Below are positions 1-32,000 of a stretch of DNA of 32,000 nucleotides, piece after piece (the stretch's first letter is position 1; every line of letters starts with the position of its first letter). The DNA is taken from the NCBI RefSeq assembly GCF_003945235.1, contig NZ_RSDW01000001.1, positions 2,820,001 through 2,852,000 of the forward strand. The letters are read 5' to 3'. The translations under genes and the position numbers were made by a program. Below the pieces are notes generated by a model. The model saw only the letters and a program-made list of their open reading frames with translations. It made no database searches and was not told the DNA's origin. The DNA comes from Edaphobacter aggregans (GTDB lineage: Bacteria; Acidobacteriota; Terriglobia; Terriglobales; Acidobacteriaceae).

Positions 1-899
1 CCACGCTCGTAAAGAAGCTCTTCGCCCCATCCAGCGAGAACCAGAACCGCCCCCCACCCCCGGTAAACACATAGCTGAACGCCGGCAGCCGAAACGCATA
101 AAACGCAAACAGAATTCCCATCGCCCCCAGCGTCGAGAAGATCAGAATCTGCATCACATAGCTCCGCCGCCCCTCCGCCAGATACAGCATCAGCACCAGC
201 GCCGCCACAAATCCAATCATCGCAGCCACCAGATGCGCAGCCGCCGTCAACCCCAGCGCAACCGTCAACAGCGCAATCCGCGGACGCCACTTTCGCCGAG
301 GCCCCAGCATCGCATGAGCCACACCCATCGCCGTATAGACCAACCCATACAGCCCCCACATCGCCAGCACATCATTATTCGGCGTCACTGCCGAGCGCAC
401 GATCGCCGGACAAAAACAATACAGTCCCAGCGCAAAGAACCCGCCCTCATTCCCAAACAATCGCCGAGCCACCCACCACAACCCAGCCCCCAGCCAAGCC
501 GCAAAGAGCACAAACGGCAGATGCAGCAAATACTTCACGTTCGTCAGCTCATGCCGAGCCTCCCACGTCGACCCATTCAGCGATCCACTTGCATAAACCC
601 TATTCTCCGGGCGGCGCAGCTTATCCCCCGCTAGCAGAACCAGCCGCTGCACCGTCAGTGGAAACCCCGCCACCCGGTAAGCAAACGTCCCATCCCCATT
701 CAGGTTGCCGCACGTCGTAAAGTACCCGGCCAGCGGAGAAGGCCGCTCCCACATCTCCCGCCCGCACCGTGCAAACCGGTAATCCTCCGGCGAAAGCTGC
801 TGCCGGCTCACCACCCAAAAACACTGCCCAATAAAAATCAACAACAGCACAGCAGCAAGCCGTTGTGGTCGGCCAATCTTAATCTCAGGAAACTTCATG
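1..899 (-). CDS. Polytopic membrane protein, N-terminal ~299 codons only (continues past left edge); possibly GT-C / family-39-like glycosyltransferase
   Basis: Absent from the ORF track because no stop lies inside the window. Hand translation of the minus strand from ATG 899-897 stays open to position 3: MKFPEIKIGRPQRLAAVLLLIFIGQCFWVVSRQQLSPEDYRF...LLHLPFVLFAAWLGAGLWWVARRLFGNEGGFFALGLYCFCPAIV...LVAAMIGFVAALVLMLYL. Several hydrophobic helices. The 'LP..L....ARRLFG' loop resembles ArnT/PMT_2-type enzymes, from memory only. Confidence 0.6.
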
Positions 900-1020
900 C
901 TGCGAACACCACCAGCCATCCCTCACTTGCACACCTATCCACTCCAACTGCCTCCATTTCGTCTTCTACTCCCTACACCCTACTCCCTACACCCTGCTTT
1001 TATCGTATCGTGAGAGATAT

Positions 1021-1488
1021 ATGCAGTCGCTCTCTTTCACGCCCGGGCTCGCCTTTCTCTCCGTCAACTCCCCTACCGTCCCCTGGACTGTAGTCTTCGA
1101 GGACGAAGGCGTCGCCGCCTACTTCTACGCCTGTGACCGCTCCCAGGAGAAGCACGAGCACAGCATCCTCGACGCCATGCTCATCTACAACGTCGCCGCC
1201 CTCGCCAAAAGCGACGCCGAACTCAACCGCCCCGAGCCCCAGCGCATCGCCACCGTCGAGTGGTCCCGCGACGGCCTGCAAGCTGCCCTCTACCTCGACG
1301 GCACCCCTCAAGCCCTCTATGACTTCCAGGCCCGCTGCGGATACTGCCGCATGAACTTCCCCAACTTCCTCGAAGAACAAGGCGATACCTGGCGCAAAAC
1401 CACCCACGCCTGGTCCGAGTCCGCAATCCAGCGCTTCGAATCCGAACTCTACGGCCTGACCACAGATTCCCACGGATCAAACGGATAA
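1021..1488 (+). CDS. DUF2251-like conserved hypothetical protein
   Basis: 155-aa ORF with the strong C-ending codon bias of other plus-strand genes. 'VVFEDEGVAAYFYA...ILDAMLIYNV...VEWSRDGLQAALYLDG' matches my recollection of DUF2251. No TM or signal peptide. The overlapping ORFs 1000..1473(-) and 1133..1354(+) are low-complexity shadows. Confidence 0.65.
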   Translation: MQSLSFTPGLAFLSVNSPTVPWTVVFEDEGVAAYFYACDRSQEKHEHSILDAMLIYNVAALAKSDAELNRPEPQRIATVEWSRDGLQAALYLDGTPQALYDFQARCGYCRMNFPNFLEEQGDTWRKTTHAWSESAIQRFESELYGLTTDSHGSNG

Positions 1489-1632
1489 AGACAGAACAAA
1501 CGGATAAAAGACAAAAAGAAAAGGACCCAGTCGAAATCGCCGGATCCTCATATCAAATCGTCGTTGATCTTCCTTAATCGCCTTTGATAAGTGCAATCGG
1601 TGGAGATCGGTGTTAAGCCTTTAAATCCGCGT

Positions 1633-2175
1633 CTATCCGCGCAAATCCGCGGTCGTCCCCAGTCGAAGCTCCATGAAGACATTCGCTCGCACATAAGGTG
1701 ACTCCTTCGGAGGCAGATGCTGGAAGCCAAGCGACTCATAAAGATGAATCGCATTCGCCAGCTTGCGATTCGTCTCAAGATAAAGCACCGAAGCCCCAAG
1801 CTCCCGCGCCCGTTCGATAGTGTACGCAAGCACTTTCCGTCCGACTCCACGCCCGCGATACTGCTCATCGACAGCCATCTTAGCCACTTCGAACACGCCG
1901 GGCTCCATAGGAATCAGCGCACAACACCCAATCGCCTGGCCCTCCAGGAACGCAAGAAAAATATGCCCACCCGGCCTGATGACCCAACTGTCAGGGTCTC
2001 CCAAAATCTCACGATCATGCTCCTCAAGACCAAAGTACTTCTTGATCCAAGCCTCATTCAGCTCGCGAAAGGCCTTCGCATCCTCAGGTTGATACGCCCG
2101 CAGCTCAATCGACTCCATAGATAGGGAAGCACTCTCATCCGATGGTATGTCAGCCAAAGCAAACGTCAACGTCAT
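1633..2175 (-). CDS. GNAT family N-acetyltransferase
   Basis: Acetyl-CoA binding motif 'QYRGRGVGRKVL' followed by 'LYLETNRKLANAIHLYESLGF'. GGGGGA lies 5 nt upstream of ATG 2175. An alternative internal start is ATG 2118 (MESIELR...). Confidence 0.9.
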   Translation of the reverse strand: MTLTFALADIPSDESASLSMESIELRAYQPEDAKAFRELNEAWIKKYFGLEEHDREILGDPDSWVIRPGGHIFLAFLEGQAIGCCALIPMEPGVFEVAKMAVDEQYRGRGVGRKVLAYTIERARELGASVLYLETNRKLANAIHLYESLGFQHLPPKESPYVRANVFMELRLGTTADLRG

Positions 2176-2260
2176 GGCATTCCCCCTTCTTCATTCCAAC
2201 CTAAGCCCTCCCCAGCCATACGTCCAATATCTTGTTCGTTCGGATTATGATGTTCTAAGT

Positions 2261-3178
2261 ATGGATGATCGCGACATAGAGCTCCGTCATCTCCGCTACT
2301 TCATCGCCGTCGCCGAAGAGCTCCATTTCGGCCGCGCCGCCAACCGGCTCCACCTCGCTCAGCCCCCGCTCTCGCAACAAATCCGCAAGCTCGAAGAGAT
2401 CCTCGGCTACCCGCTCTTCCTCCGAACCTCACGCGCGGTAAAGCTCACTGCCGCCGGTGAAGTCTTCCTCGAGCGTGCCCGTCGCACCCTCCGCAACGTC
2501 CACGAAGACCTCGCCGAAGCCCGCAGCATCGGCAACGGAGACCTCGGCTTCCTACGCGTCGGATTCATCGGCTCCGCCATGCTGACTCCACTGCCCGCCA
2601 TGCTCGGCCAGTACCGGCGGCTCTACCCCAAAGTGCAGCTCCAGCTCTCGGAGTTTCACACCTCCAGCATCATCCAATCACTAGGCAGAGGCATCCTCGA
2701 CGCCGGCTTCCTCCGCGACGGCGGACCCTCAGAAGCCCTCCACGTCGAGCCACTCTTCTCCGAGCCCTTCGTCGCCGTCCTCCCCCACATGCATCCTCTC
2801 GCCACGCGCAAAGTTATCTCCGCGGCACAACTCCGCGACGAACCCTTCGTCTTCTTCTCACCTAGCGCCGGGAGCCTCGCTTACAACAAAACCATATCTC
2901 TCTGCGAAGAACACGGCTTCCGCCCGCACGTCGTCCAGGAAGCTCCCCAATGGCTCACCATTCTTGCCCTCGTCGGAGCAGGTCTCGGCGTCTCGATCGC
3001 TCCCGCCTGCGTCCGCCGTATCGCCGAGCCAAATATCGTCTGCCCCAGCCTGCGTGGAGCCCACGTCACCAGCGACATCGAACTCGCCTACCGCTCAACC
3101 GAAGACCGCGCCGTCGTCCACGCTTTCGCCAACATCGCCCGCACCAACTTCCACCGCAAGCCCACACGCAGTCGATAG
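2261..3178 (+). CDS. LysR family transcriptional regulator
   Basis: N-terminal wHTH 'LRHLRYFIAVAEELHFGRAANRLHLAQPPLSQQIRKLEEILGYPLF' plus a LysR substrate-binding region. The track ORF starts at 2147, but the HTH should begin within ~10 aa of the N-terminus, so I use ATG 2261 (MDDRDIELRHL). Divergent from the GNAT gene with an 85-bp spacer. Confidence 0.88.
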   Translation: MDDRDIELRHLRYFIAVAEELHFGRAANRLHLAQPPLSQQIRKLEEILGYPLFLRTSRAVKLTAAGEVFLERARRTLRNVHEDLAEARSIGNGDLGFLRVGFIGSAMLTPLPAMLGQYRRLYPKVQLQLSEFHTSSIIQSLGRGILDAGFLRDGGPSEALHVEPLFSEPFVAVLPHMHPLATRKVISAAQLRDEPFVFFSPSAGSLAYNKTISLCEEHGFRPHVVQEAPQWLTILALVGAGLGVSIAPACVRRIAEPNIVCPSLRGAHVTSDIELAYRSTEDRAVVHAFANIARTNFHRKPTRSR

Positions 3179-3181
3179 CCA

Positions 3182-3709
3182 TCACCGAAGGAACAGCTTC
3201 TCGACCTCAAGCCAATCCTTCACACGCTTGAACCCCTTCACCCCAACATTGTGCGGCGAGCTATACAAGATCCCTTCCCCCTGAAACCGCCTCAACTGCC
3301 GCGGATTGTCATCAATCAAATAATCCGCCTTCAAAATGCTCTTATCCCCGCAGTACACAATGTGCGAAGCCGGAATAAACGGAAAGTACTTCCCCAGCCA
3401 CCGAAACTTCTGCTGAAACGAAGTCGGCACCTCCATCGCAGCCGTCGCGATAAACACCTCGTAGTTCATCTGCAGCCGTTGCAGCACCCTCTGCGACTCC
3501 GGCATCACCGCCAACCCTTCAAAAAAATCCTCCGACCGCAGATAGCTCTCCAGCGAGTGATGCCGATCGATCGACACCACGTCCCAAAGCCACTTACCCT
3601 CGAGATCCGCAATCGTAATCTGCTCGTCGTAATCCCGGTTATACCGCGTCAGATGCTCCCCCAACGCATCCGCCATCACCTCATCCATGTCCACACAAAT
3701 TCGCTTCAC
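3182..3709 (-). CDS. 5'(3')-deoxyribonucleotidase, NT5C / HAD superfamily
   Basis: HAD motif I 'VDMDEVMAD' (DxDxV), motif IV 'YLIDDNP', and a size (~175 aa) typical of the NT5C family. Its stop lies 3 nt from the LysR stop (convergent). Confidence 0.8.
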   Translation of the reverse strand: MKRICVDMDEVMADALGEHLTRYNRDYDEQITIADLEGKWLWDVVSIDRHHSLESYLRSEDFFEGLAVMPESQRVLQRLQMNYEVFIATAAMEVPTSFQQKFRWLGKYFPFIPASHIVYCGDKSILKADYLIDDNPRQLRRFQGEGILYSSPHNVGVKGFKRVKDWLEVEKLFLR

Positions 3710-3727
3710 TGCGTACGCACCATCTTC

Positions 3728-4507
3728 CTAAAGAGACCGAATAATCGAAGCCGCAATACTCTCCACCGGAACCGCCTTCTTCTGCGGAGCATCTCGCGCG
3801 GGATCATAGTACAGCAACCGCCCGCAGCTCTCGCACGTCATCATCGTCTCGTCGTTGCTCCGGTCCCGCAAATCATTCCACTTCTGCGGACGCAGCATCA
3901 TCTGGCACGCCATACACTTCTGATTCAGCGCCTCGGCCACAGCCGTACCCTTGCCCTTCGAGATCCGGTCATAAACGGAGAGCGCATCCTCACCAATCTC
4001 CGGTCTAAGCGCAGCGCGCCTCTCTTCAACCCCAGCCAGCGCGACCTTATCCGCCGCAATCGTCTCAGCAGCCCGCACCCGTTCGCGCTCCAGAATCTTC
4101 TCGTCCGCAGCCACCGCCTCATCCGCCCGCGCCTTCTGAGCCTCAAGAGCCTCACTCCGCTCCATACTCTCCAACTCAGCGTCTTCCAGTCTGCTCACCT
4201 CACCTTGAGCAAACGAAATCTCATGCTCGAACGCCGTCACCTGCACCGTAGTCGTCGCTTGGTCCAACTGCTTCTTCACCTTCGCCATCTTGGCCTGATG
4301 GTCCTTGATGTCCAGCTCCTGACGGCGTCGCAACACCTCTTCCTTAGCGATCAAATCCACCACGACGGCTCGCTGCCCCTGCGTAGCCTTAAGTTTTGTC
4401 TCCAGCTCAGCAACCCTCTTCGGCAACGCAGACATCTCATCCCGCAGACGCTTCGCCTCCACATCAAGCCCCTGCAGCACAATCATCTTTTCAAGATCCG
4501 GATGCAT
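3728..4507 (-). CDS. COG1579-type zinc-ribbon / coiled-coil protein (C4 zinc ribbon domain)
   Basis: Long heptad-rich coiled coil followed by 'CMACQMML...CESCGRLLYY' (two CxxC pairs). I use ATG 4507 (MHPDLEKM), which has GAGGTG 8 nt upstream. The track starts at GTG 4516. Confidence 0.8.
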   Translation of the reverse strand: MHPDLEKMIVLQGLDVEAKRLRDEMSALPKRVAELETKLKATQGQRAVVVDLIAKEEVLRRRQELDIKDHQAKMAKVKKQLDQATTTVQVTAFEHEISFAQGEVSRLEDAELESMERSEALEAQKARADEAVAADEKILERERVRAAETIAADKVALAGVEERRAALRPEIGEDALSVYDRISKGKGTAVAEALNQKCMACQMMLRPQKWNDLRDRSNDETMMTCESCGRLLYYDPARDAPQKKAVPVESIAASIIRSL

Positions 4508-4763
4508 CCAAAACACCTCACTTCACTACCGTCAGCGTAAAACATTCAGACATCCACCGGAAAACTCGAAGTCTACCACTCTAGCCGCTCCCTCCGAAGC
4601 CAGCATCTCCTCTGCCATTGAGAACACAACCACATTGGAGCATAATGGGAACCATTACGACGCTAGCCCGTGCACGTCTCCGGGCAGTCCGCAGCGTCCT
4701 TGTTTCCCTCGCCTCCCGGGCCATATCTTCCTTGAAAAAATTCTTCCCAGGATCGGAATTGAT

Positions 4764-6155
4764 ATGCAACTTTGGACAGACTACGAAGGAAGAACCATCG
4801 CTGAAAACTATCCCCTCGACAAGCTCCTCCGCCCCGAGGGCCGCAGCGCTTTCTTCTCCACCTCTAACGGCACCGGCACACCCGCCGTCATCCGCCTGAT
4901 CGAAGCCCACTTCGACGAATCCGAGATCCTCAACCGCTGGCGCGTCGTCGCCGAAATCAACCAGATCAACCTCGTCAATCTCAAAAAATACGGCCAGACC
5001 ACACTCGACGAGACCCCCCTCGTCTACGCCGTCATGGAGACCACCGAGGCCGATCTCGCCGAAGTCCTCGCCGACCGCGCCCTCACGCCTGAAGAGACCC
5101 GCCAGGTCGCCACCAGCCTCGTCGCCGCGCTCGAAGCCCTCCACTCCCGCAACCTCGTCCACGAGCACGTCGAACCCGCCAACGTCCTCGCCGCGGGCGA
5201 AGTCGTCAAGCTCCGCAGCGACTGCATCCGCGAGGTGCCCGACTCATCCGACGACCCCCAGCAGGACGGAAAAGTCCTCAAGGCCCGCGACGTCCACGAC
5301 CTCGCCCTCGTCCTACTCCAGTCCCTCACCCAGCAGCGCACCCTGCCCAGCGGTTCGTCTCTACCCGCCCCCTTCGACAACATCGTCCGCAACGGCATCA
5401 GCGGAGTCTGGGGCCTTCCGCAGATCGCCGCAGCCCTCAACCCAACATCCACACGTCCCCCCGCACCAACGCGCCAACAACTCACCGCCGAACCAGCCAC
5501 AGCACCGACCATTCCACCTTCCCGACCAACCTTGGACACGAAGGCGAGTCCGCAGAACGCGTCACCATCCAAAGCAATCGCCGAACCCATCGCCCCAACA
5601 CCACCGAAGCCTCCCCAGAGACCCACCCCCATCACCATCCCAACAGAGGCAAGAGACGTCAGGCACCGCATCGTCAGACCAGTCGAGTTAGCCCCACAGC
5701 AACGCAAGAGCCTATGGATCGCCGCCGCCATCGGAGCTCTATTCTTAGCCTTCCTCCTATGGCACTTCTTGAGCCCGAGCGCCACAACGCAATCCGCCGT
5801 CGCGACCCAACCCATCACCACGCTTGCAGCCACCCAGCCAGACAACTCCGCACCCGCAGCCGAAACCCCCGCGCCGCCGCCTACTCCGGCAGCATCCTCC
5901 ACCGGCATGCGCGACCAATGGAGAGTCGTAGCCTACACCTACAACCACCAGGACCAGGCCCAGAAGAAGGCTGCAACCATAGCCAAACGCCATCCTTCTC
6001 TCAACCCTGAGGTCTTCACCCCTAACGGCCACGCTCCCTACCTCGTTACCGTAGGAGGCCCCATGACCCGCGACGAAGCCAACGCCTTCAAGCAAAAGGC
6101 CCGAGCCGACGGCCTACCCCGCGACATTTACACCCAGAACTACACCACCCGCTAA
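4764..6155 (+). CDS. Membrane-anchored protein: degenerate protein-kinase-like domain + Pro-rich linker + one TM + C-terminal SPOR domain
   Basis: Kinase-like order of motifs, all degenerate: 'AVIRL' for VAIK, 'HEHVEPAN' for HRDLKPxN, 'LRSDC' for DFG. TM segment 'LWIAAAIGALFLAFLLW'. C-terminus 'WRVVAYTYNHQDQAQKKAATIAKRHPSL...YLVTVGGPMTRDEANAFKQKARADGLPRDIY' is SPOR-like. Start set to ATG 4764 (MQLWTDYEG); the track starts at TTG 4635. Confidence 0.75.
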   Translation: MQLWTDYEGRTIAENYPLDKLLRPEGRSAFFSTSNGTGTPAVIRLIEAHFDESEILNRWRVVAEINQINLVNLKKYGQTTLDETPLVYAVMETTEADLAEVLADRALTPEETRQVATSLVAALEALHSRNLVHEHVEPANVLAAGEVVKLRSDCIREVPDSSDDPQQDGKVLKARDVHDLALVLLQSLTQQRTLPSGSSLPAPFDNIVRNGISGVWGLPQIAAALNPTSTRPPAPTRQQLTAEPATAPTIPPSRPTLDTKASPQNASPSKAIAEPIAPTPPKPPQRPTPITIPTEARDVRHRIVRPVELAPQQRKSLWIAAAIGALFLAFLLWHFLSPSATTQSAVATQPITTLAATQPDNSAPAAETPAPPPTPAASSTGMRDQWRVVAYTYNHQDQAQKKAATIAKRHPSLNPEVFTPNGHAPYLVTVGGPMTRDEANAFKQKARADGLPRDIYTQNYTTR

Positions 6156-6178
6156 CAAACCCAGCGTTTCACGGACGA

Positions 6179-6207
6179 GTTGGTGAGGTCCGGCGGACTT
6201 CACCAAC
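6179..6207. terminator. Hairpin between convergent genes (possible bidirectional terminator)
   Basis: GTTGGTGAGGTC-cggcg-GACTTCACCAAC: a 12-bp stem with one G.U pair and a 5-nt loop. It lies 24 nt after the SPOR-protein stop and 41 nt after the minus-strand mini-protein stop. There is no clean U-run on either side. Confidence 0.45.
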
Positions 6208-6247
6208 CCTCGCTCTTCGCACATCGCGGACACAATACCAACGACAA

Positions 6248-6463
6248 TCACGACCCCTGCGGCGGACGACCCGACTGAATATCCAGCTCGCCGATCGTCA
6301 GTCGTCGCACGTAAAGTTCCTCCAGCCTTCCCTCCATCAGGCGAAGCCTTCGTATGCTGAGCGCCCCAATAGCGAGCGCACCGATTGCAGTAGCACCCAG
6401 AGCAACAGCTCCGAAAGCCACCGCCCCCATCGCAAAGCTACGGCTGATCTGCATCTTTGTCAT
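6248..6463 (-). CDS. Small (71 aa) Gly/Ala-zipper membrane protein, hypothetical
   Basis: GAGG lies 6 nt upstream of ATG 6463, which is 18 nt after the stop of the upstream DUF1254/DUF1214 gene. 'FAMGAVAFGAVALGATAIGALAIGALSI' is a single small-residue-zipper TM helix, followed by the amphipathic 'RRLRLMEGRLEELYVRRLTIGELDI'. Confidence 0.6.
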   Translation of the reverse strand: MTKMQISRSFAMGAVAFGAVALGATAIGALAIGALSIRRLRLMEGRLEELYVRRLTIGELDIQSGRPPQGS

Positions 6464-6481
6464 AACAACCTCGGATCACCT

Positions 6482-7882
6482 CTATTTCACTCGCTGTACC
6501 TGTGGAGACTTCCAACTCCCATCCAGCAACTCCTGCTTAGGCAGGTAATACCGCATAGCAAGCATGAAAGGAGCCTTCGGAGCAGGCAGCCAGTTAGCCT
6601 CCCTATCCTTCCCCGGCGAATCAGCCTGAATGTACATCGTCAACCCACCATCCGAATCAAGCTTAAGATCCGGCATCATCGGCGAATTAATCAGATACCG
6701 ATTGATCGGATTCTTCACCAGCAACTGCTGCGGCAGATTGTACAAAGTAAGCGACCAGAACGCATTCACCGGCGGAAACAGCCCCTTCGCAAAATGCAGC
6801 GTATACCGAGCCTTGCTGCCGTCGAGCGCCTGCCCATCCGCATCCTTCTCATACAGTGGATACAGAGCCTCTTCCTTCGAGTTAGCCCCAATGCCCATCT
6901 GAGCCCCGGTAGCGCGAGCCACATAATCGCCGTGAAGGAAAGCGCGCGTCCCGAAGAAGTTGCTGATGTTGCCACCACTAGCGGCCCGGCGAGCATCGAT
7001 CTCCTTCTGCCCATTCGCCATACCCGCCACCCAGCCCGCCGTCATCTCAGGCGAAAGCGAGTTGAAATCAATCGTCTTGCCCGGCGCGATACCGATGCTC
7101 GCGAACCGTGCACGCAATTCGGTCTCACTATGCTGCGTAGGGCAGAACTGCAGCAGGAAATTCATCACATTGAAGAAATACAGTGAAGTCCTCATCTCCC
7201 GCGGAGGAACCGGCCTGATCCAGTCAATAGCCGGAGCAGCGGGTGGTGCAGGCTTGCCCCAAAATGCCGAGAGCGGTTGCGCTTTGTACTTCGCCTGAAT
7301 CTTCTTCACGTTCTCGAGATCCGCAGCATTGAACAGCTGCGTCCGGCCCACAACATTAATGAACTCCGTCTCAGGCCGAAGAACCTTCGTGATACCCGGA
7401 GGAACCGTCCCCTTCCATAACGGCCCAGCAACAAGGAAGGTCCCACCCTTATTACCAGTTGTGCGCATGCCAATGTAGTCAAAGTTAAACGTATAGAGGT
7501 CCATCATCTGAAAGACCCAATAACGATTCTTCTCCACCGGAGGAATCGTGATAACAATCGGCTCAGCCCGCAAGTCGAGACTCAAAAAGGTATAGGGCGT
7601 GTCCGAATTCGGCGTGACAAACGCAGTGTCCTCAGGAGTAAAAACACGCGCAAAACTAAGCGGAGCATTGAAGGGTCCCTTGTACTGCGAATTACTCTTA
7701 TCGATCGAGAACGCATACATCGTCAGATAAGCCTGAACCATAGGAAACCCATAGATGTAAGCCTCCTTGGCGATCGCCCGAACTTCAGCCGGGCTCGGCG
7801 TACTCTGCGCCCTCCCAGTACCGCTTCCCATCGAGACCAGAAAAAGCACAAGCAATGCACTGCAAAATGTCTTTTTCATCAT
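6482..7882 (-). CDS. Secreted DUF1254 + DUF1214 domain protein
   Basis: Signal peptide MMKKTFCSALLVLFLVSMGSGTGRA. 'AYIYGFPMV' and 'TPNSDTPY' are DUF1254-type. 'ANWLPAPKAPFMLAMRYYLP' is DUF1214-type. Confidence 0.88.
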   Translation of the reverse strand: MMKKTFCSALLVLFLVSMGSGTGRAQSTPSPAEVRAIAKEAYIYGFPMVQAYLTMYAFSIDKSNSQYKGPFNAPLSFARVFTPEDTAFVTPNSDTPYTFLSLDLRAEPIVITIPPVEKNRYWVFQMMDLYTFNFDYIGMRTTGNKGGTFLVAGPLWKGTVPPGITKVLRPETEFINVVGRTQLFNAADLENVKKIQAKYKAQPLSAFWGKPAPPAAPAIDWIRPVPPREMRTSLYFFNVMNFLLQFCPTQHSETELRARFASIGIAPGKTIDFNSLSPEMTAGWVAGMANGQKEIDARRAASGGNISNFFGTRAFLHGDYVARATGAQMGIGANSKEEALYPLYEKDADGQALDGSKARYTLHFAKGLFPPVNAFWSLTLYNLPQQLLVKNPINRYLINSPMMPDLKLDSDGGLTMYIQADSPGKDREANWLPAPKAPFMLAMRYYLPKQELLDGSWKSPQVQRVK

Positions 7883-8179
7883 CGTGGCTCCCCTGCAAAA
7901 CTAGGATGAGGAATCAGCCCATCGGAAGCCGCGCAAGTACATCTATTTTTGCCGTCTGAATCAAAATCTACCTCGACGCTGGCTACGGATACGCGTACTA
8001 TGACCGCGTCCACGGAGAACTGATCTTCGACATGTTCGACCTCAAGAAGCGGTTGGATGATCTGAATTCAGGCGCAGTAAAAGATCAACGTCAGTTTGTG
8101 CAGGACATGTTGATCCAGCGTCTCGCAGTTAGAAAAGGATCTGCAGGAGCCCACGAAGCGGTCTGCATCTGCCCTTGAG

Positions 8180-8497
8180 TTGCACTCTCCGCATTCATCT
8201 GCACCGCCAATTATTACGGCGATCAACCTTGGAGGCCAGAAGTACACGGAGATTCCCGTTCCCATACTCGCCATCTTTGCGTGCCCTCAAAACTTCGACT
8301 TCGACCCCGCCCTCAGGCCGACCCACCGCCAAAGCTGCAATCGTAGCGAACGATCTCTTCGTTACACAGAGGCAAGCGAACGCTGTTGAACCCGGCATAC
8401 CGTCGTCCGCCTGCCAAATGCAGACCACTACGTCTTCAGGTTGAACGAGACAGATGTCCTCCGCGAGATGAACACCTTCCTCGCAAAACTGCCCTGA
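8180..8497 (+). pseudogene. Frameshifted C-terminal remnant of an alpha/beta hydrolase
   Basis: Recognisable hydrolase C-terminal sequence is split over frames. Frame 2 gives '...YTEIPVPILAIFACPQNFDFDPALR'. Frame 3 gives 'AKAAIVANDLFVTQRQANAVEPGIPSS'. From 8405, frame 2 again gives 'VRLPNADHYVFRLNETDVLREMNTFLAKLP*' (stop 8495-8497). No nucleophile-elbow (GxSxG) region is present. It may extend upstream to ~7960 in frame 1. Confidence 0.5.
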
Positions 8498-8986
8498 CAG
8501 CTCTCAAGAGCGATCCAACCAGGACCACACCGGCCTCTTTTGCCATCCCTTTTTCTTGTCAAGCCCAAACGTCAAAATCCCAGCACCCATCAAGCCGATT
8601 CGCGTGCCAGATAATTTCCCCAAAACCGCTATAATGGACTTAGCGCAAAAGATAGACCCGCGCCCCGGCTGGGGTTTTCTCATTTATAATGAATACTTTA
8701 GATGCAAAGTATCTCTTATCAAGACTTTGGTGGGGATGTCCGCGTGCAACTCCAGCAGATAGAATACTTTACTACTTTTAGCACTGGTCGGGGATAGCTT
8801 CAGCAAGATGGAACCGAGAAGAGTATTCCGAAACGCACCTCTCGCAACGTCGCACCCACTCGCCAACACTCAGGTTTGCTTTACACTCATCAAGGCGCTC
8901 AGTATTCTGGAGCTTTGGTGAAGGACTGCATCTGTCCCCGCGCACACCACGATATTTGTCTTTTCGAACGAAAATAGGAGAACCAC

Positions 8987-9232
8987 ATGGCAGCAGTAGA
9001 CGAAAAAGTAAAACAGATCATTGTCGAGCAGCTTCAGGTCGACGAAGCCGAAGTCACTCCCGGTGCAAGCTTTCAGGAAGATCTGGGCGCTGACTCTCTC
9101 GACGTAGTCGAACTCGTCATGCAGTTCGAAGAGGCCTTCGACATCCAGATCCCCGACGAAGACGCCGAGAAGATCAAGACCGTCAAGGATGCCGTCGACT
9201 ACATCGAAAAGAACCAGAAGGCGGCTAAGTAA
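8987..9232 (+). CDS. acpP: Acyl carrier protein
   Basis: 81 aa with the phosphopantetheine site '[17 protein letters not shown]'. AGGAGA RBS upstream; the protein is acidic. Confidence 0.97.
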
Positions 9233-9234
9233 CA

Positions 9235-10485
9235 ATGGAGCAGCGTCGCGTCGTCGTAACGGGCCTTGGCCTCATCTGCGGGGTCGGTAAAACCGTGCCC
9301 GAAGTATGGGAAGGCCTGCTCGCAGGCAAAAGCGGTATGGCGGAGATCAAGGCCTTCGATCTCACAGGCCACCCCGTCCGTTTCGCCGCCGAGGTCAAGG
9401 ACTTCGACCCGCTCCAGTTCATCGACAAGAAAGAGGCCCGCAAAATGGGCCGCTTTATCCACTTTGCCATCGCCGCCGCCGACGAGGCCATGAAGCACTC
9501 TGGCCTCCAGGTCACTCCTGAGATCGCCGACCGCTTCGGCGTCCACATCGGCTCCGGTATCGGCGGCTTCGACGTCATCGAGCGCGAACACTCGGCCATG
9601 CTCGCCGGTGGTCCGCGCAAGATCTCTCCGTTCTTCATCCCCGGCTCCATCGTCAACCTCGCCGCCGGCCACGTCAGCATCCGCTACAACGCCAAGGGCC
9701 CCAACGAGGCCACCGCCACAGCCTGCACCTCAAGTGCCCACTCCATCGGCGACGCCTTCCGCATCATCCAGCGCGGCGACGCCGACGCCATGATCGCCGG
9801 AGGCACCGAAGCCGCCATCACCCCCATGGGTGTCGGTGGATTCGCCGCCATGAAGGCCCTCTCCACCCGCAACGAAGATCCCGAGCACGCCTGCCGCCCC
9901 TTCGACAAAGACCGCGATGGCTTCGTCGTCGGTGAAGGCGCCGGCATCCTCATCATGGAAGAGCTCGAGTTCGCCAAGGCCCGCGGCGCCCACATCCTCG
10001 CCGAAGTCATCGGCTACGGCATGTCCGCCGACGCCTTCCACATGACCGGCATGGCTCCCGAGGGCGAAGGCTGCTTCCGCGCCATGAACGCCGCCATCAA
10101 GGTCGCCGGCATCTCGCCCGACCAGATCGACTACGTCAACGCCCACGCCACCTCGACCCCCCTCGGCGACGCACTCGAGTCCCAGGCCATCGAAAACGTC
10201 TTCGGCGAGCGTGCAAAGAACGGCACCCTTCTCGTCAGCTCTACCAAGTCCATGACCGGCCACCTCCTCGGCGGCGCAGGCGGTCTCGAAGCAGGCATCA
10301 CCATCCAGGCCATGCTCACCCAGACGGCCCCGCCCACCATGAACATCGTGGAGCTCGACCCGGCCTGCCGCCTGAACTACGTCCCCAACAAGCCTCAGGC
10401 AGCCAAAATCGACTACGCCCTATCAAACTCTTTTGGCTTCGGTGGAACCAACGGGTCCCTCATATTCAAGCGCTGGACTGAATAA
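9235..10485 (+). CDS. fabF: 3-oxoacyl-ACP synthase II (KAS II)
   Basis: 416 aa starting 2 nt after the acpP stop. Active-site region 'ATACTSSAHSIG', catalytic His regions 'YVNAHATSTPLGD' and 'SSTKSMTGHLLGGAG', and C-terminal 'NSFGFGGTNGSLIF'. Confidence 0.96.
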   Translation: MEQRRVVVTGLGLICGVGKTVPEVWEGLLAGKSGMAEIKAFDLTGHPVRFAAEVKDFDPLQFIDKKEARKMGRFIHFAIAAADEAMKHSGLQVTPEIADRFGVHIGSGIGGFDVIEREHSAMLAGGPRKISPFFIPGSIVNLAAGHVSIRYNAKGPNEATATACTSSAHSIGDAFRIIQRGDADAMIAGGTEAAITPMGVGGFAAMKALSTRNEDPEHACRPFDKDRDGFVVGEGAGILIMEELEFAKARGAHILAEVIGYGMSADAFHMTGMAPEGEGCFRAMNAAIKVAGISPDQIDYVNAHATSTPLGDALESQAIENVFGERAKNGTLLVSSTKSMTGHLLGGAGGLEAGITIQAMLTQTAPPTMNIVELDPACRLNYVPNKPQAAKIDYALSNSFGFGGTNGSLIFKRWTE

Positions 10486-10505
10486 AACTTTTCGGGGGGC
10501 GCTGG

Positions 10506-12245
10506 ATGCTCATTCCGACGCGCAATTCCTCCTCTCTCCGCATGCTTCGCGCGAAGCGTAACCTGCTCGTAGCGAAACGCGGCGCTTTATTCGCGATAGC
10601 CCTTGCGCTCTCGCTCTTAGCGCACAGCCTCGCAGCTCAAATAACACCAGAGTCAGTGCCCCCACCTCAACCTTCAGCCGCGGTTACACTCGGCGATCGT
10701 ACCCTTTTCACCATCAATACCCCCATCGGCTCTACTACAGCCAAGGCCCGCGCCGTAGGTGTCAGCGCCCGCCTCGAGCAGGTCATGCGAGACCATAGCC
10801 GCAAGCCGGAAGACATCCACACCGTCGAGAATCCCGGAGTCACCCAAATCCTCTCCGACGACCTCCTCATCGTCAATGTCACCGACGCCGACGCCGCTGC
10901 CCACTCCACCTCTCGCTTCCTCCTCGCCGAAACCCAGCTCCGGATCATCCGCGAAGCCATCCCTAAAGTCCGCAACGAGTACAGCACCCGCAGCATCACC
11001 CTCGACACCCTTTACGCCCTCCTCGCCACCATCGCGCTCGTCTCTCTGCTCCTCATCTTTCGCCGCATCATCTTTCCCACGCTCTACTCTCTCATTGAGC
11101 GCTGGCGCGGTACGCGGATCCACGGTATCAAGGTGCAGAAGCTGGAGCTACTGTCGGAAGACCGCCTCGTCGGACTGCTGCACTCTCTCCTCCTACTAAT
11201 CCGGTTCCTTCTCACCGCACTTCTGCTCTATTTCTACTTTCCCCTCGTCTTCAGCTTCTTCCCCTGGACACGCGCCTACGGCCGCATTCTCTTCGGTTAC
11301 ATCCTCTCGCCCATCCGCACCGGATGGGCAGCCTTCATCCACTATCTGCCGCAGCTTCTCGTCGTCCTCGTTATTGCCTTCTTTGCATGGCTCGCCCTCC
11401 GCCTCGCTCGCTTCCTGTTTCGCGAACTCAGCCGTGGAACCCTCTCCTTCACTGGCTTTTACCCCGAGTGGGCCATGCCCACTCTCAAAATCGTCCAGGT
11501 CCTCATCATCGTCTTCGCTGTGGTCGTCGCCTTCCCCTACCTGCCCGGCTCCGAGTCGCCTGCCTTCAAAGGCGTCTCCATCTTTCTCGGAATTCTCCTC
11601 TCGCTCGGCTCCAGCTCTGCGGTCTCCAACATGGTCGCGGGCGTCGTGCTCACCTATACCCGCGCCTTCAACATCGGCGATTTGGTCCAGATATCCGATA
11701 CCACGGGACAGGTCACTGAGAAGACCCTCCTCGCCACCCAAATCCGCACCATCAAAAACGTCTTTGTCGCCGTCCCTAACTCTCTCGTGCTAAACAGCCA
11801 TGTTGTCAACTTCAGCCGATCCCCCAAAAACCAGCCCCTTATTCTTCACGTGACCATTGGCATCGGCTACGAAACACCATGGCGCCAGGTCCACACCCTC
11901 CTCATCGCAGCAGCCAGCAGCACCACCGGCGTCCTTTCAGACCCTGCTCCCTTTGTCCTGCAGACTAGCCTCGAGGACTTCTGCGCCGACTATCAGATCA
12001 ACGCCTACACCAAGGAACCCTTTCGCATGTCTGCCATCTATAGCGAACTCAATCAGAACATTCAGGACGAGTTCAACAAAGCCGGCATCGAGATCATGAC
12101 TCCTCACTACAGTGCACTCCGCGACGGCAACACCGCCGCCATTCCCAGCGCTTTTCTACCTCCCAACTACCAACCCGATTCCTTCCGCGTCTCATCCTCC
12201 AACCCCGCCCAAGCCCTACCCACCTCTCCTCCAAAGACAAGCTAG
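10506..12245 (+). CDS. Mechanosensitive ion channel family protein (MscS family)
   Basis: Signal/TM N-terminus and several TM helices. MscS pore/beta-domain signature 'SSSAVSNMVAGVVLTYTRAFNIGDLVQISDTTGQVTEKTLLATQIRTIKNVFVAVPNSLVLNSHVVNFS'. Confidence 0.88.
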   Translation: MLIPTRNSSSLRMLRAKRNLLVAKRGALFAIALALSLLAHSLAAQITPESVPPPQPSAAVTLGDRTLFTINTPIGSTTAKARAVGVSARLEQVMRDHSRKPEDIHTVENPGVTQILSDDLLIVNVTDADAAAHSTSRFLLAETQLRIIREAIPKVRNEYSTRSITLDTLYALLATIALVSLLLIFRRIIFPTLYSLIERWRGTRIHGIKVQKLELLSEDRLVGLLHSLLLLIRFLLTALLLYFYFPLVFSFFPWTRAYGRILFGYILSPIRTGWAAFIHYLPQLLVVLVIAFFAWLALRLARFLFRELSRGTLSFTGFYPEWAMPTLKIVQVLIIVFAVVVAFPYLPGSESPAFKGVSIFLGILLSLGSSSAVSNMVAGVVLTYTRAFNIGDLVQISDTTGQVTEKTLLATQIRTIKNVFVAVPNSLVLNSHVVNFSRSPKNQPLILHVTIGIGYETPWRQVHTLLIAAASSTTGVLSDPAPFVLQTSLEDFCADYQINAYTKEPFRMSAIYSELNQNIQDEFNKAGIEIMTPHYSALRDGNTAAIPSAFLPPNYQPDSFRVSSSNPAQALPTSPPKTS

Positions 12246-12299
12246 CCCCACACCCACACAGTCCTTTTACCGCGCGGTAAGATCTCTGGCGGAGGGTCT

Positions 12300-12890
12300 A
12301 TGAAGAACGCCGCCGTCGGCTTCTCCGCCCATTCAGGCTGGACCGCTCTCGTCGCGATATCGCTTGAAGAGGGCTCCCCGCTGGTGCTTTTGCGTCAACG
12401 TCCTCACCTTGTCAAAACCTTCACGTATGAATTTCGTCAGCCTTATCACAGCGCGAAAAAAGGACCGCCGTCCGAGGCTCCTAGCATCATTTCGCACGTC
12501 CGCGCCGATGCAAGGCGTCTCGCCTATCAAGCCATTCACTCCGTCCAAACGCGCCTTCAGGAGCAGAACTATGAACTCAACCGCTGCGGCCTGCTCCTTG
12601 CCTCCGGAAGACCGCTTCCGGCTCTCCCTCAAATCCTGTTGTCTCATGCACTGATTCACACCGCTGACGGAGAGCTTTTCCGCGAAGCATTGATTCACGC
12701 AAGCCTGCGCTGCGGCTTCGAGGTTTTCACTGCAAAAGAGAGCGTACTGCTTGAAACTGCCTCGCACACGCTGCACCTTCAGCCGGATGAGCTTGTTCGT
12801 CGCCTCACCGATCTCGGATCCGGGCTTGGTTCCCCATGGACGCGAGACGAAAAGTTCGCCGCGCTTGTCGCGTGGCTTTCTCTCCTGTAA
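12300..12890 (+). CDS. Hypothetical soluble protein (196 aa), family not recognised
   Basis: GGAGGG lies 4-5 nt upstream of ATG 12300. No TM or signal peptide. 'GFSAHSGWTALVAI' at the N-terminus and 'SHALIHTADGELFREAL' mid-protein. The fully overlapping antisense ORF 12333..12893 has no RBS and a less protein-like composition. Confidence 0.6.
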   Translation: MKNAAVGFSAHSGWTALVAISLEEGSPLVLLRQRPHLVKTFTYEFRQPYHSAKKGPPSEAPSIISHVRADARRLAYQAIHSVQTRLQEQNYELNRCGLLLASGRPLPALPQILLSHALIHTADGELFREALIHASLRCGFEVFTAKESVLLETASHTLHLQPDELVRRLTDLGSGLGSPWTRDEKFAALVAWLSLL

Positions 12891-12926
12891 CAAAGTGGGT
12901 ATAAAGGTTACCTTCGGAGATCACGC

Positions 12927-14414
12927 ATGAAGTTGCTGTATACCTTTGCCCTATTCGCCCTCGCCCTCACCGCCCGAGCCGAAGTCACTCTCGCCAAAGT
13001 CTTCTCCAGCCACATGGTCCTTCAGCGCGACATGCCCATCCACATCTGGGGCAACGCCGCACGCGGCGAGCAGGTAGCCGTTGACTTCCATGGCGCCACC
13101 AACACCGCCACCGCAGACAACCTAGGCCGCTGGAGCCTCTATCTCCCCGCCCAGGCCGCCGGAGGCCCCTTCACCCTCACCATCCACGCCACCAACACAC
13201 TCCAGCTTGAAGACATCCTCATCGGCGACCTCTGGATGGCCTCCGGTCAATCCAACATGGAGATGCCACTCGCAGGCTTCCCCGGCAACGCCGTCATCAA
13301 AGACGCCGACAAAGAAATAGCCGCCGCCAACTACCCACAAATCCGCCTCCTCCTTGTTGAAAAAGACACCTCCGACTACCCTCTCGAGGACGTCAAAGCC
13401 GCCACCGGCTGGTCGCAATGCACCCCTGAGACCGCAAAGAACTTCTCCGCCGTAGCCTACTTCTTCGCCCGCGACCTCCAGCAGAAGGAGCACGTCCCCA
13501 TCGGCCTCATCGACTCCACCTGGGGAGGCACACCCGCCGAAGCCTGGACCAGCCTCGGCGCCCTCGGAGCCGACGCCTCCCTCATGCCCGTCTTCGCCGC
13601 CTACGCCGAGAAGATGGACCGCGAGACCACCGAACAACGCGCCGACCTCGCCGACAAGCAAGCCCGAGCCGAAGGCCGCCCCACAATCTCCAACCGCGAC
13701 TGGCACCCGAACCCCGTCTCTTGGCGTCCCGCCGCCCTCTATAACGCCATGATCGCCCCCTTCACGCCGCTCCCCATCCGCGGAGTCATCTGGTACCAGG
13801 GCGAAACCAACTCCGCCCTCAACCGCGCCCCCCTCTACAGCCGCCTCTTCCCCGCCATGATCCAGGACTGGCGCACCCAGTGGCGTCAGGGCAACTTCCC
13901 CTTCCTGTTCGTTCAGATCTCCGCCTTCGACAGCCCCAAAGAAAACTGGGGACTCCTCCGCGATGCCCAGCGCCGCACCCTCCATCTCGTCAACACCGGC
14001 ATGGCCGTCACCATCGACATCGGCTCCGAGCACAATGTCCACCCCTCCGACAAACAAACCGTAGGCGAGCGCCTCTCCCTCCTCGCCCGCAACGTAGTAT
14101 TCGGCGAAAACATCGTCGCCTCCGGCCCACTCTTCCGCCTCGCCTATCCTGACCACGGCGTCATGCACATCTGGTTCGACAATGCCGCTGGCCTCAAAGC
14201 CCAAGGTGCAGTTCAAGGCTTCGAAATAGCGGCCGCCGACGGCACGTTCGTCCCGGCCACAGCCAAAATCGAGGGCGACACCATCATCGCGAGCAGCCCC
14301 ACCGTGCCCAACCCGCGCTACGTCCGCTACGCCTGGCAAGGCTTCCCCCAAGTCAACCTCTACAACGCGGCCGGACTTCCCGCCTCCACCTTCACCTCAT
14401 ACCCAGTGCCATAG
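12927..14414 (+). CDS. Sialate O-acetylesterase-like carbohydrate esterase (SGNH/DUF303 type), secreted
   Basis: Signal peptide MKLLYTFALFALALTARA. Catalytic block 'GDLWMASGQSNME' (GQSNM) and 'GVIWYQGETN'. GGAGA RBS. Confidence 0.88.
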   Translation: MKLLYTFALFALALTARAEVTLAKVFSSHMVLQRDMPIHIWGNAARGEQVAVDFHGATNTATADNLGRWSLYLPAQAAGGPFTLTIHATNTLQLEDILIGDLWMASGQSNMEMPLAGFPGNAVIKDADKEIAAANYPQIRLLLVEKDTSDYPLEDVKAATGWSQCTPETAKNFSAVAYFFARDLQQKEHVPIGLIDSTWGGTPAEAWTSLGALGADASLMPVFAAYAEKMDRETTEQRADLADKQARAEGRPTISNRDWHPNPVSWRPAALYNAMIAPFTPLPIRGVIWYQGETNSALNRAPLYSRLFPAMIQDWRTQWRQGNFPFLFVQISAFDSPKENWGLLRDAQRRTLHLVNTGMAVTIDIGSEHNVHPSDKQTVGERLSLLARNVVFGENIVASGPLFRLAYPDHGVMHIWFDNAAGLKAQGAVQGFEIAAADGTFVPATAKIEGDTIIASSPTVPNPRYVRYAWQGFPQVNLYNAAGLPASTFTSYPVP

Positions 14415-14455
14415 CATCACTCTCTGTCCAAGAGAGCAATCTTTTCAAAGGAGGT

Positions 14456-14505
14456 GTCATCCTGAGCGAAGTCATTGCAACGCAATCACTGAGTCGAAGG
14501 ACCTC
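14456..14505. repeat. REP-like intergenic element (single copy in this window)
   Basis: GTCATCCTGAGCGAAG-[tcattgcaacgcaatcactgagt]-CGAAGGACCTC, with an internal imperfect hairpin AGTCATTGC/GCAATCACT. From memory, the flanking core is a motif scattered through intergenic regions of Acidobacteria-like genomes. I cannot show repetition within this window. Confidence 0.3.
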
Positions 14506-14531
14506 TGTCTGCTCGAAGCTACGACAATCGT

Positions 14532-15272
14532 CTAGCTGGTCGCCACAGCAATCCCCACGCTGATAATCAACCCAAACAACCACCACCCCACAACCACCGC
14601 CGCAGCCTTGCCCTTCGAAACCTTCGCCACGATCGCCGTTCCAATTATCAGCAACGCAAGCTGCCACAACCCAATCACATCAAAGAAACTCAAAATCGTC
14701 CGCAGCACCGGCCCCGCGTCCGGCATAAAGTAAGCCGGATTCGTCCCTACCGGATTCCGCATATCGTAAGCATCCGCATTGCTGCCAAACATCAACGTCA
14801 CAATCGTCAATATCCCTGTCAGCAGTCGCGGCAACGAAGCATACATCCACACCGCAAACATCTGGCCATAAGTCGTCTGCGCGCCCAACCCAAAGTTGAA
14901 GCTGGCCCAATACAGCAGCGCTCCAATCGCCACAAAAATCAGAATGAAAATAAACGCCCCATAGCTCGAGTAGCGATAGCCCACTGTTATCCCGTGCATC
15001 TGCGCCGCCCGTTGCTCCGGGGTGAGACTAGCCATCTTCTCTTCCTGCTTTGGGTTCTGACGAATCTGGTTCTCCGCCACGCGATCAAAACCCACCTGCT
15101 TATCGACCACCACCGTAGTCCCCAGAGTCACCAGCACCAGCAGCACAAACGGAAGCCACCACTTCGCGCTCCGCAGAATGTCCGTAAACGTCTTGCTGGG
15201 CGCAATAAACGTATCCACCACGCGCTCAACTTCGCTTAAACCCTGCCCATCCACAACGACGCCATCGCTCAT
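14532..15272 (-). CDS. Yip1 family membrane protein
   Basis: Five hydrophobic helices after the cytoplasmic N-terminus 'ERVVDTFIAPSKTFTDI', a Yip1-domain architecture. Start set to ATG 15272 (MSDGVVV) with GGAG 7 nt upstream. The track ORF extends to 15377. Confidence 0.78.
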   Translation of the reverse strand: MSDGVVVDGQGLSEVERVVDTFIAPSKTFTDILRSAKWWLPFVLLVLVTLGTTVVVDKQVGFDRVAENQIRQNPKQEEKMASLTPEQRAAQMHGITVGYRYSSYGAFIFILIFVAIGALLYWASFNFGLGAQTTYGQMFAVWMYASLPRLLTGILTIVTLMFGSNADAYDMRNPVGTNPAYFMPDAGPVLRTILSFFDVIGLWQLALLIIGTAIVAKVSKGKAAAVVVGWWLFGLIISVGIAVATS

Positions 15273-15375
15273 GCCGTTCTCCGTTCTCTTGAACTTCAGA
15301 AAAAGGTCGTTGCAGGATTGTAGCCGGTCTTCATAACGCTCCCGCATAAAATATCGAGGATAGTAGAATCCGCGC

Positions 15376-15939
15376 ATGCGATTGGAGCGGCGACTGACGG
15401 CAGCGCAGGTAGCCTCGATGGCGATTGCAGGCTCGTTCCTGCTTTACGTGAGTGTCTGGCTAACGATGCTGCCTTATCACCACCATCTCGGTCGTGTTTA
15501 TGGCTTCGGAAACTTTCTATGGGTATCTAGGTTTGAGATTGCTCGCTTCGTCTTACCCTTTGCCCTCGGCGCTTGGATGATGTACGCCGCATTAGCAGCA
15601 TTCCATCGAGGCGTGGAGCAGACGATCTGGAGCGATCTCTCGCTAATGAAGCTGCGAACACTACTTGATCGCGTGGTCTGGACCATAGTCGTTTACACGA
15701 TGGCGATCGGCGCCCTCGGTTGGGTTGTCTTTGCGTTTTTCAGTACCGTACCGCTTCACCGAGCCTCTGGGCCGGGTGGCCTGGGGTATTTTTTAGCCTC
15801 TCCTGTGGTGTGCTTGTTCCAGTTACGACGGGTGCTGCTACCGAAGCCCATCAGAGAGCCGCGAATTTGGCCCGGCGACGTCAAACCGCTGGTCTCCGAG
15901 CATTGGGGCGAACGCGCCACGTCTCAGGACATCTCTTAG
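15376..15939 (+). CDS. Hypothetical 4-TM membrane protein with atypical codon bias
   Basis: It is the only long ORF in any frame here. It has four clear hydrophobic segments (AIAGSFLLYVSVWLTML, FVLPFALGAWMMYAALAAF, VVWTIVVYTMAIGALGWVVFAFF, LGYFLASPVVCLF). There is no convincing RBS, and the start is uncertain (ATG 15376 or 15418). Confidence 0.5.
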   Translation: MRLERRLTAAQVASMAIAGSFLLYVSVWLTMLPYHHHLGRVYGFGNFLWVSRFEIARFVLPFALGAWMMYAALAAFHRGVEQTIWSDLSLMKLRTLLDRVVWTIVVYTMAIGALGWVVFAFFSTVPLHRASGPGGLGYFLASPVVCLFQLRRVLLPKPIREPRIWPGDVKPLVSEHWGERATSQDIS

Positions 15940-16199
15940 ACGATATGACAAATGTGCCAAAAACGGCCTCTGGGAGGTCAACGGATCGCCCAGACAACCG
16001 TAATGCCCCTTCATGCGGTCTCGTCGCCTGAGTGAGACATTGGCGCGAAACGCTCTTGGCCTAAACCATATGGAGACATCCGAACGATCTTCAGCGGCTT
16101 CTTGAAAACGTGTCAAGCCCATTAGCGCGTAAACCACTGAAAATAAGTTAAATATTGCTGCCGATCAATTTGACCCACTTTGCTAAACTAAATACATAG

Positions 16200-16236
16200 A
16201 AAAAGGAACAGCCCCGTCCTCAAGACGGGGCTGTTC
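16200..16236 (-). terminator. Rho-independent terminator ending the accC/biotinyl-carrier transcript
   Basis: Perfect 13-bp stem GAACAGCCCCGTC / GACGGGGCTGTTC (16206-16218 / 16224-16236) with a 5-nt loop. On the minus strand it is followed by CTTTTT (16205-16200). It lies 134 nt downstream of the carrier-protein stop. Confidence 0.85.
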
Positions 16237-16369
16237 TCGTTAACCACACACCGCTACGAAAGGAGTCTGCAAAGTACGTGCACCGTCCCAGCCAGTACAC
16301 CAAGTCCAGACCTAAGCCTCATGACATGAATACTTTGGATACTTATGTATGGGATAGGGGGTACCCCAC

Positions 16370-16861
16370 TTACTCCACAACAACTAGTACTTCACCCGCG
16401 CCAACCGTGTCATCCACCGAAACCGCCACCCGAATCACCCGCCCGGCCTTCGGCGACTTCAACTCATTCTGCATCTTCATCGCCTCAATCACCACCAATC
16501 CCTGCTGCTCGACCACCTCATCCCCAGCACTCACCAGCACCCGAACCACCCGCCCCGGCATAGGAGCCTTCACCGCCTTCGGCCCGACACCACCAGCCCC
16601 AACCCCACGCCGCCCGCGCAGCGACCGAGGATCCTCCACCTCAAACTCAAACCGCTGCTCCCCAACCAGAATTCCATCCCCATCCAGCACACACCGGTAT
16701 TGCCGTCCCTCCACCACCAAAGACATCACTCCAGCCTGCAATATCCGCACATCCACCGCGATAGTCTTCCCATCGACGACACACTCCAAAGCCCCGTCGG
16801 CAGCACCTGCAGGAACCTCCACCCGACGCTTCTTCCCGCCGATCTCGAGCCAAACCGTCAC
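16370..16861 (-). CDS. Biotin/lipoyl-attachment protein: BT-like N-terminal region + biotinyl carrier (BCCP) domain
   Basis: Biotinylation motif 'VIEAMKMQNEL' in the C-terminal ~70 aa. Start set to GTG 16861, which overlaps the accC stop as GTGA and has AGGAGG 10 nt upstream. The track ORF starts at GTG 16897. Confidence 0.85.
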   Translation of the reverse strand: MTVWLEIGGKKRRVEVPAGAADGALECVVDGKTIAVDVRILQAGVMSLVVEGRQYRCVLDGDGILVGEQRFEFEVEDPRSLRGRRGVGAGGVGPKAVKAPMPGRVVRVLVSAGDEVVEQQGLVVIEAMKMQNELKSPKAGRVIRVAVSVDDTVGAGEVLVVVE

Positions 16862-18366
16862 TGGCGCAATCCCTCCTGCCGCCCCGCCAAACCCCACCGG
16901 CTCTCCGGCGAAGCGCTCCCCCCACCCGGCGCAGCCTCCCGCTCAAAAGCGGCAAACAAAGCCGCCGCTAGAGCCGCAACATCCTCAGGCACCTCTGCTC
17001 CATCGACCATCGACCCCGCCGCCAGCAACCGCTCCAGATACCCCGTATCAATCCGCGCCGCCCGAAAATCTGCATCCATCAAAATCCGCCGGAACAGGGA
17101 GAGGTTTGTCTTGATTCCGCCAATCACATACTCTCCCAGCGCCCTGAGCATCCGGTCAATCGCAACCTCCCTGGTCTCCCCAAACGCCACCAGCTTCGAC
17201 AGCATCGGATCGTATTCCAGCGGCACCACCCACCCCGGATACACCGCACAATCCTCCCTGATCCCCGGCCCCCCCGGTTGCACCAGTCGCGTAATCAACC
17301 CCGGCGACGGGAAAAAATTGTTCTCTGGATCCTCCGCATAAACCCTGCACTCAATCGCATGGCCGCGCAGCCGCACATCCTCTTGCCTGAGCCCCAGCGG
17401 CTCGCCCATAGCCACACGTAGCTGCATCTGAACCAGATCGAGCCCCGTGACCATCTCCGTCACCGGATGCTCCACCTGCAGCCGCGTATTCATCTCCAGG
17501 AAGTAGAAGTTCTCCTCCGCATCCACCAGAAACTCCACCGTCCCCGCATTCACATACCCCGCCGAAAGCGCCAGCCGAACCGCAGCCTCGCCCATCCTCC
17601 TCCGCAAAGCCTCCCCGACAACGGCAGAGGGAGCCTCCTCGATCACCTTCTGGTGCCGCCGCTGAACCGAGCACTCCCGCTCGCCCAGATACAAGCAGCC
17701 GCCATGCTCATCCGCCATCACCTGGATCTCGATATGCCTCGGCCGCTCGATCAGCTTCTCCAGGTACACCTCACCCGACCCGAAGCTCCTCTCCGCCTCG
17801 CTGCTGGCCGCAGCATAGGCCGCATCCAGCTCCTCAGCCCGCATCACCGCCCGCATACCCTTCCCGCCACCCCCCGCAGCCGCCTTCAGCATCACTGGAT
17901 ACCCGATCCCATCGGCCACACGCCTAGCCTCCTCCACCCCTACTAACCCCGTGACACTCCCCGGCACCCTGGGCATACCCACCCTATCCGCCGCCTGCCG
18001 CGCCTGTGTCTTCGACCCCAATACCCGCATCGCATCCGCTGGAGGCCCAACAAACACCACCCCAGCCGCCGTACTAGCCTCAGCAAAGTCCGAATTCTCC
18101 GAAAGGAACCCATACCCCGGATGCACCGCATCCGCGCCCACCCGCCGCGCGATCTCCAAAATCAAATCACTCCGCAGATAGCTCTCCACTGCCGGTGCCG
18201 GTCCCAACCTATACGCCTCATCAGCATGAAGAACATGCAGCGCTGCCCTATCAGCGTCGGAGTATACGGCCACCGTCGCCAGCCCCATCTCACGGCACGC
18301 GCGAATCACCCGCAACGCAATCTCGCCGCGATTCGCAATCAAGACCTTTTGTATCGTCCGTCGCAA
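16858..18366 (-). CDS. accC: Biotin carboxylase subunit of an acyl-CoA/acetyl-CoA carboxylase
   Basis: 'KVLIANRGEIALRVIRACREMG', ATP-grasp 'MLKAAAGGGGKGMR', and 'EMNTRLQVEHPVTE'. 502 aa with a ~50-aa C-terminal extension. Apparent TTG start. Substrate specificity cannot be assigned because no carboxyltransferase gene is in the window. Confidence 0.93.
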   Translation of the reverse strand: MRRTIQKVLIANRGEIALRVIRACREMGLATVAVYSDADRAALHVLHADEAYRLGPAPAVESYLRSDLILEIARRVGADAVHPGYGFLSENSDFAEASTAAGVVFVGPPADAMRVLGSKTQARQAADRVGMPRVPGSVTGLVGVEEARRVADGIGYPVMLKAAAGGGGKGMRAVMRAEELDAAYAAASSEAERSFGSGEVYLEKLIERPRHIEIQVMADEHGGCLYLGERECSVQRRHQKVIEEAPSAVVGEALRRRMGEAAVRLALSAGYVNAGTVEFLVDAEENFYFLEMNTRLQVEHPVTEMVTGLDLVQMQLRVAMGEPLGLRQEDVRLRGHAIECRVYAEDPENNFFPSPGLITRLVQPGGPGIREDCAVYPGWVVPLEYDPMLSKLVAFGETREVAIDRMLRALGEYVIGGIKTNLSLFRRILMDADFRAARIDTGYLERLLAAGSMVDGAEVPEDVAALAAALFAAFEREAAPGGGSASPESRWGLAGRQEGLRQ

Positions 18367-18414
18367 GCGGCAATTCTACCCCACCCTGCCCACCATCCTC
18401 GCCCGAGCGACAAC

Positions 18415-18440
18415 AAAAAGGGCCTCCCCCTGGGAGACCC
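18415..18440 (-). terminator. Rho-independent terminator after the TPR lipoprotein gene
   Basis: Minus-strand RNA is GGGUCUCC-caggg-GGAGGCCC (8 bp including one G.U) followed by UUUUUGUUGU. It lies 26 nt after the TPR stop and ~50 nt before the accC start. Confidence 0.7.
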
Positions 18441-18465
18441 TTCTCGCTTCCGCAAAGCTCAGCGA

Positions 18466-19287
18466 CTACTGCATGGTTACGCCGCCGCCGGTCTTCTCTT
18501 CCTTCTTGCGCTCATTTTCCTTACGAGCGCCCATGGCCTTCCGATCCCATTCTTCGGCCTGAGCCACGTCTGCCTTGCGCGCCGCCTCATCTCCGCACGC
18601 CAAGTCAGCCCTGCGCCGATAGGTCAGGTTTAGATACGACATTGCATCGTCGTAAGTCGGGTTCAGTTCCACGGCTCTATGCAGAAACTGTAGTCCCTCA
18701 TTCACGAGAGCCGTGTTGGCCTCCTGCAGCTTCAGGCACGCACCCTTGCTCTTCTTTACGTTACCGTTTCCGTCATCGGTGAGACCATCTGCAGCCAGAA
18801 TCGTAGTTGCATTCTTGTACGCCTGGATCCAGTTCAGAACGCCCAGCGTGTAATACGCCTCCGCGTCATTGGGCGCAAGGGCAATCACTTTCTTCTCATA
18901 CTCCTTCGCCTCATCAAACTTCTTGATGTTGCGGTCGATCGACGCGATCTGTTTCAGGGCCGTCAGATCGTTCGGATCCTTTGCCAGCACCGCCTGAAAG
19001 CCGTCGATGGCCTTTTGCGCGATTTTCAGGTTCTCGGGCGTATCCAGGTTTGGAACCACCTGATAGGAGTATGCCGTCGCGAGATAGAGCTTCGCCTGAT
19101 CGTAGTTAGGGTCCAGCTCAATCGAATTCTGGAAGTGTCCTACGGCTTCTTCATAGCGCGCATTCTTGAAGGCCTGAATGCCCTTGTTGAGTTGGTCGCG
19201 CGCCTTCAGGCGGTTACACCCGGTTACTGAAGAAAGCAGCAGCGCTAGCATAGCGGCCGTAACCGGAATCCGTGCGGTCAATTTCAT
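18466..19287 (-). CDS. Tetratricopeptide-repeat lipoprotein
   Basis: Signal peptide with lipobox 'LLLSSVTGC'. Several TPR units (e.g. 'YEEAVGHFQNSIELDPNY', 'AEAYYTLGVLNWIQ'). Start set to ATG 19287 (MKLTARIP) downstream of AGGAGA. The track starts at TTG 19308. Confidence 0.85.
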   Translation of the reverse strand: MKLTARIPVTAAMLALLLSSVTGCNRLKARDQLNKGIQAFKNARYEEAVGHFQNSIELDPNYDQAKLYLATAYSYQVVPNLDTPENLKIAQKAIDGFQAVLAKDPNDLTALKQIASIDRNIKKFDEAKEYEKKVIALAPNDAEAYYTLGVLNWIQAYKNATTILAADGLTDDGNGNVKKSKGACLKLQEANTALVNEGLQFLHRAVELNPTYDDAMSYLNLTYRRRADLACGDEAARKADVAQAEEWDRKAMGARKENERKKEEKTGGGVTMQ

Positions 19288-19608
19288 TGGACGTGTTCTC
19301 TCCTTCAAAAGGGCGCGATGTTGTGGAACGGTGAATCGAACTGGGAATTTTCTTCTTGCCGCTTGATTGTAACGGTATATCTACCAATCTGGCCAGAGTA
19401 TCTCTATTTTCTGATGCTGGGAAAACCCTTTGCGTATTTCTATCTTGAATAAAACTCATGTTTCATGAGACCAAACTGCTTTCGACCGGTCTCACTAGAC
19501 CGCTCTTAGCCAAAGGCTATCTTCAGATACCTTCTGTAAAGGAATTTTTGGACGCGAAGTTTAGACGAAGGAGAGAGGCAACTAGTCTCACCTCCATATC
19601 AAACATAT

Positions 19609-20040
19609 TCATCTGTTGCGGGCCTCGCTCCCTGGGGTAATCAAAGCCACATTCTCAGTGCCCGCTGCGCGCCCTGCGTCAATCACCCTCGAGACCACTC
19701 CAAAATCCAAAGCCGCATCCGCCCTCAATAGAATTCTCCGTTCAACCTTCCGCCCCAGCAATTCCAACAGCAGCGGACTGACTTCAGTTTCACTCACAGA
19801 CTGCTCGTCAACAAAATACCGGGCCTCAACTCCTTGGATCTCCACCCGCACCAAAACAGGTCGATCCGCATCACCACTCCGCTGTTGCCCGGTGTTCGCG
19901 GACGGTAGTTCCGTATTAAGGCCACGTGGGAGAACAGGAACAATCACCATAAAGATGATCAGCAGAACCAAAAGCACATCGATCAGCGGAGTTACGTTGA
20001 TCTCAGAAGAGAGTCCCGAGCTATTCGTTGAGAAAGCCAT
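19609..20040 (-). CDS. exbD: ExbD/TolR family protein (third paralog)
   Basis: 'INVTPLIDVLLVLLIIFMVIVPV' TM helix with the conserved Asp; the periplasmic domain is divergent. Start ATG 20040 with GGGAG 8 nt upstream; the track ORF starts at 20070. Confidence 0.88.
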   Translation of the reverse strand: MAFSTNSSGLSSEINVTPLIDVLLVLLIIFMVIVPVLPRGLNTELPSANTGQQRSGDADRPVLVRVEIQGVEARYFVDEQSVSETEVSPLLLELLGRKVERRILLRADAALDFGVVSRVIDAGRAAGTENVALITPGSEARNR

Positions 20041-20098
20041 CGCTTCATCTCCCAATACAGAATTGGACAAGCGAGCACTCCATCAATGTCGACTACTC

Positions 20099-20150
20099 AA
20101 AAAAGCTCCGGGCGGCGAGCCAACTGGCCGCACCGCCCGTGCGAGAGCTT
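20099..20150 (-). terminator. Terminator/attenuator-like hairpin between exbD paralogs 2 and 3
   Basis: Minus-strand RNA is AAGCUC-ucgca-CGGGCGG-ugcGGCC-aguu-GGCucg-CCGCCCG-GAGCUU followed by UUUUUU (A-run 20099-20104 on plus). It starts 15 nt after the exbD2 stop. Confidence 0.65.
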
Positions 20151-20164
20151 CTTCCAAACTGTTT

Positions 20165-20599
20165 TTACTGTCCTGCTTCGACTCGCGGCGTAATCAGGCC
20201 AATGTTGTCCACGCCAGCCTGATGACCAAAATCGATCACTTCGGCAACCTTATTGAAGTCCAGGTCCTTATCGCCCTTCACAAACATGACCTTTTCCTGC
20301 CGCGTGGCAAAGATCTCCGCCAATTTAGGCTCCAAGTCCTGCTTGTTGAAAGCCGTGTCGTTGATCTTGTACGCCGGAGCGCCTGCGCCATTCGATATCA
20401 CCTGCACCACAATCGTGCGGTCGTTTGGCTCAGACTCTTTATGATCTTTGGGCGGCTGAGGAACCAGCGTATCCAAACCCTTCGGCGTTACTGGCACGAT
20501 CACCATGAAGATGATGAGTAGCACCAGCAGGACATCGATAAGCGGGGTTACGTTGATATCAGAAACCGCTCCGCCTGTATTTCCACCACCCATTCCCAT
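20165..20599 (-). CDS. exbD: ExbD/TolR family protein (second paralog)
   Basis: Same 24-aa TM block 'INVTPLIDVLLVLLIIFMVIVPV' as paralog 3. ATG 20599 (MGMGGGNTGG) with AGGAG 7 nt upstream; the track starts at GTG 20617. Confidence 0.9.
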   Translation of the reverse strand: MGMGGGNTGGAVSDINVTPLIDVLLVLLIIFMVIVPVTPKGLDTLVPQPPKDHKESEPNDRTIVVQVISNGAGAPAYKINDTAFNKQDLEPKLAEIFATRQEKVMFVKGDKDLDFNKVAEVIDFGHQAGVDNIGLITPRVEAGQ

Positions 20600-20658
20600 A
20601 GCAAATCTCCTTATCACTCCAGCTGTTCAAACTATGAGCAGCCGCTTTACAAAATTTC

Positions 20659-21102
<444 letters not shown>

Positions 21103-21168
21103 AACGTCGGCTCCGTCCGGGTTTGCCCGGCTCTTGCTGTCTCTATACTCTCCTGCGGCTCACTCTGC

Positions 21169-21200
21169 CTCCGGATGCCGTTCGCTGGCGGCATCCGGAG
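21169..21200 (-). other. Perfect 12-bp intercistronic stem-loop between exbB and exbD
   Basis: CTCCGGATGCCG-ttcgctgg-CGGCATCCGGAG. It lies 56 nt after the exbB stop and 67 nt before the exbD1 start, with no U-run on the minus strand. A second small hairpin CCGGG-tttg-CCCGG is at 21116-21129. Confidence 0.6.
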
Positions 21201-21255
21201 AAACCTCAGAGTTGTAACTCTCGCAGGTCCTACTGCCTTCGGTTACTACAAACGC

Positions 21256-21996
21256 TTACCGGTGGCTCTGCTTGATGAAGTAGTCCACCAGCTCGCTCGA
21301 GCTGTTGTCCATCTCGACGTCGAACGCCTCCACCTTACCGGTGAAGTAGTTGAATGTCATAACGGCCGGGATGGCGACGAGAAGTCCAAACGCCGTCGTC
21401 ACCAGGGCTTCCGAAATACCGCCGGCGACTGCACCGATACCGGAGGTCTTCTGCGTTGCAATCTGTTGGAAGGCGTTCAAAATACCGACGACCGTTCCGA
21501 ACAGACCAATAAAGGGTGCTGTCGATCCGATCGTTGCCAGGCCGCCGAGACCGCGCTTCAGCTTGGCGTGAACGATAGCCTCAGAGCGCTCCAGTGCACG
21601 CTTCGAGCTCTCCACCTGCTCCTCGGTGATGCTGCCGCCCGAACCGAAGCTGCGGAACTCCTGCAGACCGGCCACGACAACCTCTGCCAGGTGCGACTTC
21701 TTGCTGCGATCAGCAACCTTGATCGCCTCGTCCAGACGGCCATCCTTGAGTGCGCCGGCAACCTTCGGAGCAAACTCACGCGACTGCTTGCGAGCTGCCG
21801 AGAAATACAGCGCACGGTCGATAATCACAGCCAGCGACCAGATCGACATAATAAAGAGCAGAATAACGACCGCCCGAGCCAGGTTGCCCATGTTGGACCA
21901 GAGCTGCAGCGGGCTGAAACCGACCTGCGCCTCATCAAAGAACATGGCGAGCGAGGTGGGTACATGAGCGAAGTTTGCGAGATGAGCGAGAATCAC
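21256..21996 (-). CDS. exbB: MotA/TolQ/ExbB proton-channel family protein
   Basis: Three TM helices. 'GSTAPFIGLFGTVVGILNAF' and 'GGISEALVTTAFGLLVAIPAV' are ExbB/TolQ signatures. Start set to GTG 21996 with AGGAGG 10 nt upstream. Alternatives are 22056 (track) and ATG 21945. Confidence 0.9.
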   Translation of the reverse strand: MILAHLANFAHVPTSLAMFFDEAQVGFSPLQLWSNMGNLARAVVILLFIMSIWSLAVIIDRALYFSAARKQSREFAPKVAGALKDGRLDEAIKVADRSKKSHLAEVVVAGLQEFRSFGSGGSITEEQVESSKRALERSEAIVHAKLKRGLGGLATIGSTAPFIGLFGTVVGILNAFQQIATQKTSGIGAVAGGISEALVTTAFGLLVAIPAVMTFNYFTGKVEAFDVEMDNSSSELVDYFIKQSHR

Positions 21997-22112
21997 TTGG
22001 ATATTTCCTCCTGGTAGAACTCTAACTTTCCAAATCTTGACCCGTGTATCCCCCAAAAGTTCGCCAACTGAGGAATACGCGAGAGGACAATTGAGATAAC
22101 AGAACCCCTGGT

Positions 22113-22847
22113 TTAGCCTCCGCCAAAGTTGAAGTTCACGGTGATCTGCGTCTCAACCTCGGTCGGTTCACCATTCAACAGATATGGTTTGTAGCGCCAG
22201 TTTCGAACGGCGTCGAGCGCGCTTGCCCGCAGCATCTCCGGACCGCTGATCACCGTCAGGTTCGTAACTGTGCCCTCCTTCGAGATCAGGGCGTGCAGCA
22301 CAACCGCACCGGACACATGCGCTGCCTTGGCAATCGGAGGATAGATCGGCTTTGGCTGCGAGATAGCCAGACCGCTAATGACGCCGCTCGATACTCGCAT
22401 CGGCCCTTTAGGTGGAGCAACCTTCACCACCGGCGTAGGCGCAGTTCCAATGCCGCCCATCACGCCACCCGGGACGCCGCTTCCGCTACCCATACCGGAC
22501 ATGCCAGCGACGCCAGCCATCTGAGGTGGGGGCGCAGCATCTTCCTTCAGCATCTTGATATCCTTAGGAATCTTCGTCGGCGCGTGCAGGCCCTGGTCGA
22601 TCTCCGATACCATCTTGATCGGCTTCACAACCTGCGCCGGAGGCGGAGGCGGTGGAGGTGGTGGAGGCGGCGGAGGCGCCGTCAGCATGGCCGTCATGGC
22701 CGTCTTCGGCAACGCCTCAGGATACAGCAGCGGGATAAGGATCATCGTGAGCAGAATTGCGCCATTGAATACAAATGTCGCGATCATCCAGTACTTGGAC
22801 TTGGTCTTGATCTTCCCGCCGGATTCCATCAATGAGTCTTCAAACAT
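22113..22847 (-). CDS. tonB: Energy transducer TonB
   Basis: N-terminal TM anchor 'YWMIATFVFNGAILLTMILIPLLY', a pure poly-Pro spacer, and a C-terminal TonB domain '...YPPIAKAAHVSGAVVLHALISKEGTVTNLTVISGPEMLRASALDAVRNWRYKPYLLNGEP'. GAGAGG RBS. Confidence 0.9.
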   Translation of the reverse strand: MFEDSLMESGGKIKTKSKYWMIATFVFNGAILLTMILIPLLYPEALPKTAMTAMLTAPPPPPPPPPPPPPAQVVKPIKMVSEIDQGLHAPTKIPKDIKMLKEDAAPPPQMAGVAGMSGMGSGSGVPGGVMGGIGTAPTPVVKVAPPKGPMRVSSGVISGLAISQPKPIYPPIAKAAHVSGAVVLHALISKEGTVTNLTVISGPEMLRASALDAVRNWRYKPYLLNGEPTEVETQITVNFNFGGG

Positions 22848-22956
22848 ATGCAGCCTCTCTACTGGAAGAGCTATTGATATTTAGACACCACATCGTTCAG
22901 ATTTGTTCCCTGTTTGCGGATCCCAGACAACCCGATTGCAGATTTATTTTTGGGTA

Positions 22957-23919
22957 CTACGCCTTGGCCTTTTTTCCCGCAGGCAATGTTGCCGTCTTGC
23001 CCCGTTTTGCTCGCCATTCCTGGTACGCCACCAGCATCGGCGCCGCCACAGCAATCGACGAATAAGTACCAATTAGGATGCCAACCACAAGGGCGAAGGA
23101 GAAGCCATGCAGCACTTCGCCACCAAATAAATACAGCGACAGCACCGTCAGAAAGGTCAGACCGGAGGAGATCACTGTCCGGCTCAGCGTCTGATTGATG
23201 CTGCGATTCACGACATATGCCAGCGATTCTCTCCGTGACAGCGCCAAGTTCTCGCGAATACGGTCGAAGACGACGATCGTGTCGTTCATCGAATAACCAA
23301 TTAATGTGAGGATCGCTGCGATGACGGTAAGCGTAATCTCCTGATTCGTCAAGCTGAATGCTCCGATTGTGATCAGCGTGTCGTGGAACACCGCCACCAC
23401 AGCAGCCACACCATAGATCAACTCGAACCGGAACCACAGATACACCAGCATCCCAATCAGCGAATATATCGTCGCCAGGAAAGCCTGTTTCTGCAACTGC
23501 TTACCCGCCGTCGGCCCGACAATCTCCACCTGCTCAATGCTGGGAGTCGAGTCGTGATAGTTCGCTAGCAGCGCATTCTCCACGCTCTGACGCCCCGCAT
23601 CGTGCGCCGCATCCGTCGCCGACGACTGAGGCAGTGCGATGATCACCTTGTTCGCCGCATGTCCACTCGGGTCGCTGATGCGCTGAATCGTCGCATCATG
23701 AAGTCCCGCCCGGTCCATCGCCTGCCGGATATGGGCCTCGTTCGGCGTCTGGGCAAACTCCACCCGGATCTGCGTTCCGCCCTTGAAGTCCACACCCAGT
23801 GGAAGATGGTGCCAGAACAGCAGGCTAAGGATGCCGGCCACTGAAAAGATCAGCGAAAACCCGAGAAAGTACCACTTCTTCCCAAGCCAGTCGATATTCG
23901 TACTACGAAACAGTTCCAC
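22957..23919 (-). CDS. secF: Protein translocase subunit SecF
   Basis: Start set to GTG 23919 (VELFRSTNIDWLGKKWYF, the usual SecF N-terminus) with GAGGA 9 nt upstream. The track ORF's additional upstream residues (to 24180) overlap secD. Six TM helices; 'DTIVVFDRIREN'. Confidence 0.92.
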   Translation of the reverse strand: MELFRSTNIDWLGKKWYFLGFSLIFSVAGILSLLFWHHLPLGVDFKGGTQIRVEFAQTPNEAHIRQAMDRAGLHDATIQRISDPSGHAANKVIIALPQSSATDAAHDAGRQSVENALLANYHDSTPSIEQVEIVGPTAGKQLQKQAFLATIYSLIGMLVYLWFRFELIYGVAAVVAVFHDTLITIGAFSLTNQEITLTVIAAILTLIGYSMNDTIVVFDRIRENLALSRRESLAYVVNRSINQTLSRTVISSGLTFLTVLSLYLFGGEVLHGFSFALVVGILIGTYSSIAVAAPMLVAYQEWRAKRGKTATLPAGKKAKA

Positions 23920-23975
23920 GCTCTTCAATCCTCGGCGGCAACCCTTCAAGGGCCCGCAATCTCTCAAAATCTCTG

Positions 23976-25595
23976 CTAAATCGACAACGGCGCGCCGCGT
24001 TCCTTCTTCTGCAAATGGGAATCGAAGATCACGCGCGACACAAACACCGCGGTAAACAGATTCGCCAGAAGACCAAACACCAGCGTCAGCGCAAATCCGC
24101 GAACCGGCCCCGTACCGAACAGGAACAGGATCGCCGCCGACACAATCGTCGTCACGTGCGTATCGATGATTGTGACCCATGCATGCGCAAATCCCTGCTG
24201 CACCGCGGCCGCCGCCGTCTTTCCGGCTCGAAGCTCTTCGCGGATGCGCTCAAAGATCAGCACATTCGAGTCCACGCCCATACCGATGGTCAGGATCACG
24301 CCTGCAATACCCGGCAGCGTCAGCGTAGCCCCGGTAAAGCCCATAAACCCAAGCAGGATCACCAGGTTCAGAATCAACGCCAGATTCGCATTGATACCCG
24401 CGCCACGGTAGTACACCAGCATGAACAGCATGACAGCCAGCATGCCGGCAACCGCCGCAATTACGCCCTGACGAATCGAAGCTGCTCCAAGGCTCGGTCC
24501 AACCACCCGGGTCTCCAGATACGAGATCGACGCCGGCAGAGCGCCCGTCCGCAACATCAGCGAAAGATCGTTCGCCTGCTGCTGCGTGAAGCCGCCCGTA
24601 ATCTCGCCGCTGTCCCGAATCGCCGACTGAATCCCGGCGACCTCGCGAACTTTGTTATCCAACACGATCGCCATCGAACCCGGCGTAGCGGTGTTGGCAC
24701 TGTGTTCGCTCGTGTACTTGTAGAAGCGGTCACCCGCCTCCGTCGTCAAAGTAAAGCGGATGTTCGGCCGCCCATTCTGGTCCTGCGAGGGCTGCGCATC
24801 GCGGAAGTCCGTACCTTCCACCTCGCTCACCCGCTTCAGCAACCAAACCTGCTCCGGCGCCCCTGCCGATCCCGAGCCCCGCACCAGCATCGAGTCCGGC
24901 GGAATCACTCCGTTATTAGCCTGGAGCGCATCCTGCTCTGTCCCCCACGGCCCACCCACTACAGCATGAATCTCCAGCTTGGCCGTCGACTGAATGACCT
25001 CTTCGACGCGCGCCGGATCGCTCACACCGGGCAGCTCCACCAAAATCTGGTTCTCGCCCAATCCATATTTCTGGATCACAGGCTCGGCAACTCCCAGCTT
25101 GTCGATACGTTCGCGGATCGTCTCGATCGACGTATCCAGCGTCCGCGCCGACAGGTCCCGCACCGCCGCCTGCTTCATCGTAAGCATCAGGGATCCGTCA
25201 GGCGCAGTCGTCACTTCGTAGTTCGCGTAGTCGACGCCCTGCACCACGTTGCGCACATCGCCCAGCTTGCCTGCCGGAATACCCGAAACCACAATCGTCT
25301 GCGGATGCGCCGGATCGCTCCTGCCTACAGTCGCGCCGGTAATGCCGGCCTTCTGCAGGTCTGTCTCCAGCCGGGCCGCATCGCGGTCCACAGCCGAAGC
25401 GATTGCCTCCGCAACATGGACCTCGAGCACCAGATGCGTGCCGCCCTTCAGGTCAAGTCCAAGGTTGATGTTATTGGTGATGAGTGTTTTCAGTGACCCC
25501 ATTTTCGGCGCGTTGAAGCCAAAAAAGATCCCATAAAAGAAGATCACCAGTACCGCAATGATGGATGCCGTCTTACCGGCCAGATTCTTGCCCAT
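23976..25595 (-). CDS. secD: Protein translocase subunit SecD
   Basis: 'LGLDLKGGTHLVLEV', a large periplasmic domain, and C-terminal TM bundle 'DSNVLIFERIREE'. Start is ATG 25595 or TTG 25622; neither has a clear RBS. Confidence 0.93.
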   Translation of the reverse strand: MGKNLAGKTASIIAVLVIFFYGIFFGFNAPKMGSLKTLITNNINLGLDLKGGTHLVLEVHVAEAIASAVDRDAARLETDLQKAGITGATVGRSDPAHPQTIVVSGIPAGKLGDVRNVVQGVDYANYEVTTAPDGSLMLTMKQAAVRDLSARTLDTSIETIRERIDKLGVAEPVIQKYGLGENQILVELPGVSDPARVEEVIQSTAKLEIHAVVGGPWGTEQDALQANNGVIPPDSMLVRGSGSAGAPEQVWLLKRVSEVEGTDFRDAQPSQDQNGRPNIRFTLTTEAGDRFYKYTSEHSANTATPGSMAIVLDNKVREVAGIQSAIRDSGEITGGFTQQQANDLSLMLRTGALPASISYLETRVVGPSLGAASIRQGVIAAVAGMLAVMLFMLVYYRGAGINANLALILNLVILLGFMGFTGATLTLPGIAGVILTIGMGVDSNVLIFERIREELRAGKTAAAAVQQGFAHAWVTIIDTHVTTIVSAAILFLFGTGPVRGFALTLVFGLLANLFTAVFVSRVIFDSHLQKKERGAPLSI

Positions 25596-25717
25596 GATCT
25601 TTATCGAAGGTGCAGCCTGCAACGCCCTGCTCCAGCCCTGCCGCCGCTATCCTTGTTTCTTCCTCGTCCGTTTCTAACGGTTGAATCTAAATTCTCTACT
25701 GCTTCTGCTTCTCGTCG

Positions 25718-26032
25718 CTAAGCCGCTTCGTCGGTGGTCACAGCGGCAATCGAACTCTTCACAAACTCAAGCTTCACCCCGTCGGGCTGGACGCGCAGCA
25801 CAACAGTATCGTCCTTGACCGTCAGAATCGTCCCCTTGATCCCGCCATTTGTTGTCACGCGGTCTCCGGACTTCAATTGTGACAGCATCTCCTGCCACTT
25901 TTTCTGCTTCTTCTGGTTAGGAGCGATCATCAAAAAGTACAGCACCGCGAAGAACAGCAGCGGGAGCGCAAGTCCGCCCAAATTACCAAGGGCGAATCCC
26001 CCGGCAGTACTTTGCAACCACATTGCCAACAT
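25718..26032 (-). CDS. yajC: Preprotein translocase subunit YajC
   Basis: 'LPLLFFAVLYFLMIAPNQKKQKKWQEMLSQLKSGDRVTTNGGIKGTI' is the YajC signature. ATG 26032 with GGAG 7 nt upstream; the track starts at TTG 26062. Confidence 0.9.
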   Translation of the reverse strand: MLAMWLQSTAGGFALGNLGGLALPLLFFAVLYFLMIAPNQKKQKKWQEMLSQLKSGDRVTTNGGIKGTILTVKDDTVVLRVQPDGVKLEFVKSSIAAVTTDEAA

Positions 26033-26167
26033 CAAATAGCTCCATTCCGTACAACACAGCAACGACCACGCAAACGCGCACCCATGCCTTCAGGCCGAAA
26101 AATGACGCCTAGCCCCTAAGCATCGCTGTTATCCCACCCTCATGTCAAGAAACCCACCGCCGGAACA

Positions 26168-26917
26168 CTACCAATCGTCCGTCTCCGTCATACCCATCAC
26201 ATTCGGGTTTTTGCCGCATTGACCGCTCTTGCAGAACGCCTCCGCAGCCGCAATATATTGCGTCCAGTCCTTGGCGATCCCCACTTGCGCCTTCTTCAGG
26301 GACATCGTTCCGTTCCTCACCTGCTCCCCCAGGTACAGCTCTACTTTGTCTTTCTCCTTGAAATACCGTGCGTTTAGAGCCGCCCCATCCGGTCCGCACT
26401 GCGGCCAGATATTGTCCAGCGTATCCGCGCCTCCCAGGTACAGCGGCACCAGATGGTCCAGTTCGCAGGTCTGATTCTGCCCTTGATTGTCCTGGGGTTT
26501 GGATTGCGAATACCACCCATACGTCTTCGCCTTCTCATCAGCTGAAGTCGCCTTATTCCGCACGCAATCCGTCCGAAAATCAGGATCCTTCAATACCGTG
26601 ACCGTAAGCGTCGAATTGACTGCGCCAGGCGTGCACTTCGGATCAGGCAGGAGATGCCCCTTCTTTTGGTGCGGCTTGCATGAACCATCGTTCGGCACAT
26701 TGAATACCGCTAAGGCCTGGTCATCCTTTATCTTGATCTCGACTGGACAGGCCGGCTGAGCCAACGGAACACTCTGCGCCTGTATCTGCAAAGGCAAGCT
26801 TGCCGTCAGTGGTGGCGCGACTGGTGGCTGCTTGTGAGCGCATCCGGACAACCCAAAGCTCCAAAGACAGAAAAAGCAGCCAAAGAAACCGGAATCGATC
26901 CCTTTACCATCGCGCAC
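26168..26917 (-). CDS. Lipoprotein with C-terminal HNH-type nuclease domain
   Basis: Canonical lipobox 'FGLSGC'. Cys-rich middle region. HNH core 'CELDHLVPLYLGGADTLDNIWPQ' followed by 'KEKDKVELYLGEQVRNGTMSLKKAQVGIAKDW'. Many T/A/G-ending codons compared with neighbours. Confidence 0.72.
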   Translation of the reverse strand: MRDGKGIDSGFFGCFFCLWSFGLSGCAHKQPPVAPPLTASLPLQIQAQSVPLAQPACPVEIKIKDDQALAVFNVPNDGSCKPHQKKGHLLPDPKCTPGAVNSTLTVTVLKDPDFRTDCVRNKATSADEKAKTYGWYSQSKPQDNQGQNQTCELDHLVPLYLGGADTLDNIWPQCGPDGAALNARYFKEKDKVELYLGEQVRNGTMSLKKAQVGIAKDWTQYIAAAEAFCKSGQCGKNPNVMGMTETDDW

Positions 26918-27055
26918 CTACCGTTGGAGTTAACTTCTTCAAAGCATATTCTTTGCTACGGAGAGTCACTCTAACCGCCCACGCCGCATGCGCCTAATAA
27001 AAAATGAACCACCCCTCTCCGTTACCCACTCTTAAGTGAGGTCGGAGGCCCTTGC

Positions 27056-27955
27056 ATGAACCGGTCAGCTTCACCCGCCCCAACCACCCCGTTCTCCGTC
27101 CAACCGCCCCTTCCGGCCACCTTCGCAGACTGTCGCGCCGCCTTCCGTAAACTCCACGAAACCGGACTCTTCGTCATCCCCAACCCATGGGACATTGGCA
27201 CCGCACGCTATTTGCGTTCGCTCGGATTCAAAGCTCTGGCCACCACCAGCTCCGGCTTCGCTTTCACTCAAGGACTGCCTGACACCGACTGGGCCATTCC
27301 CCGCGACATGGCCCTCGAGCACGTCGCCTCCATAGCCGCCTCGGTCAATCTCCCCGTCAACGCCGACTTCGAATCCGGCTATGCCCACGAACCTGAAGTC
27401 GTGGCTCATAATGTTACCCTCTGCGTCGCCACCGGCATCGCCGGCCTCTCCATCGAAGACGCCACCGGCGACCACGAATCCCCACTTTACGATTTACCGC
27501 TCGCCGTCGAACGCATTCAAGCCGCCCGAGCCGCCATCGACGCCTCAGGCACCGGAGTCCTCCTCACCGCGCGCGCCGAGTGCTTCCTCGTCGGCCACCC
27601 AGACCCTCTCAACGAGTCCCTACGCCGCCTCGAAGCCTATGCCGCCGCCGGAGCCGACGTTCTCTACGCCCCCGGCCCCACAAAGCGTGCCGACATCGAA
27701 GCCATCGTCGCCGCCGTCCATCCCAAGCCCGTCAATGTCCTTCTCACCTCCAGCAAAAACCTCCAACTCGACGATCTCGCCACCATCGGAGTCCGCCGCG
27801 TCAGCGTAGGCTCCGCACTCTCCCGCGCCGCATGGACCGGCTTCATCAACGCAGCCCGTCGCATCGCTCTCGACTCCGACTTCTCCGGTTTCGACGACTC
27901 CGTACCCTACGCCGAGCTCAACGACTTCTTCCGCAAAGACCTCGCCCAACGCTAG
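27056..27955 (+). CDS. Isocitrate lyase / PEP mutase family enzyme (2-methylisocitrate-lyase-like)
   Basis: 'LFVIPNPWDIGTARYLRSLGFKALATTSSGFA', 'VNADFESGY', 'AGLSIEDA', 'GADVLYAPG'. GGAGG RBS. Exact activity cannot be assigned. Confidence 0.85.
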   Translation: MNRSASPAPTTPFSVQPPLPATFADCRAAFRKLHETGLFVIPNPWDIGTARYLRSLGFKALATTSSGFAFTQGLPDTDWAIPRDMALEHVASIAASVNLPVNADFESGYAHEPEVVAHNVTLCVATGIAGLSIEDATGDHESPLYDLPLAVERIQAARAAIDASGTGVLLTARAECFLVGHPDPLNESLRRLEAYAAAGADVLYAPGPTKRADIEAIVAAVHPKPVNVLLTSSKNLQLDDLATIGVRRVSVGSALSRAAWTGFINAARRIALDSDFSGFDDSVPYAELNDFFRKDLAQR

Positions 27956-27992
27956 CCCTGGCCTGCAGCCCAAAAGGGTGTAGCCTTCTTTC

Positions 27993-29468
27993 GTGAAGCG
28001 AGAAGCCGCCAAAGAGGAAGCCGCCGAACTGCTCACCATCGACGGCCACGAAGTCCGCGTCACGCACCCCGACAAGCTCTACTTCTCCAAACAAGTCCAG
28101 CTTACAAAGCTCGATCTCGTCCGCTACTACCTCTCCATCGCCCCCGGAGCTCTCAACGGCATCCGCGACCGCCCCATCGTCCTCAAACGCTTCGTCAACG
28201 GAGCCGAAGCCGAGGCCTTCTACCAAAAGCGCGCCCCCTCCGACCGCCCCTCCTTCCTCCGCACCGTCACCCTCTCCTTCCCCTCAGGCCGCACCGCCGA
28301 AGAGCTAGTCGTCGACAACCCCGCCGGCCTGGCGTGGATCGTCAACCTGGGCTGCATCGAGCTCCACCCCCACCCCGTCCGCTCCGACGACCTCGACCAC
28401 CCCGACGAGCTCCGCGTCGACCTCGACCCCATCCCCGGCGTCCCCTGGTCCGACGTCCGCCTAGTCGCCTTCGAAGTCCAATCCCTCCTCACCGACCTCG
28501 GTCTCCGCGGCTGGCCCAAGACCAGCGGCTCCCGCGGCATGCACATCAACATCCGTATCCATCCCCGCTGGACCTTCACCGAAGTTCGTCGCGCCGCGCT
28601 TGCCCTCTCCCGAGCCGTCGAACGCCGCGTCCCCACCCTCGCCAGCTCCAAGTGGTGGAAAGAGGAGCGCCACGGCGTCTTCCTCGACTACAACCAGAAC
28701 GCCAAAGATCGCACCACCGCCTCCGCCTACTCCGTCCGCCCGCTCCCCGACGCGCGCGTCTCTACGCCTCTCCACTGGCACGAGGTCGCCGACTGCGATC
28801 CCGCCGCCTTCACCGTCCTCACCGTCCCCGTCCGGTTCTCCCAGATCGGAGACCCCCACGTCGACATGGACGCACACCCCGGCACCCTCGAACCTCTCCT
28901 CGAAATAGCCGCCCAAGACGAATCCACCGGCCTCGGCGACGCTCCCTGGCCCCCACACTTTCGCAAGATGGAAGGCGAAGCTCCCCGCGTAGCACCCTCC
29001 CGAGCCAAAAAATCCACCACAGAAAAATCCTTCTCCCATCAACTAGACGAAGGATTCGGCGCCCAACGCTTCCGCAAGCGCTCCAAAACCATAGAAGAGG
29101 GCGACGCTACTATTTCAGAGCCGCCTCAAGCAGATTCAGCCCCGAAGCCACGCCGCACACGAGTTTCGACCCAACCACTCATCACCATCGCTAACTCCCC
29201 AGACAAACAAGCCGCCCTCGAAGGCCTCGAACGCTGGAAAACTCGCTACCCTGAAGTCGCCAATCACCTCGCTATCGACGACATCCTCATCGACTCCATG
29301 CGAGGCCGCTCCTCCACCTGGACCCGCATCCGAGTCAACCTCCGCCATATCCTCGAAGACCTCCGCCCCCCGCAAGAGACTCCCGACCCCGACGACGACC
29401 CCACCCGCGAGTGGCGCACCCTCCACGCCACAGCTAAACGCACGGCAAAAAAATCCGGCGGTTCGTGA
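27993..29468 (+). CDS. Stand-alone AEP primase-polymerase (LigD Pol-domain / Prim-PolC-like) with ~150-aa C-terminal extension
   Basis: AEP motifs: 'ELRVDLDP' (DxD), 'TSGSRGMHINI' (SGxRGxH), 'VFLDYNQN'. The Pol domain seems to end near 'WPPHFRKMEGEAPRVAPSR' (aa ~337 of 491). GTG start. Confidence 0.88.
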   Translation: MKREAAKEEAAELLTIDGHEVRVTHPDKLYFSKQVQLTKLDLVRYYLSIAPGALNGIRDRPIVLKRFVNGAEAEAFYQKRAPSDRPSFLRTVTLSFPSGRTAEELVVDNPAGLAWIVNLGCIELHPHPVRSDDLDHPDELRVDLDPIPGVPWSDVRLVAFEVQSLLTDLGLRGWPKTSGSRGMHINIRIHPRWTFTEVRRAALALSRAVERRVPTLASSKWWKEERHGVFLDYNQNAKDRTTASAYSVRPLPDARVSTPLHWHEVADCDPAAFTVLTVPVRFSQIGDPHVDMDAHPGTLEPLLEIAAQDESTGLGDAPWPPHFRKMEGEAPRVAPSRAKKSTTEKSFSHQLDEGFGAQRFRKRSKTIEEGDATISEPPQADSAPKPRRTRVSTQPLITIANSPDKQAALEGLERWKTRYPEVANHLAIDDILIDSMRGRSSTWTRIRVNLRHILEDLRPPQETPDPDDDPTREWRTLHATAKRTAKKSGGS

Positions 29469-29474
29469 GACCTC

Positions 29475-30563
29475 TCACCGCCCGCTCGCAAAGACCTCTC
29501 TCAACTCCTCAGGAGGCACCACCTCCAACTGCGCATACGTACAATCCTCCGGCCGCTTGTCCGTCCGCCATCGCCTGAAGTGAGCCATGTGCCGAAACCG
29601 CCTTCCCTGCATATGTTCATAGGCGACCTCCGCCACAAGCGCCGGCCGCAGCGGCTCCCACGACAAATCCTTCCCCTGACTCCACCGGCTTTGCCCACCC
29701 GGCATGCGCTTTCCTTCATTTTCGGTTTGAAACTCTGCCCAGCCCCGCCACGGATGTCCATCCAGCGCACCCCTGCGATAGGGCTCCAGAAAATCCACCA
29801 GCTCTCTCCGCTTCGCCTGCCTAAAGCTCGCGCACACCCCCACGTGTTGCAGCGCGCCCTCCGAATCAAACAGCCCCAGCAGCAGCGATCCAATCGCCGT
29901 TCCTTCGCCATCCTTATGCCACCGAAATCCGGCCACCAAGCAGTCGCAATCCCGCTCATGCTTCACCTTCAGCATCGTGCGTTTATTTGGTTCATAGATG
30001 CCCGTCGCAGGCTTAGCCATCACACCATCCAGCCCCGCACCCTCAAACCGCCTGAACCAATCCAACGCCACACTCGAATCTCGCGTCGCCGGCGTGATAT
30101 GAACCGGAGGCCTCGCCCCGGCAAGCAGCCTTTCCAACTCCGCACGCCGCGCCTCAAACGGCTCTCCCCGAAGATCGCGCTCCCCTACACACAGCAGATC
30201 GAAAAACACCACCGACGCTGGAATTTCTTTCGATAGCAGCTTCACTCTCGTAGCTGCGGGATGAAGCCGCAGCTGCAACGCTTCGAAGTCCAACCCGCCC
30301 GCACCTGCGATTACCACCTCGCCATCCAGCACGCATTTCCCCGGCAACTGCTCACGCAGCGTCTCCACGACTTCAGGAAAGTACCGATCCAGCGGCTTCA
30401 AATCGCGGCTTTGAATCTGCAGTTCATCACGATCCCGAAACACCAGCGCCCGAAATCCATCCCACTTCGGTTCGAAGATCCACGCACCTTCCGTCGGGAT
30501 CTCATCCACTCGCTTGGCGAGCATCGGCGCAACCGGCGGATTTACGGGAAGCTGCACCGCCAC
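29475..30563 (-). CDS. ATP-dependent DNA ligase, LigC-like (adenylation + OB domains only)
   Basis: Motif I 'EPKWDGFR' (Lys33), 'VFFDLL', 'DGVMAK', 'MLKVKHERD'. N-terminus 'LPVNPPVAPMLAK' is typical of bacterial LigC / LigD ligase domains. GTG 30563 with GAGG 9 nt upstream. 362 aa with no Pol or phosphoesterase domains. Confidence 0.9.
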   Translation of the reverse strand: MAVQLPVNPPVAPMLAKRVDEIPTEGAWIFEPKWDGFRALVFRDRDELQIQSRDLKPLDRYFPEVVETLREQLPGKCVLDGEVVIAGAGGLDFEALQLRLHPAATRVKLLSKEIPASVVFFDLLCVGERDLRGEPFEARRAELERLLAGARPPVHITPATRDSSVALDWFRRFEGAGLDGVMAKPATGIYEPNKRTMLKVKHERDCDCLVAGFRWHKDGEGTAIGSLLLGLFDSEGALQHVGVCASFRQAKRRELVDFLEPYRRGALDGHPWRGWAEFQTENEGKRMPGGQSRWSQGKDLSWEPLRPALVAEVAYEHMQGRRFRHMAHFRRWRTDKRPEDCTYAQLEVVPPEELREVFASGR

Positions 30564-30598
30564 ATGGTATACCTCGCACCCATGGCGTCACGACGGCC

Positions 30599-30988
30599 TT
30601 AGCCAACATCCAGAAATCGCCGAGACAATTCCTCCAGCGTCGCCCCCGGCTCCCCACACAACCCACTATGCGCCGGCGACACCTGAATCATCGTGCTCCG
30701 CGGCGAGACCAGCCAGTGAAAGCGCTCCCGCTGTGTCAGCCGCGCAATCGGTCCCGCCGAAGCATCTCCCGCTGCAATCTTCGGAATCGCCTCCAGATGT
30801 TTTCGCACCAACTCCACGTCTAACTCAGGCCACAGAGCCTTCAGCCGCGCCTCATTCACCTGCACACGCGCCGCCAGAAACCGCTGCTCCAGGCAGAAGA
30901 CGATTACGCCCGCATTGATGAATTCCCCTCGCTCGACACGCGGAACGACGCGGACGACGGCGTAATCAAACGAGCTCGGCACGAGCAC
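30599..30988 (-). CDS. DUF3037 domain protein
   Basis: 'FDYAVVRVVPRVERGEFINAGVIVFC...AGPIARLTQRERFHWLVSPRSTMIQVSPAHSG' matches my recollection of DUF3037. Start set to GTG 30988 with GAGGAGG exactly 6 nt upstream. It overlaps the last 23 nt of the upstream kinase gene. The track ORF (to 31105) is over-extended. Confidence 0.8.
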   Translation of the reverse strand: MLVPSSFDYAVVRVVPRVERGEFINAGVIVFCLEQRFLAARVQVNEARLKALWPELDVELVRKHLEAIPKIAAGDASAGPIARLTQRERFHWLVSPRSTMIQVSPAHSGLCGEPGATLEELSRRFLDVG

Positions 30989-31793
30989 GGATGGCCTCCT
31001 CGACAAAATTTCTTGAAGCCTGCAACCGCCTGACGAAGAACTCCACGTACGCGGCCCGCCGGGCAGCCACAGCTGCCACACTGCCATCAGTCCCGAGCCA
31101 CGCATCCGGCGCCTCCGCCAGAATCTCTTGAAACACCACCGGATTCAAGCGCGACCTCGCCGCCAAATCCGCCTCCTCCATGCCGGTTGCCCACGGCAGC
31201 AAAATATGGTGCCGCACATCCGCAAATGCGCCAGGGGCCTTCTGCTCTGCCGTCTGCCAATTGTGGTGAAAGAACAGCGCTGCTCCGTGGTCGATGAAGT
31301 AAAGCTTTCGGTGCCAGCAGAGCAGATTGGCGTTGCGCGGTGTGCGATCCACGTTCATCACAAACGCGTCGAACCACACTGCCATTGAAGCCGTTTGCGC
31401 GTCCGCTATATCGCCTGCTGCCGGGTCAAACATGGTTGATCCGGGCAGATAGTCCAGCGCCAGATTCTTTCCCGCACTTGCTTTCAGCAGGTCGCGGATC
31501 TCCTGATCGGGTTCGTTGCGTCCCAACGCAGCGTCTACCTCGGCAAAGACAAGCTCTGGAACACGCAGGCCTAGTGCTCGGCCGATCTCACCGGCTACTA
31601 GCTCTGCGACCAGGGCCAGGGGGCCTTGTCCGGCTCCGCGGAACTTGAGTACGTACATTCCGAGATCGTCCGCTGTCACGATTGCGGGCAGGGAACCGCC
31701 TTCCCTGAGGGCTGTGACGTACTGGGTTGCTCGAACCGTGCGGATCATTCCTTTGAGTGTAGCGGCACCAAAATGTGACATTTTTTTTGACAT
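30966..31793 (-). CDS. HipA-family (HipA_C-like) protein kinase, short form
   Basis: 'REGGSLPAIVTADDLGMYVLKFRGAGQGPLALVAELVAGEIGRALGLRVPE', catalytic-loop-like 'NVDRTPRNANLL', and 'YFIDHGAA'. Start uncertain: ATG 31793, or ATG 31748 (MIRTVRATQYV), which I recall as the usual family N-terminus. Confidence 0.8.
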   Translation of the reverse strand: MSKKMSHFGAATLKGMIRTVRATQYVTALREGGSLPAIVTADDLGMYVLKFRGAGQGPLALVAELVAGEIGRALGLRVPELVFAEVDAALGRNEPDQEIRDLLKASAGKNLALDYLPGSTMFDPAAGDIADAQTASMAVWFDAFVMNVDRTPRNANLLCWHRKLYFIDHGAALFFHHNWQTAEQKAPGAFADVRHHILLPWATGMEEADLAARSRLNPVVFQEILAEAPDAWLGTDGSVAAVAARRAAYVEFFVRRLQASRNFVEEAIRARAELV

Positions 31794-31846
31794 GGTTTTT
31801 GGTGTGGTTTTTTGCGAAAAATGGGCGTAGTTTGTGGTTTTTGGTG
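31793..31846. repeat. Direct repeats TGGTTTTTGGTG (x2, 42 bp apart) plus a third TGGTTTTT copy
   Basis: Exact 12-mers at 31793-31804 and 31835-31846, with a shorter copy at 31805-31812. They sit in a ~110-nt stretch that is G/T-rich on plus (C/A-rich, G-poor on the kinase-coding strand), directly upstream of the kinase ORF. Confidence 0.7.
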
Positions 31847-32000
31847 GTTACTAAGCGGTAAAAAGTGTGGCTAGGATGGTTAGCGGACGGCTTGTTTTTT
31901 GGTTCCCCTCCGACTCTGTAGGTCCAAAATCCACGGCTTTGGTCCCTGCGATTGAGAGAAGGATAGGTCTAACCTTATCTCCTTCTATTCTCGTATTTTG

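Follow-up and report, generated by a model that had tools for sequence, protein, structure and literature searches.

A HipA_2-family kinase and its overlapping DUF3037 partner form a gene pair that is probably independent of the adjoining LigC-type ligase in Edaphobacter aggregans

Three genes that lie almost end to end on the minus strand of the window (the whole stretch of 32,000 nucleotides of E. aggregans DNA that was analysed) encode a HipA_2-family kinase-like protein, a DUF3037 protein and a LigC-type DNA ligase. The original prediction was that the first two are wired to the ligase and to a primase-polymerase (Prim-Pol) gene next to it. Our analysis indicates instead that the kinase and DUF3037 genes are very probably an autonomous unit, to which the ligase is only incidentally adjacent. 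The explanation that we lean towards, taken as a whole, is of a self-contained, translationally coupled two-gene module of the toxin/antidote type, beside which a separate LigC/Prim-Pol cassette has inserted, a later deletion having brought it close.

The kinase gene and the overlapping DUF3037 gene

The three predicted open reading frames were all present where they had been placed, and their assignment to a HipA-type kinase, to DUF3037 and to a LigC-type ligase was upheld by Pfam and NCBIfam profiles. The kinase frame, predicted to occupy 30966-31793, matched positions 8-230 of the 240-position Pfam HipA_2 profile (PF20613) with E=4e-18 and 66 bits, where the cut-off is 27, as well as the PADLOC model PDC-M66A (E=2e-20). 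The HipA_2 score is far below the 261 bits obtained for a prophage-type member of the family, and so the window kinase belongs to a divergent HipA_2 subgroup. The reading frame is real and does reach an upstream ATG at 31793, but the gene most likely starts at the ATG at 31748 and encodes a protein of 260 aa (30966-31748, minus strand). Homologues are mostly 258-261 aa long, nucleotide conservation in relatives sets in only about 20 nt upstream of ATG 31748, and the 15-codon extension (31749-31793) is unconserved, with a 1-nt indel in a relative that is otherwise 98% identical. The sole upstream block conserved among Edaphobacter-like loci was GCCGCTACACT (31756-31766, minus strand), which ends 7 nt before the kinase ATG and the core of which, or a close variant, was found in seven of eight aligned sequences. 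It may serve as a -10-like element for a transcript with a short leader or none; a scan with the sigma-70 consensus returned no promoter.

As had been proposed, the kinase looks catalytically competent. It carries the motifs FRGAGQG, NVDRTPRNANLL and FIDHG, with 19 residues from Asp to Asp, and when invariance was scored on 25 cross-phylum sequences and 45 database sequences the residues K35, G38, A39, G40, Q41, G42, E49, D134, R135, N139, N141, D153, H154 and G155 did not vary. A kinase-like catalytic set consisting of the glycine-rich loop, Lys35, Asp134-x4-Asn139 and Asp153-His-Gly is kept across phyla, and a weak alignment with casein kinase put the catalytic residues at the HRD and DFG positions. 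Overall identity of the kinase across phyla was 50-68%, with about 85 invariant columns in 45 sequences. The AF2 model (pLDDT 89.9) had a protein-kinase-like fold and its closest solved structure was that of the HipA-like Ser/Thr kinase CtkA of Helicobacter pylori (PDB 3akk; Foldseek E=1.5e-5, TMq 0.58), at an identity of only 11-12%; CtkA, PI4KII, Fam20 and VPS34 were among the best 50 Foldseek matches and HipA was absent from these 50. CtkA is a secreted effector, and we know of no DUF3037 partner for it.

The DUF3037 gene (30599-30988, minus strand) encodes a short, single-domain kinase partner of 129 aa from a GTG start. Pfam DUF3037 (PF11236) matched the open reading frame 30599-31105 essentially in full, at profile positions 1-117 of 118 (E=2e-44, 151 bits, threshold 22.6), and the match starts at residue 48 of that frame, which fits the GTG at 30988. 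The Pfam model is itself centred on the short-partner form of the protein. PADLOC model PDC-M66B matched at E=7e-12, in its N-terminal part only (positions 3-68 of 281). Eight polar residues of DUF3037 were invariant or nearly so (R13, R20, E22, N25, R89, S98, Q102 and H107). The protein was modelled by AF2 with a pLDDT of 95.4; a Foldseek search of the PDB with this model gave no match at E<=1e-3 (TM<=0.30), and the matches obtained in the BFVD library were uncharacterised phage proteins only. As modelled, DUF3037 is thus a compact, confidently folded domain without a solved structural relative.

The two genes overlap by 23 nt (30966-30988, minus strand). A Shine-Dalgarno sequence for DUF3037, GAGGAGG (30995-31001, minus strand), lies within the codons for a conserved Glu-Glu-Ala of the kinase and is separated from the GTG at 30988 by 6 nt; these features, and the 35-nt gap that follows DUF3037, could be read directly from the sequence as the original prediction had it. 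The same overlap register recurred in 116 of 154 homologous loci. In 113 of these, a count that leaves out three near-identical loci (L001, L002 and L088), a start codon stood at the equivalent position in 96 and GGAGG or GAGGA was present upstream in 107. The 23-nt overlap is annotated also in Bacteroides finegoldii and in four relatives (L083-L086). Recurrence of the register on this scale is far above chance, and these counts support the suggestion that DUF3037 is translationally coupled to the kinase as its obligate partner.

The pair across genomes and its possible function

The census of the pair comprised a genome scan (80 loci), a metagenome scan (80 loci) and six look-ups of relatives or of yajC, which contributed eight loci. 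All 80 of the DUF3037-seeded loci, from at least eight phyla, had a kinase gene immediately upstream of DUF3037, and DUF3037 was directly downstream of the kinase in all four of the kinase-seeded plasmid matches that were inspected. The pair is an obligate unit of fixed architecture across phyla. Another conserved neighbour gene was sought and rejected: clustering of the open reading frames around 80 loci gave no neighbouring family in more than 10 of the 80, and Pfam assigned 88 immediate neighbours to 99 families, none of which had more than three members. A PADLOC scan of the immediate neighbours gave only isolated matches, for instance single ones to DpdF, PsyrT and IrrE/HTH, that speak neither way. 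A mobile-element origin was likewise rejected, as the pair was found in only 7 of 72,556 plasmid records, mostly megaplasmids, and was almost absent from phages, with one weak match.

Across Edaphobacter the pair is syntenic and evolves as slowly as yajC (identities among relatives of 82-87% for DUF3037, 73-78% for the kinase and 78-88% for YajC), and in Acidobacteriaceae the short-partner branch is core-like and slow to evolve. Beyond the genus the surroundings of the pair were completely variable, as expected of an autonomous module. The nearest relative of a kinase came from its own phylum in about three of four cases, compared with about one in five by chance; horizontal transfer is suggested by some nearest neighbours from different phyla that share 68-74% identity.

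The statement that DUF3037 has no assigned function proved to be out of date, as pairs of a HipA-like kinase and DUF3037 are validated defence modules in which the kinase is the toxin and DUF3037 the antidote (PMC12548924, PMC13092281). HipA and DUF3037 are reported to be strongly associated over the DUF3037 tree, and in Retron-Sda1 deletion of the kinase abolished defence and deletion of DUF3037 was toxic (PMC12548924). For the E. coli system DS-6 ('HipAD') we follow the account given with DefensePredictor, according to which defence is lost in a kinase catalytic mutant and a complex of the A and B proteins is predicted by AF3 (PMC13092281, and Brenes & Laub 2025 as cited there). The PADLOC candidate PDC-M66/DS-6 has the two-gene layout seen here, in which a HipA_2-type kinase gene overlaps the DUF3037 gene downstream of it. 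The window kinase and DUF3037 match its A and B models as adjacent genes on the same strand, and the kinase retains its catalytic residues. However, PDC-M66B/DS-6B has about 280 aa, some 150 of which make up an additional C-terminal domain (in DS-6B a DUF1829 domain with predicted DNA contact), whereas the window partner, at 129 aa, is well short of this length and consists of DUF3037 alone. The long-type pair used for comparison, that of Klebsiella phage Kp4864-1, adjoins the phage's CI-like repressor; its B protein matched PDC-M66B positions 6-271, its kinase gave the 261-bit score to HipA_2, and its identity to the window pair was 28% for the kinase and 20% for DUF3037. The long type is prophage-borne, whereas the window branch is chromosomal, syntenic and slowly evolving. 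The Retron-Sda1 module is built from the same two families as the window pair, but its DUF3037 has a C-terminal region resembling retron type III DNA-binding proteins, which the window protein lacks, and its neighbours are a retron RT/ncRNA and an HTH gene, which are absent from the window locus. Judged by these comparisons, the window pair falls into a short-partner branch of the HipA_2/DUF3037 family.

By analogy with these systems, we consider it an even chance that the window pair works as toxin and antidote. Both genes match the cognate models of one PADLOC system (PDC-M66A and PDC-M66B), and there is precedent in Retron-Sda1 (PMC12548924), in DS-6/HipAD (PMC13092281) and in the Klebsiella phage long-type pair. 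Against this, the experimental precedent comes from distant, long-type relatives, the window partner is without the C-terminal domain of PDC-M66B/DS-6B, the synteny in Edaphobacter and the yajC-like rate are unlike those of typical mobile defence or toxin-antitoxin cargo, and the kinase relatives lie mostly within the phylum, with few pairs on plasmids and hardly any in phages; matches to defence models were also scarce among the neighbours. On the toxin/antidote model the 260-aa kinase would phosphorylate a cellular target and so bring about growth arrest. DUF3037, translated from its strong internal Shine-Dalgarno sequence and coupled to the termination of kinase translation, would bind the kinase and keep it inactive until a trigger, for example phage infection or stress, freed the kinase from it.

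The same distribution can be read differently, and a resident housekeeping or stress-signalling role for the short-partner pair, with the kinase acting on a normal target and DUF3037 being a regulator, a substrate or an enzyme, is rather unlikely but deserves to be weighed. It would account for the chromosomal place beside yajC-secDF that is conserved in Edaphobacter-like genomes, the evolutionary rate similar to that of YajC, the extent of kinase conservation across phyla, the clustering largely within phyla, the rarity on plasmids and phages, the ordinary metabolic and transport genes found as neighbours, and the invariant or near-invariant polar residues of a DUF3037 fold that has no solved relative. 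It sits less well with the homology of both genes to both PDC-M66 components, with the toxicity and defence shown experimentally for related pairs (PMC12548924, PMC13092281), with the completely variable context outside the genus and with the cross-phylum nearest neighbours, which suggest horizontal transfer. In addition, tight coupling together with a strong Shine-Dalgarno sequence for the second gene is typical of the control of toxin/antidote stoichiometry. We are somewhat more doubtful still of a stronger version, in which the short-partner pair would be an ancient signalling module passed on mostly by vertical descent and no phage-defence toxin-antitoxin at all, DUF3037 would regulate a conserved Ser/Thr kinase through ligand binding or catalysis, and the prophage HipAD would be a weaponised offshoot. 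The invariant Arg, Glu, Asn, Ser, Gln and His residues of DUF3037 form a constellation that can be noted in connection with such a role.

The neighbouring ligase cassette and the variable gap

The third gene (29475-30563, minus strand) encodes a stand-alone ATP-dependent DNA ligase of the LigC type (362 aa) and is a neighbour that lies outside the kinase module. In Pfam it had only DNA_ligase_A_M and DNA_ligase_A_C, with no polymerase or phosphoesterase domain, and NCBIfam NF006078/PRK08224 matched it at positions 2-347 of 350 with 505 bits (cut-off 296). Its GAGG is 8 nt from the GTG at 30563, where 9 nt had been given. A stand-alone AEP primase-polymerase (27993-29468, plus strand), composed of a LigD Prim-Pol domain (Pfam PF21686, LigD_Prim-Pol; E=2e-84) and about 200 further residues at the C terminus, converges on the ligase gene, the stop codons being 6 nt apart, and in relatives the two genes were either both present or both absent. 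Among those window open reading frames that were annotated, which are a subset of the total, a Ku gene was not found. The cassette recalls the mycobacterial LigC and Prim-PolC that Plocinski and colleagues reportedly described in 2017 as a base-excision and gap-repair pair. There likewise a stand-alone ATP-dependent ligase (NF006078) lies beside a stand-alone LigD-type Prim-Pol, the convergent arrangement being a property of the window genes, and the likeness concerns this neighbouring cassette and not the kinase module.

It had been proposed that kinase, DUF3037 and LigC ligase (with Prim-Pol) make up one system, for phospho-control of gap or end repair or for a defence that recruits the ligase. 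In favour of this, the DUF3037-ligase spacer (30564-30598, minus strand) is only 35 nt long with both genes on the same strand, and, as predicted, it has no strong hairpin or T-run: neither a terminator-like site nor an unusually stable fold (z=+0.4) was detected in it. Because of this, co-transcription of the pair with the ligase seems possible in this strain. The identical arrangement was found in three contigs of the same species (L001, L002 and L088). A hairpin after the ligase stop was indistinct from shuffled sequence (z=-0.2). However, the conserved linkage in related genomes on which the original prediction had staked the idea was not found, either in the genome and metagenome scans or in the look-ups of relatives and yajC, and was rejected. 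No ligase or Prim-Pol gene was present within 10 kb on either side of the pair in any of the 80 diverse loci, and one lay beside the pair in only 2 of the 126 assessable loci (those with at least 1.2 kb of downstream sequence), both of them near-identical relatives at 91% identity or more.

In relatives at 82-87% DUF3037 identity the ligase is missing and the pair lies directly beside yajC or a PEP mutase gene. The yajC gene (25718-26032, minus strand; then secD and secF, all three by Pfam YajC, SecD and SecF) is in relatives the conserved downstream neighbour of the pair and marks the far edge of the variable insert. The pair abuts yajC directly in ten loci, in two of which (L085 and L086) the order is HbpS-like, kinase, DUF3037, yajC-secDF, and a PEP mutase gene, but no ligase, is found at two further loci (L084 and L091). 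This plastic region holds, besides the PEP mutase, an IS481 and a strain-specific open reading frame. Spacers equivalent to that of the window measured about 320 nt (L083) and about 290 nt (L169, with an IS481 transposase in the same gap) in the closest relatives that carry the ligase, and contained a terminator-like GC hairpin, GGGGCUGAAGCCCC-U5, and tandem repeats. Thus the 35-nt gap, in which no such terminator is present, appears to be a derived short form produced by a recent deletion.

Taken against these data, a three-gene system is very unlikely, and the closeness of ligase and pair looks like a recent local accident of one lineage. The LigC and Prim-Pol genes, as a separate repair cassette, would have entered the variable gap that separates DUF3037 from yajC, within a very shallow lineage, and the loss of about 300 nt would later have taken away the terminator-like hairpin and shortened the spacer to 35 nt. 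If transcription does read through into the ligase, this would then be a strain-level accident rather than part of a designed three-gene system.

Relation to HipA systems and significance

Like the HipBA and split HipBST systems, the window pair as we interpret it would comprise a Ser/Thr-kinase-like toxin of the protein-kinase-like superfamily that is restrained by a small protein from the same operon, and a short kinase (260 aa) with a small obligate partner had invited the suggestion that DUF3037 supplies the N-terminal subdomain of HipA in trans, as HipS does. Structures of HipS and HipA have been deposited in the PDB. This suggestion is the least credible of those considered, as the high-confidence DUF3037 model had no significant Foldseek match in the PDB, so that a HipS-like or HipB-like fold was rejected, phmmer and profile searches of PDB sequences with the kinase found no HipA or HipT chain, HipA was outside the best 50 structural matches (the best being CtkA), the gene adjacent upstream is a divergent HbpS-like gene and not a HipB-like helix-turn-helix gene, and the gene order is reversed, with the kinase first.

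With regard to the question from which the analysis began, the locus offers no new kinase-controlled DNA-repair system; the juxtaposition would be due to chance and its operon-like look to a recent deletion. What the census adds is that, in at least eight phyla, the HipA_2 and DUF3037 genes form an unvarying unit with translational coupling, and that there is a clear split between the long-partner, prophage-borne type that has been studied and a much commoner short-partner type that is chromosomal and slowly evolving. The high-confidence model of DUF3037, for a fold without a solved relative, is a useful outcome in itself. Together these results make it reasonable to turn to the short type when asking how DUF3037 controls the kinase.

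Organisation of the kinase and DUF3037 genes

Three closely spaced ORFs lie on the minus strand of the window, convergent with a fourth ORF on the plus strand. The first minus-strand ORF (30966-31793) matched the HipA_2-family kinase profile of Pfam (PF20613, E=4e-18, score 66 bits, cut-off 27) and the second (30599-31105) matched DUF3037 (Pfam, E=2e-44), bearing out both family assignments of the original prediction. The DUF3037 profile begins at residue 48 of its ORF, which fits a start at GTG 30988; the previously described Shine-Dalgarno sequence GAGGAGG (31001-30995), separated from this codon by a 6-nt gap, and the 23-nt overlap with the kinase gene also hold. For the kinase, the open frame was present as described, but its proposed start at 31793 was disfavoured relative to ATG 31748. 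Because kinase homologues are mostly 258-261 aa long, nucleotide conservation in relatives starts only ~20 nt upstream of ATG 31748, and a 98%-identical contig carries a 1-nt indel within the 31749-31793 extension, the gene most likely spans 30966-31748 and encodes a protein of 260 aa.

The sole conserved block upstream of the kinase among Edaphobacter-like loci was a GCCGCTACACT motif (31756-31766, minus strand) ending 7 nt before ATG 31748; TACACT could serve as a -10 box, giving a leaderless mRNA or one with a very short leader. Further upstream on this strand (31794-31900) the sequence is rich in A and contains AAAAACCAC-like words in repeated copies; this stretch is common only to the window and contig L088, evidently of the same species, and not to other relatives. 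As a separate matter of annotation, public records give several members of the kinase family (P0147, P0195 and P0403) the name 'aminotransferase class I and II', which appears to be a propagated misannotation.

Scanning one genome per species with a DUF3037 alignment as seed gave 80 loci, from Acidobacteriota, Myxococcota, Chloroflexota, Actinomycetota, Gamma- and Alphaproteobacteria, Bacteroidota, Nitrospirota, Clostridia and others. In all of them (80/80) the gene immediately upstream of DUF3037, on the same strand, was homologous to the window kinase (43-68% identity), and DUF3037 lay directly downstream of the kinase in each of the four kinase-seeded plasmid matches inspected. A metagenome scan for close relatives contributed a further 80 loci, with 58-98% DUF3037 identity. 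Measured from the first conserved residue of DUF3037, the kinase stop codon stood in exactly the window's register in 116 of 154 loci. Start codons and Shine-Dalgarno sequences were counted in 113 same-register loci, leaving out L001, L002 and L088, which are near-identical to the window: GTG, ATG or TTG occupied the window's DUF3037 start position in 96, and GGAGG or GAGGA was present upstream of it in 107, within the conserved Glu-Glu-Ala codons of the kinase. The two genes thus form an obligate unit of rigid build and, since register, start codon and Shine-Dalgarno sequence all recur across loci, the translational coupling suggested by the overlap is supported as a conserved design feature.

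The kinase also looks catalytically competent, as had been proposed. Invariant across phyla (260-aa numbering) were K35, the Gly-rich loop G38-G42 and E49, together with D134-R135-x3-N139, N141 and D153-H154-G155.

Ligase linkage and the DUF3037-yajC interval

The third minus-strand ORF (29475-30563) contains both ATP-dependent ligase domains (Pfam) and belongs to the stand-alone LigC-type equivalog NF006078/PRK08224 of NCBIfam (505 bits versus 296). The convergent plus-strand ORF (27993-29468) encodes a LigD-type Prim-Pol (Pfam, E=2e-84) with a C-terminal tail of ~200 aa that has no Pfam match, and a distance of 6 nt separates its stop codon from that of the ligase. Directly past the ligase stop (region 29430-29500), within the 3' end of the Prim-Pol coding sequence, is a GGCGG...CCGCC hairpin followed by U7, with a stability not above that of shuffled sequence. 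The plus strand has a strong and uniform excess of C (GC skew between -0.03 and -0.38 in each 1-kb window of 1-32000). Gene orientation makes no difference, the 1-kb windows with the Prim-Pol, on the plus strand, and with the ligase, on the minus strand, both being at -0.34; the pattern suggests a replication-strand bias of unusual strength.

The idea that the kinase, DUF3037 and the ligase constitute one three-gene system was not supported by a gene-neighbourhood census: across the 80 diverse loci, neither a LigC-like ligase nor a Prim-Pol occurred within ±10 kb of the pair, and of all the loci whose sequence extended 1.2 kb or more beyond DUF3037 (n=126), two had the ligase, L088 (98% identical) and L083 (91%). 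It was missing in L089-L091, relatives sharing 87% identity. The kinase/DUF3037 module does not include the ligase. Nor did another partner emerge, as clustering of all ORFs within ±7 kb revealed no neighbour family recurring in more than 10 of the 80 loci. The 88 immediate neighbours from 44 long loci matched 99 Pfam families, none of which occurred in more than three of these neighbours, with transport, metabolic and housekeeping functions prevailing; on this set PADLOC gave isolated defence-like matches only.

Edaphobacter-like genomes carry the pair at a conserved chromosomal site, in the order TGT ... HbpS-like (divergent) / kinase / DUF3037 / yajC-secD-secF-...-exbBD. What lies between DUF3037 and yajC varies: yajC follows directly in L085 and L086 (E. 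dinghuensis), a PEP-mutase gene alone intervenes in L084, and ligase, Prim-Pol and PEP mutase do so in L083. Compared with L083, the window has in addition a strain-specific ORF of 249 aa (26168-26917, minus strand), situated between the PEP-mutase gene and yajC. Its N-terminus is lipoprotein-like, and it shows no more than a weak HNH motif (Pfam HNH, below threshold at E=0.013). Neither L083 nor the 98%-related L088 has this ORF; L171 has a 249-aa gene, apparently the same ORF, just upstream of yajC. This ORF is a strain-specific insert in the DUF3037-yajC gap. The relative L169, with an identical YajC, has an IS481-family transposase (3883-4833) between Prim-Pol and PEP mutase, and its ligase occurs as two separate ORFs, the result of either an assembly error or pseudogene formation. 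The interval is therefore a plastic insertion site, in which the ligase/Prim-Pol cassette is gained and lost as a unit.

The 35-nt spacer between DUF3037 and the ligase GTG was confirmed, and neither a terminator-like site nor an unusual fold lies within it. In L083 (6396-6712) and L169 (365-655), two independent ligase-bearing close relatives, this spacer is ~290-320 nt long; at its start is a GGGGCUGAAGCCCC hairpin plus U5, after which come another hairpin and a tandem repeat of 77 nt in which GCAACA/GCAAGA units abound. The whole resembles a small, repetitive element of intergenic type. The segment has been lost from the window lineage (window, L001, L002 and L088); the appearance of a short spacer without a terminator reflects a recent deletion, which would create at most a strain-specific read-through into the ligase.

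Relationship to known systems

DUF3037 had been described as lacking an assigned function, but two papers provide one. In the Retron-Sda1 operon a HipA-like kinase and a DUF3037 protein form a stand-alone defence system, in which deletion of the kinase abolishes defence and deletion of DUF3037 is toxic; throughout the DUF3037 tree, the association with HipA-like genes is strong (PMC12548924). The DefensePredictor system DS-6, first found by Brenes & Laub 2025 (as cited in PMC13092281) and renamed HipAD, combines a HipA-family kinase with a DUF3037+DUF1829 protein; its defence is lost upon catalytic mutation, and the A and B proteins are predicted by AF3 to form a complex (PMC13092281). Both window proteins match a single PADLOC candidate system (PDC-M66A, 2e-20; PDC-M66B, 7e-12, N-terminal part only).

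As a long-type comparator we used a pair in the unannotated record of Klebsiella phage Kp4864-1 (OK490416.1, 1642-4035). The gene for its 250-aa kinase (HipA_2, 261 bits) overlaps by 19 nt with that for a 280-aa DUF3037 protein. The pair directly adjoins a CI/LexA-like repressor and is a probable HipAD-type defence module; its DUF3037 protein matches PDC-M66B end to end. The window proteins, in contrast, are only 28% and 20% identical to this pair, and the DUF3037 partner lacks the long-type C-terminal domain of ~150 aa, which together place the locus in a distinct short-partner branch. Among 1,784 DUF3037 clusters at 50% identity the closest members are mostly ~130 aa; with the high Pfam DUF3037 score in the window, this suggests that the short form is the commoner one among the nearest relatives.

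The kinase model (pLDDT 89.9) has a protein-kinase-like fold; among solved structures it comes closest to H. pylori CtkA (E=1.5e-5, TM 0.58), PI4KIIα, Fam20 and VPS34. HipA was not among the top 50 structural matches, and neither HipA nor HipT was found in the PDB with the kinase sequence or a 45-sequence profile; 'HipA-like' is thus Pfam's family name and denotes no close relationship to HipA. The AF2 model of DUF3037, of very high confidence (pLDDT 95.4), has three- and two-stranded sheets and five helices. It had no PDB match at E<=1e-3 (best TM ~0.3) and is therefore not HipS-like or HipB-like, which leaves the proposed HipS analogy unsupported. Against a viral predicted-structure library it matched uncharacterised phage proteins only.

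Possible roles of the short-type pair

In the model that the evidence supports best, the pair would be transcribed from just upstream of ATG 31748, near the conserved GCCGCTACACT motif, and ribosomes completing the kinase may reinitiate at the strong internal Shine-Dalgarno sequence, making DUF3037 at least stoichiometric. DUF3037 would then bind the kinase and keep it inactive until a trigger allowed it to phosphorylate an essential target and arrest growth, as in long-type systems. A housekeeping or regulatory module is a serious rival, to which we nevertheless give a rather low probability. Several features of the short branch sit poorly with a toxin/antidote model. It is syntenic across a genus and evolves slowly, like yajC (identity to the window 82-87% for DUF3037, 73-78% for the kinase and 78-88% for YajC). 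The nearest kinase relative is from the same phylum in ~77 of 100 cases, against ~19 of 100 expected by chance, short-type pairs are rare on plasmids and phages, and DUF3037 has an invariant polar constellation (R13, R20, E22, N25, R89, S98, Q102 and H107). It is these features that make the rival a serious one.

The analysis leaves the three-gene kinase/DUF3037/ligase system unsupported and supports the families, the apparent competence of the kinase and the coupling; the pair belongs to a kind of module characterised only recently, and there to the short-partner branch.
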